The position numbers were made by a program, and so were the translations under genes. A stretch of DNA of 64,000 nucleotides from an uncultured Chloroflexia bacterium. GTDB taxonomy: Bacteria > Chloroflexota > Limnocylindria > Limnocylindrales > CSP1-4. This document shows positions 1 to 64,000 of this stretch, piece after piece. The notes below the pieces were generated by a model that ran no database searches, was not told where the DNA came from, and saw only the letters and a list, made by a program, of their open reading frames with translations. How positions within the stretch are numbered: position 1 is the stretch's first letter; the number at the start of each line of letters is the position of its first letter. The stretch covers positions 928,001 through 992,000 of the forward strand of contig CAWEZH010000002.1 in the NCBI GenBank assembly GCA_963813535.1, read 5' to 3'.

Positions 1-78
1 GGGTGGTCCGTCGTGGATCCCGTGGATGACCTCGAAGCGACGACCACAGGCGGCACAGTCGTAGTCGTACAGGGGCAC
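1..78 (-). CDS. FmdB-family zinc-ribbon protein, 5' part only (runs off window start)
   Basis: Not in ORF track. Reverse strand from GTG at 78 reads MPLYDYDCAACGRRFEVIHGIHDGPP, matching the MPxYxYxCxxCGxxFE signature of the family. Confidence 0.8.
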   Translation of the reverse strand, partial: MPLYDYDCAACGRRFEVIHGIHDGPP

Positions 79-93
79 GGTTCGGGTCGCGAT

Positions 94-852
94 TCAGCCG
101 CGGAGGAGCCGCATCCCGCACTTCGGGCAGTAGAACGCCCGCTCGTGGGCGGATGCGAACCCGCAATGGGCGCACACCAGGCCACCCCGACCGGCGGCCG
201 GGACGGGACGCTCGATCGTGGTCAACCCGACCGCATGCTGGTTCGCAAGGATGTTGGTGAGGATCCCGGCCAGCAGCTTGCTGCCGGTTCGATCGGTATC
301 ACCACGGACCCCACGCCCACCCCAGCCGACCACGGCGCGACAGATCATGTCGCCCGTCGCCTCGTCCCAGTGGGCAGCCACGCCACCGATGATGGCGTTG
401 TACTCGGGGTAGCCGCTCGTATCGACCTCGCCGTCGAGCATCGCGCAGACGAACGTATCGAAGGCCAGATCGACCGCGTCGATCGATTCCAGGACCACCA
501 GCGCGTGCCGCGTGATCGGCGAGTGGATGTGGTGCGCGTTCAGCCACTGCATCGCCTCGGAGGGACGGGCGATCGTCGGTGTGGCCTGGCTGAACTCGAT
601 CGGCAGCGGCTCGACGACCTCGATCTCCGAATCGGCCAGCCCGACCAGCATCGACGGCAGCTCGGCCATCGCCTTGGGGCCGGCGTTCATGCGCACGCCT
701 TCGCTGGTCTTCCCGGCGTAGTAGAGCTTGAGCTGGAATTCCTGGGCGACGACCTCCTCGGGCATGACGATCGAGCCGGTCGGCGCCGGCGCCGCGGGCT
801 GCGGTTCGTCCGGCTCGGGGGCGTTCCTTCGCTTCAGGAAATCGAGCGGCAC
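94..852 (-). CDS. Hypothetical protein with C-terminal zinc ribbon
   Basis: 252 aa with protein-like composition. GGAGG upstream of GTG. C-terminal CAHC...CPKCG. Confidence 0.75.
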   Translation of the reverse strand: MPLDFLKRRNAPEPDEPQPAAPAPTGSIVMPEEVVAQEFQLKLYYAGKTSEGVRMNAGPKAMAELPSMLVGLADSEIEVVEPLPIEFSQATPTIARPSEAMQWLNAHHIHSPITRHALVVLESIDAVDLAFDTFVCAMLDGEVDTSGYPEYNAIIGGVAAHWDEATGDMICRAVVGWGGRGVRGDTDRTGSKLLAGILTNILANQHAVGLTTIERPVPAAGRGGLVCAHCGFASAHERAFYCPKCGMRLLRG

Positions 853-919
853 TGGGCCACCTCCGGAGTCGAGTCGAGCGTGATGCGGGGGCCATCGTAG
901 CAGCGCACGATCGGCCGGC

Positions 920-2599
920 TCAGCCCGCCTGCAGGATCACGGCTTCGAGTGGCCGGAGCACCAGCGTCGTCCGGTCGATCGGTCCGCTCGGGTCGAGGTG
1001 GGAGCCACTGATCGGGCGATAGGTCTCCGCGGCCCCGCTCGGCAGCGTGGCGATGCGGGGTTCGCCGGCGAAGTTGGCGACGATGAGCAGCCGCTCCCCG
1101 GGCGTATCGCGGTGCCATGCCAGGACGTCGGGCGTGCCGGTCGTTGCCAGGCGCAGCGTCCCGGAACGGAGGGCTTCGGACGACCGTCGCAGCGCGATCA
1201 GGCGGCGGTAGGTCGACAGGACGGATCCCTCGTCGTCCAGCTGCCCGGCCACGTTGCGCTCCGCCGCGTCGTCGCCGAACCGGAGCCACGGGCGGCCGAT
1301 CGTGAAGCCGTGTCCCCGCTCGGCCGACCAGGGCATCGGCGAGCGGCACTGGTCGCGGTTCCACCACTCGAAGTCGGGGTCGATGAGCGCCCGCCGCGCG
1401 GGTGGGTCGATGATCTCGTCGACCGGGATCGCGACATCGCGAAGACCGAGTTCCTCCCCGTAGTAGAGGAACGGCGTGCCCCTGATCGTCAGAAGGACGA
1501 CCGCGGCGGCCTTGGCGACCGCATCGCTGTCGGCGATGCCGGCCGAGTCGGCAAGGCGGCTGGCCTGGCGGGACTGGTCATGGTTCGAGAGCACGTTCGC
1601 GAGCCATCGATGGTCGCCGAATAACGTCTCCCGGAGCCAGATCGCGTCGCCGTACGCATCCGACGACCACGGTGCGGCCAGGAGGGCCCAGTCGAACACC
1701 ATGTGCCGGTCGGTGGTCAGGGCGACGGCGCGTTCCGCCTCGCTCGCGAACAGCTCACCGACGGACATCCGTCCGGGCCGTTCGTCGAGGATCGACCGGA
1801 AGCGACCGATGAGGTCCGGGAAGTCGGGCTGGTCGCGGTCATACAGGTGCTGCTGGCGCGCCCATAGGGTCGCCCCCTCGATCTCCGGGTTGGCGAGCAG
1901 CTCGGGATGCTTGAGGAAGGCGTTGAAGACGTCGAGGCGGAAGCCGTCTACGCCCCGGTCGAGCCAGCCACGAACCATGGCGAACTGGGCCTGCTCGACC
2001 GCCGGGAGCCGCCAGTTGAGCTCGGGTTGCTCGACGAGGAAGGTGTGCAGATAGAACTGCCCGCGAGGCTCGTCCCACTGCCAGGCCGAGCCACCGAACC
2101 ACGACAGCCAGTTGTTCGGGGGGATGGGTGTGCCGCTCTCGTCGACGCCGGCAGCGTCGCGCCACAGGTACCAATCGGCCCACTCGTTGTCGCGCGACGA
2201 GCGGCTCGCCTGGAACCACGCATGGTGGTCGCTGGTGTGGTTCATGACCAGGTCGAGGATGATCCGCAGACCTCGCCGGTGGGCCTCGGCCACCAGGTGG
2301 TCGAAGGCGGCATCGCCGCCGAACAGCTCGTCGACGGTCGTGTGATCGCTGACGTCGTACCCGACGTCGCGACCTGGCGACGGGTAGATCGGCGACAGCC
2401 AGAGGGCATCGACGCCCAGTTCGCGCAGGTAGTCGAGCCGGTCGATGATGCCCTGCAGGTCACCCACGCCATCGCCGTCGCTGTCGGCGAAGCTGCGCGG
2501 GTAGATCTGGTAGATGACCCCGTTTCGCCACCAGTCGTCACCGAATGTCGGCGCGACCACCGCCGAGGGTTGCGATCCGGCGCCCGTCCCCTGTGTCAT
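920..2599 (-). CDS. GH13 alpha-glucosidase / oligo-1,6-glucosidase family
   Basis: Motifs WWRNGVIYQIYPRSFADSDGDGVGDL, DLVMNHTS, GFRLDV, NHD and YYGEELG. Confidence 0.93.
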   Translation of the reverse strand: MTQGTGAGSQPSAVVAPTFGDDWWRNGVIYQIYPRSFADSDGDGVGDLQGIIDRLDYLRELGVDALWLSPIYPSPGRDVGYDVSDHTTVDELFGGDAAFDHLVAEAHRRGLRIILDLVMNHTSDHHAWFQASRSSRDNEWADWYLWRDAAGVDESGTPIPPNNWLSWFGGSAWQWDEPRGQFYLHTFLVEQPELNWRLPAVEQAQFAMVRGWLDRGVDGFRLDVFNAFLKHPELLANPEIEGATLWARQQHLYDRDQPDFPDLIGRFRSILDERPGRMSVGELFASEAERAVALTTDRHMVFDWALLAAPWSSDAYGDAIWLRETLFGDHRWLANVLSNHDQSRQASRLADSAGIADSDAVAKAAAVVLLTIRGTPFLYYGEELGLRDVAIPVDEIIDPPARRALIDPDFEWWNRDQCRSPMPWSAERGHGFTIGRPWLRFGDDAAERNVAGQLDDEGSVLSTYRRLIALRRSSEALRSGTLRLATTGTPDVLAWHRDTPGERLLIVANFAGEPRIATLPSGAAETYRPISGSHLDPSGPIDRTTLVLRPLEAVILQAG

Positions 2600-2643
2600 G
2601 GCCGAAAGCCTACGGCACGAGACCCTCGATATACTCGCCCGCG

Positions 2644-3810
2644 ATGACGTCCCAGCCCTCTGCCGGCCGGTCGTCCGACCGCGTGCGTATCGGGATCGCC
2701 GGCCTGGGAGCCGTGGCGCAAGCCGTCCACCTCCCCCTCATCGAGCGCCTCCGGGACGCCTTCGCGATCGACGCCATCGCCGACCTGTCCCCGAGCCTGA
2801 CGATCGCGATCGGCGAGCGCTACCAGGTGCCGCCGGACCGCCGCTTCGACACGGTCGAGGCGCTGGTCGGCGCCGCCGGGCTCGACGCGGTGGCGATCCT
2901 CACCTCCGGCTCGCACGCGCCCGCGGTCGACCTGGCGCTCGACGCGGGCCTGCCGGTCTTCGCCGAGAAGCCGCTCGCCTACACCCTCGCGGAGGTCGAT
3001 GCGATCGAGCGGCGGCTGGCCAGAGCGTCGCGCGCCCGGCTGCAGCTCGGCTACATGAAGCTGGACGACCCGGCGGTCGTGCACGCGCGACGGGTCGCGG
3101 ATGAGCGCGGGTACGGCCCACCCCGCGCCATCGAGGTCACCGTGCTCCATCCCACGTCGGAGGCGCAGTTGGCGCACGCCCGCCTGCTGCCGCCACCCGA
3201 CGACATCCCGTCCGGCGTGCGCGCAGCGCTCACCGACCTGACGGATCGGCTGCGCCGCGAGGCGCTGGGCGCGGCGGCAGCACGCGCGTTCGGGCGCCTC
3301 TACTCCGAGATCCTGCTCGGCAGCGTCGTCCACGAGCTGGCACTCGTCAGGGCGTTCGCCGGGGATCCGACCGCGGTCGACGCTCTGGACGTATGGCCCG
3401 GCGACACGTGGCCCCCATCCGTCCAGCTGACCGGCCACCTCCCGGCCGATGGTCGCGTCGCGATCCGCTGGCACTTCCTCCCGGACTATCCCGCATACCG
3501 CGAGCTGGTCCGGGTCGTCTACGAGGCGTCGACCATCGAGCTCGAGTTCCCGTCGCCCTACCTCCTGCACCGCCCGACGGTCCTGCGCATCACGTCGACC
3601 GACGCCGGCGGGCGGCGTGACGAGGTCTGGACCTCGACCGAGGAGGCGTTCGAGACCGAGCTGCTCGCCTTCCATCGGCTGGTCGTCGAGGGTCGTCCCG
3701 CTGCAGCCGGCGTGGCCGAGGGTCGCGCCGACATCGTCACGTGCCAGCGCGCGATCGCGGCCGTCGCCGCGTCGCGTGGCATCGAGATCGGTGGCGAGGC
3801 CGCCCGGTGA
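2644..3810 (+). CDS. Gfo/Idh/MocA family NAD(P)-dependent oxidoreductase
   Basis: GIAGLGAVA Rossmann motif and EKP motif. Start moved to ATG 2644, 8 nt after TATACT. Confidence 0.88.
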   Translation: MTSQPSAGRSSDRVRIGIAGLGAVAQAVHLPLIERLRDAFAIDAIADLSPSLTIAIGERYQVPPDRRFDTVEALVGAAGLDAVAILTSGSHAPAVDLALDAGLPVFAEKPLAYTLAEVDAIERRLARASRARLQLGYMKLDDPAVVHARRVADERGYGPPRAIEVTVLHPTSEAQLAHARLLPPPDDIPSGVRAALTDLTDRLRREALGAAAARAFGRLYSEILLGSVVHELALVRAFAGDPTAVDALDVWPGDTWPPSVQLTGHLPADGRVAIRWHFLPDYPAYRELVRVVYEASTIELEFPSPYLLHRPTVLRITSTDAGGRRDEVWTSTEEAFETELLAFHRLVVEGRPAAAGVAEGRADIVTCQRAIAAVAASRGIEIGGEAAR

Positions 3811-6575
3811 CCGACCGCGCGGTCATCCATCTGGTCCCTCACACCCACTGGGACCGCGAGTGGTACGAGCCGTTCCAGGTCTTCCGGATGCGGCTCGTCG
3901 AGCTGATCGACCAGCTGCTCGAGCGGATGGCGGCCGACCCGCGGCTCCGCTTCACCCTCGACGGGCAGGCCGCCACGGTCGACGACTACCTCGAGATCCG
4001 CCCCGAGGCCGAGCCGCTCATCCGCGAGCTCATCGCCGAGGGCCGCCTCGCGATCGGTCCGTGGCAGATCCTGCTCGATGAGTTCCTCGTATCGGGCGAG
4101 ACGATCGTGCGCAACCTCGAGCTCGGCTGGGCGCGTGCCGAGTCGCTCGGTGGAGCGATGCGGGTCGGCTATCTGCCCGACATGTTCGGCCACATCGCCC
4201 AGATGCCCCAGATCCTGCGCCGCGCCGGGATCGACCGAGCGGTCGTCTGGCGCGGCGTCCCGGCGTCGATCGACCGCCACTCGTTCATGTGGCGCTCACC
4301 GGATGGTTCGACCGTCGACACGGAGTACCTGGTCGGCGGCTATGGGAATGGCGCGTACCTGTTCGACGTCCCGGACCGGCTCGGACCCAAGCTCGGCGAG
4401 TACCGCCGCCTGAACGCCGGTCCGTACGGCGACCGCTCGCTCCTCGCCATGTATGGGACCGATCACGCCGTCCCCTCGCCGATGCTGGCGGACCTCGTCG
4501 AGCTCGTGAACGCGGGCGACGGCGATGTCGAGGTCCGGCTGGCCACGCTGACCGAGTACCTCGACCGGGACCGCGACCAGCACCCGGGACCGGCGGGCGA
4601 GGCGCCCGCCTGGGATGGCGAGCTCCGGTCCGGGGCGCGCGCCAACATGCTGATGAACGTCATCTCGGCGCGGGTCGATCTCAAGGCCGCTGCGGCGCGC
4701 GCCGAACGCCGCCTCGAGCGGTATGCCGAGCCGCTGGCGGCGCTCCACGGCGATGCGTGGCCATCTCGCCTGCTCGAGCTCGCATGGCGGCGACTGATCG
4801 AGAACTCAGCGCACGACTCGATCTGCGGCTGTTCGCACGACGAGGTCGTGGCCCAGGTCATCAACCGCTACGCCGAAGCGGAGCAGATCGCATCCGGGCT
4901 GGTCGGCAGCGTTCTGCGTCGCATCGCGGGATCGGTGCCGGCCGGCGGCTGGGCGGTCGTCAACCCCTCTCCGGTCGACCGGCACGAGCTCGTCGAGCTC
5001 GACCTGGCGGTGCCGGCGACGTGGCCGTCCGTGGCCGTCCGCGTCGGGGACCGGGTGCTGCCCACGCAGGAGCTAGTTCGCGAGGGAGCCGTCCACGGCG
5101 TCGTCGAGGTTCGCGGCTCGGATGTCGCTGGGTTCTTCCGCCGGCGGCGTCACGGTCGCGAGCTGCTCGGCCGCTACATCAACGCGTCGGAGGTCGAGGC
5201 GGCGGGCACGTCCCCGCGCATCGTCGTCCACGTCGACCGGTTGGCCGAGCCGCCCGAGCTCGATGTCGAGGAGCTGGTCGGCTCGATCGTGGCCGCCGCC
5301 GAGGCGCGGCCGGACGACGTCTGGGAGGTCACGATCGAGGTCACGAAGCGGCGGCGGGTCCTGGCGCGGCTCCCCGCACCTGCCCTCGGATACGGCTGGG
5401 CCAGCGAACTGGAGGGCGACACGCTGGCGGTGGAGGCGATCCCCCACCCGGTCGAGGGGCACGACCGGACGATGCGCAATGGCCTGGTCGAGGTGACCGT
5501 GGCTGATGACGGCACGTTCCGACTCACCGGCGGCGGCGTCACGCTCGACGGGGTCGGCCGGATCGTCGAGGGCGGTGACGCCGGGGACAGCTACAACTAC
5601 GGGCCGCCGGCGGCCGATCGGCTCGTCGAACAGCCGGACCTGGTCGACATCAGGAGCGGCGCCAGCGGGCCCCTGCGGGCCGAGCTGACGATCATCCGGA
5701 CGTACGCCTGGCCGCGCGGGCTCAGCGCCGATACGCGAGCGCGCTCGGAGCGGACGGCGGAGACCGAGGTCACGACCATGCTCGAGCTGCGCGCCGACGA
5801 ACCGTTTCTGCGCGTCAGCCTGGCGTTCGACAACGACTCCAGCGACCACCGTGTCCGCTTCCACATCCCGCTGCCGGCACCTGTCACGGGCTCCGCGGCG
5901 GAGGGCCAGTTCGCGGTCGTCGAACGAGGCCTCGAGCAGGAGGGCGGTCATGGTGAGATGCCCCTGGCCACGTTCCCCGCGCTCGGGTTCGCCAGCGTCG
6001 AGGGCTGCAGCGTCCTCCTCGACCAGGTGACCGAGTACGAGGTGATCGACGGGCGCCAGCTGGCGCTGACCGTCCTGCGCTCGTTCGGCCTGATCAGTCG
6101 CAATTCGAACCCGTACCGGGAAGATCCGGCCGGACCCGAGGTGGAGGTGCCGGCAGCCCAGCTGCTGGGCACCCGCGCCTATCGATTCGCGCTGCTGCCG
6201 CATGGCGGGGCGTGGTCCGAGGCCGGCACGCCGGTGGCCGCGGAGCGCTATCGGCATCCATTCCTCGTGGTCCGTGGCAGCGGTGCCGCGGATGCCCCGA
6301 CGGCCGCCGTCCGCGGCCTCGCGATCGACGGCGAGGGGGTCGTGCTCAGCGCGGTGCGTAGGCGAGGCGACTGGCTCGAAGTACGCGTCGTCAACCAGGG
6401 CGGCAGTCGCCGCCGAGCCACCCTTCGGCTCCCGGCCGATGCCGCTCGCGAGGCCGATCTGCTCGGCCGTCCGGGCGCGCCGCTCGATGTCGCGCGCATG
6501 GCCGTGACCCTCGATCTCGACCCGTGGGAGATCCGCACGGTCCAGCTTCGTCCGACCCGCCCGGGCGTGTCCTAA
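3807..6575 (+). CDS. GH38 alpha-mannosidase (MngB-like)
   Basis: Motifs HTHWDREWY, FTLDGQ, GYLPDMFGH and HDSICGCS. GTGA overlap with the upstream stop. Confidence 0.92.
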   Translation: MTDRAVIHLVPHTHWDREWYEPFQVFRMRLVELIDQLLERMAADPRLRFTLDGQAATVDDYLEIRPEAEPLIRELIAEGRLAIGPWQILLDEFLVSGETIVRNLELGWARAESLGGAMRVGYLPDMFGHIAQMPQILRRAGIDRAVVWRGVPASIDRHSFMWRSPDGSTVDTEYLVGGYGNGAYLFDVPDRLGPKLGEYRRLNAGPYGDRSLLAMYGTDHAVPSPMLADLVELVNAGDGDVEVRLATLTEYLDRDRDQHPGPAGEAPAWDGELRSGARANMLMNVISARVDLKAAAARAERRLERYAEPLAALHGDAWPSRLLELAWRRLIENSAHDSICGCSHDEVVAQVINRYAEAEQIASGLVGSVLRRIAGSVPAGGWAVVNPSPVDRHELVELDLAVPATWPSVAVRVGDRVLPTQELVREGAVHGVVEVRGSDVAGFFRRRRHGRELLGRYINASEVEAAGTSPRIVVHVDRLAEPPELDVEELVGSIVAAAEARPDDVWEVTIEVTKRRRVLARLPAPALGYGWASELEGDTLAVEAIPHPVEGHDRTMRNGLVEVTVADDGTFRLTGGGVTLDGVGRIVEGGDAGDSYNYGPPAADRLVEQPDLVDIRSGASGPLRAELTIIRTYAWPRGLSADTRARSERTAETEVTTMLELRADEPFLRVSLAFDNDSSDHRVRFHIPLPAPVTGSAAEGQFAVVERGLEQEGGHGEMPLATFPALGFASVEGCSVLLDQVTEYEVIDGRQLALTVLRSFGLISRNSNPYREDPAGPEVEVPAAQLLGTRAYRFALLPHGGAWSEAGTPVAAERYRHPFLVVRGSGAADAPTAAVRGLAIDGEGVVLSAVRRRGDWLEVRVVNQGGSRRRATLRLPADAAREADLLGRPGAPLDVARMAVTLDLDPWEIRTVQLRPTRPGVS

Positions 6576-6610
6576 AAGGCTCGTCGTGGACGGCGGCCAT
6601 GACACGCGCC

Positions 6611-6647
6611 TGCAACGTTGACAGAACGTTCGAACGGACTCTAGGCT
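6611..6647 (+). promoter_or_regulatory. Sigma70-type promoter with overlapping palindromic operator candidates
   Basis: TTGACA (6618-6623), 18-nt spacer, TAGGCT (6642-6647). Palindromes CAACGTTG (6613-6620) and GAACGTTC (6624-6631). Confidence 0.7.
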
Positions 6648-6866
6648 CAGCCCACTTTCGACCGGACCGCACCGTTGTGGGTGGACGGCGGGAGGCTCCG
6701 GTCACGACAGCTGACCGATCGGCGCTCAGGATGTGTACCGAGGCTCGATCGGCAGGTCGCCACCGGCGGAGGAGATCGCGAGTGGACGTGCCAGGCCGCC
6801 GTCAGTCGCGTACGCGAACGCCCGTCGTTGACGGGCACGCGCCATTTTGATTCGAGGAGGATCTCG

Positions 6867-8204
6867 ATGATCAGATCCCTACAATTCCCCGCTCTCGCGC
6901 TCGCAGCCGCGTTGATCGCGGCAGCGTGCGGCGGTGGCGGTGGAACCGGCTCCCCTGCTGCGTCGGCACCGGCCGCCAGCGGCGGCGCCAGTGGCGGGCC
7001 CGTCACCAGTGGTTCAGCGGGCACGCTCAACGTGCTGTCCCTGTGGGGCGGCAGCGAGGAGGAGGCCTTCAAGGCCGTCCTGGCGGACTTCACCGAGAAG
7101 ACCGGCTGGGGCGTCAACTACGAAGCCGACCGCCAGACGTACTCGACGACCCTGCAGTCGCGTATCACCGGTGGGAACCCGCCGGACATCGCGATCATCC
7201 CGGGCATCGGCTTCCTGCGCCGCTTCGCCAAGGATGGCTCGCTCAAGAAGGTCGCCGACCTTGGCGTGGACACCTCGACGTTGACCGAAGACTACCCAGA
7301 GGGCTTCCTCGGGGCAGGTACGGTCGACGGCGAGCTGTACGCGCTGCCGGCGAAGTACAACAACAAGGGCACGATGTGGTTCCGGCCGGACGTCTTCACG
7401 GAGGCGAACGTCACCGCACCGTCGTCATGGGATGAGTACAAGGCAGCGCTCGAGAGCCTGAAGAGCAGCCCTGGCGCCATGGCACTCGGTGCCAAGGACG
7501 ACTGGAACCTGACCGACTGGTTCGAGAGCATCTACGTCCGGCAGTCGGGCGTCGAGGCCTACGACAAGCTGTTCAGCGCCGAAGGCGACTGGGCCGATCC
7601 GACCGTCCAGAAGACCGTCGACACCATGCTCGAGGTCATCAACGACACCTATGTCGTGGGTGGCATCGATGCGGCCGTCGGCCGCGCCTGGACCGACGCG
7701 ATCGCCCAGGTCTTCAAGCCGGAGCCCGAGGCGGCCACCTTCTACGAGGGCGGCTTCGTCGGCGGCATCGCCATGGGCCAGACGAACAAGGACCTCAAGC
7801 CCGGCGAGACGATCGACTGGTTCCCCTTCCCGACCTTCGGTGGCTCCGAGGACGTGACCACGTTCGGTGGCGACGTCATCGGTGCGCTGACGGACAGTGA
7901 GGGCGCCAAGGCGTTCATGAATTACATCATCACGCCCGAGGCGAACACCGTCTGGGCGAGCACCGGCGCCATCGTGTCTCCGCACAAGGGCGTCGGCACC
8001 AATTCCTACCCGAACGACCTCGTCGTCCGTGAGGCGGAGTCCCTGACTGCCGCCGACCAGATCCGCTACGACGGCTCGGACCTGCTGCCTGCCGGCATCC
8101 AGGGCGAGCAGATGGGCCAGCTGCTCCAGCGGGCCATCCGTGGCGACACCATCGATTGGGCCGACTTCCAGACGCGCGTGAAGGCCGCCTGGGACGCGGA
8201 GTGA
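6867..8204 (+). CDS. Carbohydrate ABC transporter solute-binding lipoprotein (AglE-like)
   Basis: GAGGAGG SD before ATG 6867. Lipobox IAAAC. Motifs GGNPPDIAIIP and WFESIYVR. Confidence 0.9.
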   Translation: MIRSLQFPALALAAALIAAACGGGGGTGSPAASAPAASGGASGGPVTSGSAGTLNVLSLWGGSEEEAFKAVLADFTEKTGWGVNYEADRQTYSTTLQSRITGGNPPDIAIIPGIGFLRRFAKDGSLKKVADLGVDTSTLTEDYPEGFLGAGTVDGELYALPAKYNNKGTMWFRPDVFTEANVTAPSSWDEYKAALESLKSSPGAMALGAKDDWNLTDWFESIYVRQSGVEAYDKLFSAEGDWADPTVQKTVDTMLEVINDTYVVGGIDAAVGRAWTDAIAQVFKPEPEAATFYEGGFVGGIAMGQTNKDLKPGETIDWFPFPTFGGSEDVTTFGGDVIGALTDSEGAKAFMNYIITPEANTVWASTGAIVSPHKGVGTNSYPNDLVVREAESLTAADQIRYDGSDLLPAGIQGEQMGQLLQRAIRGDTIDWADFQTRVKAAWDAE

Positions 8205-8234
8205 TCGAGAGGCTGCGCCTAGCCTGGTAGAACC

Positions 8235-8264
8235 GACACGGGCGGCCTTCGGGCCGCCCGTGTC
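8235..8264 (+). other. Intercistronic stem-loop (mRNA stabiliser or partial terminator)
   Basis: Perfect 13-bp stem GACACGGGCGGCC-TTCG-GGCCGCCCGTGTC after the SBP gene, with no U-tract. Confidence 0.7.
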
Positions 8265-8287
8265 CTATCTCACGAGAGGAGGAGCAG

Positions 8288-9259
8288 ATGGCCGTCGTCG
8301 CGCCAGGCGGAGTGGACCCCGCGGCGATCCCGACCGCCACGAAGGCACCGCCCCCACCCGCCGCTCCGGGGCGCCGGTGGGATCGTACGGCCCTCCTGTT
8401 CCTCGGGCCGCCCGCCCTCCTGATGATCGTCTTCCTGATCTATCCGACGATCTACACGATCGCCTTGAGCTTCAACCGCGGGCGGCGCGGGGAGTTCAAC
8501 GAGTGGGTCGGACTGCAGCACTACACCGGCCTGCTGGCCGACAAGAGCTTCATCGACCTGAGCACGTTCCCGCCATCAGGGGCCATCTGGAACAACGTGC
8601 TGTGGGCGATCTTCTACACGACCTTCGTGATCTTCCTCGGCCTGATCGTCGCCGTGCTCGCCTCACGCGTCCGCTACGAATCGATCATCAAGGCCGTGGT
8701 GTTCCTGCCGATGGCGATCGCCGCGACGGCGCTCGCGATCATCTGGAACTTCGTGTACGCGCCGGACCCGAACATCGGGCTGCTGAACGCCATCCTCGAC
8801 CCCTTCACCGAGCGCGGCATCTCGTGGCTCGGTAACCCATCGCTGGTCAACGCGGCGCTGATCGCGGCCGGCACCTGGGGATCGGTCGGGTTCGCCACGG
8901 TCATCCTGTCGGCGGCCCTCAAGAGCATCCCCACCGAGGTGCTCGAGGCTGCCCGCACCGACGGGGCGAACGAACGGCAGATCTTCTTCCGGATCATCAT
9001 CCCGATGGTCAGCCTGCCGATCTCGGTGCTGGCCGTGACCCTGCTGGTCAACGTGATCAAGCTGTTCGACCTGATCTACGTGCTGACCAACGGCGGCCCG
9101 GGTGTCGCGAGCCGGGTGATCGCGTTCACGATGTACTACGAGTCGATCCCGGGCGGCCAGTTCGGCCGTGGAGCCGCGATCGCCGTGGTCATGCTGATCC
9201 TGTTGATCCCGATCATGGCCTACAACATCCGTCGCTTCCGCAGCTCGAGGGTCGTCTAG
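8288..9259 (+). CDS. Carbohydrate ABC transporter permease
   Basis: Multiple TM segments and EAARTDGA (EAA motif). Confidence 0.92.
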   Translation: MAVVAPGGVDPAAIPTATKAPPPPAAPGRRWDRTALLFLGPPALLMIVFLIYPTIYTIALSFNRGRRGEFNEWVGLQHYTGLLADKSFIDLSTFPPSGAIWNNVLWAIFYTTFVIFLGLIVAVLASRVRYESIIKAVVFLPMAIAATALAIIWNFVYAPDPNIGLLNAILDPFTERGISWLGNPSLVNAALIAAGTWGSVGFATVILSAALKSIPTEVLEAARTDGANERQIFFRIIIPMVSLPISVLAVTLLVNVIKLFDLIYVLTNGGPGVASRVIAFTMYYESIPGGQFGRGAAIAVVMLILLIPIMAYNIRRFRSSRVV

Positions 9260-10147
9260 ATGGATGCCGTCGCCGAGACCCGCCCCGTCGAAAAAGCGCT
9301 GACGACGAACCAGCGGATCCTTCAATTCCTCAACAAGACCCCGATCCACATCGCCCTCGGCGTCATCGCGCTCATCTGGCTGGCGCCGACCATCGGACTG
9401 CTCGTCACGTCGTTCCGACCCAGGAGCGACATCCAGGTGACCGGTTGGTGGGAGAGCTTCACCCAGTTCCGCTACACGCTCGAGAACTACCAGGAGGTGC
9501 TGACCTCGCAGGGCATGCTCGAGGCGTTCGTCAACACCATGTTGATCGCCGTCCCGTCGACGCTCATCCCGCTGGTGCTGGCGTCGATGGCGGCCTACGC
9601 GTTCTCGTGGCTGAACTTCCCGTTCCGCGACGGGCTGTTCCTCCTGGTCGTGGCGTTGCTGATGATCCCCGTGCAGGTCGCGTTCATCCCGCTGCTCAAG
9701 CTGTTCGCGCCGACGGGCCTGCTCAACGGCTATGGCGCGATCTGGCTGGCGCACACGGCATTCGCGCTGCCATTCGGGATCTTTCTGCTGCGCAACTTCT
9801 TCATCACGCTCCCACGTGACCTGATCGAGGCGGCGCGCATCGACGGTTCCTCGACGATCGGCGTCTTCCGGACGATCGTCGTGCCCCTGTCCGTGCCGGC
9901 CATCGCCGCGTACGGGATCTTCCAGTTCCTATGGGTCTGGAACGACCTGCTCATGGCGCTGGTCTTCGTCCAGCGCGGCGACATGTGGCCGATGACCAAG
10001 GCCATCCAGAACCTGCTCAGCCAGTACGGGACGGAGTGGCACCTGCTCGCGGCAGGCGCGTTCATCCTGATGTTCGTGCCCTTGCTGGTGTTCTTCAGCC
10101 TGCAGCGGTACTTCGTGCAGGGCCTGCTCGCGGGCTCCGTCAAGTAG
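9260..10147 (+). CDS. Carbohydrate ABC transporter permease
   Basis: EAARIDGS and FLWVWNDLL motifs. Confidence 0.92.
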   Translation: MDAVAETRPVEKALTTNQRILQFLNKTPIHIALGVIALIWLAPTIGLLVTSFRPRSDIQVTGWWESFTQFRYTLENYQEVLTSQGMLEAFVNTMLIAVPSTLIPLVLASMAAYAFSWLNFPFRDGLFLLVVALLMIPVQVAFIPLLKLFAPTGLLNGYGAIWLAHTAFALPFGIFLLRNFFITLPRDLIEAARIDGSSTIGVFRTIVVPLSVPAIAAYGIFQFLWVWNDLLMALVFVQRGDMWPMTKAIQNLLSQYGTEWHLLAAGAFILMFVPLLVFFSLQRYFVQGLLAGSVK

Positions 10148-11004
10148 GGACCACGCCGGTTCGCGTCGCGACCTGGAACATCCGGGCCGCGATCGGACCG
10201 GGCGAGCCGTTCCCACCGGCGTGGTGGCGACACACCTCGAGCGAGCGGCTCGAGCGGATCGGACGGATCATCCGCAAGCTCGAGGCGGACATCGTGGCGC
10301 TCCAGGAGGTTGCCTTCTTCGACGTCGATGGTGCCGTCGTCGACCAGCCGCTCGAGCTCGCCCGGCTCACCGATCGCGAGGTCCGCTACGGTGCCGTCCA
10401 TGCCTTCGCGCTGGTCGACCCCGAGACGGAGCGGGCGATCGGTAGCGCGACGTGGGGCAATGCCCTGCTGACACGCGCTCCGGTGCGCGACGGCTTCACG
10501 CTCGGCCTGCCCGTCGGTGGCGACGAGGACCTGGTCGAACCCGTGGGTACCGACCTGCCGCTGGCGGGGGTCCGCTTTGCCGACGCGCCGTATGGCACGC
10601 GGGAGCCGCGTTGCGCCGTCGGCGGCACGGTCGGGCCCGCTGGCGGCGAGGTCGCGGTCGTCTCGACCCACCTGGCCTATGCCGGCAGTGGACAGCGAGC
10701 GGCTCAGGCCGCGGCGATCGCCGCCGCGGCCGGGGACCTGGGCGATCCGACGGTCATCCTGGGCGACTTCAACGCGCCGATCGACGCTCCGGAACTGGAG
10801 CCGCTCGGGATGGCGTTCGTGGACGCGTTCGGCGCGATCGGCGTGCCGCCGGGCGATCCGGCCCGCCAGTCGTGCGGTCCCTGGCCCATCGACCACATCT
10901 TCGTGCGTGGCTTCACGGTCGAGGACTGCCAGGTCGTCCGCGCCGCCGGCGACGCGTCGGATCACCTGCCGGTCGTCGCGACCTTACGAGCCGAGGTCGG
11001 CTAG
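10144..11004 (+). CDS. Endonuclease/exonuclease/phosphatase (EEP) family protein; start uncertain
   Basis: Motifs VATWNI, DIVALQEV, THL, ILGDFN, IDHIF and SDHLPV. No canonical start codon lies between the permease stop and the first conserved strand. Confidence 0.8.
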   Translation, partial: VGTTPVRVATWNIRAAIGPGEPFPPAWWRHTSSERLERIGRIIRKLEADIVALQEVAFFDVDGAVVDQPLELARLTDREVRYGAVHAFALVDPETERAIGSATWGNALLTRAPVRDGFTLGLPVGGDEDLVEPVGTDLPLAGVRFADAPYGTREPRCAVGGTVGPAGGEVAVVSTHLAYAGSGQRAAQAAAIAAAAGDLGDPTVILGDFNAPIDAPELEPLGMAFVDAFGAIGVPPGDPARQSCGPWPIDHIFVRGFTVEDCQVVRAAGDASDHLPVVATLRAEVG

Positions 11005-13719
11005 CCGGTCCTCGATACGTGCGACCTGATCCGCGAGCTCGGCCTCCCGGGCACGGGCACCCTCGACGACGTTCGCGGGTGCCTTGCTGGTGAAAGCCTC
11101 GTTCGCGAGACGCTGACGAGCGCCGTCCAGCCAGCCGCGCGCCTCGGCGAGGTCGCGCTCGAGCCGTGCACGCTCGGTTTCGCGGCCCGAGCCATCGGCC
11201 GCGTCCGCACCGCGATGGGCGAGCGCCTCGAGCTCGCCGGCGATGACGGTCAACGCCCCGTCGGTCGGCCCGCTCCCCTGGCCCAGGGCCTCGCGCGACA
11301 GCCGTCGGTCCAGCGGACGAGCGCGGGCCAGTCGTTCGACCGCCGGCCGCAGCGCCTCGAACGTCGGACCCATCGCCGGCGGCACCACGACCTCAGTCGG
11401 CAGCCAGGTGGCGGCCTCGACGCGCGATTCGGCGCGGGCGTTGCGCAGGCCACGGACGAGGTCGAGGATGGCGCCGACCTCCGCCTCGGTCCGCTCGTCG
11501 CGACCCGTCGGAGCGGGCCAGCGGGCGACGATCAGCAGCTCCGGGTCGCTGGCGCGATGCGGCAGGGCCTCCCACAGCGCCTCGGTGACGAACGGCATCA
11601 CCGGATGGAGCAGCCGCAGGTATGTGTCGAGCGCCTCGACCAGCGCCCACCAGCTGGCCTCGCGGGTCTCGACCGACAGCGACTCGTCGGCCAGTCGGAC
11701 CTTGACGAGCTCGACGCCCCAGTCGCAGAACTCGTTCCAGATCGCGTCATACAGGACCCGGGTCACTTCGCCGAAGGCGAAGTCGGCCATGGCCTCATCC
11801 ACGGCCTCGACCGTGGCGCTCGCCCGTGACAGGATCCAGCGCTCGGCCGGGCCGAGGTCGCCAGCCGTCGGCAGGCGCCGCTCCGCGCCGGCATCGATGG
11901 ACGCCGGTCGGGCGCCGACCACGAACCGCGTGGCGTTCCACAGCTTGTTCGCGAAGTTGCGAGCGTTCTCGAGCTTGGTCCGCCCGAAGCGCTGGTCCTG
12001 GCCGGCGGCAGTGCCATGGATCACCGCGAAACGGAGCGCGTCAGCCCCGGTCTCGTCGATCACGCCGAGCGGGTCGACGACGTTGCCCTTCGTCTTCGAC
12101 ATCTTCTGGCCTTCGGGGTCGCGGATCAGCCCCGAGAGGTAGATCGTGTGGAACGGCTCACGATCGGTGAGGTGGAGCCCGAGCATCATCATCCGGGCGA
12201 CCCAGAAGAAGATGATGTCGTAGCCGGTCTCCATGACCGACGTCGGGTAGTACGTCCGATAGTCGGCCGTGTCGTCGGGCCAGCCGAGCGTGGAGAACGG
12301 CCACAGCCCCGAGCTGAACCACGTATCGAAGATGTCGGGATCCTGCGTAAGCTCGCCGGCCGGTCGACCGCAGGTCTCGCAGGCCGCAGGCCCGTCGGGC
12401 TCCGAGGAGACCGTCACATGGCCGTCCGGGCAGTACCACGCCGGGATCCGATGCCCCCACCACAGCTGGCGCGAGACGTTCCAGTCGCGGATCGACGTCA
12501 GCCAGTGCTCCCACGTCTTGTCGAACCGTTCGGGCAGGATGCGCGTCCGACCCGACCGGGTGGCCTCGAGTGCCCGCTCGGCCAATGGCCCCGTCCGGAT
12601 GAACCACTGCGTCTTGAGCCGTGGCTCGAGCACGTCGTTGCTGCGCTGGCAGCGCCCGACGATCATCTCGTGCGGCTTCTGGTCGACCAGGTCGCCGCGG
12701 GCCGCGAGCTCGGCCACGATCAGGTCGCGGGCCTCGTAGCGGTCGAGCCCGTCGAACCTCGTCCCTGTATTCGCGATCGTCGCGTCATCGGCCAGGACCG
12801 TCGGTGCCGGTAACCCGTGCCGCTTGCCCGTCGCGTGGTCCTCCGGGTCGTGCGCCGGGGTGATCTTCACGGCACCGGTCCCGAACGACCGCTCGACCAC
12901 GTCGTCCGCGATGATCGGCACGTCGCGCTCGACGAACGGGATCCTCGCCCGTCGCCCGACCAGGGCGCGATAGCGGTCATCGTCGGGATGGACAGCGACC
13001 GCGACGTCACCGAGGATCGTCTCCGGCCGTGTCGTGGCGACGGCGATGGTCGCGTCGGGATCGGGCTCGCCCGTCGCGTCGTCGATCAGGTGGTACCGCA
13101 CGGACCACAACGTGCCCGTCTCCGGCGTCGGGACGACCTCCAGGTCGCTGACGCTCGTGCGGCACCCGGGACACCAGTTCACCAGCGCCTCGGTGCGATA
13201 CGCGAGGTCGTCGCGATACAACCGCTCGAACGCGACGCGCACCGCCCGAGCGGATCCCTCGTCCATCGTGTAGCGCAGGCGGCCCCAGTCGGCCGAGGCG
13301 CCGACCCGCCGCTGCTGGGCCAGCATGACCGGCCTCGTCGAGTCGGAGAACGCGCGCATCCGCTCGAGATATCGCTCGCGACCGAGCGACTGGCGACTCT
13401 CGCCTTCCTTGGCCAGGATCCCGTCGAGGACGAACTGGGCGGCGATGCTCGCGTGGTCGAGGCCCGGCAGGAACAGCGTCCGATGGCCGCGCATCCGAGC
13501 GTGGCGGACGAGCAGGTCCTCGACGGCGGTCCGCTGGGCGTGCCCGAGATGCAGCGAGCCCGTCACATTGGGGGGCGGCTGGATGATCGTGAACGGCGGG
13601 AGGTCAGGATCGGCCGTCGAGCCGGCGCCATCCGGCGCGAAGACGTCCGCCGCCACCCAGCGCTCGTAGATGGCGCCCTCGACGTCACGCGGGGTATAGG
13701 CCTTCGGCAGATCCGTCAT
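10984..13719 (-). CDS. valS: Valine--tRNA ligase
   Basis: PPPNVTGSLHLGH (HIGH-like), KMSKT and DTWFSSGLWPF motifs, with C-terminal coiled coil. Start placed at ATG 13719. Confidence 0.97.
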   Translation of the reverse strand: MTDLPKAYTPRDVEGAIYERWVAADVFAPDGAGSTADPDLPPFTIIQPPPNVTGSLHLGHAQRTAVEDLLVRHARMRGHRTLFLPGLDHASIAAQFVLDGILAKEGESRQSLGRERYLERMRAFSDSTRPVMLAQQRRVGASADWGRLRYTMDEGSARAVRVAFERLYRDDLAYRTEALVNWCPGCRTSVSDLEVVPTPETGTLWSVRYHLIDDATGEPDPDATIAVATTRPETILGDVAVAVHPDDDRYRALVGRRARIPFVERDVPIIADDVVERSFGTGAVKITPAHDPEDHATGKRHGLPAPTVLADDATIANTGTRFDGLDRYEARDLIVAELAARGDLVDQKPHEMIVGRCQRSNDVLEPRLKTQWFIRTGPLAERALEATRSGRTRILPERFDKTWEHWLTSIRDWNVSRQLWWGHRIPAWYCPDGHVTVSSEPDGPAACETCGRPAGELTQDPDIFDTWFSSGLWPFSTLGWPDDTADYRTYYPTSVMETGYDIIFFWVARMMMLGLHLTDREPFHTIYLSGLIRDPEGQKMSKTKGNVVDPLGVIDETGADALRFAVIHGTAAGQDQRFGRTKLENARNFANKLWNATRFVVGARPASIDAGAERRLPTAGDLGPAERWILSRASATVEAVDEAMADFAFGEVTRVLYDAIWNEFCDWGVELVKVRLADESLSVETREASWWALVEALDTYLRLLHPVMPFVTEALWEALPHRASDPELLIVARWPAPTGRDERTEAEVGAILDLVRGLRNARAESRVEAATWLPTEVVVPPAMGPTFEALRPAVERLARARPLDRRLSREALGQGSGPTDGALTVIAGELEALAHRGADAADGSGRETERARLERDLAEARGWLDGARQRLANEAFTSKAPANVVEGARAREAELADQVARIEDRLADLGS

Positions 13720-13783
13720 CGGCTCGTGGAGAGTCCTGGAACCGAGCCGCAGGTCGCGATCGTCCGAACGAGGATCGAGCGGA

Positions 13784-15094
<1,311 letters not shown>

Positions 15095-15113
15095 GAGTTG
15101 TTGTCCTTGCTCC

Positions 15114-15806
15114 TTATCCCGCCGGATCGCTCTTGGAGCGCTTCGGCTGCGGTGCCTCTTCGGCGTCGCCCGCTTCGACGGCCGCCTCTGCGGCCTTCTC
15201 GTCGTGATGCTGGGCGGTCAGTGAATCCCACTGCTCCGAGTACACCGCGTCGATGATGCCATAGTCTTTCGCGTTCTCGGGAGCCATGAAGAAGTCCCGA
15301 TTGGTGTCCTCGCGCACCTTGTCGACGGGCTGGCCGCTGTGGCGGGCCAGGATCTCGATGTTGCGGTTGACCAGGAATTCCCATTCCTTCATCTGGATCA
15401 TGGCGTCCGGAGCGTTGCCGCGGAACCCGCCGGAACCCTGGTGGATCATGATCCGGCTGTTCGGCAGTGCGTACCTCTTGCCCTTGGTGCCTGCCGCCAG
15501 CAGGACCGCCGCCATCGATGCCGCCATCCCGAGGCAGATCGTGCTGACGGGTGCGCGAAGGTACTGCATCGTGTCGTAGATGGCCAGCCCCGAGTTCACG
15601 ACGCCGCCCGGCGAATTGATGTAGAGGCTGATGTCCTTCTCCGGGTCTTCCGAATCGAGGAACAGCAGCTGAGCGATGACGAGGTTGGCCAGGTGGTCCT
15701 CGATCGCGTCGCCGAGGAAGATGATCCGTTCTCGGAGCAGGCGTGAGTAGATGTCGTAGGCGCGTTCCCCTCGGCTGGAGGACTCGATGACCATCGGGAC
15801 GAGCAT
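15114..15806 (-). CDS. clpP: ATP-dependent Clp protease proteolytic subunit
   Basis: Motifs [19 protein letters not shown] and MIHQ. Confidence 0.98.
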
Positions 15807-15880
15807 GTGGCGGCTCCTGGAGATGCTTTGCGGCGGGGTGTGGTGGTGACGTGGGTAGCGGTGGTCGCTCGGCTGGCTGT

Positions 15881-17359
15881 TCAGGTCGCGGCGGCCGGCT
15901 CGTCGACCGCCTCGTCGACGTCGTCGACCGTCTCGTCGGCAGTGGCTCGGTCGCCGTCCTCGATGACGGTACCCGGGTCGGTCGCCCCGATCGAGGCATT
16001 CGCCTGGGCGCCCTCACCGGCCATGGCCGCGCCGACGGCATCCTCGAGATGGATGAGCGGTGGGTGCTCGGGGTGGGCGGCGAGCCATCCGTCGATCAGG
16101 CCCTCGACCACGCGACTCCGGCGGAGCGTGCTCCGGATGAAGGACCGGCCGCGGTCGGATTCGAAGTACGAGGCGAGCCGACTGTCACTGGCGTAGCGCT
16201 GGCGACCCTGCGCGACCTCGGCATCGACGTCGGCCTCGGAGACATCGACCCCTTCGGCATCCGCGACCTTCGAGAGCACGAGCAGGGTCTTGGCTCGCTT
16301 CTCCGCATTCGGACGGAAGTCGGCGTGGAGGTCCTCGCTCGTCTTCTCGACCGCCTTGAGGTAGGCCTCCTCGCCGATGCCCTGTCGCGCGAGCGAGCCC
16401 TTGAACTCGTCGTGCATGACTTCGACCTCCTGGTCGACGAGCACTTCGGGCAACTCGACGGTGGCATTCGCGACTGCGTATTCGATGATCTTGTCGGCGA
16501 ACTCGTGCCGGGCGCGGTCGGTGGCATTGGCCTCGAGCCGCGACCGGATGTCCGTCCGCAGGGCGTCGATCGACGCGAAGTCGCCGAGGCTCGCGACGAA
16601 ATCATCGTCGAGGTCGGGCTGGATCTTCTCGCGCAGCTCCTTGAGCTCGACACTGAAATGGGCCGGCTGGCCGGCCATCGACGTCTCCGGGTAGTCCTCC
16701 GGGAACGTGACGTCGAACTCCTTCGTGTCGCCGACCTTGAGACCGATCAGGTTCGACTCGAAGCCAGGGATGAGGCGCTCCTGCCCGAGGATGAGCGGCA
16801 TCCGCTCGGACGTCCCGCCGTCGAACGGCTGGCCGTCCTTGGTGCCCACGTACGAGATGACCGCGTAATCGCCATCCTTGGCACCGCGATCCTCGACTGC
16901 GGCGAGCGTGGCGTTCTGGTCGCGCAGCTCCTCGATGACCTGGTCGATCCGCGCGTCATCGATGGTCTCGATCTCGGGCGCGAAGTTGAAGTCCTTGTAG
17001 TCGCCGAGCGTCACCTCCGGGCGGACCGGGACCGTAGCCTTGAAGATAAGCGGCTTGCCTTCCTCGGCCTGGACGACCTGCACGTCGGCGTTCGACAAGG
17101 GGAGGATGTCCTCCTTGACGAGTGCCTCGCGATAGGCGTCCTGCATCAGGTGGTCGACGGCTTCATCGAGCACGACGCCCGGACCGAGGTGCCGCTCGAG
17201 GACGGGTCGCGGCGCCTTGCCGGGGCGGAAACCGGGGATCCGGCTGCGCCGAGCGAGGGCGCGGACGGCGGCATCGACCGCACGATCGAGCCGCTCGGGT
17301 GGCAGCTCGATCTGGAGCTCGACGGTCGACTTGGGAGCGGTCGAACGAGTGATCTGCAT
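15881..17359 (-). CDS. tig: Trigger factor
   Basis: [10 protein letters not shown] ribosome-binding motif, FKBP domain (LIPGFE) and tig-clpP-clpX synteny. Confidence 0.96.
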
Positions 17360-17527
17360 CGAACGGGAAGTATAGGGCGGCCCTTCGGGACGGGCCGGGG
17401 GGCGGGCGTGGGGCCGCGCCGGACCGGGCCGCGGTTCCGAGCCGGGCCGGGCCACCGTGCCGAGCCGCGCAGTCCATCCGGGCCAGGCCGGACCGCCCAC
17501 CCCGTCCGCGCGAGCCCACCCCGTACG

Positions 17528-17860
17528 CGTTTGGAAAATGACGTGTTGTGTCCGACCGGCGAACCGGCGGAAAACACGTCTTGGCCGGCGTTTGGAACAT
17601 GCCGTGTTACAGATGGCGGCTGAAAGGGCTTCTCAGCCGACGCTCGTAACACGTGATGTTCCATGACGAGGCTCGTTGCCCTGACGAGGCCGACTCGCTG
17701 GGTCCGCATCTGGAACATCCCCATGTTCCGATCAACCGGCGAAGCACCGTGGAAGGCACCAGATCGGCCTCTGGAGTGCCGTTCGGAACCTCCTGGGTGT
17801 TCCAAACGACGGATGAGCCGCCGTTCGCCGGTCAGTCGGAACATCAGGAGGTTCCGTGGG
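17528..17860. repeat. Array of six degenerate palindromes (GGAACAT-N3-5-ATGTTCC) embedded in nested hairpins
   Basis: Copies start at 17533, 17594, 17646, 17712, 17785 and 17838. Long stems include 17784-17795/17845-17856 and 17593-17623/17633-17663. Confidence 0.75.
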
Positions 17861-17907
17861 CCGGCCGATGGCCGTGGCCCGGATCGTGGCACGCAGCCCT
17901 GAGATGG

Positions 17908-17995
17908 TGGTAGGCGAGAGAGGGGTCGAACCTCTACGCCGCTCACGCGGCACCGGCTCCTAAGGCCGGCGCGTCTGCCATTCCGCCACTCGCCC
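17908..17995 (-). tRNA. tRNA-Leu (anticodon TAG)
   Basis: Reads GGGCGAGTGGCGGAATGGCAGACGCGCCGGCCTTAGGAGCCGG...GGTTCGACCCCTCTCTCGCCTACCA, with long variable arm and encoded CCA. A TAGACT -10 box lies just upstream. Confidence 0.96.
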
Positions 17996-18060
17996 GTGCC
18001 GAGAGTCTAGCGGAGGGCGGCCGCGACTCACCGGTGGCACCGCGCCCCGGCTCGGGTTCC

Positions 18061-18741
18061 TCAGACCCCCGTCGGCGCGTCCTTGCCCTTGGCCGGATCC
18101 GCGCCCCTCGCAGTTCCCGCGTCTCCCGCCCGATCGACCTGCCCCGTCTCCGGACTGGCAGCTCGCTCGGCGGCGATCCGTGCCTCGTCGACGCGTGCCG
18201 CGGCGCGCAGCTTGGTTTCCTCGGCTTTCATGCCGGCGGTCGCACGCATCTCCTCGAGCCACGTGCTGTAGCCCTTCTGGCTCGGCGACGCGAGGTACTC
18301 GCCGACGCGACGCGCGACGAGCGTGAGCATCGGGCGGGCCAATCCGACGACCAGGATCGGGAGCAGGTTGGCTCCGCGCTTCTTCTCGGCCTTCTTCACG
18401 TAGTCGGCGAAATCGCGCTCGAGCGTGCCGCGAACGCGCTCGCCGTCGTCACCCATCCGGCGAAGCGTCTTCTCGATCTCGTCGGGAAGCATGCTCTTGG
18501 GCATGGGCTTCCTGCGTCCGAACAGCGTCCTCCTAACGGCGGACCACAGCCGCTGCGGCCCGCGCAAGACCACGAACCCGACGGCTCCGGCCGCGGCCGC
18601 GACCTTGACGGGGCTCTGGCGCACCTTGGCCGGGATGTCGACCGCCGCGCGCGCCGACGCTCCGAGGCCCGTCAGGTCCTCCTGGAGGGCCGCGCGCGCC
18701 GCTAGGACGAGTTCCCGGGCGGCATCTTGCTCTGCAGCCAC
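18061..18741 (-). CDS. Hypothetical protein (possibly DUF3618-like, coiled-coil with short hydrophobic segments)
   Basis: AAGGAG SD before GTG 18741. Only this C-terminal part of the 528-aa ORF is protein-like. Confidence 0.65.
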   Translation of the reverse strand: MAAEQDAARELVLAARAALQEDLTGLGASARAAVDIPAKVRQSPVKVAAAAGAVGFVVLRGPQRLWSAVRRTLFGRRKPMPKSMLPDEIEKTLRRMGDDGERVRGTLERDFADYVKKAEKKRGANLLPILVVGLARPMLTLVARRVGEYLASPSQKGYSTWLEEMRATAGMKAEETKLRAAARVDEARIAAERAASPETGQVDRAGDAGTARGADPAKGKDAPTGV

Positions 18742-19535
18742 TCGAGCGTCTCCTTGCTGGTCTCGATGGTCTGGGACGGGATGAACTTCGCCTTGAGCGC
18801 CTCGACGTCGATGCCCGACCGCGAGACATCGAGCACCATCAGGCCGATCCACGTGAGATAGCCGACCGCGATCCCGATCCCCGCGCCGACTTGCGGTCCG
18901 GCGTCCAGCGCCGAGATGGCCCCGATGACGACACCGATAACGAGACCCGCGACGGCGGCCCCGCCTCCGGCACCGCGGAACGCGGCGATCAGCCCGAGCA
19001 GCAGCCCGAGACCGCCGAGGATGAGCACGCCGACGAGCAGTGGTCGGACGCCGGGCTCGATGCCCGGGAGGGCGGACTCGCCGATCGACGTGTACGCCTG
19101 GTTCGGCAGGCCGAGCGCCATCAATATGCCGACCACGATGCCCACGATCAGCGCGACCGCGAAGGCCCCGACGACGCGGCCACCGCTCACCCCGACCGCG
19201 AGGAGCACGGATGCCACCGCGATCGCGATGAACAGCAGGACGCCGTGGAGGACGCCCCAGCCAAGCGATCCGAGGATCCACTCGCCGAGGAACAGCGATG
19301 TGCCGACGACGGCCAGGATGAGCGCGAACAGGACGAGCGCGATGGCGATCCCGATGAAGGCCGCGACCTTCGCGACCTCGCCGGCGATCGCCGCCGCTTC
19401 GGCCCTGGCGAGATCGATGTGCGCCTTGACCAGCAGCAGGCCCGAATCGCGGACCGCGCGGATCGACGTGCGCAGGCCGGGAGGCGGCGCGGGGCGGGGT
19501 GGCGGTACCGAGCGGGGAGGTGGTTGGGCGTCCAG
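18702..19535 (-). CDS. Membrane protein of YqjE / actinobacterial holin-X-like type; probable CTG start
   Basis: The frame stays open upstream of 19217 through LVKAHIDLARAE and several TM helices. C-terminus reads PSQTIETSKETLEWL. GGAG lies 7 nt before CTG 19535. Extended -10 TGgTATCAT at ~19594-19602. Confidence 0.7.
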   Translation of the reverse strand: MDAQPPPRSVPPPRPAPPPGLRTSIRAVRDSGLLLVKAHIDLARAEAAAIAGEVAKVAAFIGIAIALVLFALILAVVGTSLFLGEWILGSLGWGVLHGVLLFIAIAVASVLLAVGVSGGRVVGAFAVALIVGIVVGILMALGLPNQAYTSIGESALPGIEPGVRPLLVGVLILGGLGLLLGLIAAFRGAGGGAAVAGLVIGVVIGAISALDAGPQVGAGIGIAVGYLTWIGLMVLDVSRSGIDVEALKAKFIPSQTIETSKETLEWLQSKMPPGNSS

Positions 19536-19667
19536 GGTGCTGCTCCAGCTCGAGGGTCGGGGCGGTCACGCGCGAGACCGGCTCGGGTCCGGAATGATAC
19601 CAGCGCACACCTCGCGCCCTGACGCGGTCATGCGCGCGCGGGCTCACGGGACCGTTACGCTGCGGTC

Positions 19668-20897
19668 ATGCCGCCGACACCCGAGCGCCGTCATCTCCGC
19701 ACGGCCGAGCTCCTCAGCATCGGATCGGAGCTGACCGTCGGCGAGACCCGCGACACCAATGCCGGCGAGCTGGCACGAGGGCTCACCCTCGAGGGCGTGA
19801 CCGTCGGCAGGATCGTCGCCCTCCCCGACAGACTCGACATCGTGACCGACGCCTTCACGACCGCCTTCCGGCGGGCAGATCTCGTACTCAGCACGGGCGG
19901 GCTCGGCCCGACACCCGACGATCTCACCCGCGAGTCGATCGCCGCCGCGCTGGGCGAGACGCCGGAGGTCGATCCGAACCTCGAAGCCTGGCTGCGCGGC
20001 CGCTGGGAACGGCGCGGTCTGCCGTTCCCCGAGATCAACCTCAAGCAGGCCTGGCGCATCCCATCGAGTGAGCCGCTCCCGAACCCGAACGGGAGCGCCC
20101 CAGGCTGGTTCGTCAGCCGCCCCGACGGCGGCGTTGCGATCGCGCTGCCGGGGCCGCCGCGCGAGATGCGGCCGATGTGGTCGAACGAAGCGATGCCCCG
20201 TCTGCGAGAACGCGGCCTCGGCACCGACATGTCGGTCCGCACGTTCCGATTGACCGGTATCGGCGAGTCGAGCGTGGCCGAGATCCTGGGTGAGGAGATG
20301 TTGCGCCGCTCCGACCCGGAGGTGGCGACCTACGCCCGGCTCGAGGCCGTCGACGTTCGGGTGAGTGCCAGCGGGACGGACGCGGCCGGCACCACCGCAG
20401 ACGACCGCGTCGAGGGAGCCGCCTCGATCGTCCGGGAACGCCTCGGCGACCACATCTGGGCGGAGGGCGAGACGACCTGGTCGGACGCGGTCGGCGAGCG
20501 CCTGACCGGACTCGGATGGCGGCTGGCGGTCGAGGAGATCGGGACCGGTGGCCAGCTCGTCGCCCTCTTCGGCGACGTCCCATGGCTCGGCCTCGTGCGC
20601 ACGCGACCTGGAGCCGACCGGCCGCCCGATAGCGGTCAGCCGCCCGACGACGACGAGGACGCGGGCGGACTCATCTCTCGTGCGGCGATCGTTCGCGACG
20701 AGGCCGGCGTCGACGTCGGTCTGGCCGTTCGTGTCCGCCCGCGGGGATCCGAGTACGCGGTGAGCGTCGCCATCGTGACCCCCACCGCGGAGCGCCGGCA
20801 GACGCGTGCCACCTACATCGGCGGGGCGATGGGTCTGAGCCAGGCAGCGCTGATCGCCGCCTCGACGCTCTTCCAGGCGCTGGGCGACCGACCCTAG
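19668..20897 (+). CDS. cinA: CinA-like competence/damage-inducible protein
   Basis: Motifs IGSELTVGETRDTN, STGGLGPTPDDLT, NPNGSAPG, LPGPPREM and GIGES. The C-terminal PncC-like part is divergent. Confidence 0.85.
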   Translation: MPPTPERRHLRTAELLSIGSELTVGETRDTNAGELARGLTLEGVTVGRIVALPDRLDIVTDAFTTAFRRADLVLSTGGLGPTPDDLTRESIAAALGETPEVDPNLEAWLRGRWERRGLPFPEINLKQAWRIPSSEPLPNPNGSAPGWFVSRPDGGVAIALPGPPREMRPMWSNEAMPRLRERGLGTDMSVRTFRLTGIGESSVAEILGEEMLRRSDPEVATYARLEAVDVRVSASGTDAAGTTADDRVEGAASIVRERLGDHIWAEGETTWSDAVGERLTGLGWRLAVEEIGTGGQLVALFGDVPWLGLVRTRPGADRPPDSGQPPDDDEDAGGLISRAAIVRDEAGVDVGLAVRVRPRGSEYAVSVAIVTPTAERRQTRATYIGGAMGLSQAALIAASTLFQALGDRP

Positions 20898-21592
20898 CGG
20901 CGCGACGCCGCCGTTAGGCCGTCGATGTCGGTCACCACGATGCCCTCGCGCCCGAGGCGGATGAGGCCATCGTCAGTGAACTGGCCCAGGAGCTTGTTCA
21001 CGCTCTGCCGGGTGCAGCCGACCATCGCGGCCAGGTCGCCCTGGGTCAGGTTCTTGCGGAGTCGGATGCCCCCGTCCGGCTGGACCGTCCCGCCATCGTG
21101 CGCGAGCCGAACGAGTCGGGCCGCAAGCCGGCCGGTGATGTCGAGGAAATGCAGCTCCTCGACATGCGTCGTCAGACGCCGCAGCTCCCCGGCGATCGAC
21201 GCGAGCAGGGCGTCGCGAACACCGGTCTCCGTGGCGATCAGCTCGCGGAAGCGGTCGCGTGGCAGGACGACGGTCTCGGTCGGGGTGACGGCCGTCGCAC
21301 TCGCCGACCGCGGGGCCCCGTCGAGCAGGGCGAGCTCGCCGAAGACGTCGCCGGCGCGCAGGGTCGCCAGGATGGCTTCCTCGCCGGTCTCGGATGGCAA
21401 CGAGATCTTCACGTCGCCGGAGACGATCACGAAGAGCGCGTCACCCGGATCGCCGACATGGAAGATGACCTCGCCGCGTCGGAACCGGCGCGCCCGGACG
21501 GTGCCCGCGAGCCGTTCCAGGGCGGCCTGATCCAAACCCGCGAAGAACGGGATCGCCGCCAAGGCATCGAGGACGGGTCGGCCGACCAGCAT
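20894..21592 (-). CDS. Crp/Fnr family transcriptional regulator
   Basis: cNMP pocket FGELALLDGAPRSA and HTH LTQGDLAAMVGCTRQSVNKLL. Confidence 0.93.
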   Translation of the reverse strand: MLVGRPVLDALAAIPFFAGLDQAALERLAGTVRARRFRRGEVIFHVGDPGDALFVIVSGDVKISLPSETGEEAILATLRAGDVFGELALLDGAPRSASATAVTPTETVVLPRDRFRELIATETGVRDALLASIAGELRRLTTHVEELHFLDITGRLAARLVRLAHDGGTVQPDGGIRLRKNLTQGDLAAMVGCTRQSVNKLLGQFTDDGLIRLGREGIVVTDIDGLTAASRR

Positions 21593-21608
21593 GCGGGCGA
21601 TGGTAACC

Positions 21609-21626
21609 GTGTCGAAATGCCGACAC
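21609..21626. promoter_or_regulatory. Palindromic operator candidate between divergent crp-like and MBL genes
   Basis: GTGTCG-N6-CGACAC lies between two back-to-back TANNNT boxes. Confidence 0.5.
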
Positions 21627-21662
21627 ATCACGTCCGATCCGCGCCGATAGCATGCGTGGGAC

Positions 21663-22496
21663 ATGACCGAACCGCTGGGCGCGCGCCTCCGATTGACCGT
21701 GCTCGGTTGCAGCACGGCCGCTCCGCATCCCGCCACGCCGACGGCCGGGTTCCTGGTCGAGTGGGGCTCGACGGCGGTGCTGCTGGACTGCGGCCAGGGC
21801 GTGATCCGGAACCTGCAGAAGGTGCTCGAACCGCACGATCTGTCTGCGATCGTGATCGGCCATATGCATGCCGACCACTACCTGGACATCGTCGGCCTCC
21901 GCTACCTCTACCCGTGGGGCGAGCGTGCGCCCGACCCGCTGCCGATCCACCTGCCGCCGGGCGGGCGCGCACGACTGGATGCGCTCGCGACCGCGGTGAG
22001 CGAGCGAGCCGGCTTCTTCGACGCGGCGTTCGACGCGATCGAGTACGACCCCGACAGCACCATCGACGTCGGTGAGCTGCGGCTGCGCTTCGTCCGTGGC
22101 CGCCACTACGTCCCGGCATGGGGCGTGGTCATCGATGCGCCCGACGGGTCCCGACTGGCGTACACGGGCGACACGGGGCCGTCCGCCTCGGTCGAGGAGC
22201 GCGTGCGCGATGCCGACCTGCTGCTCGTCGAGAGTGCGCTCGGGCTGGCGGCCCACGACGATGCGGAACGCGGCCATCTCACGCCGGAGGAGGCCATCGA
22301 GCTCGCCCGGAGAGCGAATGCTCGCAGGGCGATCCTGGTCCACTACGGACCGGCCCGAAAGGCGGAAATGGATGCGATGTGCGCTGCCGCCGGTCCGTGG
22401 GTCCGCACAGCCGTGGACGGGCTGACCGTGACCGTCCGGCCGTCGTCGGCCCCGCGGATCGCGGCCCAGCCGAACTCGAACCGGGCCTCGGCCTAG
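21663..22496 (+). CDS. MBL-fold metallo-hydrolase (RNase Z / cNMP phosphodiesterase-like)
   Basis: Motifs LTVLGC, LLDCG, HMHADH, YTGDT, HLTP and LVH. Confidence 0.88.
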   Translation: MTEPLGARLRLTVLGCSTAAPHPATPTAGFLVEWGSTAVLLDCGQGVIRNLQKVLEPHDLSAIVIGHMHADHYLDIVGLRYLYPWGERAPDPLPIHLPPGGRARLDALATAVSERAGFFDAAFDAIEYDPDSTIDVGELRLRFVRGRHYVPAWGVVIDAPDGSRLAYTGDTGPSASVEERVRDADLLLVESALGLAAHDDAERGHLTPEEAIELARRANARRAILVHYGPARKAEMDAMCAAAGPWVRTAVDGLTVTVRPSSAPRIAAQPNSNRASA

Positions 22497-24664
22497 GGCG
22501 CTCCCCCGCCAGGGACCGCACCCGCCGTCGCGGTCTCCCGAAGCGCAGCCAATGTCGCCGACGCCGCATCCGCGTGCGTACGGTCGACGGCCGCACCCTC
22601 GGGATCATCGGCCTCCGCAAGTTCGGCGGCCTGGCGCCAGAACGCTGCCGCCTCGGCGACCGCACCGAGCGCGATGGCGCTCTCGGCCGCTTCTCGGAGC
22701 AGCGGGACGGCACGGGAGGCATCGCCGGCCGCGACCCGATGCGCCGCGATCTGACCGGGACTGCCGGCGGGTAGGGTCTGCTCCAGCCGATCGGCGAGCA
22801 GCCCATGGAGGACGCGTCGGCGACTGGCGAGGAGGCCGGCGTACGCGGCGTCATGGATCAACGTGTGGGCGAATCGCCAGCGTTCATCGTCCTGTGGCAG
22901 CACCAGCGCACTACCCGCGAGCTGGTCGAAGACCTCCGGCTCGAGCGGGCGATCGAGCAGATCCTCGACCGTCGCCGGCCGGAACGAGATGCCGATGACC
23001 GACGCCACGCCGAGCACCTCCCGGGCGCCCGGCGGGAGGGCATCGATACGCGCGCCGAGCACCGCACGCAACGTGATGGGCACGCGAGTCCCGCCCGTGC
23101 CCGTCATCGCCACCAGCCCATCGCGCCACTGGAGCGTCCCGTCCTCGAGGAACGCCCGCACGGTCTCCCCGACGAACAGCGGGTTCCCGCCGGTCCGCTC
23201 GTGGATGCTTCGGGCCCCGTGGGCGTCCAGGGCTGCCCGCGCGACGATCGTCGCCAGCTTGCCGGTGTCCGGTTCGTCGAGACCCGCGAGCGTGAGGCGG
23301 GTCGCCTCGGGGCGCGACGCCCACTCCGGCAGCGATCCGGGCCGAGCCGCCGCCAGCACGACGACCGGGTGGCTCCGTGTCCGGCCGACCACGAGGTCGA
23401 CCATGCCGATACTCGACGGGTCCAGCCACTGCAGGTCGTCGATGACGATCACGCGGGGCCCACTCATCTCGAGCAGCCGATCGAGATACTGGGCCGCGAC
23501 CTCCATCAGGGCGGCACCGACCTCCGCCGGGTCGCTCGGCATGTCGGCCGCCTCGGCCTCCCAACCGGTGAACGAGGCGTCCCTGGCGATCGCCGCGATG
23601 GCACCGCCGAACCGGCGGCGGTTCTCGGGGGACAGGTCGTCGGTGAAGAGGAAGCGTCGGACCAACGTTCCCGAGTCGACCCCATGCTCGTCGGCGACGA
23701 CCTGGGCGAACCGACGCGCCCAGCGGTACGGCTCGCCACGGGCATACGACACGTTCTCCGTCCACGACCAGGCGAATCCTGCGGTCCGTGCAGATGCCTC
23801 CACAGCGGCGAGCAGCCGGGACTTGCCGACGCCGGCCTCGCCCTCGATGACGACCACACCGCCACGGCCGGTCCGGCGCGCGGCGTCCAGCGTCCTGCCG
23901 ATGACGCCGAGCTCTCCCGTACGGCCGACCAGCGGGCCACGGCTGCCAGCCTGGTACGGGATCCACGGACCCTCACCGGCCTCGCCGCGCAGGCCGTGGA
24001 GCTCGACCGCCGTCGACTGGCCGCGGAGGACGACGGCCCCGCGCGGGTCGGTCGCGAGGCGTCCACGCGAGGCGCGCATGGTCGCGTCGTCGAGAAGGAT
24101 CTCGCCCGGCCTGGCCATCGACTGGATCCGCGCCGCCGTCGTGATGGCCACGCCGGTCAACCGCAGGTCGGCATCCGGGGCGACGCTCGCCGACCCAGCC
24201 ACGACCTCGCCCGTTGCGATCCCGATCCGGACGTCGAGTGGCTCGGCACCGGCCGCAGCTTCGTGGAGTCCGGCTCGGATGGCGAGGGCGGCCAGCGCCG
24301 CGCGAACGGCGTCGTCGTCATGCGCTCGGGGCCAGCCGAACACGGCGAAGACAGCGTCACCGATGAACTTCTCGCGCGTCCCGTCGAACCGCTCGATCGC
24401 CGCGGCCATCGTGGCCAGGGCCTCGGTCACGCGGGCGCGGACATCCTCCGGGTCGTGCTCTGCGAGCATGCGGACGTAGTCGACCAGGTCGGCGAACAGT
24501 GCGGTGACGACACGTCGATCACCACTTGCACCGGCCTCGGTGAGCTGCCGCCCGTCTGGCGCAGGTTCGACGGCATCGGCCTGTGGACCGTCGAGCGCGG
24601 CACCGCAACGGTCGCAGAACCGCGCGTCCTGTGCCGCGACCGCCTCGCACGACGGACACCGCAC
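22493..24664 (-). CDS. Zinc ribbon + class III nucleotidyl cyclase + AAA/STAND ATPase
   Basis: CPSC...CDRC, ALFADLV, KFIGDAV, RIGIATGEV, Walker A GEAGVGKS, Walker B IDDLQW and GGNPLF. Confidence 0.9.
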   Translation of the reverse strand: MRCPSCEAVAAQDARFCDRCGAALDGPQADAVEPAPDGRQLTEAGASGDRRVVTALFADLVDYVRMLAEHDPEDVRARVTEALATMAAAIERFDGTREKFIGDAVFAVFGWPRAHDDDAVRAALAALAIRAGLHEAAAGAEPLDVRIGIATGEVVAGSASVAPDADLRLTGVAITTAARIQSMARPGEILLDDATMRASRGRLATDPRGAVVLRGQSTAVELHGLRGEAGEGPWIPYQAGSRGPLVGRTGELGVIGRTLDAARRTGRGGVVVIEGEAGVGKSRLLAAVEASARTAGFAWSWTENVSYARGEPYRWARRFAQVVADEHGVDSGTLVRRFLFTDDLSPENRRRFGGAIAAIARDASFTGWEAEAADMPSDPAEVGAALMEVAAQYLDRLLEMSGPRVIVIDDLQWLDPSSIGMVDLVVGRTRSHPVVVLAAARPGSLPEWASRPEATRLTLAGLDEPDTGKLATIVARAALDAHGARSIHERTGGNPLFVGETVRAFLEDGTLQWRDGLVAMTGTGGTRVPITLRAVLGARIDALPPGAREVLGVASVIGISFRPATVEDLLDRPLEPEVFDQLAGSALVLPQDDERWRFAHTLIHDAAYAGLLASRRRVLHGLLADRLEQTLPAGSPGQIAAHRVAAGDASRAVPLLREAAESAIALGAVAEAAAFWRQAAELAEADDPEGAAVDRTHADAASATLAALRETATAGAVPGGGAP

Positions 24665-24677
24665 GTCGTGCGCGACC

Positions 24678-25757
24678 TCAGGAGATGGTCAGCAGCGGTC
24701 GCGATTCGGCCGCTGCAGCGCGGACGCTCATCCTGGCCGCGACCGTCTGCGCCACCGCGGTCAAGGCACGCGCGGCCGGTCCCGGCTCGCGCTGGGCGAC
24801 CGCCGGCACGCCGACGTCGCCGCCCTGACGGACGGTGATATCGAGCGGCACGCCGCCGAGGTACTCGAGGCCGTGCTGGGCCGCGAATCGCTCGCCGCCG
24901 CCGCGTCCGAAGATCTCGGTCATCTCCCCGCAATGCGGGCACGCGAATGCGGTCATGTTCTCGACGAGGCCGAGGACCGGGACGTTCATCCGCTGGAACA
25001 TCGCCAGGGCCTTGCCCACGTCGCTCAGGCTGACCTCCTGCGGGGTCGTCACGAGCACCGCGCCGGAGATCGGCACGGCCTGGGCGAGGGTCAGCTGGGC
25101 GTCCGACGTGCCCGGCGGCAGGTCGATGACGAGGTAGTCGAGCTCGCCCCAATCGACGTCTCGCAGGAACTGCTGGATCGCGCCCCCGACGAGCGGTCCG
25201 CGCCAGACGATCGGCTGCCCCTCGGGCACGAAGAACTGGATCGAGATGGTCTTGACGCCGTGGCGCTCGAGCGGGGTGATCTTGTTGTTCGCGCTGGCCT
25301 TCGGCTGGCCTTCCACGCCGAGCATCTGCGGGATATTCGGGCCGGTGATGTCCGCGTCGAGCAGGCCTACCGTCGCGCCGGCCTGTGCCAGCGCGACCGC
25401 CAGGTTGACGCTGACCGTCGACTTGCCGACCCCGCCCTTGCCGGACGCGACCGCGACGATGTTCTTGACGCCCGGGACCAGCTGCTCGGCCTGGCGGGGC
25501 TGGGCGCGGCGGACCATCGCTCCCCAGGTGATGTCCACATCGGTCGCGCCGAGATCGGTCAGCACCATCCGGGCGTTGGATTCGATCTCATCCTTGAGCG
25601 GGCACGCCGGCGTCGTGAGCTCGATCGTGAACGCGACGCGTGTCTCCTCGATCGCGATGGACTTGACCATCTCGAGCGTGACGATGTCCCGTCCGAGCTC
25701 AGGCTCCTGCACGTTGCGCAGTGCATCGAGCACGGCGCCTTCGGTGATCACGGTCAT
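24678..25757 (-). CDS. mrp: Mrp/ApbC (NBP35) Fe-S cluster carrier ATPase with N-terminal DUF59-like domain
   Basis: Motifs VQEPELGRDIV...LTTPACPL, SGKGGVGKS, DLPPGT and CPHC. Confidence 0.93.
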   Translation of the reverse strand: MTVITEGAVLDALRNVQEPELGRDIVTLEMVKSIAIEETRVAFTIELTTPACPLKDEIESNARMVLTDLGATDVDITWGAMVRRAQPRQAEQLVPGVKNIVAVASGKGGVGKSTVSVNLAVALAQAGATVGLLDADITGPNIPQMLGVEGQPKASANNKITPLERHGVKTISIQFFVPEGQPIVWRGPLVGGAIQQFLRDVDWGELDYLVIDLPPGTSDAQLTLAQAVPISGAVLVTTPQEVSLSDVGKALAMFQRMNVPVLGLVENMTAFACPHCGEMTEIFGRGGGERFAAQHGLEYLGGVPLDITVRQGGDVGVPAVAQREPGPAARALTAVAQTVAARMSVRAAAAESRPLLTIS

Positions 25758-25850
25758 GCGACGGGTGGGCCCTCGTTCTGTCACGGGAAGTGTCGGAATA
25801 CATCGTACCTCCCTTCGCGAGAGAGCCCGCCCACCGGGATCGCGACCGGT

Positions 25851-26837
25851 CTACACGCGAACGAACTTCTGGACGCCGCGACTTCCGCGGTCGAGGCCGA
25901 TCCACGACTCCGCCGCGTCAGCCACGTAGAAGCTGCCCTCCGAATCCACGCCGATGCCATGGGGCGCGCAGAACATCCCCGGACCGGGCTCGTTCATGAC
26001 CCGCCCGCGCACCATCGGGTCACGTGACGGCGCCGACGCGAGAGCGAGCGGGACACCGCCGGTCTTGAAGTCGTCCACGACCACGCCGTCACCCCAGCGC
26101 GCGAGGACCGTGCCGTCTCGATCGAGCACGGTCACCCGGTGCGACAGCTCGGCGACGTAGAACGTGCCGTCGGGGGCCTTGCGGACGCTCTGCGGCAGAC
26201 GCAGGCCCGTCCATTCACCGAGGAACTCGCCAGCCAGGTCGAAGTATTGGACGCGGTTGTTGTAGCGATCCGCGGCGTACAGGCGCTCGTCGGCCGGGTC
26301 GATGAACACGCTATGGACGGTATTGAACTCGCCCGGACCGTGACCCGACGAGCCCCATGAGAACTTGTGCTCCCCATCCGCGCTGAAGCAGTGGATGCGC
26401 GCGTTGCCGTAGCCGTCGCTGACGTAGATGTCGCCGTTCGGGGCGGCCGTGGCGTGCGTCGGGCGGTTGAACGGCTTGCCACTGAAGGCCGGGGCGTTCT
26501 GGTGGGGACTCCCTAGCGTCAGGACGTGCTTGCCGTCCTTGGTGAACTTGCGGATCGAGTGGTCGCGGCTGTCGGCGGTATACACGAAGCCGTCGGGCGC
26601 GACGCTCAGGCCATGCGGGAACGTGAAGTAGTGCTCCCCGCCCATCTCGCCCCAGGCGTCCAGGAATCGACCGTCCTTGTCGAAGATCATCACCGGGTGG
26701 CTGCCCCGGTTGAAGACGTAGACGTTGTCGTCGGGATCGATGCCGACGTCGGCCACTTCGACGAACGTCCAACCCTTCGGACGCCTGAAGAATCCGTCGA
26801 CGACCTCGTACCGATCGCGACCGATCTCACCCTCCAT
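25851..26837 (-). CDS. NHL-repeat beta-propeller (peptidyl-alpha-hydroxyglycine lyase-like)
   Basis: Repeats such as PHGLSV, YVSDGYGNARI, ADRYNNRVQ and PHGIGVD. GAGGAGG SD. Confidence 0.88.
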   Translation of the reverse strand: MEGEIGRDRYEVVDGFFRRPKGWTFVEVADVGIDPDDNVYVFNRGSHPVMIFDKDGRFLDAWGEMGGEHYFTFPHGLSVAPDGFVYTADSRDHSIRKFTKDGKHVLTLGSPHQNAPAFSGKPFNRPTHATAAPNGDIYVSDGYGNARIHCFSADGEHKFSWGSSGHGPGEFNTVHSVFIDPADERLYAADRYNNRVQYFDLAGEFLGEWTGLRLPQSVRKAPDGTFYVAELSHRVTVLDRDGTVLARWGDGVVVDDFKTGGVPLALASAPSRDPMVRGRVMNEPGPGMFCAPHGIGVDSEGSFYVADAAESWIGLDRGSRGVQKFVRV

Positions 26838-27038
26838 GACTACCTCCTCGAAAGCGCCCTGCGCGGATGTTCATCCCACCCATACACTCCCCAAGTACGC
26901 CTGACCATCACTAAGCGTTAGCGACACGGTGCGCGGTCGCAACGGGACTATCGGTGGGTTAACGCCCGGACCATTGACAGCGTTCGAGCGGTACCGCTGT
27001 ATACGGAGTATTCCGTCGGATCTAGGGGGGACCTCGAC

Positions 27039-28805
27039 ATCGCTACTCCAGCCGCTGCTATCGCCTCGTCCGCAGCCACCAATGTCGGCATCGCGGAAGG
27101 CACCGCCACCATCAAGGCGGCCGCCGCCATCGCGCTTGAGATGCAGGCTCTCGGAGTCGAGCATTTCTTCTTGATGACCGGTCGCGACAATGGCCTCTGG
27201 ATCGCCCTCGAGGAGGTGGGGATCCGCCAGGTGCTCGCCCGGAGCGAGGCTGCCGCGGTCTATATGGCCGATGGCTACGCCCGCCTCCGCGGCACGCCGA
27301 CCTTCGTGTACGGACCGTACGGCCCGGGCGCCGCCAACGTCGCCGGCGGTCTGGCCGAGCCGTTCTGGGCCGGTAGTCCCGTGGTCGCCCTGGTATCGGC
27401 CATGCGCCGATCCGATCGGTACCGCAGGGAGTACCAGGAGCTCGAGCAGCAGCCGCTGTTCGCATCGGTCACCAAGTGGGGCATCGAGGCGTCCGTCGTG
27501 AACCACGTGCCGCGCCTCGTGCGCGAGGCGGCACGGCACGCGATCGCCGGCGCCCCGGGTCCCGTGTATATCGGCATCCCGAACGACCTCTTCGAGGAGG
27601 ACCTTCCGGGATACAACGGCCCCGCGCCGCTCGACCACGTCTTCGAGGTGCCGTTCGCGCGCCCCGCACCGACCGCAGCCGACGCTGAAGCCGTCGTGCG
27701 TGCGCTCACCACTGCTGAGCGCCCGATCATCCTCGCGGGTGGCGGCATCCACCAGTCCTCGGCCTACGACGCCCTCCGGCAGGTCGCCGAGCGCCTTGGG
27801 ATCCCGGTCGCGACCAGCAACTCGGGCAAGGGCAGCATCGCCGAGACCCACGACCTCGCCCTCGGCAGCGTCGGACGCTACTCGCGCAACTATGCGAACG
27901 CCGCATTGCGCGACGCCGACGTCATCCTGGCGGTCGGGACCGCGCTCGGTGGCATGGTCACCGACTCATACCGACTGATCAGCAAGGGCACGCGGATCAT
28001 CCACGTGTCGATCGATCCCGATGTCATCGGGATGAACTTCCCGACCGAGCTCGGCTTGGTCGCCGACGCCAGGACGTTCCTCGAGGCCGTCTATGACGCG
28101 TGCGTCCGTCTCGAGGCACTCCCGTCGACGGCCGCGATGGAGTCCTCGCGGAACCTTGCCTCCGAGCGCGCCGAGTGGCGCGAGCGGCGGGCGGGTCTGG
28201 CGGCCCAGAACGGCCTCGACGGTGGTCCGATGCGACCCGAGGCGATCATGGCCATGCTCGATGCCCGCCTCGCGGACGATGCGGTCCTCGTCGCGGACAC
28301 CGGCTACTCGTCGGCCTGGGCAGGCGCCCTGGCCGAGGTGAAGCAGGCAGGCCGCCACTTCATGCGGGCCGATGGGTCACTCGGCTGGGCATTCCCGGCC
28401 GCCCTGGGCGCGCAGCTCGCGGCACCGGACCGGCAGGTCGTCTGCATCACCGGTGACGGTGGCTTCGGCTATCACATCGGCGATATCGAGACCGCCATCC
28501 GCCAGCAGCTTCCGGTCATCGTGGTGATCCTCAACAACCAGACGCTGGCGTTCGAGGAGCACGTGCAGGAGCTGCTGTACGGCAAGGTCGTCCCGTCGGT
28601 CAACGAGTTCGTGGACGTCAACTACGGCGCCATCGCCCGGGCATTCGGGGCGAGCGGGTTCCGGGTGGCGAACGTGGAGGACTTCGAGCAGGCGCTCATC
28701 CATGGCCTCAAGCGCAACGGCCCGACGATCATCGACGCAGTCATCGACCGCGACGCGATCGCACCGGTCACCCGCTACGACCGCGTCCGAATCCGCGAAC
28801 TATGA
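27039..28805 (+). CDS. Thiamine pyrophosphate-dependent enzyme (acetolactate synthase-like); start uncertain
   Basis: Motifs RSEAAAVYMADGYAR, GPGAAN and GDGGF...NN (TPP motif). The conserved first helix lies upstream of the first ATG (27141). Confidence 0.88.
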   Translation: MATPAAAIASSAATNVGIAEGTATIKAAAAIALEMQALGVEHFFLMTGRDNGLWIALEEVGIRQVLARSEAAAVYMADGYARLRGTPTFVYGPYGPGAANVAGGLAEPFWAGSPVVALVSAMRRSDRYRREYQELEQQPLFASVTKWGIEASVVNHVPRLVREAARHAIAGAPGPVYIGIPNDLFEEDLPGYNGPAPLDHVFEVPFARPAPTAADAEAVVRALTTAERPIILAGGGIHQSSAYDALRQVAERLGIPVATSNSGKGSIAETHDLALGSVGRYSRNYANAALRDADVILAVGTALGGMVTDSYRLISKGTRIIHVSIDPDVIGMNFPTELGLVADARTFLEAVYDACVRLEALPSTAAMESSRNLASERAEWRERRAGLAAQNGLDGGPMRPEAIMAMLDARLADDAVLVADTGYSSAWAGALAEVKQAGRHFMRADGSLGWAFPAALGAQLAAPDRQVVCITGDGGFGYHIGDIETAIRQQLPVIVVILNNQTLAFEEHVQELLYGKVVPSVNEFVDVNYGAIARAFGASGFRVANVEDFEQALIHGLKRNGPTIIDAVIDRDAIAPVTRYDRVRIREL

Positions 28806-29821
28806 CCACCACTGCCGCGCGGATCGACGGCCCCGGCCTGCCGGAGGCCGATCCGGCGCTACCTGACATCGACACGGTCCGGGAACTCGCCCAGCGCTAC
28901 TCCAATTGGGGGCGCTGGGGGCCCGACGATGAGCTCGGGACGCTGAACCTCATCAGCCCGAGCGACGTCGTCGCGGCCTCCGGCCTGGTCCGTTCCGGTC
29001 GCACGTTCTCGCTGGCCATCCCGGTCGACGAGAACGGGCCGCAGTCGGGCGGGTTCGGGCGTTTCAATCCGATCCATCTGATGATCCGCGACGGGAACGC
29101 GGCCGCGACCGGGACCGTCGTCCGTGACTTCTACGGCGGCCGGGACCGCTACATCCGCGGCACGGACGACCTGCTGATCCTGCCGCTCCAGTCCGGGACG
29201 CAATGGGACGCGCTGGCACACATCGTGTTCGACGGCCGCATCTACAACGGCTACGACGCGACGGATGTCGGCAGCAAGGGTGCGATCCGCAACGACATCG
29301 CCAAGATGCGCGACCGCGTCATCGGGCGGGGCGTGCTCCTCGATATCCCGCGCAGCAAGGGCCGGCCGTGGCTCGATCCCGGTGAACCGATCCATGCAGC
29401 CGACCTCGATGCCTGCGCTCGAGCGCAAGGGGTCGAGATCGGGCGCGGGGACATCGTGCTCATCCGGACCGGACAGATGGCCCAGTGCCGCGCCGAGGGC
29501 GCGTGGGGTGCCTATGCCGGCGGCGCTGCCCCCGGGCTGGCGCTCGACACCGTCGGCTGGATCCACGACCGCGACATCGCGGCCATCGCGAGCGATACGT
29601 GGGGCGCCGAGGTCCTGCCGAACGAGACCCTCGACGTCTTCCAACCGCTCCACATCATCCTCATCGTGCACATGGGTCTGCTCGTCGGCGAGATCTTCGA
29701 TCTCGAGGGGCTCGCGACCGATTGCGCCGAGGACGGGCGGTACGAGTTCCTCTTCTCGGCACCGCCCCTGCCGATCACCGGCGGGGTGGGCTCGCCCGTG
29801 AACCCGCTCGCCATCAAGTAA
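28802..29821 (+). CDS. Cyclase-family (kynurenine formamidase-like) hydrolase
   Basis: Motifs NWGRWGPDDELGTLN, QSGTQWDALAH, GRGVLLD and GSPVNPLAIK. Confidence 0.9.
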   Translation: MTTTAARIDGPGLPEADPALPDIDTVRELAQRYSNWGRWGPDDELGTLNLISPSDVVAASGLVRSGRTFSLAIPVDENGPQSGGFGRFNPIHLMIRDGNAAATGTVVRDFYGGRDRYIRGTDDLLILPLQSGTQWDALAHIVFDGRIYNGYDATDVGSKGAIRNDIAKMRDRVIGRGVLLDIPRSKGRPWLDPGEPIHAADLDACARAQGVEIGRGDIVLIRTGQMAQCRAEGAWGAYAGGAAPGLALDTVGWIHDRDIAAIASDTWGAEVLPNETLDVFQPLHIILIVHMGLLVGEIFDLEGLATDCAEDGRYEFLFSAPPLPITGGVGSPVNPLAIK

Positions 29822-29828
29822 GGCCGTG

Positions 29829-31079
29829 ATGACCGCCCCCCGGACCCAGGAACCCGTACTCATCTTCGGGCCGCACATCGCGGCACTCGGCGTGCTGCGC
29901 GTGCTCGCTCGCCGTCGCATCCCGACGTTCGTCGTGGATGACACGACGAACGTGATCACGCGGTCGCGCTGGTATCGGCCCGCCGAGCGGACCCTGGCGG
30001 AAACGTCCGACCCGGCGACGCTGGCGGCCTACCTTCGATCGTTGGACCTGCCCGGTGCGGTCCTCATCGCCTGCAGCGACCAGTGGGCGCTCGCGGTCGC
30101 GGGCCTCCCGGAGGACCTCCGACAGCGGTTCCCGACGAGCCTCGCACCACACGCCGCCATCGAGCAGTTCGTCGACAAGGACCGGTTCCAGGCCCTGGTC
30201 GATCGGCTGGACATCCCTCGGCCGCGCACCATGCCGATCCACCATCCGGGGGATCTGGCGCACGCGACCGACGAGGACCTCGCCAACGGTTTCCTGAAGC
30301 CGACCGAGTCGCAGGCGCACAACCGCCGGTTCAAGACGAAGGGCTTCTTCGTCGAGTCGCGCGAGGAGGCTCGCCGCCTCGTCGACGAGGCTGCCGAGGC
30401 CGGCGTCACCTTCATGCTCCAGGAGTACATCCCAGGCGACTCGTCGAAGACGTTCCTCATCGACGGGTTCGTCGACCGCGACGGGACCATCAGCGCGATG
30501 GTGGCGCGGCGACGAGTGCGGATGGATCCGCCACGGCTTGCCAACACCTGCTCGGACGTCACGATCCCGCTCGCGGACGTCGAGGCGTGCCTGCCGTCGC
30601 TGCGGACCTTGCTCGAGGCGACCGATTACCGCGGCATCTTCAACGTCGAGTTCAAGCTCGACGAGCGCGATGGCCGGTTCAAGATCATCGAGCTCAACCC
30701 GCGGCCGTTCTGGCTGATCGGCCACATCGAGCGGGCCGGCGTCGACCTCCCGTGGCTGAGCTACCTCGACGCCCAGGGACTGCCGGTCCCGACGCCGCCG
30801 TCCTACCAGGTCGGGCGCTACGGGATGTACGAGATCCCCGACGCGACGGCCATCGGCCGGGCCATCGTCTCGCGCCGCCGACCGGAAGGTCCGATCCTCA
30901 AGCCCTGGCTGCGGGGCGACAAGGCGCTGTTCTGGTTCCGCGATCCGCTGCCTGCCGTCGAGGGGCTCGGCCAGATCGCCGGGAAGCGGCTCGGCCACGT
31001 CGTCGACCGGTTCCGGCGGGGCGCTGTGTCCGTGCCGGACACCACCGATCCCACGAACCACGCGGTGTCGGCTCGCTGA
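29829..31079 (+). CDS. ATP-grasp carboxylate-amine ligase (D-aspartate ligase-like)
   Basis: Motifs FVDKDRF, LKP, LQEYIPG and NVEFKLDERDGRFKIIELNPR. Confidence 0.85.
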   Translation: MTAPRTQEPVLIFGPHIAALGVLRVLARRRIPTFVVDDTTNVITRSRWYRPAERTLAETSDPATLAAYLRSLDLPGAVLIACSDQWALAVAGLPEDLRQRFPTSLAPHAAIEQFVDKDRFQALVDRLDIPRPRTMPIHHPGDLAHATDEDLANGFLKPTESQAHNRRFKTKGFFVESREEARRLVDEAAEAGVTFMLQEYIPGDSSKTFLIDGFVDRDGTISAMVARRRVRMDPPRLANTCSDVTIPLADVEACLPSLRTLLEATDYRGIFNVEFKLDERDGRFKIIELNPRPFWLIGHIERAGVDLPWLSYLDAQGLPVPTPPSYQVGRYGMYEIPDATAIGRAIVSRRRPEGPILKPWLRGDKALFWFRDPLPAVEGLGQIAGKRLGHVVDRFRRGAVSVPDTTDPTNHAVSAR

Positions 31080-31132
31080 GACCCACGAATTCTCGCATGC
31101 GGACCCCGGCCACGGCGCCGGTTCCCGCGTCC

Positions 31133-31162
31133 TTGACACCCTGAACGGGGCGCCCATATCCT
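31133..31162 (+). promoter_or_regulatory. Sigma70-type promoter of the pot-like operon
   Basis: TTGACA, 18-nt spacer, TATCCT. Confidence 0.7.
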
Positions 31163-31259
31163 CGCCCGACCGGCCCCCAGGCGCGCCTGACCGGCACAGT
31201 CGCGGAAACCCGTCCGGCCTGTCCCCCGGACGCCCCTAGCGCCAGGAGTGCTACCGAAC

Positions 31260-33701
31260 GTGCCCGCCGTCGACGTCAGGCTCGTGGACGTGGTCAAGCG
31301 ATACGGGGATGCCCTCGCGGTCGACCACATCAACCTCGAGGTCCAGACCGGGGAGTTCTTCACGCTCCTCGGCCCGTCCGGTTGTGGCAAGACCACGACC
31401 CTTCGGATGATCGGCGGCTTCGAGGAGCCGACCTCCGGTCTCATCGAGCTCAAGGGCGAGGACGTGACGTGGCTGCCGCCCTACAAGCGACACGTCAACA
31501 CGGTCTTCCAGAACTACGCGCTCTTCCCCCACCTATCGGTCTTCGAGAACGTCGCGTTCGGCCTTCGGCGCCAGAAGGTCAGCGACTCCGAGGTGCGCAA
31601 CCGGGTCGGCGAGATGCTCCAGCTCGTCGAGCTGCCCGGCTTCGAGCGCCGCAAGCCCACCCAGATCTCCGGTGGCCAGGCCCAGCGCGTGGCTCTCGCC
31701 CGCGCGCTGATCAACAGGCCCTCGGTCCTGCTCCTCGACGAGCCGCTGGGCGCGCTCGACCTGAAGCTGCGCAAGCAGATGCAGGTCGAACTGAAGCGCA
31801 TCCAGCAGGAGGTCGGCATCACGTTCATCTTCGTGACGCACGACCAGGAAGAGGCGATGACGATGTCCGATCGCATCGCCGTCATGAACAAGGGCCGCTA
31901 CGAACAGCTGGCCGACCCGGCCAGCCTGTACGAGCGGCCGCGGACGAGGTTCGTCGCCGGCTTCCTTGGCGTGAGCAACCTCCTCGCATCGACGCCGAGC
32001 GGCACGGCCGACGGCTACGCGGTCGGCCAACTCGCGGACGGCACGAGCGTCCGTGTTCCGGCCGCGCTCACCGAGGGCCTCGATCACTATGAGGTCGGCG
32101 TCCGGCCCGAGAAGATCCGGCTGCGCGAGCTGACCGATGAGGTGCCGGCCGGCCTGAATCAGCTCGAGGGCGTCATCAGTGACGCGTCCTATCTCGGCGT
32201 CTCGACCAGCTACCAGGTCACGACGCGTGGCGGGGCCAAGATCACGGTCTATGAGCAGAACGTCGAGCGGGCGACGCGGGCCGAGCTGTGGGAGCCGGGC
32301 GAAGAGGTCCGCATGACCTGGTCGCCGGACCACAGCTTCGCCGTCGAGTCCGGCGGCACGCCTCCACCGGACGTCGTCACCGCGACCAGCGTCGCGAGCG
32401 AGGGCAGCCCCGCGCCATTGCCGACAGGTCCCTCGCGGCGGGCGTTCCTCGTTGGCGGTGCCTTGGTCGCGGTCGGCGGTGTCGCGGCATTCCTGGCCGC
32501 GACCAACGCGGGCACGCCGGCCGGGTCGGCCGCCCCGAGCGGACCGCCATCCCAGGCCGCGGGTGGGTCGGCCGGTGCCTCGGCGGTGCCGGGGTCGGCG
32601 GCGCCGCCGCAGGTGGCCACCGGTCCGCTCAACTTCGCCAACTGGGACGCCTACATCGATCTGACCACGGTCCCCGGCCCGGACGGAGAGCTCGATACCG
32701 ACGACGACGAGTACGACCTGCCCTCGCCGACGCTCGACGAGTTCGCAGCCCAGTACGGGGTCGAGGTCAACTACGCCAACGCCGAGATCGACGGGAACGA
32801 GTCGTTCATGGCCACCATCACCCCGCAGCTCGAGGCTGGAGTGCCGACCGGCTGGGACCTCATCGTGATCACCGACTTCATGGCCGCCAAGGTGATCGCG
32901 GCCGGTTGGGCCGAGCCGCTCGACCCGGCCGTGACCGCCACGGCCGCGGCCAACGTGCGGGACGAGCTTCGCGACCTGCCGTGGGATCCCGATTTCACCT
33001 ACCACTACCCGTGGCAGTCGGGCGCCACAGGTGTCGGCTACAACTCCGAATCCACCGGGCGCGAGCTGACCAAGCTCGCCGACTTGTTCGATCCGGCGTT
33101 CGCCGGCAAGGTAACGCTCCTCGACGACCCCCACGACACGTTCCCGCTCATCCACACGATGCTCCAGGCACAGGGCCAAGCGTCGGACACGCCGTCGGAG
33201 GCGATGACGGTGGACGACGCGCAGGTCGTCCACGACTACCTGCGGCCGTTCGTCGACAACGGCCACATCCGGGCATTCCGCGGCAACGCGTACCTGCAGG
33301 ACTTCGGCAGCGGTGACACGTGGGTGGCGATGGTCTGGTCGGGCGACCTCGCCTCGTCGGCGGGACCCAACGACGTGTTCGTCTACCCGGAGGAGGGCTC
33401 GAACCTCTTCACCGACAACATGGTCATCCCGAAGGGGGCGGTCAACAAGTACACCGCCGAGCTGATGATCGATTGGGTCTACGACGTGGACCGTGCGGCC
33501 CGGATCGCCAACTTCGTGTACTACATCTCGCCGGTCAAGGGTGTGGCCGACGCGATCAAGGCGCTCGACGAGGAGGTGGCGACCAACCCGCTCCTGTTCC
33601 CGCCGCCCGACGTCCTCGAGAAGCAGCATCCCCAGCCGGAGTGGGACGAGGCCACCGAAGCAGCGGTCAACGGCATGTACGCGGACCTCGCGGGCGTGTG
33701 A
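31260..33701 (+). CDS. Fused PotA-like ABC ATPase + TM/twin-arginine segment + PotD-like solute-binding protein
   Basis: N-terminal GPSGCGKT, ISGGQ, LLLDEP, H-loop and TOBE-like tail. Then SRRAFL with a hydrophobic helix. Then LNFANWDAYID, YPWQSGATG and DNMVIPKGA. There is no internal stop. Confidence 0.9.
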   Translation: MPAVDVRLVDVVKRYGDALAVDHINLEVQTGEFFTLLGPSGCGKTTTLRMIGGFEEPTSGLIELKGEDVTWLPPYKRHVNTVFQNYALFPHLSVFENVAFGLRRQKVSDSEVRNRVGEMLQLVELPGFERRKPTQISGGQAQRVALARALINRPSVLLLDEPLGALDLKLRKQMQVELKRIQQEVGITFIFVTHDQEEAMTMSDRIAVMNKGRYEQLADPASLYERPRTRFVAGFLGVSNLLASTPSGTADGYAVGQLADGTSVRVPAALTEGLDHYEVGVRPEKIRLRELTDEVPAGLNQLEGVISDASYLGVSTSYQVTTRGGAKITVYEQNVERATRAELWEPGEEVRMTWSPDHSFAVESGGTPPPDVVTATSVASEGSPAPLPTGPSRRAFLVGGALVAVGGVAAFLAATNAGTPAGSAAPSGPPSQAAGGSAGASAVPGSAAPPQVATGPLNFANWDAYIDLTTVPGPDGELDTDDDEYDLPSPTLDEFAAQYGVEVNYANAEIDGNESFMATITPQLEAGVPTGWDLIVITDFMAAKVIAAGWAEPLDPAVTATAAANVRDELRDLPWDPDFTYHYPWQSGATGVGYNSESTGRELTKLADLFDPAFAGKVTLLDDPHDTFPLIHTMLQAQGQASDTPSEAMTVDDAQVVHDYLRPFVDNGHIRAFRGNAYLQDFGSGDTWVAMVWSGDLASSAGPNDVFVYPEEGSNLFTDNMVIPKGAVNKYTAELMIDWVYDVDRAARIANFVYYISPVKGVADAIKALDEEVATNPLLFPPPDVLEKQHPQPEWDEATEAAVNGMYADLAGV

Positions 33702-33705
33702 GACC

Positions 33706-34746
33706 GTGACCCGGCGTCGCTGGCTCATCCCGTACCTGCTGCTCATCCCGGGGCTGCTGTGGCTGGCGCTCTTCTTCGTCCTCCCCAACATCCAGATGTT
33801 CCTCATGTCGCTCTCGGAGCGCGCCGGCGGGGCCGGACTGGCGCGCCAGTACGAGCTCACGTGGACGTTGGACAACTACGTCACCGCGCTGACCGCCTTC
33901 CCCGAGCAGTTCGCCAACTCGCTCGTGTACGGCGGACTGGCGACCCTGCTGTGCCTGCTGATCGGCTATCCGCTGGCCTACGGGATCGCGTTCCGCGGTG
34001 GCCGCTACAAGAACCTGCTGCTGTTCTTGGTGATCGCGCCGTTCTTCACGAGCTTCCTGATCCGCACGATCTCGTGGCGGATCCTCCTCGGCAACGACGG
34101 CGCCTTCCTGTCGATCATCCGCGATGGTCTGGGCATCGTCCCGCCGAACTTCAGCATCCTGGGGACGCCACTGGCGGTCGTCTCGGGGCTGACCTATCAG
34201 TTCCTGCCGTTCATGGTCCTGCCGCTGTATGTCTCGCTCGAGAAGATCGACCGGCGCCTGATCGAGGCCGCCAAGGACCTCTACGCCGGGCCATGGCGCC
34301 CGCGGGGCACCGTCGTGGGCGCGCTCAGTGGAGCGGGACTCGCCGTCCTCATCGTGGCGGCCCTGGGATACGTGCAGCTCAGCGCCGGGAGCCTGCCCGG
34401 CATCGTGGCGGTGGCACTCGTCGGTGGCGGGATCGGCGCGGTCATCGGGACCTACCTGATCTCGGAGTCGTACGTGCGGATCATCCTGCCGCTCAGCCTC
34501 GGCGGTGTGTTCGCGGGTTCCATCCTCACGTTCATCCCCGCGATCGGTGACTACGTGAACGTCGAGCTGCTGGGCAACCCGCAGACGCAGATGATCGGCA
34601 ACGTCATCCAGAACCGCTACCTGGCGCAGAACGACTACCCGACGGCCGCGGCGCTGTCGTTCCTCCTCATGGCGGGCATCCTCATCGCGATCTTCATCTA
34701 CGCCCGGGCACTCGGGACCGAGGAGCTGACCGGAGGCCGCGGATGA
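33706..34746 (+). CDS. PotB-like ABC permease with inserted TM hairpin
   Basis: Motifs PFFTSFLIR, LPFMVLPLY and EAAKDLYA, then a ~56-aa hydrophobic insertion before RIILPLS. Confidence 0.88.
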   Translation: MTRRRWLIPYLLLIPGLLWLALFFVLPNIQMFLMSLSERAGGAGLARQYELTWTLDNYVTALTAFPEQFANSLVYGGLATLLCLLIGYPLAYGIAFRGGRYKNLLLFLVIAPFFTSFLIRTISWRILLGNDGAFLSIIRDGLGIVPPNFSILGTPLAVVSGLTYQFLPFMVLPLYVSLEKIDRRLIEAAKDLYAGPWRPRGTVVGALSGAGLAVLIVAALGYVQLSAGSLPGIVAVALVGGGIGAVIGTYLISESYVRIILPLSLGGVFAGSILTFIPAIGDYVNVELLGNPQTQMIGNVIQNRYLAQNDYPTAAALSFLLMAGILIAIFIYARALGTEELTGGRG

Positions 34747-35699
34747 CCGACGCGACGCTCACCCAGGGCCAGGAGGTCGCCGTCGCGCGCTCGGTCGGCA
34801 CCGGCCAGCGCGTGCAGAAGGCCGTCGATCGCTGGCTGATCCCGATCTTCGTCTTCCTCGCGCTGTTCTACCTGATGCTGCCCATCCTGGTGATGATCGC
34901 GTTCTCGTTCAACGATCCACCGGGCCGGTTCAACTTCGTCTGGGGTTCCTTCTCGCTGGCGGCCTGGCAGAACCCCTTCGGGCGCCCAGGCCTCGAAGCG
35001 GCGCTGATCACCAGCCTGGTCGTCGCGACCCTCGCGACGATCGTCGCCACGATCCTCGGCACGCTCATCGCGCTCGCCCTGTCGCGCTACAACTTCACCG
35101 GGCGCTCGAGCACGAGCCTGTTCATCTTCATCCCGATGGCGACGCCCGAGATCGTCCTCGGCGCGAGCCTGCTGACGCTGTTCGTCGGGTCGGCCAACGA
35201 GCCGTGGAAGACGCTCACCGGCGGGGTGCTCTTCCCGCTCGGCGTCCAGACGATCCTCATCGCCCACATCATGTTCAACATCAGCTTCGTGGTGGTGACC
35301 GTGCGGGCCAGGATGCAGGGGTTCCCCCACCACCTCGAGGAGGCGGCGATGGACCTCGGCGCCACACCGTGGACCACGTTCTGGAAGGTGACCTTCCCGC
35401 TCATCCTGCCCGGCATCCTGGCCGGCGCATTGCTGGCGTTCTCCCTCTCGATCGACGACTTCATCATCACCAACTTCACGTCGGGCACGTCCTCCACGTT
35501 CCCGATCTGGGTGTGGGCAAGCATCAGGAACAACCTGCCTCCACAGGTCCACGTCATCGGGACGATGGTCTTCGTCGGCGCGGTCGGCCTGGTCGCGCTC
35601 AGCACGTTGTGGGAGCGGCGGAATGAACGGCGGGATCGGATGATCGCCGCGCAGGAAGCCGCCAAGGCGAGTACGGCGGCGGCGGCCGCCCAGGCCTGA
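34743..35699 (+). CDS. PotC-like ABC permease
   Basis: Motifs EEAAMDLGA and FSLSIDDF. Confidence 0.92.
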   Translation: MTDATLTQGQEVAVARSVGTGQRVQKAVDRWLIPIFVFLALFYLMLPILVMIAFSFNDPPGRFNFVWGSFSLAAWQNPFGRPGLEAALITSLVVATLATIVATILGTLIALALSRYNFTGRSSTSLFIFIPMATPEIVLGASLLTLFVGSANEPWKTLTGGVLFPLGVQTILIAHIMFNISFVVVTVRARMQGFPHHLEEAAMDLGATPWTTFWKVTFPLILPGILAGALLAFSLSIDDFIITNFTSGTSSTFPIWVWASIRNNLPPQVHVIGTMVFVGAVGLVALSTLWERRNERRDRMIAAQEAAKASTAAAAAQA

Positions 35700-35717
35700 C
35701 CCAGGGAAGGACACGCC

Positions 35718-37046
35718 ATGATCGACACGCGGGCCGACACGTCCGGCGGAGCAGCGGACAGCCTCCCGGATCACGCCGTGATCCCGCCCGTCTGGGGCCG
35801 TATCACGAACCTCGACGTGGATCGTGGCGAGGGCTCATGGCTCATCACCCGCGACGGCGAGCGCTACCTGGACTACAGCTCGGGGATCGGCGTCACCAAC
35901 ACCGGGCATGCCCACCCGCGGGTGGCCGCAGCGATCGCGACGCAGGCCCAGAAGCTCCTCCACGGCCAGCAGAACATCCTGTACCACGAGCCGGGCCTGC
36001 GGCTGTACGACCGGCTCCCGAACCTCCTCCCCGGCGGCCCGTTCCAGGCGTTCCTGTCGAATTCGGGCGCCGAGGCCATCGAGGCGTCCGTCAAGTTGGC
36101 GCGGGTGTCGACCGGTCGCCCGGTCATCCTGGCGTTCCGCTACGGCTACCACGGCCGGACGGCCCAGACCATGGCGCTCACGACCGCGAAGGACGTGTAC
36201 CGCGGCGCCTTCGAGCCGCTGCCCGGGAGCGTCTACCACACCGCCTATCCGTACTGCTATCGCGCGGCCACCGGCCCGCACGACCCGTCGGCCTGCACGT
36301 GCGGCTGGGAGGAGCAGCTCGAGCTGACCTTCCACCAGATCATCTACCCGGACCAGGTCGCGGCGATCATCATCGAGCCGGTGCTCGGCGAAGGCGGCTA
36401 CATCGTCCCGCCGCCGGACTTCCTGCCGCGGCTCCGGGAGATCACCCGCCGCCACGGCATCATGCTGATCGCCGACGAGGTCCAGACCGGGTTCGGGCGG
36501 ACCGGCCAGATGTTCGCCGTCATGCACTACGACGTGGAGCCCGACATCCTGGTCATGGCCAAGGGCATCGCCTCGGGTCTGCCGCTGTCGGGGATCCTCG
36601 CCCGCCAGGAGCTGATGGCGCGCTGGAAGCCCGGCAGTCACGGTGGCACGTACGGCGGCAACGTCGTGTCGTGCGCGGCGGCGAACGCGACGCTCGACGT
36701 CATCGAGGACGAAGGCCTCGTGGCCAATGCCGCCGAGCGCGGCACCCAGTTCCTGACCGGGCTCCGGGCGCTGAAGGCGAAGTACCGCGCCATCGGCGAT
36801 GCGCGCGGACTGGGCCTGATGGTCGCCATCGAGCTCGTCAAGCCCGACGAGGGCGACGGGCGCGTGCCGGACCCGGACCTGACCAAGCGGATCCAGGCCG
36901 AAGCCCTCGCGCGCAAGCTCATCGTGCTCACTGCGGGGACGTATGTGAACGTGATCCGCATCATCCCGCCGCTCGTAACCACGGCGGATGAGGTCGATCA
37001 GGCGTTGTCGATCCTGGACGAGTCGCTGGCAGCCGCTGGCGCCTGA
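35718..37046 (+). CDS. Class III PLP aminotransferase (4-aminobutyrate/omega-amine type)
   Basis: Motifs NSGAEA, YHGRT, EPVLGEGG, DEVQTGFGRTG, MAKG and GGTYGGN. Confidence 0.92.
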   Translation: MIDTRADTSGGAADSLPDHAVIPPVWGRITNLDVDRGEGSWLITRDGERYLDYSSGIGVTNTGHAHPRVAAAIATQAQKLLHGQQNILYHEPGLRLYDRLPNLLPGGPFQAFLSNSGAEAIEASVKLARVSTGRPVILAFRYGYHGRTAQTMALTTAKDVYRGAFEPLPGSVYHTAYPYCYRAATGPHDPSACTCGWEEQLELTFHQIIYPDQVAAIIIEPVLGEGGYIVPPPDFLPRLREITRRHGIMLIADEVQTGFGRTGQMFAVMHYDVEPDILVMAKGIASGLPLSGILARQELMARWKPGSHGGTYGGNVVSCAAANATLDVIEDEGLVANAAERGTQFLTGLRALKAKYRAIGDARGLGLMVAIELVKPDEGDGRVPDPDLTKRIQAEALARKLIVLTAGTYVNVIRIIPPLVTTADEVDQALSILDESLAAAGA

Positions 37047-37060
37047 CAGGTCGCGCTGAC

Positions 37061-37744
37061 GTGGAGCTCGCGTCGGCCGGCCTGCTCGTCGTCGTCGGGC
37101 TGATCCTGGTCAAGGAAGCCGGCCTGCCGGTCCCCGTCCCGGGTGACCTGATCGTCATCGGTGCCGGGGTTGCCGCCTCCCGCGGCGACGTTGATCCGGT
37201 CACCACGCTCGTCCTGATCGTGCTCGCGAGCATCGTCGGCGGGGTGGTCCAGTACGCCCTCGTCCGGTCGATCGCTCGGCCGGCCCTGCTCCGGTTGCTC
37301 CAGCGGGTCACGTCGGCGGAGAGCCTCGACCGGCAGACGGAACGCCTTCGCCGCGGCGGCGCCCGCTCCGTGGCGGTCGCCCGATCGACGCCCGGGATCC
37401 GCATCGTCGCCATCGCCGCCAGCGCGCTCGCGGCCATCCCGCCGGTCGCCTTCGTCGCCGGCTTGGCGCTCGGCAACGCGCTGTTCATCGCTGCCCACTT
37501 CGGGCTGGGCTACGTGCTCGGTGAGCCCTTGCTGGCCGTCGTCGGCGGCGTGCTCGGCCCGCTGGCAGTGGCCGGCATCGTCCTCGCCGTGCTGGGTGGG
37601 CTCGGCTGGTTGGTCCTGGCTCGACGTCGTGGACGCGCGATGTCCGGGGCGGCCGATGTGACGGATCTCGCCACGATCGGGGCCTGGGCCGACGCCTGTT
37701 GCCCGGGGTGCTTGTCGCTCGCGGCCCTGGAGGCCAGCCGCTAG
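37061..37744 (+). CDS. DedA/VTT family membrane protein
   Basis: Motifs EAGLPVPVPGD and RSTPGIR, with TM helices. Confidence 0.85.
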   Translation: MELASAGLLVVVGLILVKEAGLPVPVPGDLIVIGAGVAASRGDVDPVTTLVLIVLASIVGGVVQYALVRSIARPALLRLLQRVTSAESLDRQTERLRRGGARSVAVARSTPGIRIVAIAASALAAIPPVAFVAGLALGNALFIAAHFGLGYVLGEPLLAVVGGVLGPLAVAGIVLAVLGGLGWLVLARRRGRAMSGAADVTDLATIGAWADACCPGCLSLAALEASR

Positions 37745-38580
37745 CCCTCCCGGAGGCGACGAAGGACGGCGTCGTGCAGCCGGCCGTTCGAGGCGACGAT
37801 CGTGCCCGTTTCGATGTCGCGACGACCGTCGAAGTCCGTGACACGACCCCCAGCCTCCTCGATCAGCACGGTCGGCGCGGCTGCGTCCCACGATTTCAGC
37901 CCGACCTCGACCATCGCCTCTCCCGCACCCTCGGCGATCAGCGCGTAGCCCCAGAAATCGCCGTACCCGCGGTCACGCCAGACGTCGCGCAACAGCCCGT
38001 CGAAACCGGGCGCCAGACCCGTCTCCTGGATATCGCGCGCCGAGCCGTACAGGACCTGCGCGTCCTCGAGCCGGCCGACCGCCGACACGCGGATCCGGCG
38101 CGGCTCCGTGCCCCGGTTGCGCGCCCACGCGCCGCCGCCGCGGTACGCCCACCAGCGCTCGTCGAGCGCTGCCGCAGACAGGACTGCGGCCTGCAGCTCA
38201 CCGTCCCGTTCCACCGCGAGGAGCGTCCCGAACAGGGGCACGCCGCGGACGAAGTTGTGGGTGGCATCGATGGGGTCGATGTACCAACGGACCGGCGCAT
38301 CGCCGGCCTCGATCCCGTATTCCTCGCCGACGAGCCCATGGTCCGGGAACGCGTCGGCCAGACGCTCGCGTATCCGCCGCTCGATCGCCGTGTCGACCTG
38401 CGTCACGAGCGTGTTGTCGGGCTTGGTGTCGATCGTCAGGTCACGCCGGAACGATGCCCGGGCGAGGGCGTCCGCCTCGTCGCAGGCCGCAAGCGCCTCG
38501 TCGAGCCAGCCCTTGAGCTCATCCTCGGTCCCGCGCCGCAGGGACGCGGACCACGCCGCACCGTAGTCGCCATCGTTCAC
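37741..38580 (-). CDS. Inositol monophosphatase family / histidinol-phosphatase (HisN-like)
   Basis: Motifs GEE, WYIDPIDAT, RGYGDFW and WDAAA. GTGA overlap with the upstream gene. Confidence 0.87.
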   Translation of the reverse strand: MNDGDYGAAWSASLRRGTEDELKGWLDEALAACDEADALARASFRRDLTIDTKPDNTLVTQVDTAIERRIRERLADAFPDHGLVGEEYGIEAGDAPVRWYIDPIDATHNFVRGVPLFGTLLAVERDGELQAAVLSAAALDERWWAYRGGGAWARNRGTEPRRIRVSAVGRLEDAQVLYGSARDIQETGLAPGFDGLLRDVWRDRGYGDFWGYALIAEGAGEAMVEVGLKSWDAAAPTVLIEEAGGRVTDFDGRRDIETGTIVASNGRLHDAVLRRLREG

Positions 38581-41030
38581 GATCGGATCGTAGCGTTGGT
38601 CGGGTCGTAGAGCGGCTCGCGCACGACCGTGAAACCGATCCAACGGCCGAACACCTCGACGTCGCCGCGAGTGCCGACGCCGCGGTCGGGCGGCAGGTAC
38701 GCATAGGCGATCGAGTTCTCGACCGCGAAGCCCTGGCCGCCGCTGGTCACCCGACCGACCACCTCGCCGTCGATGCGCACCGGCTCATTGCCCAGGCAGA
38801 CGTCGAGTGCGTCGTCGAGGACGAGACAGCGCAGTCGCTTGGACGGTCCGTCGGCCGTCGCGGCGCGCAGGGCGGCGGCCGCCTGCGACGGCTCGGCCTT
38901 GTCGAGCGCGACCGCGAAGCCGAGCCCGGCCTCGAACGGGTTCTCGTCGGGCGTGATGTCGGTCGACCAGACCCGATAGCCCTTCTCGAGCCGGAGCGCG
39001 TCGATCGCCCGATAGCCACCGGCGACCATGCCGTGCGGTCGGCCCGCCTCCCACAGGGTCGCCCACAGCGCACGCCCGTACTCCATCGGTGCGTAGAGCT
39101 CCCAGCCAAGCTCGCCGACGTACGTCACCCGCAACGCGAGGAGCGGGACCGAACCGACGCTGATCTCGCGCGCGGTGAGGAACGGGAAGCCGGCATCGGA
39201 CACGTCGTCGCGCGTGAGTTGCGCCAGGATGTCGCGTGCCCGCGGTCCCCACAGCCCGAAGCACACGCGCGCCGACGTGATGTCGCGGATGGTCACCGAG
39301 CCGTCGACCGGGAGGTTGGACCGGAGCCACGCGGCATCGTGGTTGCCGTAGGCCGTCCCGGTGATCAGCATGAAACGGTCCGCGGCGAGGCGGGTCACGG
39401 TCACATCGGCCTGGATACCGCCACGCCGATCGAGCAGCTGCGTGTACACGATCGATCCGACCACACGGTCGACGTCGTTCCCACACACCCGCTGGAGGAA
39501 CGAGCAGGCTCCCGGCCCGACGATCTCGAGCTTCGCGAACGACGTCTCGTCGAACAGCGCGGCCGCCTGGCGCGTGGCGAGCGCCTCCGCGGCGATCGCG
39601 GGCGACCAGTGCTGACCGGCCCAGCCCCGCGGGCGAAGCACCTCGAGCGACTCCCGGCCGCCGAACCGTGGATCGTCCGCGTTCGGCTCGAACCAGTTCG
39701 GCCGCTCCCAGCCGGACTTCTCCCCGAACACCGCCCCGAGCGCGGCGAGATCCTCGTAGGTCGGCGAGGTCCGCAGGGGCCGCCCGGCCTGCCGCTCCTC
39801 GCTCGGGTAGTGGATGTCGTAGTAGGTCGCGTAATTCTCGACCGAGCGGGCGAGCGTGTACGACTGCGACCGATAGGCCGCCCCGAACCGGCGGATGTCC
39901 ATCTTCCACAGGTCGAGCTCGGGTTCGCCGTCCACGATCCAGCTCGCCACCTGGCGACCGATGCCACCCGCCCCGGCGATCCCGTGCGCGCAGAACCCGG
40001 CGGCGAGCCAGAACCCGCGCACGGCCGACTCGCCCAGGATGAACTCGTTGTCCGGGGTGAATGCCTCAGGCCCATTGATGATCCGGCTGACACGCGCGTC
40101 GGCCATCGCCGGGACCCGACGGATGGCGCCCTCCATGATCGGCTCGAAGCGCGGCAGGTCGGGTGCGAGCAGCTTGCCGTTGAAGTCCGGCGGGACGCCA
40201 TCGAGCGACCACGGCGCAGGCTCCCGCTCGTAGCCGCCCATGCACAGCCCGCCGACCTCCTCGCGGAAGTAGACGAGGTTGTCCGGATCGCGGAGCTGGG
40301 GCAGCCCGGGCACCACGCCGTCGATCGCTTCGGTGAACAGGTACTGGTGCGCCATCGGGATGATCGGCACGGTGACGTCGACCAGGTCGCCGATCTCCGG
40401 CGCGAAGATGCCACCGGCGTTGACCACGATGTCGGTCGCGATGACCTGCCGCTCGCCGTCGTGTTCGACGGTCACCCCGGACACGCGACCGCGCTCGACG
40501 CCGATGGCGACGACCCGTCGCCCGGTCCGGATCGACACGCCGCGCCGCCTGGCGCCGGCCGCCAGCGCCTGCGCCAGGCCGGATGGGTCGAGCCACCCGT
40601 CGGTCGGCAGCCACACGGCCCCGAGCACGCCCTCGGTCGACATGAGCGGGAAGCGGTCCTGGGCCGCCTGGGCGTCGATCAGGTCCATCGGCAACCCGAA
40701 GGTCTTCGCCCAGCCCGCCTGCCGCTCGAGCTCCTCCATCCGCTCCTTCGACGATGCGAGCCGGATCGAACCCACCTCGTGCCACGACGGGTCGACCCCG
40801 GTCTCGTCGCGCAACCTTCGGTACAGGTCTGAGCCGTACATCATCATCTTCGTCAGCGTCACCGAGCCCCGGAGCTGCCCGACGAGGCCTGCGCTGTGGA
40901 AGGTCGAGCCGCTCGTGAGGTCGGCGCGTTCCAGGAGGACGATGTCGGTCCAGCCACGCTCGGCGAGGTGGTACGCGACCGACGTACCACCGACGCCACC
41001 GCCGATGATCACGACACGGGCGTGGTCCAT
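38577..41030 (-). CDS. FAD-dependent oxidoreductase with GcvT domain (dimethylglycine/sarcosine dehydrogenase-like N-demethylase)
   Basis: Motifs IIGGGVGG, GSTFHSAG, GPEAFTPD, YVGELGWELY and LRLEKGY. Confidence 0.93.
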   Translation of the reverse strand: MDHARVVIIGGGVGGTSVAYHLAERGWTDIVLLERADLTSGSTFHSAGLVGQLRGSVTLTKMMMYGSDLYRRLRDETGVDPSWHEVGSIRLASSKERMEELERQAGWAKTFGLPMDLIDAQAAQDRFPLMSTEGVLGAVWLPTDGWLDPSGLAQALAAGARRRGVSIRTGRRVVAIGVERGRVSGVTVEHDGERQVIATDIVVNAGGIFAPEIGDLVDVTVPIIPMAHQYLFTEAIDGVVPGLPQLRDPDNLVYFREEVGGLCMGGYEREPAPWSLDGVPPDFNGKLLAPDLPRFEPIMEGAIRRVPAMADARVSRIINGPEAFTPDNEFILGESAVRGFWLAAGFCAHGIAGAGGIGRQVASWIVDGEPELDLWKMDIRRFGAAYRSQSYTLARSVENYATYYDIHYPSEERQAGRPLRTSPTYEDLAALGAVFGEKSGWERPNWFEPNADDPRFGGRESLEVLRPRGWAGQHWSPAIAAEALATRQAAALFDETSFAKLEIVGPGACSFLQRVCGNDVDRVVGSIVYTQLLDRRGGIQADVTVTRLAADRFMLITGTAYGNHDAAWLRSNLPVDGSVTIRDITSARVCFGLWGPRARDILAQLTRDDVSDAGFPFLTAREISVGSVPLLALRVTYVGELGWELYAPMEYGRALWATLWEAGRPHGMVAGGYRAIDALRLEKGYRVWSTDITPDENPFEAGLGFAVALDKAEPSQAAAALRAATADGPSKRLRCLVLDDALDVCLGNEPVRIDGEVVGRVTSGGQGFAVENSIAYAYLPPDRGVGTRGDVEVFGRWIGFTVVREPLYDPTNATIRS

Positions 41031-41134
41031 CGCCGAAGCGTAGCCGCGACTCAGCACGCCCGTGACCCGGCGCCACGCACCGCGACGGGGTGCGCCCCAC
41101 CCTGGATCCGGGCGTTCGAGTAGGCTGCCCGCGC

Positions 41135-42236
41135 ATGTCCGAGACCCCGCCGCCCACGACGCCGCAGCCTCCTTCGGAGCCACATCCGGCGGGTCCGGGC
41201 GGCCCGAGTCGCGCGACCGGGCAGATCGTGGTCCTCGCGGTCGTGGTCGTCGGCGTGATCGTCCTGCTGGCGGCGCTGGCGGGCGTCATCCGCGGGGGTC
41301 CCGCCGGTGCCAGCGCGACGCCCAGCGACATCACCGCTGCGACACCGTTGCCGGCGCCGACCGGCACGGCCAGTCCGACGGCCGGGCCATCGTCGGCCAC
41401 GCCGTCCGTGCCCTCAACGAGCCAGAGCGCCTCCCCGGGCCAGGCCGCGGTCCTGGTCGGCGCCGGTGACATCGGCGACTGCGACACCCGTGAGGACTCG
41501 ATGACGGCCGCGCTCCTGGACGACATCGAGGGGACCGTCTTCACGGCCGGTGACAACGCCTACGAGAACGGGACGGCAAAGCAGTTCTCGACCTGCTACG
41601 ACGACACGTGGGGCCGTCACAAGGCGCGCACTCGGCCGGTGCCCGGCAATCATGATTGGCGCACGGCCCACCTGGCGGGCTACTTCGGCTACTTCGGTGA
41701 CGTTGCCCGCGGACCGGATGGGGGCTCCTGGTACTCCTTCGACCTGGGTTCGTGGCACGTGATCATGCTCGACTCCGAATGCGCCAAGAACGGAGGCTGC
41801 GAGGCGGATTTGGCGCAGGGACGCTGGCTCGCATCCGACCTCGCGACGTCCGGTGGTCGCTGCTCGGTCGCGATCTGGCACATCCCCCGATTTCAGCTCG
41901 GGTGAACACGGCAACAACCGATCGGTCGCGCCGTTCTGGTCCCTGCTGTACGACGCCGGTGTCGACGTCGTCGTCAACGGTCACGACCACGACTACGAGC
42001 GCTTCGCGCCCCAGGACCCGGATGGCGCCGAGGACCGCGACCGCGGGATGCGCGAGTTCGTGGTCGGCACAGGTGGCACGCCGCTCCGGGCATTCAACGA
42101 TCCGGTCGCCAACAGCGAGCTCCGCGCGGTCACCCACGGCGTCTTCAAGTTGACGCTGCGTGACGGCTCGTACGACTGGGAGTTCATCCCGGTGAGCGGG
42201 GACTTCCGCGACACGGGAACGGCGTTCTGCCACTGA
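41135..42236 (+). pseudogene. Membrane-anchored metallophosphoesterase interrupted by a +1 frameshift (or sequencing error)
   Basis: GAGDI, GDNAY and PGNHD lie in frame 1. FSSGEHG, NGHDHDYERF and VVGTGG lie in the shifted frame. Junction near 41885-41893 (CCCCCGATTTC). Confidence 0.8.
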
Positions 42237-42271
42237 TCGCGGAGCGTGTGTGACCCTGTCGACGACGCGAC

Positions 42272-42748
42272 ATGGCCGCGATGCCGACGATGCACTATCC
42301 GGGTGTGGCCACGGTCGAATTCAGCATCGCCATCGATCGACCCGTAGCTGACGTCTATCGCGTGCTATCGACTCCGGAGCTGACACCGCGCTGGTCGACG
42401 AACGCGATCGAGGAGCACATCACGACGCCGGGGCCGCTTGCGCTCGGGTCCCGGCGACGAGCGACGGTCCGTCGCTTCGGGGGCGGCACGAACCAGAACG
42501 AGATCGAGGTCACGGCGATCGAGCCGGGCCGGCGACTCGCGGTCCGCAGCGTCGAGGCACCCGTCCCATTTACGTCCTCCTGGGTGTTTACGCCCGTCGA
42601 CGGAGGCACGAGGGTCGATTGGACCTGGGACTTCGCGTTGCCAGGCTGGCTGCGAATGTTCGACCCGCTCATGGGCGCGTTCTTCGCGCGGGCGTTCCGA
42701 CCCGATCTGGCGCGGTTGAAGGCGATGATGGAGGCGGGCGAGCTCTGA
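42272..42748 (+). CDS. SRPBCC (START-like) family protein
   Basis: Motifs SIAIDRPVADVY, PRW, GTRV and DLARLKA. The start may be GTG 42305. Confidence 0.82.
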   Translation: MAAMPTMHYPGVATVEFSIAIDRPVADVYRVLSTPELTPRWSTNAIEEHITTPGPLALGSRRRATVRRFGGGTNQNEIEVTAIEPGRRLAVRSVEAPVPFTSSWVFTPVDGGTRVDWTWDFALPGWLRMFDPLMGAFFARAFRPDLARLKAMMEAGEL

Positions 42749-42782
42749 CGACGGGCTCGCCACCACGCAAACCTTGGTCACG

Positions 42783-43742
42783 TCAGCCCCCAGCGGTCTC
42801 GCGCAACGACCGTTCGAAGGCCGGCGTCGTGGCATTCGACAGGAGCCGGTCGAAGTGCTCGCCCGCGTACGCGACGAAATCGACGTCCAGCGTGCTGATG
42901 CCCTGCTGGAGGACGCCCCACATCGCCTCGCGGAAGTCGGACACCACCCGCATCAGGGTGAGCCGTCCGAGGCGATCGATCGGCACGGAGCCCAGGTAGG
43001 ACCCCAGCAGGTTCGCGTCGTCGTCGGGCGTCAACTCATGGTTGATGGAGAAATTGCCGAGATCGAAGTACGGGTCGCCCATCCCGGCGTACTCCCAGTC
43101 GACGACGCGGATCCACGCACCATCGTCGATGAAGTTCGCGTTGAGCAGGTCGTTGTGACATGGCTGCAGCTCGATCGGTGACGACAGGCAAGCCAGCTCG
43201 ATCCGGCGTCCGATCGCGGCTGCCACCTCGTATTCGGGAGGGATTCGCACGCCGCGGGCATGCGCCAGTGCCTTGTACGCCTCGACGATGCGGAGCGGCA
43301 CGAAGAGGCCCGGGATGGGCGGTCCCCCGTGGATGCGTCGGAGCGAATCCGCGATCCGGACGAGCGTGGCCTCCTGGCGGACCTCATCGAATGCGACCGG
43401 TGACCCTTCGATGAACCGCGTGACCAGATAGCCCTCTGGTCGGATGAACGCGGTCACCTCCGGACCGACCCCGACCGCTGCCGCAGCGACCGTCGCCGCG
43501 TACTCGACCTCGCGGCTGATGCCGAGCAGATGGGTGTCGTTGCCCGCCAGCCGGATGACGTAGCGATCGGCGATCCCGGCCACGGTCACCAGGAAGTTGC
43601 GGTTCGTGATGCCGCCGCTCAGTGCGGTCAGGCGCAGCTCGCGGCCGGCCAGCTCGGGCACGCGCTGCATCGCGGCGACCAGCTGGTCGTGGAGCTCGCC
43701 GCGCAGGACTTCGCCGTCGTCGGTCATGCCGTCGTCGGTCAT
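42783..43742 (-). CDS. Choline/ethanolamine kinase-family phosphotransferase
   Basis: Motifs LSGGITNRNF, CHNDLLNANF and VDWEYAG. Confidence 0.9.
   Translation of the reverse strand: MTDDGMTDDGEVLRGELHDQLVAAMQRVPELAGRELRLTALSGGITNRNFLVTVAGIADRYVIRLAGNDTHLLGISREVEYAATVAAAAVGVGPEVTAFIRPEGYLVTRFIEGSPVAFDEVRQEATLVRIADSLRRIHGGPPIPGLFVPLRIVEAYKALAHARGVRIPPEYEVAAAIGRRIELACLSSPIELQPCHNDLLNANFIDDGAWIRVVDWEYAGMGDPYFDLGNFSINHELTPDDDANLLGSYLGSVPIDRLGRLTLMRVVSDFREAMWGVLQQGISTLDVDFVAYAGEHFDRLLSNATTPAFERSLRETAGG
43713..43742 (-). repeat. Exact 15-bp tandem duplication including the start codon
   Basis: ATGACCGACGACGGC occurs twice, giving MTDDG-MTDDG. Confidence 0.9.
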
Positions 43743-43801
43743 GGGGAGCGGCGCGGCGATCGCTCGTCGCGCCGCAGCTCCTCCTCCCGGGAAGGTTCAG
43801 C

Positions 43802-45436
43802 TCAGGCGATCGTGGCCTCGCCCGTGATCGCATCCGCCGACTCGACATCGTCGCGACGTCCGCGGACCGAGACGACGTAGTACAGCGCTCCGAAGATCAA
43901 CAGCGTCCCCACGATCGTCTCGTACAGGGGCCAAGCCGGCAACTGGTCGAGGGGCTGCCCGAACCATTGCAGGAACGAGTTGATGAACGGGTTCCAGTAC
44001 GTGCGGCCTTCGCCACCGAAGTCACCGAACAGGCCTGGGTCATGCCACAGGGCGATGTTGACGATCATCACGGCCCCGTAGATGAGCGCAGCGACGTTGA
44101 TCAGGGTGCCCCACCGGCCGAGGCTGAACCAGGCCTTGTCTCGCGGCCATCCGCGGCGACGCGCTAGCAGGACGCCGAGGTTGCACAGGAAGTAGCTCAG
44201 GTAGATCAAGCCGGTCGCGGCGATCGACAGGACGAAGCCGCCGAATGGGCCGGTCACGAGGATCGGGAGAGCCGCCAGGACGCCCACCGCCACGGCAGCA
44301 TTGGCCGGGGTCTTGAACGTCTGGTTGACCCGACCCCACAGCCCGCCGAGAGGCAGGTGGCGGTCGCGACTCATCGAGAACATCATCCGGGTCGCCGCAC
44401 CCTGGATCGCCAGCGTACAGACGAAGACCGATGCAAGGATGACCAGGAGGTAGACCTCACCGAGGGTGATCCCGGCGACGATCTCCTGGGTCAGATTGGT
44501 GGTGATGATCGTGGCGATGGGGAACCCGCCAGCAAGTCCTTCCTCGATGGTCGCGGGGACGTCGGGGATCGCTAGCAGGACCGCGGTGAGGAAGACGAGG
44601 CCGACGGCCCCCGAGATCAGGATCGACGACAGCACGCCGCGCGGAGCTTGGCGGGTCGCGTCGACTGTCTCTTCGCCGAACGTGCCGGCCGTGTCGAAGC
44701 CGTACACGATGAAGATCGACATATACAGACCGAGCGCAAGCGCCGGCAGATAGCTCCCGCCGGTCGCCGCCTCCGTGCCGCCGGTGTCCAGGAGGATCGA
44801 CACCGGCTGGTTGTTGGCAAAGAACAATAGGATCAATGCGAACACGACCATGCCGAGGATCTCGGTCGCCACGCCGATGTTGTTCAGGATCGACAGCAAC
44901 CGGATGCCGTAGGCGTTGATCAGCGTCGTGATCAGCAGCGTCGTCAGCGCGATGAACGTATGCATGTTGCCCAGGCCGACCGGGGACGGCGAATCGAGGA
45001 AGTCCTGCCCGCCGCCGGTGAATCCGGCGATGACATAGCCGACGATGACCGCGACGGCACTGACCGTGACCACCTGGGCGAAGAAATAGAACCAGCCAGT
45101 GAACCAGCCGAGGGTCCGGTTGGACAGGCGCTTCGACCATTGATAGATGGAGCCGGCGACGGGGAAGTGGCTGGAAAGCTCGGCGAAGTTCAGCGCCACG
45201 ATCAGCTGGCCGCCGATGACGATGAGCCACGACAGGAAGATCGCCGCGGGTCCGCCCAACCCGATCCCGACGCCGAAGTTGCCGAACGAACCGGTAGAAA
45301 CGCTTATGAAGCTGAACGCGATCGCGAAGTTGGACAGAAGGCCAAGCGTCCGCCTCAGCTCGGGTTTGATGCCCAGCGAACGAAGCTGGGCGTCGTCGCG
45401 CGCCGCGACCTCATCTGGGTTGACGGTACCCGCCAC
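43802..45436 (-). CDS. APC-family amino acid/amine permease
   Basis: About 12 TM helices. Motifs NFAIAFSFIS, AELSSHFPVAGSIY and GFDTAGTFGEET. AAGGAGG SD before GTG 45436. Confidence 0.92.
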   Translation of the reverse strand: MAGTVNPDEVAARDDAQLRSLGIKPELRRTLGLLSNFAIAFSFISVSTGSFGNFGVGIGLGGPAAIFLSWLIVIGGQLIVALNFAELSSHFPVAGSIYQWSKRLSNRTLGWFTGWFYFFAQVVTVSAVAVIVGYVIAGFTGGGQDFLDSPSPVGLGNMHTFIALTTLLITTLINAYGIRLLSILNNIGVATEILGMVVFALILLFFANNQPVSILLDTGGTEAATGGSYLPALALGLYMSIFIVYGFDTAGTFGEETVDATRQAPRGVLSSILISGAVGLVFLTAVLLAIPDVPATIEEGLAGGFPIATIITTNLTQEIVAGITLGEVYLLVILASVFVCTLAIQGAATRMMFSMSRDRHLPLGGLWGRVNQTFKTPANAAVAVGVLAALPILVTGPFGGFVLSIAATGLIYLSYFLCNLGVLLARRRGWPRDKAWFSLGRWGTLINVAALIYGAVMIVNIALWHDPGLFGDFGGEGRTYWNPFINSFLQWFGQPLDQLPAWPLYETIVGTLLIFGALYYVVSVRGRRDDVESADAITGEATIA

Positions 45437-45546
45437 GAAGTCCCTCCTTACCACCGCGCTGGGGCGCGAGACTGACCTCTAGGAGTGGATGTTGTCGCGG
45501 AGATCGGTGGGTGGGCACTCCCTCGCGCCGCCCGACCGTGCGCGGC

Positions 45547-45574
45547 AGGATAGCACCGGGTTGCGCGCCGTCAA
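45547..45574 (-). promoter_or_regulatory. Promoter of the APC permease gene
   Basis: Minus strand reads TTGACG, 16-nt spacer, TATCCT with extended -10 TG. Confidence 0.55.
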
Positions 45575-45586
45575 CGGGCGTTGCGC

Positions 45587-46693
45587 CTACGGATCGAGGC
45601 GGTAGAAGCGGAACGATGGGTGGTCGGTCGGAAGGACCGTGAAGCCGCTGAAACCGGCCTCGTGCGCGATCGCTTGGACGGCCGACGGCCTGATCACGGT
45701 GCCCGTCCCGACACTGGGCTTGTCGATCAGGCCGTTCGCGAGACACGCCACGACGCTGTAGCCGTAGAACATGCGCTCGGCTTCGTCACCCGGGACGGTG
45801 AATGTCTCGGCCACGCGCTCGTCGGCGATCAGCACCGCGCCGCCGGGCGCGAGCAGCCGCTTGGTCGTGGCGAGCACCTCCGCCGGTCGGGCCATGTCAT
45901 GCAGTGCTTCGAAGATCGTCACGAGGTCGTAGCGACCCGCACCAGCCGCGTTCGCGGCATCGGCGAAGAGGAACGACACGCGACCGTCGACACCGGCCTC
46001 GGCGGCGTGCGCCTTCGCCCGCGCGATCGAGCCCTCGTCGATGTCGATGCCGTCGACCTCCACGCCCGGGAAATGGCGCGCGATGGCGATCGACGACCAA
46101 CCGGTGCCGCAGGCCACGTCGGCAACGCGACCCGTGCCGCTGCGCAACCGCTGCGCGATATCCGGCAGGGCGTCGATCCAGTCGCCGACGAGATGGTGGA
46201 ACTGCGGCCGGTTGATGCCTTCCTGGGCCTCGACGACATCCGGACCGTAGTCCGCCCAATCGACACCGTCGCCGGTCCGGTAGGCATCGAGCAGCTTCGG
46301 CATCGTCTTCGCCGTCCCGACCACGAACCGGGCGAGCGGGGCGACCAGCGCGAGACTCTCCGGGTCGGTCAGGACCGCCGTGTGGGCAGCGGGGAGCGTG
46401 TACCGCCGCTCGTCGGCGGCGGCCGACGGGTCGTCCACGTCGAGGATCGAGCCCACCGCCTGGTGCTCGAGCCACTCCCGTGCGTAGCGCGGATCGATGC
46501 CGGCCCGCTCGGCGAGCTCCGGCGGCGTGGCGGGGCCACCCTCTTCGAGTGCGCGGTACAGACCCAGCCGGTCGCCGAGATACACCGCCTGCAGGTCGAG
46601 CGAGGCCAGGACCGCGCCGAACAGCCTGCCGGCGAGCTCATCGCGTCGGGCCTCGTGGGTCGCCTGGTCGTCGGTGTCGAGGATGGCGGTCAT
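45587..46693 (-). CDS. SAM-dependent methyltransferase with N-terminal winged helix (Rv2258c-like)
   Basis: Motifs YLGDRLGLY, RYAREWL, VADVACGTG and FEALHDM. Start at ATG 46693. Confidence 0.88.
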   Translation of the reverse strand: MTAILDTDDQATHEARRDELAGRLFGAVLASLDLQAVYLGDRLGLYRALEEGGPATPPELAERAGIDPRYAREWLEHQAVGSILDVDDPSAAADERRYTLPAAHTAVLTDPESLALVAPLARFVVGTAKTMPKLLDAYRTGDGVDWADYGPDVVEAQEGINRPQFHHLVGDWIDALPDIAQRLRSGTGRVADVACGTGWSSIAIARHFPGVEVDGIDIDEGSIARAKAHAAEAGVDGRVSFLFADAANAAGAGRYDLVTIFEALHDMARPAEVLATTKRLLAPGGAVLIADERVAETFTVPGDEAERMFYGYSVVACLANGLIDKPSVGTGTVIRPSAVQAIAHEAGFSGFTVLPTDHPSFRFYRLDP

Positions 46694-46704
46694 CGGCAGC
46701 CCCC

Positions 46705-48111
46705 CTATCGTGCGGCGACGGCTCCGCGGAGCGCGTCGGGGATCGGTCGGTGCAGCTCGACCGGCCGGATGTAGGCGGTGATCATCTCGCGCGTCCCGTT
46801 GACCCCAAGCTCGGTGAAGAGGAACGAGAACTTGCGCCGCTGGGCGGCGAGGATCTCGTCCTTCGAATCGAGGTCCCACAGCTCGCGCCTGAACGGGCCG
46901 ATCGCCTTCTTGCGCGTGGTGTAGACGAACTGTTGGTCGGTCTGGTCGGGCTTGCGTTCGTCGGCGGCGTTCTCGAAGACCCACGCCTCGACCTTCTTGT
47001 GGAGCTCGTCCGGGAACGCCGGATGCTCGTAGAGGGCGTTCTGGAACCCGGTCGCGAGGTGGATCTCGGCCGTTTCGACGGCCGGGAACCGATGGAACAG
47101 CTCGTCGGGCAGGGTCGACGCCCCGTGTTGGACGGCGCCGGCCATCCCGTACGAGCGGGCGACCTCGCCAAGCTCGCGCAGGACATCGAAGTCGAGCTTG
47201 ACCTCCGCCATGCCACCGTCGGCCAACGGCACGCCACCGTGGCTCGTGCCGGTCTGGACGCTCACCTTCGAGATGCCGGGCGCGCCCGGGGCCCGTGCCG
47301 CCAGCTCGCGGTCGTAGCCATCGATGTATGCGCGCAACTCCTCGACAGTCGAGTTCTGGTGGCCCACCTCGCCGATCTCGCCACCCACGCTGACTGTGAC
47401 GCCGTCCGTCTCGAGCGAGCGGATCAGGGCGGTCAACTCGGCCGCCCGCACGTAGTTCTCGCGCTGCTGCTCGTCGACGCTCGGCTTCGACAGGTCGACC
47501 AGCGTCGAGGAGTCGATGTCGATGTTGCGATAGCCCGAATCGATGGCGAGCCGGCAGGCGCGCCGGATCTCCTCGGTCATCGTCTCGGGGTCGGCCGCGT
47601 ACTTCTTGGCGTTGAACTGATAGTGATCGCCCTGGATGAACACGGGAGCTCGCCAGCCTGCGGCGATGGCGCCGGCGAGCACGGATGTCGCGAAGTCGAT
47701 CGGGCGTTGGTAGGTGTAGGTCTGCTCGCTGCGAGCGATCTCGAGGATGACCGCGCCGACATCGGCGCTGTGAGCCGCATCGAACACCGTCCGCGCCATA
47801 TCGAACGTCTGCGCGCGGAGGTTGATCGCCGGGACGGTGAAGCCCGAGACTTCCCCGCGACCGCGGGCCTGGTATAGCTCGTGGATGCTCGCCGACAGCG
47901 CACCGAGCTCCTGGCTCGCCTCCCAGACCAGCCACTGGGCGGCCGTCGTCGTCGCCTCGTCGTCGCTGAATGCCGCGGTCCACGCGAGGTCGCGGATGGC
48001 CGTGTCGCGGAACGCCGTCTCGTCGTCGATGACGAGACGGTCGCCGGCCAGGTGGGCGGCGCCCGTGATCGCCTCGATCAGGTCGGCTGGGCTGGTCGCG
48101 ACGTGCGGCAT
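46705..48111 (-). CDS. Class II fructose-bisphosphate aldolase family protein
   Basis: Motifs TVPAIN, QGDH, DIDSS, GEIGEVG, GTSHGG and QHGAS. Confidence 0.85.
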   Translation of the reverse strand: MPHVATSPADLIEAITGAAHLAGDRLVIDDETAFRDTAIRDLAWTAAFSDDEATTTAAQWLVWEASQELGALSASIHELYQARGRGEVSGFTVPAINLRAQTFDMARTVFDAAHSADVGAVILEIARSEQTYTYQRPIDFATSVLAGAIAAGWRAPVFIQGDHYQFNAKKYAADPETMTEEIRRACRLAIDSGYRNIDIDSSTLVDLSKPSVDEQQRENYVRAAELTALIRSLETDGVTVSVGGEIGEVGHQNSTVEELRAYIDGYDRELAARAPGAPGISKVSVQTGTSHGGVPLADGGMAEVKLDFDVLRELGEVARSYGMAGAVQHGASTLPDELFHRFPAVETAEIHLATGFQNALYEHPAFPDELHKKVEAWVFENAADERKPDQTDQQFVYTTRKKAIGPFRRELWDLDSKDEILAAQRRKFSFLFTELGVNGTREMITAYIRPVELHRPIPDALRGAVAAR

Positions 48112-48234
48112 CGGTCGGCGATCTCCTTGTGTCGTTCGCGACCCATGGTAGCGGGCAGGTCCCGCGGCGACCCTCTACGCCGGGCCGGCCGGCCGGTTCG
48201 TGCATCCGATGCAAGGCCGCGGCCAGTCAGGGAG

Positions 48235-48714
48235 TCAGAACGGCTTGACCACCATCAGGAAGACGATGACGACGATCAGGATCCCGAGGATCGCCCCGCC
48301 CCGCCGGACAGCGCTGACCTCCTCCATGAGGCCGGGCGGTGGGCCTTTGGCATCGGGCGGCGGTGGGGCCGATGTCAGCTCGATCACCCGCGCGACGTGC
48401 TTGGACTGGACGAACAGGGCGTAGTACAACGCCAGCAGGTACAGGACGATCGCGACCAGCAGCCACGTCGACGCCATCAGGTCGCGACCGCTGATCCAGA
48501 TCAACAGGACGCCCGTGATGCCCTGGAAGATGGCGAGCGGCTTGATGATCCGGTCGCTGATCCGCGCCGACACCCGCGTCGCGAAGTTCGCGTGCTGGGG
48601 CTCGGCCCCACCCATCGCGCCCATGATCGAGAAGGAGAAGGTCGGCCCGAAGGCGATGATCGCCCCGATCACGTGCAGGAACAGGACATATGGGAACAGC
48701 CACGCGAGATCCAT
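48235..48714 (-). CDS. DUF2269-like 4-TM membrane protein
   Basis: LHVIGAIIAFGP and C-terminal LMVVKPF. Confidence 0.8.
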   Translation of the reverse strand: MDLAWLFPYVLFLHVIGAIIAFGPTFSFSIMGAMGGAEPQHANFATRVSARISDRIIKPLAIFQGITGVLLIWISGRDLMASTWLLVAIVLYLLALYYALFVQSKHVARVIELTSAPPPPDAKGPPPGLMEEVSAVRRGGAILGILIVVIVFLMVVKPF

Positions 48715-48778
48715 CGCAAACCCTCCCTCGCCGGACTGACACCATCAGGCTCAGGCCGTGCCGGCGCGAGGATACGCC

Positions 48779-50878
48779 CTACGAGACCCGCTTCGAGCGT
48801 CGCCCGACGAAGTCGACCAGCACGTACTCCCCGAGGCGCTCGGGCGTGGCGTAGAACGCCCGACCGCGGTTGAGCTTGGTCATGTGGGCCACGAACTCGG
48901 CCAGCGCCCTCGACCGCTCGAGCATGAACGTGTTGATCGTGATGCCCTCCTTCGTGCAGCGCTGGACCTCGCGGAGGGTCTCGGTGATCGTGCGCCGTGT
49001 CGGCGGGTAGCTGAACTCGACCTGGCCGTCCTCGAAATGGGCGGTCGGCTCCCCGTCCGTGATGACGACGATCTCCTTGTTCGCCGCGGCCTGTCGGGCG
49101 AGGATCCGCCGGGCGAGCAGGAGACCGTGCTGCAGGTTCGTCCCGTATTCGTAGCCGTGCCACGTCAGCTCGGCCAGGGCGCCCGGCCGGATCTCCCGCG
49201 CGTAGTAGGCGAAGCCGATGACCGACAGGTGGTCGCGCGGGTACTGCGACCGGATCAGCGTATCGAGCGCGACCGCTACCTTCTTCGCGGCGAGGAAGCA
49301 GCCGCGCAACAGCATCGACCGGCTCATATCGACGAGCAGCACGGTCGCCGTCGTCGTCAGCTGCTCGCTGCGATAGACCTCGAAGTCGTCGGGTGTGAGG
49401 CGGAGTCCGCGATCGCCCCGCGCGGCGCGAGCCGCCGGCGCGTTCTCATCGCGCAGCATCGCGTTCGACAGCGTGCCGCGGAGATCGAGATGGAAGGGAT
49501 CGCCGAACTCGTACGGCTTGGTCGTCTCCTCGCGCTCGCCTCCCCTGCCCTGCCGATCGATGCGGTGTCCGCCGAACGCATCGCGCTCGAGGCGTGAGAA
49601 CAGGTCGTCGAGCACCTGCTGCCCGATCTTGCGCGTCCCGCGCGGGGTCAGCTCGAGTCGATCACCGTCGCGGGTCAGATAGCCGGCTTCCTCGAGACGC
49701 CGAGCGAGGTCATCGAGGGCGTCGAGGTCCCGGACGGCGTCGTCGCCCATCAGGTCGCGGACCTCGTCGCGGTCGATCGACGCCAGGTCGCCAGGTGCCT
49801 CGACGTCCATGAAAACGTCCTCGAGCCGCTCCATCGACTGGAGGCGCGCGATCTGCGCCAGCGCCCCGTCGAGCGACAGGGACTCGTCACCGCTGAACCG
49901 GACGCGGTCGCCCAGTCCGCCCGGCAGCAGCATGTCGAGGTTCGATGCGAGCTGCGCGAGGTCGATCAGCAGACGGTCGTCGCGGAGGAGCGCCTCCATC
50001 ATCGACTCGAGCTCCGCGCGCTGTTCGGGGCTGAGCGACCGCATCAGCGATTGCATGGCGGCCATGCGCTGCGCGAGCTGATCGATGATGTCGTCGAACG
50101 ACTGGGCGCCGGGGAAGAACCGCCCGTGCTTGGCCAGGAACTGGCGGGCGTCCGGCTCGCCGCCGCCGATCTTCTCGCGAATCAGCTCGTTGAGGTCGCG
50201 GACCATCTCGCGGTTGGCGGCGAGGTCCTCGGGCGTCATCGAGCGGATCGCCTCGCCCATGCCGGAGGCGAACTGGTCGAGGACCTGCTTGCTGAGCCGT
50301 TCGACGAGCTCGTCGAACCGCTCTCGGGCGTCGGGCTCCAGGAAGTCGTACTCGCGCAGGTCGCGGATGCGGTCGCCAAGGTCGGGCGGGAGCGAGTCGA
50401 GTCGATCGATGCGGCGTGCCGCGAGGTCGCGCGCGGCCCGGGCGGTGTCGGGGTCGGGAGCCTCTTTCGCCGCCGTCTGCAGACGGCGCTCCACGCCGGC
50501 CCGTTCCTCGTCGACGATCTCGTCGAGTTCGCGCCGGATGTCGCCCAGGACGTCGCCCAGGTCGTAGCGCTCGCGAAGCTCCTCGCGCCGCCGCGCCAGA
50601 CGCTCCATGAGGTCCTGGAGTCCCTGCATGTCGGGGCGGGTCGGGTCGCCGCTCCGCCAGCCGCGTTCCATCAGCCGCCGCAGCGCCTCGGCAAGGTCGC
50701 CCTCGGCCATCACGTCATCCGACAGCGCCTTGAGGATCTCGTCGGCGTCGAGGTCGGGCAGCCGCTGCGTTCCATCCCAGCGCGAATAGCGGGCACGCCG
50801 CGCCAGGTCGGCGACGGCGTCGTCGGCGCGCGGGACGCGACCGGTCAGGTCTCGCGGATCCGGCGAGTAGGCGGTCAT
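48779..50878 (-). CDS. VWA-domain protein (partner of the chelatase-like AAA+)
   Basis: Motifs RYSRWDGTQ, MIDAS DMSRSM, GTNLQHGL and ITDGEPT. Confidence 0.9.
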   Translation of the reverse strand: MTAYSPDPRDLTGRVPRADDAVADLARRARYSRWDGTQRLPDLDADEILKALSDDVMAEGDLAEALRRLMERGWRSGDPTRPDMQGLQDLMERLARRREELRERYDLGDVLGDIRRELDEIVDEERAGVERRLQTAAKEAPDPDTARAARDLAARRIDRLDSLPPDLGDRIRDLREYDFLEPDARERFDELVERLSKQVLDQFASGMGEAIRSMTPEDLAANREMVRDLNELIREKIGGGEPDARQFLAKHGRFFPGAQSFDDIIDQLAQRMAAMQSLMRSLSPEQRAELESMMEALLRDDRLLIDLAQLASNLDMLLPGGLGDRVRFSGDESLSLDGALAQIARLQSMERLEDVFMDVEAPGDLASIDRDEVRDLMGDDAVRDLDALDDLARRLEEAGYLTRDGDRLELTPRGTRKIGQQVLDDLFSRLERDAFGGHRIDRQGRGGEREETTKPYEFGDPFHLDLRGTLSNAMLRDENAPAARAARGDRGLRLTPDDFEVYRSEQLTTTATVLLVDMSRSMLLRGCFLAAKKVAVALDTLIRSQYPRDHLSVIGFAYYAREIRPGALAELTWHGYEYGTNLQHGLLLARRILARQAAANKEIVVITDGEPTAHFEDGQVEFSYPPTRRTITETLREVQRCTKEGITINTFMLERSRALAEFVAHMTKLNRGRAFYATPERLGEYVLVDFVGRRSKRVS

Positions 50879-50903
50879 CGGCTGGCGCTCGCGGCGTCGC
50901 GGC

Positions 50904-52349
50904 CTACCGGTGGTAGACCGTGCCGCCGGCGATCCGCTCCTTGTTGAGCCGCCGAGCGAGATGGAGCCCCTCGAGCAGGAATTCCACGGCCGAGGCGACG
51001 ACCGCCGGCTCCTCGGCACCGTCGGTCACGTCGAACGTGCCGAGACCCGCGACAGCGTCATCCATGCCAGGCACCTCGCGCAGCCAGGTGACGTATTCGC
51101 GCGACGGTGTTCGTTCCCCGGCCTCGACGATGAACCCGTCTTCGAAGGCCTCGACGATCGGCTCCAGGTCGTCGAGCGTGACACGGCGGTTGAACGTCGA
51201 GTAGAGGGCCTTCGTGATCAGCCGTTCGACGACACGCTCCTCGGGCGCCTCGTCGCCGACCGACTCGAGCTCGACCTTGCCGACGGTCGAGGCCACGATC
51301 GCGCCGAGATCGGACACGCGGGGTGCCGCGACCGCCTCGCCGAGCCGGACCGCACGCTTCAGGGCAGCCGCTTCGAGCACCTCCATGTTGGCCACGGAGA
51401 CGCGCACCGACACGCCCGAGCGCTGACTGATCTCCGGCGAACGCCGCGCGAGCTGGGTGATCTCGGCGATGACCTCTTCCATGAACGGTGGCACGACGAC
51501 CGTGGGCGTGGCGGCGTCGCCGTCCGTCGCACCCGGGCCGAAGCGGTGCTTCTCCTGCGCCACGATCGACAGCTCCTGGTCGAGCGAGCGCGGGTAGTGG
51601 GTCCGGATCTGCGAGCCGAGGCGGTCCTTGAGCGGCGTGATGATGCGGCCGCGCGAGGTGTAGTCCTCGGGGTTGGCACTGGCGACCACGTACAGGTCGA
51701 GCGGCAGGCGGACGGTGAAGCCGCGGATCTGGACGTCGCGCTCCTCGAGCACGTTGAGCAGGCCGACCTGGATCCGCTCGGCCAGGTCGGGCAGCTCGTT
51801 GATAGCGACGATGCCCCGATTCGCCCGAGGGATGAGCCCGTAGTGGAGCGTCATCTCGTCGGACAGGTAGCGTCCCTCGGCGATCTTGATCGGGTCGACC
51901 TCGCCGATCAGGTCGGCGATCGTGATGTCGGGCGTCGCCAGCTTCTCGGCGTAGCGGCGATCGCGGGGCAGCCAATCGATCGCGCCATCGTCGCCCTCGC
52001 TGTCGACGATGGCGCGGGCCGCGGCGGAGACCGGCGCGTATGGGTCGTCGTTGAGCTCCCCGCCGCGCAGCACCGGCAGCCACTCGTCGAGCAGGCCGAT
52101 CAGCAGGCGGGCCATCCGTGTCTTGGCCTGCCCGCGCTCGCCGAGGAACACGAGGTCATGGCCGGCCAGGATCGCGTTCTCGATGGCGGGGATGACCGAG
52201 TCCTCATACCCCACGATGCCGGGCAGGACCTCGCGGCCGTCGGCAAGACGCGCGATGAGGTTCGCGCGGAGCTCGTCCTTCACGGTGCGCGACCGCCAGC
52301 CGCTGGCCCGGAGCTCGGCGATCGTCGTGGGGCGCTCGGCGGATGGCAT
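50904..52349 (-). CDS. Magnesium chelatase ChlI-like AAA+ ATPase
   Basis: Motifs GERGQAKT, ANRGIVAINELPDL and ANPEDYTSRG. Confidence 0.9.
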   Translation of the reverse strand: MPSAERPTTIAELRASGWRSRTVKDELRANLIARLADGREVLPGIVGYEDSVIPAIENAILAGHDLVFLGERGQAKTRMARLLIGLLDEWLPVLRGGELNDDPYAPVSAAARAIVDSEGDDGAIDWLPRDRRYAEKLATPDITIADLIGEVDPIKIAEGRYLSDEMTLHYGLIPRANRGIVAINELPDLAERIQVGLLNVLEERDVQIRGFTVRLPLDLYVVASANPEDYTSRGRIITPLKDRLGSQIRTHYPRSLDQELSIVAQEKHRFGPGATDGDAATPTVVVPPFMEEVIAEITQLARRSPEISQRSGVSVRVSVANMEVLEAAALKRAVRLGEAVAAPRVSDLGAIVASTVGKVELESVGDEAPEERVVERLITKALYSTFNRRVTLDDLEPIVEAFEDGFIVEAGERTPSREYVTWLREVPGMDDAVAGLGTFDVTDGAEEPAVVASAVEFLLEGLHLARRLNKERIAGGTVYHR

Positions 52350-52357
52350 CGTGGACC

Positions 52358-53284
52358 TCAGTTCGTGGCGGAGACGCTGGTCGAGTCGACGGTCGTCGCG
52401 CGGTAGCCGTCGATGGCTGCGCGCACGGCCTCGACGTCGGTGATGCCGGCCTCGGCGAGACCCGCGAGATAGTCCTTTCGTCGATCGACTTCGGCCTCGA
52501 AGTCGCCGGGGCGGCGGTCGACCCGGAGGGCGAGCTCTGGGGTGATGCCCCATGCGAAGTGTTCGAAATGGTCGCGGTCAGGGTCCCACGTCGCGAGGAC
52601 CGCCGGACCGAGACGCTGTACATGGCCGTGTTCGTCGCGGGCGATCGGGCGGATGTAGTGCGCGGCCGCGACGCGCCGCAGCCCGTCCCCGACAGGTCGC
52701 AGGATCAGCACGATCCCGAGCCGCGACAGCTCGTCGTCGCCAAGGCTGACGGGTGGTCGGCGCAGCTGCTCGAACACCTCATCGAGGGAATCTGCGTGGA
52801 TGGTCGCGGCAAGGCCGTACCCGATGGCCGCGGCACGCACGGCGATCCTCGCCTCCGCGCCCCAGGTGTACGAGGGCAGGTGATCGGACAGTTCGGGGAT
52901 GAGCAGGACCGTGTCGTCGGGCCGGTTCGGGGGCGGTCGGCGCCCGCTGACACGGGCCGCGATCGCCTGCGGCGTGAGCGTGGGCCGCCACCCGAGCTCC
53001 GGCGCCTGCGGCAGCCAGTCGAACGTCTCCATGGCGCCGGCCAGCTCGACGGTGCGGATGCCGGGCGGTAGGAAGGTGAGGACCGCATCGAGGAGGGTGG
53101 TCTTGCCGACCTGTCGGGCAGACGCTCCGACGATGATCGGGACTCGTCCTTCGATCAGCAGCCAGAGCGTCGCGGCCAGCTCCGCATCGAGCGTGCCGGA
53201 ACGGATCAACTCGACGATCGAGCGCGGCGTCGGCGGGATGTGGCGGATGGCCCACCGGCCCCGCCCCGGCGAGGTCTCGGCCAC
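52358..53284 (-). CDS. Stand-alone VirB11/PilT-like P-loop ATPase domain protein
   Basis: Motifs SIVELIRSGTLD, GASARQVGKTT, LLIPEL and ATIHADS. Confidence 0.75.
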   Translation of the reverse strand: MAETSPGRGRWAIRHIPPTPRSIVELIRSGTLDAELAATLWLLIEGRVPIIVGASARQVGKTTLLDAVLTFLPPGIRTVELAGAMETFDWLPQAPELGWRPTLTPQAIAARVSGRRPPPNRPDDTVLLIPELSDHLPSYTWGAEARIAVRAAAIGYGLAATIHADSLDEVFEQLRRPPVSLGDDELSRLGIVLILRPVGDGLRRVAAAHYIRPIARDEHGHVQRLGPAVLATWDPDRDHFEHFAWGITPELALRVDRRPGDFEAEVDRRKDYLAGLAEAGITDVEAVRAAIDGYRATTVDSTSVSATN

Positions 53285-53370
53285 GGTCGGAGCGTAGGGC
53301 CGGGTCCGTGGAGCGTCAAACGTCGCGGTCCGGGTCGGGCGGACAGCGCGGCGTGGAGTGCCCCGCGCCT

Positions 53371-53528
53371 GTCACCGGGTGACCGAACGGGCGGTCAAAC
53401 GCCCGGGGCGCGCCCGTCCGCGCTGCTTCGTTCGTCGCCCCGGTCACCGGGTGACGCGACGGGCGGTCGAACTCGCCTCGGGCGCGGATTGGGGCGGTCC
53501 TTCTTCGGTTCGGTCACGGGGTGACCGA
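53371..53528. repeat. Three GTCAC-N3-GTGAC palindromes at a 70-72 nt period
   Basis: Copies at 53371, 53443 and 53513. The first two share the flank ACGGGCGGTCRAAC. Confidence 0.75.
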
Positions 53529-53580
53529 GGCCCGCAATGTCGACACTCGACGTCAACATCACGGCCTACCATCCACCCCG

Positions 53581-54219
53581 ATGGCGCCCGCCCTCGACAT
53601 CCAGCCGCTTACGCCCGAGCGTCTCCCCGACCTCGCCTCGCTCTTCGAGCAGGGCGGCGATCCGAAGTGGTGCTGGTGCGCCTACTTCCGGATCCGCGGC
53701 TTCGATTTCTCGAGCGGTGGCAAGGCTCGTCACCGCCGGGCGATGGAGAGTGCCGTCGACGAGAACGCCCGCGAGGGCCGCGCGCCAGGACTCGTCGCCT
53801 ACGACGGCGGCGAGGCGGTCGGCTGGGTCAGTGTCGGGCCGCGAGAGGACTACGAGCGGCTCGCGTACTCGAAGGTCCTCGCGCCCATCGATGACAAGCC
53901 GGTGTGGTCGATCGTGTGTTTCGTCGTGGGCCGGCGCTCACGCGGCCAGGGCGTCGCGAACAAGCTCCTGGAGGCGGCCATCGACTACGCGCGTGACCAT
54001 GGCGCGACGATGCTGGAGGCCTACCCGGTCGAGGTCCCGAAGGGCAAGCGGATCGGACCGGGCGACGTGTACAAGGGAACGGTGTCCATGTTCACCCGGG
54101 CCGGCTTCAAGGTCGTCGAGCGACGTCAGTGGAACGCGACGACACCCGTCCGCCCCATCGTCCGGCGCGCCCTACGGCCAGCTCGTGGAGGTCGGGGGTC
54201 CGTCAGGGCTACGACGTGA
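53581..54219 (+). CDS. GNAT acetyltransferase (CWC type)
   Basis: Motifs WCWC, GWVSVGPR, IVCF, RGQGVA and LEAYP. Confidence 0.88.
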   Translation: MAPALDIQPLTPERLPDLASLFEQGGDPKWCWCAYFRIRGFDFSSGGKARHRRAMESAVDENAREGRAPGLVAYDGGEAVGWVSVGPREDYERLAYSKVLAPIDDKPVWSIVCFVVGRRSRGQGVANKLLEAAIDYARDHGATMLEAYPVEVPKGKRIGPGDVYKGTVSMFTRAGFKVVERRQWNATTPVRPIVRRALRPARGGRGSVRATT

Positions 54220-54844
54220 TGGTCGGCGGCGCGATGACCGTCGCGTCCGGCGCGCTTCGCTTGGCACCTTCGATCAGGAGCCACACGAACGGGAGCAGGA
54301 GGCTGATCACGCCGAGACTCGGGACACTGAACGCGAGGAGGTCGCCAGCCGCGCCGATGAGGTGGTATGCCGTCACGATCGGAACGATGGCCCACCCGAT
54401 GAGCCGTGTCCTCCCCTCGGTGCCCAGGAGCAGGAGACCGAAGAACCAGGCGTAGATGCCGAGCGCGAGTACACGTTCGGGCCAGACCCCGAGGAGACCG
54501 TAGGCGATGTCGTCCAAGGCGGCGTTCTGGGAAAAGAGGCTGCTGAGTGCCTGCAGGAGAAAGATCCCCGCAAACAACGCCGCGGACAGGGCTCCGATCG
54601 CATTGATCCAACGGGGCAACCCGAAGTCGAAGATGGCCCTGACGAAGAGCAGCATCCCGATGGTCAGGACGACGTGAACGACGACTTGTGGGGCGTTGCC
54701 CCCGACGACCATTTGGGACGCCACCGCTAGGGGTACGGCCAGGAGGATCGTCACAGCGGCCGCAACGGCCCAGGTGGATCTCATCATGGCCTTGGAACCT
54801 GTGGTTCGGAGCATCGTGGGATCAACGGAGTCGACCGACGCCAT
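54209..54844 (-). CDS. Hypothetical integral membrane protein
   Basis: GGAGG SD before ATG 54844 and about 6 hydrophobic helices. Confidence 0.7.
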   Translation of the reverse strand: MASVDSVDPTMLRTTGSKAMMRSTWAVAAAVTILLAVPLAVASQMVVGGNAPQVVVHVVLTIGMLLFVRAIFDFGLPRWINAIGALSAALFAGIFLLQALSSLFSQNAALDDIAYGLLGVWPERVLALGIYAWFFGLLLLGTEGRTRLIGWAIVPIVTAYHLIGAAGDLLAFSVPSLGVISLLLPFVWLLIEGAKRSAPDATVIAPPTITS

Positions 54845-55035
54845 CGTGTGTACCTCCCGTACGGTCGTTCCCCTAGGAGCGCGGTAGACGCGAAGTCTGG
54901 CCCTGGCCACCCCCGGCCGCATGACGTACACGTCATGTCCTCTCTGGCGTGCGACGGCGCTGGAAGGAGTGCGTTTTGGCCCTCGGAGCCGCGCGTACGT
55001 CATCCGTCGTAGCCCGCCACCGTCGTCCGTCCACG

Positions 55036-55065
55036 TTGACATCGGCTTGGTCCGACCCGTAGACT
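55036..55065 (+). promoter_or_regulatory. Sigma70-type promoter of the exporter operon
   Basis: TTGACA, 18-nt spacer, TAGACT. Confidence 0.75.
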
Positions 55066-55123
55066 GCGCGCCGGGCCTGGAGCGCCCGACCATCCATTCC
55101 CTCTAACGGAGGCGGCTCGGAAT

Positions 55124-55207
55124 ATGTCGATGACGCACCTTCTCCGACGCACGATCGCGCCTATCGGCGCCGTCGATGGCGGGAGATCTGCGCCCATCTC
55201 GAGCTAG
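55124..55207 (+). CDS. Putative leader peptide (27 aa)
   Basis: GGAGG at 55108-55112. Encodes MSMTHLLRRTIAPIGAVDGGRSAPISS. Lies between the promoter and the terminator. Confidence 0.6.
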   Translation: MSMTHLLRRTIAPIGAVDGGRSAPISS

Positions 55208-55241
55208 CCGCAGGCGGCAGGACCGCCTTCCGGAAGCCACG

Positions 55242-55274
55242 AGCCGTGGGCCAGATCGGGCCCCCGGCTTTTTT
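55242..55274 (+). terminator. Intrinsic terminator in the 5' leader (attenuator)
   Basis: AGCCG-T-GGGCC / GGCCC-C-CGGCT stem followed by a run of six T (55269-55274). Confidence 0.8.
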
Positions 55275-55415
55275 GATGCCTTCCCTGCGCTGACCGGACC
55301 GCCGGCAGAGCATCCAGGACCAGCATCGCGAGCCGCGAGGCCCACCGACGAAGCGTCGGACGAGGCCCGCGGCTCTTCCATTTCCACCCACCGCCACCGA
55401 ACTTGGAGTCCACCA

Positions 55416-56300
55416 GTGACCGCCATCCTGACCGAACAACTGAAGACGACCACCCGGCCCGCTCAGGTCGCTTCGACGGCGATGGGGGCGGTCCCTGCCC
55501 TGCTCATCGAGAGCGTCAGCAAGTCGTTCGTCGTCGGCCGCAAGCGCAAGCCTGTCGCCGCGATCACCGATCTGTCGATGCGCCTCGAGCGCGGCGAGAT
55601 GCACGGCATCCTCGGTGCGAACGGCTCGGGCAAGTCGACCCTCATCCGCCTGATCAGCGGGCTGCTCACGCTCGACAGCGGTCGAGTCGAGGTCTTCGGA
55701 CACGACATCGAACGCGAGGAGATGGCGGTGAAGCGGTTGATCAACCGGGTCAGCGTCGATGCCGCCTTCTTCAAGAAGCTCAGCCCGATGGAGAACCTGT
55801 TGTTCGCCGCACGGCTGTACGGGATCGACGGGGCGACCGCCAAGCGGCAGACCGTCGAGATCCTGGCCCGGCTGGGCATCGGCGAGAAGCGAGTCGGCCG
55901 GCCGGTCGAGCAGATGAGCCGTGGCATGCAGCAGAAGGTCGCCATCGCGCGAGCCATGCTGACGAGCCCGACCCTCCTGCTGCTCGACGAGCCGACCACC
56001 GGTCTCGACCCGCGCAGCAAGCTCGACGTGCAGGCCTTCATCGAGGAGATCAACGAGACCCACGACGCAACGATCGTCCTGACGACCCACGACCTGGCCG
56101 AGGCGGAGCGCCTCTGCAGCCGGATCACGGTCCTCAACGACGGCCGTGTCGTGGCGGAGGACACGCCCGACGGGCTGAAGCAGACGACATCGGAGCGGCT
56201 CGGCCAGCCGGCCAGCCTCGAGGACGTGTTCATGACCTACACCGGCCGCTCCCTCGACGACGACGTCGACGAGGACGAGACAGAGCCGGACGACGACTAG
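55416..56300 (+). CDS. ABC-2 exporter ATP-binding protein (DrrA-like)
   Basis: Motifs GANGSGKS, MSRGM, LLLDEPT and LEDVF. GGAG SD before GTG 55416. Confidence 0.92.
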   Translation: MTAILTEQLKTTTRPAQVASTAMGAVPALLIESVSKSFVVGRKRKPVAAITDLSMRLERGEMHGILGANGSGKSTLIRLISGLLTLDSGRVEVFGHDIEREEMAVKRLINRVSVDAAFFKKLSPMENLLFAARLYGIDGATAKRQTVEILARLGIGEKRVGRPVEQMSRGMQQKVAIARAMLTSPTLLLLDEPTTGLDPRSKLDVQAFIEEINETHDATIVLTTHDLAEAERLCSRITVLNDGRVVAEDTPDGLKQTTSERLGQPASLEDVFMTYTGRSLDDDVDEDETEPDDD

Positions 56301-56324
56301 ATGACCAGAAAGGAGGTGATATCG

Positions 56325-56513
56325 ATGAACTTCAACCAGATCGCATTGGAGCTGGCGCAGTTGCGCCAGGAAGAGCTGATCGCTGAGTCCGCGCGTGCGC
56401 GCCGGACCCCGCGCAACAGCCCGTCCATCCGCCGATCGATCGGCCGCCGCGTCATCGCGGTGGGCGAGCGGATCGCTGCGGATACCGCACTGGAGCTGGC
56501 TCGGTCCCGCTAA
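56325..56513 (+). CDS. Small basic hypothetical protein (62 aa)
   Basis: Full-length SD AAGGAGGTGAT. Sequence MNFNQIALELAQLRQEELIAESARARR...RRSIGRRVIAVGERIA. Confidence 0.8.
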   Translation: MNFNQIALELAQLRQEELIAESARARRTPRNSPSIRRSIGRRVIAVGERIAADTALELARSR

Positions 56514-56549
56514 CGGACCGAGCCGGCCTCCACCTCAGGAGATCCTCTC

Positions 56550-57353
56550 GTGACCATCGTCGCCCATGAGCTGAAGGCCTCGTACGCCTTCATCGAGCGC
56601 AACTTCTTTCTGACTCGCCGCTACTGGGGCTGGGAACTCGCGTTCCTGGTCTATTCGGTCGCGGGCGCGCTGTCGATCTCGCTCATCGGTGCCGACCAGG
56701 GCAGCCCCGAGCTGCTGCTGACATTGATGGTGGGGGCGATCTTCTGGAACTACCTCTCGGTCGTGTTCAGCTGGATCGCCGAGACAGTGTCGATCGAGCG
56801 CTGGGAAGGGACCCTCGAGTACACCTTCATGGCCCCGGTCCGGCGCTCGTCCCAGCTGTTCGGCAGCGTCATCTACGCGATGTTCTACGGCCTGATCCAC
56901 ACGGCCGTGATCTTCGTCGCGCTCCTGCTGTTCTTCCCGCAGCTCGACTTCAGCCAGGCGAACCCGGTGACGGCGCTCACGTTCGTGCTGCTCGGCTCGT
57001 TCAGCTTCGTCGGGATCGGGATGATCGCTGCGATCCTGCCGCTGCTGTACGTCGAGCGCGGCGCGCAGATGACGTTCGTGCTCCAGTCATGCCTGCTGCT
57101 CGTCAGCGGCGTGTACTACTCGATCGAGATCCTGCCCGAGTGGATGCAGGTCCTGTCGCGCCTGTCGCCGGCGACGTACGTCCTCGACGGCGTGCGGGCC
57201 GGGCTCGTCCACGGGGCCTCCGTGTCGGAGCTGACCTACGACATCTGGCCGCTCATCGTGAGCGGGATCGTGCTGATCCCGTTCGGCCTGTGGGCATTCG
57301 CGCGCGCCGAGCGCTACGCGAAGCGCACCGGGAAGCTCAAGAGGGTCGGATAG
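56550..57353 (+). CDS. ABC-2 exporter permease
   Basis: Motifs ERWEGTLE, SGVYY and LSPATY, with 6 TM helices. Confidence 0.9.
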   Translation: MTIVAHELKASYAFIERNFFLTRRYWGWELAFLVYSVAGALSISLIGADQGSPELLLTLMVGAIFWNYLSVVFSWIAETVSIERWEGTLEYTFMAPVRRSSQLFGSVIYAMFYGLIHTAVIFVALLLFFPQLDFSQANPVTALTFVLLGSFSFVGIGMIAAILPLLYVERGAQMTFVLQSCLLLVSGVYYSIEILPEWMQVLSRLSPATYVLDGVRAGLVHGASVSELTYDIWPLIVSGIVLIPFGLWAFARAERYAKRTGKLKRVG

Positions 57354-58396
57354 TGATCATGCCTGAGCCGGCCACGGCCCGCGTCATCGCCGTCCACAAG
57401 GAGACGTCGATCGTGCGCGGGCCGGACGGCACCGACCGGTCGGCGGTCGTCTCGGGTCGGTTCCGGTACGACGCCCTTGCCACGTCCGACTATCCAGCCG
57501 TCGGCGACTGGGTCGCGATCTCGGATGGCCAGGACCCGGTCGTCATCACCGCGGTCCTTCCCCGCCGGTCCGCGTTCGTCCGCAGTGCGGCGGACGCGAG
57601 CCGCCGGTCGGCGGGTCATCTCGTCGACGAGCAGGTGCTCGCAGCGAACGTGGATGTGGCCTTCCTCGTGGCCGGGCTCGACCATGACTTCAACATCCGT
57701 CGACTCGAGCGATATCTGGCGGTCGCCTGGTCGAGCGGTGTGCGTCCGGTCGTCGTACTCAACAAAGCCGACATCGCGCTCGACCTCGAAGCGAGGCTCG
57801 TCGACGTCGCCTCGGTAGCACCGGCGGTGCCGATCGTCGTCCTGTCGGCGCTGACTGGCGACCACGTCGCCGACCTGGCCCCGTACCTCGCCCCCGGCCA
57901 GACCGCGGTCGTGCTGGGGTCGTCCGGTGTCGGCAAGTCAACCCTCGTCAACGCGCTCCTCGGCACGCAGCGCCAGGCCACCGCCGCGGTGCGGGAGGAC
58001 GACTCCCGCGGGCGACACACCACGACGCACCGGGAGCTGTTCGAGCTGCCGGACGGCGCATTCCTGATCGATACACCGGGGATCCGGTCGCTGGAGGTCG
58101 CCGGCGCGGACGAGGGGATCGATGTCGCATTCGACGATGTCGCCGACCTCGCAGCGCAGTGCCGGTTCAGCGATTGCCGCCATCGCGGTGAGCCTGGCTG
58201 CGCGATCCGCGCGGCCCTCGACGACGGCAGCCTGAGCGCGGACCGGTTGGCGAGCCACGAGAAGCTCGAGCGCGAGCTCGCCCATGCCGAGCGCAAGGTC
58301 GATCCGCGCGCGCGGGCCGAGGCGCGCCGGCGCTGGAAGACCATCCACAAGACGGTCGGCCGCCACATGCAGGACAAGTACGGGGAGGCACGGTGA
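57353..58396 (+). CDS. rsgA: Ribosome small subunit-dependent GTPase A
   Basis: Motifs PAVGDWV, NKAD, GSSGVGKST, GRHTTT, DTPG and CRFSDCRHRGEPGC. Confidence 0.93.
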   Translation: MIMPEPATARVIAVHKETSIVRGPDGTDRSAVVSGRFRYDALATSDYPAVGDWVAISDGQDPVVITAVLPRRSAFVRSAADASRRSAGHLVDEQVLAANVDVAFLVAGLDHDFNIRRLERYLAVAWSSGVRPVVVLNKADIALDLEARLVDVASVAPAVPIVVLSALTGDHVADLAPYLAPGQTAVVLGSSGVGKSTLVNALLGTQRQATAAVREDDSRGRHTTTHRELFELPDGAFLIDTPGIRSLEVAGADEGIDVAFDDVADLAAQCRFSDCRHRGEPGCAIRAALDDGSLSADRLASHEKLERELAHAERKVDPRARAEARRRWKTIHKTVGRHMQDKYGEAR

Positions 58397-59413
58397 TGAC
58401 GACGAGAGCCGACGAGTCGCTCGAGCTCGTGGGCGCACCACCGATCGACGGGCTCAGCTTCCGTCCACCGCGCGGCGACGACAGCGACTACGAGTCGATG
58501 GCGCGCGTAATCGGCATCGCGAGCCTGCACGACCATGACCCCTGGCTACCGACCGCCACCAACCTCCGCGAGGAGATGGAGGGCACCTCCACGCTGGATC
58601 CGTCCCGTGACGCGCTCGTGGCCGAGGTCGACGGCGAGATCGATCGCCCTTTCGTCGGTCGAAAGGGTGCTTCGTGGCGGCACGGCGATGTTCGACCTCC
58701 GTGGCACGCTCCTGCCCGAGTACCGCCACCGGGGCATCGGGCGCGCGATGCTGCATGCCAGCCTTCGTCGAGCGACCGAGCAGGCCATCGAGGCCGGCGA
58801 TGCCTTCCCCCTCACGGTGCGGGGCTTCGCGTCGGAGCTCGAGACCGGTCACCGCGCGCTCCTCGAAACGGAGGGCTTCACGATCAACCGGTGGTTCTTC
58901 CTCATGCATCGTCCGACGCTCGGTGCCATCCCCGATGCGCCGCTTCCGCCCGGTATCGAGCTGCGACCCGTCCGCGAGGAGGATCACCGCGCCATCTTCG
59001 ATGCCGAGTTCGAGGCATTCCAGGATCACTGGCAGCCGCATGACTACGACGAGGTCGAGTTCGAGGGCCTCTACAAGAAGGCCGATCTCGACACCGGGCT
59101 GTGGGTGGTCGCGTGGGATGGCGCTCAGATCGCGGGCGTCGTCCAGAACTGGATCTGGGCCGAGGAGAACGAGAAGCTCGGGGTCAGTCGCGGCTGGCTC
59201 GAGCACATCAGTGTCCGCCGACCGTGGCGCCGACAGGGGCTCGGTCGCGCGATCACGGCGGAATCGCTGCGTCGTCTGCGAGCCGCCGGCATGACCGATG
59301 CGATGCTCGGGGTCGACGCCGAGAATCCGACCGGGGCGCTCGGCCTGTACGAGAGTCTGGGTTTCGACGTCACGCAGCGGATGTCCGCCTACGTGCGAAC
59401 CGTGGAGCGCTGA
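58393..59413 (+). pseudogene. Tandem-GNAT acetyltransferase (MshD-like) with a +1 frameshift (or sequencing error)
   Basis: Frame 1 runs to LVAEVDGEI. The protein continues in the shifted frame as IALSSVERV...PEYRHRGIG...WRRQGLG...NPTGALGLYESLGF. Junction GATCGATC at 58638-58645. Confidence 0.8.
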
Positions 59414-59473
59414 ACCGCGGGCTCCTACCCCGGGCAGTGGCATCATGGTCGGGACGCGTTGGAGGATCCGATC

Positions 59474-59890
59474 ATGCGTGCGTTCCTGATCGTGGCCAAC
59501 CAGACGCTGACGAGCCAGTCGCTGACCCAGGAGATCACGGCGCGACTCGCCGACGGACCGGTTCGGACCCACGTCGTCGTCCCCCTGAGCCCGGTCGGCG
59601 GGCGGCTCACGTGGGACGAACAGGCGTCCCGGGCCGTCGCCCAGACCCGTCTCGAGGAGATGCTCGAGCGACTGCGCGAGATGGGAGCCGAGGCCGACGG
59701 CGAGATCGGCGACCGCGACCCGGTCATGGCCGTGCGCGATGCCCTGCGCGGGCGGGAGGTCGACGAGGTCATCGTGTCGACCCTGCCCAAGGGCCTGTCG
59801 CGCTGGCTGGGCGAGGACGTGCCGAGCCGACTCCGTGACTCGGTGAAGGTGCCAGTCACGGTGGTGACCCAGGACGGGACCGTCGCCTGA
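59474..59890 (+). CDS. Universal stress protein-like small protein
   Basis: Motifs LIVANQT, GDRDP, DEVIVSTLP and SRWL. GGAGG SD. Confidence 0.78.
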   Translation: MRAFLIVANQTLTSQSLTQEITARLADGPVRTHVVVPLSPVGGRLTWDEQASRAVAQTRLEEMLERLREMGAEADGEIGDRDPVMAVRDALRGREVDEVIVSTLPKGLSRWLGEDVPSRLRDSVKVPVTVVTQDGTVA

Positions 59891-59930
59891 CGAGCCGAGA
59901 AGCGCCCAGGCACGGCGGGAGCCAAACAGG

Positions 59931-60578
59931 CTAGGCGAACAACCGTCCCGAGTCGCGGACGAGCTCGAGCCATGGGCGCTCCCGGCCGAGCGTCGTCTCG
60001 GCGCCGTGGCCGGGGAAGACCGTCACACCGTCCTCGAGCTCGAGCAATCGCCCGAGCGAACCGACCATCGCGTCCGCGTCGCCACCGGGCAGGTCGACCC
60101 GGCCCCAGCCTCCGGCGAACAGCGTGTCGCCGCTGAACAGGAGACCCGCGTCGGGTTCGAGGAGGCAGACCGACCCCTCCGTATGACCCGGCGTGTGGAG
60201 CACCCGCAACCGGATCGAACCGAGGCGGACCTCGCCGCCCTCGGCGAGATCGACGGCCGGGACGGACGGCGGGATCTCGAATGGGGCATAGGTCGCCGTC
60301 GGATGCTCCAGCCGGTCGCGATCAAGCGGATGGACGGCGATGTCGGAGCCAGTGTGCTCGGCGACGGCGGCGTTGTCGCCGATGTGGTCCCAGTGGCCGT
60401 GGCTCGAGACGATGAGCTTGAGCGTCCAGTCGCGAGCCGCCAGCTCGTCGGCGATCCAGGCGAGACACGGCGTGGCGGTGTCGATAGCGATCGCCTCGCG
60501 CGAGCGCGGGTCGGCAAGCACGTGGACGTTGGTCGCGAGCGGGCCGATCACGCGGTGCAGCCGCTCCATCAACGGCAT
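59931..60578 (-). CDS. MBL-fold hydrolase (glyoxalase II-like)
   Basis: Motifs SHGHWDHIG, HTPGHT, FSGDTLF and FPGHG. Confidence 0.9.
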   Translation of the reverse strand: MPLMERLHRVIGPLATNVHVLADPRSREAIAIDTATPCLAWIADELAARDWTLKLIVSSHGHWDHIGDNAAVAEHTGSDIAVHPLDRDRLEHPTATYAPFEIPPSVPAVDLAEGGEVRLGSIRLRVLHTPGHTEGSVCLLEPDAGLLFSGDTLFAGGWGRVDLPGGDADAMVGSLGRLLELEDGVTVFPGHGAETTLGRERPWLELVRDSGRLFA

Positions 60579-61033
60579 CAGCCCGGGGATTCGCTGCCTT
60601 CGAGCTTGGCTTTGATGCAGTCGAACGTCTGGCCGATCATCTTGTTCGCGGTCCCCTCGATCAGTCTCGCGCCGACGCTGGCGATCGTGCCCGAGATGTT
60701 GACGTCGGCCGACCAATCCATCGTCGTCCCGGCGCCGTCGCTGTCGGACAGCTGCATCCGTGCGTCCGCGTCGACGGCACTGCCCGGCGCCTGACCGTGC
60801 GCCCGGATCGTGGCGACGGAGGGCGCGTCCAGGTCGACGAACTCCATGTTGACGATGAACCGCGCGCTGATGAACCCGACGCCGACCTTGGCGGTCGCCT
60901 TGAAGTGCGAATCGTCGATGACTTCGATCGATTCGACGCCGGGGCCGCACTGGCCGACCTGATTCGGATCGATCACGAATGCCCACACCCGGTCGCGGGG
61001 TGCGGCGATCTCGACGGTGCCTTCGAAGTGCAT
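60578..61033 (-). CDS. coxG: Carbon monoxide dehydrogenase subunit G (SRPBCC fold)
   Basis: Motifs VWAFVIDP, CGPG, KVGVG and ASVGARLI, in cox context. Confidence 0.87.
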   Translation of the reverse strand: MHFEGTVEIAAPRDRVWAFVIDPNQVGQCGPGVESIEVIDDSHFKATAKVGVGFISARFIVNMEFVDLDAPSVATIRAHGQAPGSAVDADARMQLSDSDGAGTTMDWSADVNISGTIASVGARLIEGTANKMIGQTFDCIKAKLEGSESPG

Positions 61034-61064
61034 CGGATCCTCCGGTCGCGTCTGACCTGTGCGG

Positions 61065-62102
61065 TCAGTCCTGCATCGGCGAGTACTCGGTGGCGGCGAG
61101 GAACGTCGCAGGCTCCTTGATGAACCGCGTTCGGCAACCGATCGAGCAGAACGCATAGACGATACCGTCGTGCTCGGCGAGATGCCGGGCATGCGCCGCC
61201 TCGACGGTCATCCCGCACACCGGATCGGTGAGCACGATGTCGTCGACGACCGGCTCGAGCGTGATCGATGGCGGCAGGCCGCCGGCGACGGTCGCCGGTC
61301 CCGGCGAGGCCACGAAGTCGGCACGACCACGTCGGACCTGGACGAGCTCGGCGAGGATCGACAGGGCGACCTCCTCCGCGGTCTCGGCCCCGATATCGAG
61401 CCCCGCCGGTGCTCGGAGTGCCGCGATGCGCTCATCGCCGACCGTCGTCTCCTCGCGCAACCAGTCGCGGACGACGGCCGACCGAGTCGGCGACGCGACG
61501 AGACCGACGTAGGCCGACTCGCGTGTGAGCGCCAGGCCCACGGCCTCCTCGTCCCAGATGCCCTGGCTGGCGACGACGACGTAGGGCGCGACACCCGGGT
61601 CGAGGCCGCGGATGTCGGCCGATCGGTGGACGCGCACACCAGGGAACGCATCGGGTTCGGCGATCGGGTCGATGACCGTCACTTGCCAACGCGCGGCCGC
61701 ACCGAGCGCGGCCAGCGCGCCGGCGATCGGCGTCGTCCCGATGATCCAGAGGTGCGCGGCGGGCAGATGGGGTTCCACGTAGATCTCCAGCGTGCCACCC
61801 GAGTGGCAGGTCATGACGAGCTCGATGACGCCATCGGCTCGGCGGCCCTCGCCCGGACCGTCGCGCGACAGCCGGAGCAATCGCGGCTGGCCGTCGCCCA
61901 GGGCGCGGAGCGCCTCGCGGACGACGACCGGTTGGGCGCAACTCCCACCGACCCAGCCCTCGATGCTGCCGTCCGGATGGACGATCCCGCTCGCGCCCGG
62001 GCGTGCCGATGTCGGACGGCGAACGGCCACCACGGTGGCGACCGCGAATGGTCGGCCGGCCGCCTCGAGCTCGGCTGCGCGTGCGAAGGTCGACGCCGTC
62101 AT
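61065..62102 (-). CDS. XdhC/CoxF family Mo-cofactor chaperone with C-terminal YHS/TRASH domain
   Basis: Motifs GWVGGSCA, CHSGG and APAGLDIGA. C-terminal DPVCGM...FCSIGC. Confidence 0.88.
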   Translation of the reverse strand: MTASTFARAAELEAAGRPFAVATVVAVRRPTSARPGASGIVHPDGSIEGWVGGSCAQPVVVREALRALGDGQPRLLRLSRDGPGEGRRADGVIELVMTCHSGGTLEIYVEPHLPAAHLWIIGTTPIAGALAALGAAARWQVTVIDPIAEPDAFPGVRVHRSADIRGLDPGVAPYVVVASQGIWDEEAVGLALTRESAYVGLVASPTRSAVVRDWLREETTVGDERIAALRAPAGLDIGAETAEEVALSILAELVQVRRGRADFVASPGPATVAGGLPPSITLEPVVDDIVLTDPVCGMTVEAAHARHLAEHDGIVYAFCSIGCRTRFIKEPATFLAATEYSPMQD

Positions 62103-62118
62103 CGCTCCGCGCGGCGGC

Positions 62119-64000
62119 CTACGCGAGCCCCTTGTCGTGCAGGATCGCCCAGACCTTCTGGGGCGTGATCGGGATATCGATGTTGCGGACGCCGAGGTGC
62201 CACAACGCGTCGACGACAGCGTTCGCGATGGCCGGTGGCGCCCCGACCGTCGCCGACTCGCCGACGCCCTTCGCGCCGATGGGATGGTGCGGCGACGGCG
62301 TCACCGTCTTCTCGAGCTCCCAGGCCGGGGTCTCGACCGCGGTGGGGAGCAGGTAGTCCATGAACGTGCCGGCCATGTTGTTGCCCAACTCGTCGTACGT
62401 GATCTCCTCGTACAGGGCCGGCGCGAGGCCCATCGTCAGCCCGCCGTGGATCTGCCCGTCGACGATCATCGGGTTGATGATGTTGCCGCAGTCGTCGACC
62501 GCCACGAAACGGCGGATCTTGACCTGCCCGGTGGGCTTGTCGATGTCGACCACGCAGATATAGCTTCCGAACGGGAACGTCAGGTTCGGCGGGTCGTAGT
62601 AGTCGACCGCCTCGAGGCCGGCTTCCATCCCCTGCGGATGGTTCGTGTACGCGGCGAAGGCGATGTCCTGGATGGTCTTGAACCGATCCGGTGAGCCCTT
62701 GACGCTGAACTTGCCGGGCTCCCATTCCAGGTCGTCCTCGGACGCCTCGAGCAAGTGGGCGGCGAGCTTGCGCGCCTTGTCGCGGATCTTGCGCGAGGCC
62801 ATGGCCGTCGCCGCGCCGGCGACGGGCGTCGAGCGCGAGGCGTACGTGCCGAGCCCGTAGGGCGCGGTGTCGGTGTCGCCGTACTCGATCTTGATGTCGC
62901 CGACCGGGAAGCCGAGCTCCTCGGCGATGATCTGGGCGAACGTCGTCTCGTGCCCTTGTCCCTGCGTCTGGACACCGATGCGGGCCAGGACCTTGCCCGT
63001 CGGGTGGACCCGGATCTCGCACGAGTCGAACATCTTCAGCCCGAGGATGTCGAAGTCGTGCGAGGGCCCGGCGCCGACGATCTCGGTGAAGCTGCTGATG
63101 CCGATGCCCATCAGCTCGCCGCGCTCGCGCTTCTCGGCCTGCTCCTTGCGAAGCTCGTCGTAGCCGATCAGGTCGAGCGCCTTCTGCAGCGCGGTGCCGT
63201 AGTCGCCAGAGTCGTATTCCCAGCCGGTGGGCGTCTTGTAGGGGAACTGCTCGGGTCTGATGAAGTTCTCCATGCGGAGCTGGGCCGGGTCCTTGCCGAT
63301 CTCGTGGGCGAGCACGTCGACGATCCGCTCGACGGCATGGACCGCTTCGGTGACGCGGAATGAGCAGCGGTACGCGACGCCGCCGGGCGGCTTGTTCGTG
63401 TACACGCCGTCGACCTCGACGAAGGCGTTGTCGAAGTCATACGAGCCGGTGATGACGTTGAACAGGCCGGCCGGGAACTTCGACGGGTCGGCCGCCGCGT
63501 CCGTGTAGCCGTGGTCGGCGATCGTCTTGACCTTCATCGCCTGGATGCGCCCTTCCTTGGACGCGCCGACCTCGATGTCGATGTGGTAGTCGCGGGCGAA
63601 CGAGTCCGCCTGGAGGTTCTCCGAGCGGTCCTCGATCCACTTGACCGGCTTGCCGATGAGGAACGAGGCGGCGACCGCCAGGACGTAGCCCGGATAGACC
63701 GGCACCTTGCCGCCGAACCCACCCCCGATGTCGTGGGTCTTCACCCGGATGTTCTGCTCGGAGATGGGCAGACCGGCCCCGGCGGCGACCAGGGCGACGA
63801 CGGTCCGGATGGCATGTGGCGCCTGGGACGTCATGTGCAGGGTCAACTGACTGCGGATCGGATCCCAGTCCGCGACGCAGCCACACGTCTCGATCGACGC
63901 GACGTGGATGCGCGGGATGTACATGTGTTCCTTGACCCGCACAGCGGAGGCGGCGAGGGCCGCGTCGGCCTTGTCGGCATCACCGGATGCCCAGTGCCAG
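62119..64000 (-). CDS. coxL: Aerobic CO dehydrogenase large subunit, form I (5' end outside window)
   Basis: Active-site AYRCSFR, plus GGGFGGK, QGQGHET and AKGVGE. Confidence 0.95.
   Translation of the reverse strand, partial: WHWASGDADKADAALAASAVRVKEHMYIPRIHVASIETCGCVADWDPIRSQLTLHMTSQAPHAIRTVVALVAAGAGLPISEQNIRVKTHDIGGGFGGKVPVYPGYVLAVAASFLIGKPVKWIEDRSENLQADSFARDYHIDIEVGASKEGRIQAMKVKTIADHGYTDAAADPSKFPAGLFNVITGSYDFDNAFVEVDGVYTNKPPGGVAYRCSFRVTEAVHAVERIVDVLAHEIGKDPAQLRMENFIRPEQFPYKTPTGWEYDSGDYGTALQKALDLIGYDELRKEQAEKRERGELMGIGISSFTEIVGAGPSHDFDILGLKMFDSCEIRVHPTGKVLARIGVQTQGQGHETTFAQIIAEELGFPVGDIKIEYGDTDTAPYGLGTYASRSTPVAGAATAMASRKIRDKARKLAAHLLEASEDDLEWEPGKFSVKGSPDRFKTIQDIAFAAYTNHPQGMEAGLEAVDYYDPPNLTFPFGSYICVVDIDKPTGQVKIRRFVAVDDCGNIINPMIVDGQIHGGLTMGLAPALYEEITYDELGNNMAGTFMDYLLPTAVETPAWELEKTVTPSPHHPIGAKGVGESATVGAPPAIANAVVDALWHLGVRNIDIPITPQKVWAILHDKGLA

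Follow-up and report, generated by a model that had tools for sequence, protein, structure and literature searches.

Textbook ABC importers carry two nucleotide-binding domains (NBDs), and their solute-binding protein (SBP), if joined to another subunit at all, is joined to the permease. In E. coli, the polyamine importer PotABCD (8y5f/8y5h/8zx1; PotD 1poy) consists of four separate proteins encoded in the order A-B-C-D, with PotD free in the periplasm. Covalently tethered binding domains, two or more per transporter, are described in the abstracts of PMC11065425 and PMC8025302 for OpuA and GlnPQ, where the fusion partner is the transmembrane domain, and the Mycoplasma PotC-PotD type (NCBIfam NF043073, going by its name) likewise has an SBP joined to a permease. 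In cyanobacterial NrtC/CmpC, an ABC ATPase shares its chain with a domain of SBP fold (PMC10945777). No membrane segment is present there, the domain is cytoplasmic and regulatory, and the exported SBP is a separate protein. The term "NBD-SBD" in PMC8144104 was considered as a further precedent and set aside, as it denotes gene order rather than fusions.

Folded domains on both sides of a membrane are also found around internal twin-arginine (RR) signals. FecR, a "class V" Tat substrate, has a folded cytoplasmic N-domain, an internal uncleaved RR anchor and a folded C-domain outside, and its RR signal, lying behind the folded cytoplasmic domain, drives Tat insertion (excerpts of PMC13673990 and PMC12036975). 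Actinobacterial Rieske and dual Sec-Tat proteins have an internal RR before a last helix of low hydrophobicity and a globular domain outside, together with prior Sec-inserted helices and cofactor domains (Tooke et al. 2017, PMC5449189, in part).

Here we analyse a locus within a 64,000-nucleotide stretch of DNA (the window) that shares with E. coli PotABCD a PotA NBD with its TOBE domain, a PotD/PotF SBP and two PotB/PotC-like permeases, but is ordered A-D-B-C and encodes A and D in a single polypeptide, the two being separated by a membrane helix. Unlike in OpuA and GlnPQ, the binding domain is joined to the cytoplasmic ATPase instead of the transmembrane domain, by means of an extra dedicated helix. 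Unlike in NrtC/CmpC, a membrane segment lies between the two domains and the locus has no separate exported SBP. We consider the product probably a bitopic NBD-TM-SBP subunit that stays uncleaved and belongs to a PotABCD-like importer of polyamine type, and we rate such an ATPase-receptor chain across the membrane as a new variant among ABC importers with tethered binding domains. A full-text literature search found no description of an NBD-TM-SBP architecture. Public annotation of the fused proteins gives only "polyamine ABC transporter ATP-binding protein", so the receptor has been overlooked.

The fused gene and its operon

One stop-free open reading frame of 817 aa spans 31248..33701 on the forward strand, on which all features below lie. 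Residue numbering throughout counts from the GTG at 31248, which is a possible start, although the in-frame GTG at 31260 is likelier; the 100% identical database cluster P0002 has 813 aa, which corresponds to it. With this start, the fused gene occupies 31260..33701, and a Shine-Dalgarno-like AGGAG read from the sequence precedes it (31244..31248). The encoded order is a PotA-type NBD, TOBE, a linker of ~30 aa, the motif SRRAFL, a hydrophobic helix, a second linker of ~40 aa, and a PotD-type SBP.

The NBD (31323..31982; Pfam ABC_tran core aa 26-167, 120 bits) carries Walker A GPSGCGKTT (aa 42-50), Q88, ISGGQ (140-144), Walker B LLLDEP (161-166, with D164/E165) and H198, all invariant or nearly so in 90 aligned fused sequences. 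It passed the TIGR01187 potA subfamily profile (382.6 bits, cut-off 355.6) and fell below the PotA equivalog NF006987 (399.6, cut-off 482), which places the assignment at subfamily level only. TOBE_2, which forms the regulatory barrel at the C-terminal end of the ATPase, follows at 32094..32339 (Pfam aa 283-364, 60.5 bits). For NBD plus TOBE, the best PDB matches were E. coli PotA 8zx1/8y5f (E 1.5e-91, 44% identity, TM-score 0.87-0.90).

A cytoplasmic linker rich in Pro, Ser, Thr and Ala (32346..32432, aa 367-395; clade motif GGxPPPD), whose length in clade A (defined below) varies from 28 to 37 aa about a median of 31, leads to the twin-arginine motif S-R-R-A-F-L (32433..32450, aa 396-401). 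The predicted signal-anchor helix, AFLVGGALVAVGGVAAFLAA, occupies 32442..32501 (aa 399-418) and is rich in Gly, Ala and Val; its best 19-aa window has an additive dG of ~+0.09 kcal/mol. Directly after SRRAFL come FLVGGALVAVGGVAAFLAA and TNAG, a segment that lacks Cys. The predicted extracytoplasmic tether, rich in Ala, Gly, Ser and Pro (32502..32624, aa 419-459), ends at the solute-binding domain (32625..33698, aa 460-817), whose start motif N-W-x-x-Y is conserved in the 90-sequence alignment and lies a median of 52 aa (clade A) or 35 aa (clade B) past the end of the TM segment. Pfam SBP_bac_6 covers aa 537-788 (65.5 bits, cut-off 24.6). PDB matches to PotD/PotF proteins range from 1e-28 to 1e-18 and include the putrescine-binding protein 7xjm (2.4e-28) and, by sequence, E. 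coli PotD 1poy/1pot (2e-24), with a TM-score of 0.88 on target between the predicted fold and VcPotD1 7xjm. By homology, the domain is of PotD/PotF type, with putrescine or spermidine as putative ligand. AlphaFold2 returned ATPase and SBP halves that are each of high confidence and fold independently, the first up to aa 374. Both linkers had pLDDT below 50, as did aa 399-418, which were modelled without a confident helix, a result to which we attach no weight.

These results bear out what an earlier, sequence-only reading had observed: a single frame from NBD through SBP (here 817 aa, with Pfam domains above cut-off), SRRAFL at exactly 32433-32450, and a hydrophobic helix (here 19-20 aa long) ending without a lipobox Cys. 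It had also noted only a poorly placed TTG as an internal start, and the TTG at aa 391, five codons before the Ser of SRRAFL, is the sole in-frame candidate in the linker of the window's gene, with a GAGG ~14 nt upstream of it. The same reading had called for a check of reads across the junction, where independent cover is weak: only short public soil-metagenome contigs (32273-32407, 32391-32553 and 32403-32800) tile the junction without indels, and none of them bridges it entirely. Twenty sequencing runs matched the stretch, each at ≤0.48 of sampled words, and included no RNA run. The main and strong confirmation of the fusion is the occurrence of orthologous unbroken frames in many independent assemblies.

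Two permease genes follow. The PotB-like permease (33706..34746, 346 aa; NF007044 PotB, 3e-55) starts 5 nt past the stop of the fused gene, and the PotC-like permease (34743..35699, 318 aa; NF007047 PotC, 5e-55) overlaps the PotB stop by 4 nt. Both matches lie under their equivalog cut-offs, and both permeases are separate reading frames carrying BPD_transp_1 only, with no SBP domain. A class-III aminotransferase of GABA/ornithine type (35718..37046; Pfam Aminotran_3, 5.7e-120, with NCBIfam matches) lies downstream and probably belongs to the operon, with a role in amine catabolism. Profile searches of 19.6-48.2 kb of the window found no further SBP gene, and the genome's sole other PotD-like match is 25% identical and sits beside a different ATPase; as far as these searches extend, the fused SBP is the system's only SBP. 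The genome encodes Lgt and LspA as well as Tat machinery, namely TatC (206 bits) and two TatA/B-type genes (64 and 34 bits), one adjoining tatC. Co-evolution of a ~50-aa hydrophobic insertion in PotB with the fusion was considered and rejected, since split relatives carry the insertion too, and both the fused locus L006 and the whole of clade B lack it.

Fused homologues, split relatives and the origin of the junction

A database search listed 120 matches, of which 98 were at least 700 aa long, and most sequences compared here come from metagenome bins. Between TOBE and SBP, 93 of the 98 long homologues have an RR and a hydrophobic segment and lack Cys. Both R397 and R398 are invariant in all 90 aligned fused homologues, as are many SBP residues, while the residue after them varies (A/K/R/N/T/S) and Lys is found nearby. 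At the nucleotide level, the RR is written by 11 different codon pairs (36 fused loci with the motif located, out of 39 scanned). At the junction, dN/dS for linker plus TM was 0.14-0.30 in five clade-A pairs and 0.16-0.48 in six clade-B pairs. Judging from these ratios, the junction linker is under in-frame purifying selection and the fusion is kept. A search of a representative library added, besides fragments, just two full-length representatives (P0125 and P0126). A third apparent type of fusion, P0143 with SBP_bac_1, was rejected as a frameshifted clade-B sequence.

Split relatives of the fused gene retain separate potA and potD. When related loci were searched with the window's protein, 79 of 80 were split and one ran off its contig end, in a search that may leave out records near the window's genome. 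In all 39 split relatives where the signal could be located (pattern M..[STN]RRxF/L..LAAC), potA ends at a stop codon and is followed by an ATG and a Tat-lipoprotein signal, [ST]RRxFLQG..AAFLAAC. A GGAG or GAGG lies within 20 nt of the script-picked ATG in 29 of the 39, so that at least 29 have a Shine-Dalgarno sequence. The lipobox [LVI][ASTVI][GAS]C is present in 39/39 split and 0/90 fused sequences. Hydrophobicity differs as well: the additive dG of the best 19-aa window averaged +4.15 ± 0.93 (range +2.3 to +6.4) in the 39 split signal peptides versus -0.14 in clade A (n = 42) and +0.91 in clade B (n = 48), although absolute values are rough, being plain sums over an approximate scale with no weighting by position. 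The window's SBP domain is orthologous to the exported lipoprotein SBPs of split relatives, at 70-75% identity.

Fused sequences fell into two clades in a FastTree NBD tree of 125 rows (support 99 and 100), requiring two changes of state, and again in an IQ-TREE NBD tree of 48 rows (100 for clade A, 94 for clade B). An AU test of fused groups that were named only after the first tree had been seen rejected a single fused clade (p = 2.8e-10). In a tree of Acidimicrobiia, the fused rows formed one clade (support 99). One of the two clades lies within a single genus of probable Chloroflexota (Limnocylindria) and the other in Acidimicrobiia. On these trees, the layout arose independently in two bacterial phyla. 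The split state is ancestral, with split relatives falling outside the two fused clades, each of which is monophyletic. The fusion is therefore a derived trait that has been inherited stably. The sequence-only reading had held that a stop and a separate start in relatives would make the fusion an artefact or a one-off mutation; such relatives exist, but as the ancestral state. The bitopic subunit it had proposed gains support as a real and selected entity from the shared layout (93/98), the two clades and dN/dS below 0.5.

Comparison of the two states shows how the fused gene originated: adjacent potA and potD lost the intervening stop, Shine-Dalgarno sequence and ATG. The same comparison shows how the PotD Tat-lipoprotein signal then became a signal anchor, with its RR kept, its h-region lengthened, its lipobox Cys lost, and polar Q and S/T of the h-region replaced by V/I/G/A in the fused forms. 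In both fusions, the signal peptide was converted to an anchor that is longer and more hydrophobic and retains the RR. A protein anchor would thereby replace the lipid anchor.

Membrane insertion and alternative readings

In the proposed bitopic subunit, the PotA-like ATPase and TOBE would lie in the cytoplasm, a single uncleaved helix would cross the membrane N-in/C-out, and a flexible tether of ~40 aa would carry the PotD-like domain outside. With two NBDs per importer, two covalently tethered binding domains would be present per transporter; the figure of two SBPs follows from the NBD dimer. Given this architecture, insertion by Tat in the class V fashion of FecR is somewhat favoured: the chain would be inserted post-translationally, the folded NBD staying in cis while the folded SBP is translocated. 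The sequence features of class V are present, namely SRRAFL against the consensus S/T-R-R-x-F-L, a dG near 0 on the approximate scale, and Tat genes. An earlier claim of Tat assembly is consistent with the RR in 90/90, the ancestral Tat-lipoprotein signals, the presence of tatA and tatC and the marginal hydrophobicity, and falls short of being proved by them. Rieske proteins had been named as its precedent. Their internal RR is similar, but the closest precedent is FecR as described in PMC13673990 and PMC12036975; the fused protein has neither prior Sec-inserted helices nor cofactor domains. FecR itself is an anti-sigma regulator unrelated to transporter parts, and its cytoplasmic domain is far smaller than the ~370 aa found here. 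For FecR, Tat dependence has been shown; for the fused protein it is our inference.

The same bitopic layout could instead be produced co-translationally, with the helix acting as a type-II signal anchor handled by SRP/SecYEG/YidC and the conserved RR being merely a positive-inside determinant left from the ancestral signal. We regard this as a real, if less probable, possibility. Proteins composed of a cytoplasmic domain, a TM segment and an external domain, such as PknB-type kinases, are routinely Sec-inserted, and the fused h-region is longer and far more hydrophobic than the ancestral Tat signal, a direction that favours Sec. Lys or Arg within 12 aa past the helix is absent from the window's protein and present in only 41/90 fused proteins (22/42 in clade A, 19/48 in clade B), so this "Sec-avoidance" feature is not general. 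However, a positive-inside role sits poorly with two Arg that are invariant in 90/90 sequences over two independent fusions while written by 11 codon pairs, next to a variable residue and with Lys nearby. Moreover, the helix is still Gly-rich with a marginal dG (about 0 to +1), similar to the Tat-dependent TMDs of low hydrophobicity in the relevant sections of PMC5449189.

Whichever route inserts it, the chain might be a polyprotein that signal peptidase I cuts behind the helix after export, releasing a free SBP and leaving the ATPase with a membrane tail at its C-terminus. Small residues past the helix (AATNAG, ASTSGGG) would allow a weak cleavage site. Nevertheless, this outcome is unlikely: no conserved AxA-type motif was evident by eye across 90 sequences, and cleavable signals generally have h-regions shorter than the 19-20 aa of the fused forms. 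All 39 split relatives hold their SBP by a lipobox, so a released SBP would forfeit an anchor that the lineage otherwise keeps.

Very unlikely, in our view, is that the SBP is made separately from a start in the linker (TTG, aa 391) and that the read-through fusion is a tolerated by-product. Five codons ahead of SRR there is an in-frame TTG in the window or GTG in the relative G024, with a GAGG ~14 nt upstream, and in several relatives a Val or Met codon lies close to the RR. Across nine fused loci, two had no in-frame ATG, GTG or TTG in the linker and the rest had candidates at non-homologous positions, none with the GGAGG at 5-10 nt seen in split relatives. Without a stop, each ribosome on the ATPase would yield the fusion regardless, and the linker is under in-frame selection.

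An arrangement as in NrtC/CmpC, with the SBP-like domain acting in the cytoplasm as a ligand-sensing regulator of the ATPase, has a precedent in the NrtC C-terminal domain, which is ~30% identical to NrtA and binds nitrate in the cytoplasm (PMC10945777, in part). It is highly improbable here, as an RR motif and a hydrophobic helix part the two domains, the domain is an ortholog of exported lipoprotein SBPs, and the locus has no separate SBP gene whereas NrtABCD has NrtA. That the fusion reflects an error of assembly or sequencing, or a mutation that recently inactivated the gene, has a negligible probability. In its favour, the window apparently derives from an assembly of metagenome type, the junction is not covered in full by any one public contig, and a few relatives are frame-disrupted (G024/L003, L152, L168, P0143). 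Against it, the frame is kept in 93 long homologues from many assemblies and open in 11 of 35 genus genomes sampled, dN/dS is below 0.5, and the fused sequences form two monophyletic clades.

Taking the uncleaved bitopic subunit together with Tat insertion, we tentatively propose a new class of ABC importer whose ATPase and external receptor form one Tat-inserted polypeptide of ~86 kDa, folded on either side of an internal RR signal. If true, FecR-like class V Tat substrates would gain in these proteins their first subunits of a transporter and their most widespread representatives in the environment. That two phyla converged on the same layout suggests a selective advantage, possibly a receptor-to-motor stoichiometry fixed at 2:2, or a direct link, mechanical or allosteric, between receptor and ATPase via the anchor helix. 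The family offers a natural, twice-evolved case of a cleavable Tat-lipoprotein signal becoming a permanent membrane anchor, and a test case for how Tat or Sec deals with a signal that lies internally, after a folded domain of 370 aa. Its built-in 1:1 NBD:SBD stoichiometry would be useful for mechanistic work on tethered binding domains. The hosts are Limnocylindria-like Chloroflexota and Acidimicrobiia, lineages that are abundant in soil and freshwater and for which polyamine uptake is ecologically relevant.

Separately, Atlas leads point to other putative clusters combining ABC_tran with an SBP, some of them in Bacillota, which hints at a principle that may reach beyond this family.

A single reading frame for ATPase and binding protein

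The fused gene occupies one uninterrupted frame on the forward strand (31248..33701, 817 aa), in which Pfam placed ABC_tran (aa 26-167), TOBE_2 (aa 283-364) and SBP_bac_6 (aa 537-788) above cut-off. It has two in-frame GTG starts, at 31248 and 31260. The first start overlaps an AGGAG at 31244-31248; the second, 11 nt behind this element, is the likelier start and the one annotated in an identical database protein of 813 aa (P0002). Three segments separate the TOBE and binding domains: a Pro/Ser/Thr/Ala-rich segment (aa 367-395), the motif SRRAFL (32433-32450, forward strand) running on into AFLVGGALVAVGGVAAFLAA without a cysteine, and an Ala/Gly/Ser/Pro tether that ends where the binding domain opens with a conserved N-W-x-x-Y. 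Reading the window sequence confirmed both the position of SRRAFL and the Cys-less helix described in the sequence-only reading. The nucleotide-binding domain (NBD) exceeded the TIGR01187 (potA subfamily) cut-off and resembled E. coli PotA structures by sequence and fold, while the C-terminal half, a solute-binding protein (SBP), matched PotD/PotF proteins with a fold TM-score of 0.88 to VcPotD1. AlphaFold2, given a 90-sequence alignment, modelled residues 1-374 and 453-817 confidently and residues 375-452 with pLDDT < 50. No chain spanning both halves was found in the PDB.

The fused gene is neither an artefact nor a one-off. We used a word-indexed search of 5.8 billion proteins and considered the best 120 matches, 98 of which were at least 700 aa long. 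Among those listed, 93 of the 98 long matches had an RR pair with a Cys-free hydrophobic stretch behind it between TOBE and SBP. The other five were P0052 (garbled), P0098 (different arrangement), and P0049, P0063 and P0074. In the last three, all singletons, the ATPase frame runs on into an RR...LAAC signal of lipoprotein type; sequencing error is one possibility, an incipient fusion with the signal still unremodelled another. R397 and R398 were invariant in all 90 aligned proteins (the 93 without P0002, identical to the window protein, and without P0018 and P0044, whose N-termini are longer), as were the catalytic motifs of the NBD and many positions in the SBP. This search, and a check of reads across the junction, had been proposed from sequence alone. 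In the read check, short soil-metagenome contigs tiled the junction without indels, but none covered the whole of it, providing weak independent cover.

Two origins of the fusion

The 90 aligned fusions fell into two groups. Clade A was 56-100% identical to the window protein and carried the linker motif GGxPPPD; clade B was 39-43% identical and carried an acidic linker motif such as GATTTDVDEVQA. This acidic motif is conserved between TOBE and RR in clade B (e.g., protein P0085 and loci L140-L170) as GATTTDVDEVQA.L.G or TDF.EVEATM.G.LDADDDV, with nothing equivalent in clade A.

Among named relatives, those closest to the window protein belonged to MAGs labelled Chloroflexota, Candidatus Limnocylindria or Limnocylindrales (Limnocylindria being a class in the NCBI listing), so that the source organism is probably a Limnocylindria-type member of the Chloroflexota. 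All 79 classifiable loci found with the window protein were split into separate potA and potD genes. Whole-genome searches recovered both forms within the window's genus, with the junction open in 11 of 35 sampled genomes (G000, G003, G005, G010, G015, G017, G019, G020, G232, G278 and G024). Outside the genus, none of 285 genomes in a class sample, six of them flagged unpublished and with ATPase-only matches, had an uninterrupted full-length match among the matches listed. One 96%-identical orthologue (L003, G024:C3) has an open junction and a frameshift near aa 666, inside the binding domain, which reflects either faulty assembly or recent pseudogenization.

Clade B is hosted by Acidimicrobiia. 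Of 80 loci found with P0085, 28 were called fused by script, 50 were split, most with a readable RR...LAAC signal, and two ran off contigs. RR and a helix lacking a lipobox were present in 27 of the 28. Twenty-seven fused loci came from Iamia, Iamiaceae, Microthrixaceae, Ilumatobacteraceae, Desertimonas and Acidimicrobiaceae MAGs. The reading frame is broken in L152, one of those called fused, and in L168; L149 is ambiguous.

An NBD tree of 125 rows contained two fused clades (support 99 and 100) with many split forms between them, requiring a minimum of two changes. An IQ-TREE tree of 48 rows gave support of 100 for clade A and 94 for clade B. With groups named after the first tree was seen, an AU test rejected the tree placing all fusions together (delta lnL 248, p = 2.8e-10). 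In the Acidimicrobiia tree, fused rows formed one clade (support 99) whose sole other members were the doubtful L149 and L168. No clean reversion from fused to split was seen. The two fused clades and the AU rejection imply that the same fusion and the same signal remodelling arose twice, in different phyla.

From lipoprotein signal to putative anchor

In split relatives with a locatable signal (n = 39), potA closes with a stop and potD opens with an ATG, the two overlapping as ATGA in several cases; GGAG or GAGG lay at most 20 nt from the script-picked ATG in 29. Every one of the 39 has a Tat-lipoprotein signal, usually [ST]RRRFLQGSALAG.AAFLAAC. This layout implies that the gene order A-D-B-C is ancestral, and that a small change at the A/D boundary suffices to fuse the genes.

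Fusions retained RR, exchanged the polar h-region residues Q and S/T for V/I/G/A, extended the hydrophobic run to ~19-20 residues and lost the lipobox Cys (lipobox in 39/39 split versus 0/90 fused). Scored as a simple additive sum over the best 19-aa window, with approximate Hessa values and no position weights, hydrophobicity shifted from +4.15 +/- 0.93 kcal/mol in split signals (n = 39) to -0.14 in clade A (n = 42) and +0.91 kcal/mol in clade B (n = 48). Together with loss of the lipobox, this shift suggests that a cleavable signal became a segment just able to span the bilayer. Linker lengths were kept within each clade: the cytoplasmic linker has a median of 31 aa in clade A and 43 aa in clade B, the outer one 52 and 35 aa, respectively.

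The dN/dS of linker plus helix was 0.14-0.30 in five closely related clade A pairs and 0.16-0.48 in six such clade B pairs, exceeding that of the flanking domains in most pairs yet remaining well below 1. Of 39 fused loci scanned, 36 yielded the motif, and among these the two arginines are specified by 11 different codon pairs. Separate production of the SBP from an internal start has small odds: the linkers of two of nine fused loci had no in-frame ATG/GTG/TTG, and elsewhere such codons were non-homologous and without a well-placed GGAGG, making a conserved internal start unlikely.

Topology, insertion route and genomic setting

Our comparisons show a selected single chain of ATPase, one potential membrane helix and binding domain that derives from a lipoprotein destined for export. 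Uncleaved, the helix would serve as an N-in/C-out anchor, replacing a lipid anchor with a protein one, and the NBD dimer would give each transporter two tethered binding domains. Given this architecture, we lean towards insertion by Tat, since the genome carries a tatC gene together with two of the tatA/B kind, the ancestral signals were of Tat type, RR stayed invariant through two independent fusions, and the helix is Gly-rich with marginal hydrophobicity. A 2026 review defines 'class V' Tat substrates, exemplified by FecR, in which a folded cytoplasmic domain precedes an internal signal that is not cleaved (PMC13673990). Experiments have shown that FecR depends on Arg-79/80 and tatABC (PMC12036975), and low hydrophobicity is documented for Tat-dependent helices (PMC5449189). 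Insertion by SRP/Sec is a somewhat less probable route that draws on two points against Tat: the h-region gained hydrophobicity on fusion, and K/R directly follows the helix in only 41 of 90 fused proteins, the window protein not among them. There is a slim chance that the chain is cleaved, as the sequence-only reading had alternatively proposed. It is similarly improbable that the SBP-like domain is cytoplasmic with an NrtC-like role (NrtC as outlined in PMC10945777); NrtC resembles the window protein in domain content but differs in topology.

The fused protein would work like the tethered importers OpuA, GlnPQ and the Mycoplasma PotC-PotD type (NF043073), although these carry the binding domain on the permease rather than the ATPase. 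Full-text searches of openly available papers turned up no description of an NBD-TM-SBP chain, and public names of homologues mention only an ATP-binding protein. An ESM Atlas look-up points to two other clusters that pair ABC_tran with SBP_bac_1 in every member, one of 665 aa with 82 members and one of 624 aa with 93, the latter mostly from Bacillota and auto-named OpuCA; both are candidates for ATPase-binding-protein fusions from other ABC families.

Two PotB/PotC-like permease genes lie directly downstream of the fused gene, followed by a class-III aminotransferase. There is no further SBP gene at positions 19.6-48.2 kb of the window, and the genome's only other PotD-like match is 25% identical and adjoins a different ATPase. 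The upstream flank (27141-31079) encodes a TPP enzyme, a cyclase-family protein and an ATP-grasp protein; the downstream flank (35718-41183) holds the aminotransferase gene, a member of the inositol-monophosphatase family and a gene for a DAO/GCV_T oxidase. The neighbourhood looks like one for amine catabolism. Compared with E. coli PotB and Pfam BPD_transp_1, the PotB-like permease (33706-34746) has a hydrophobic insertion of ~45-55 aa at aa ~200-252; it consists of two stretches of ~20 aa and sits immediately behind the EAA motif. Many loci of Limnocylindria type share this insertion, whether fused or split, and it is absent from L006/L221 and all Acidimicrobiia loci, implying a lineage feature unrelated to fusion.
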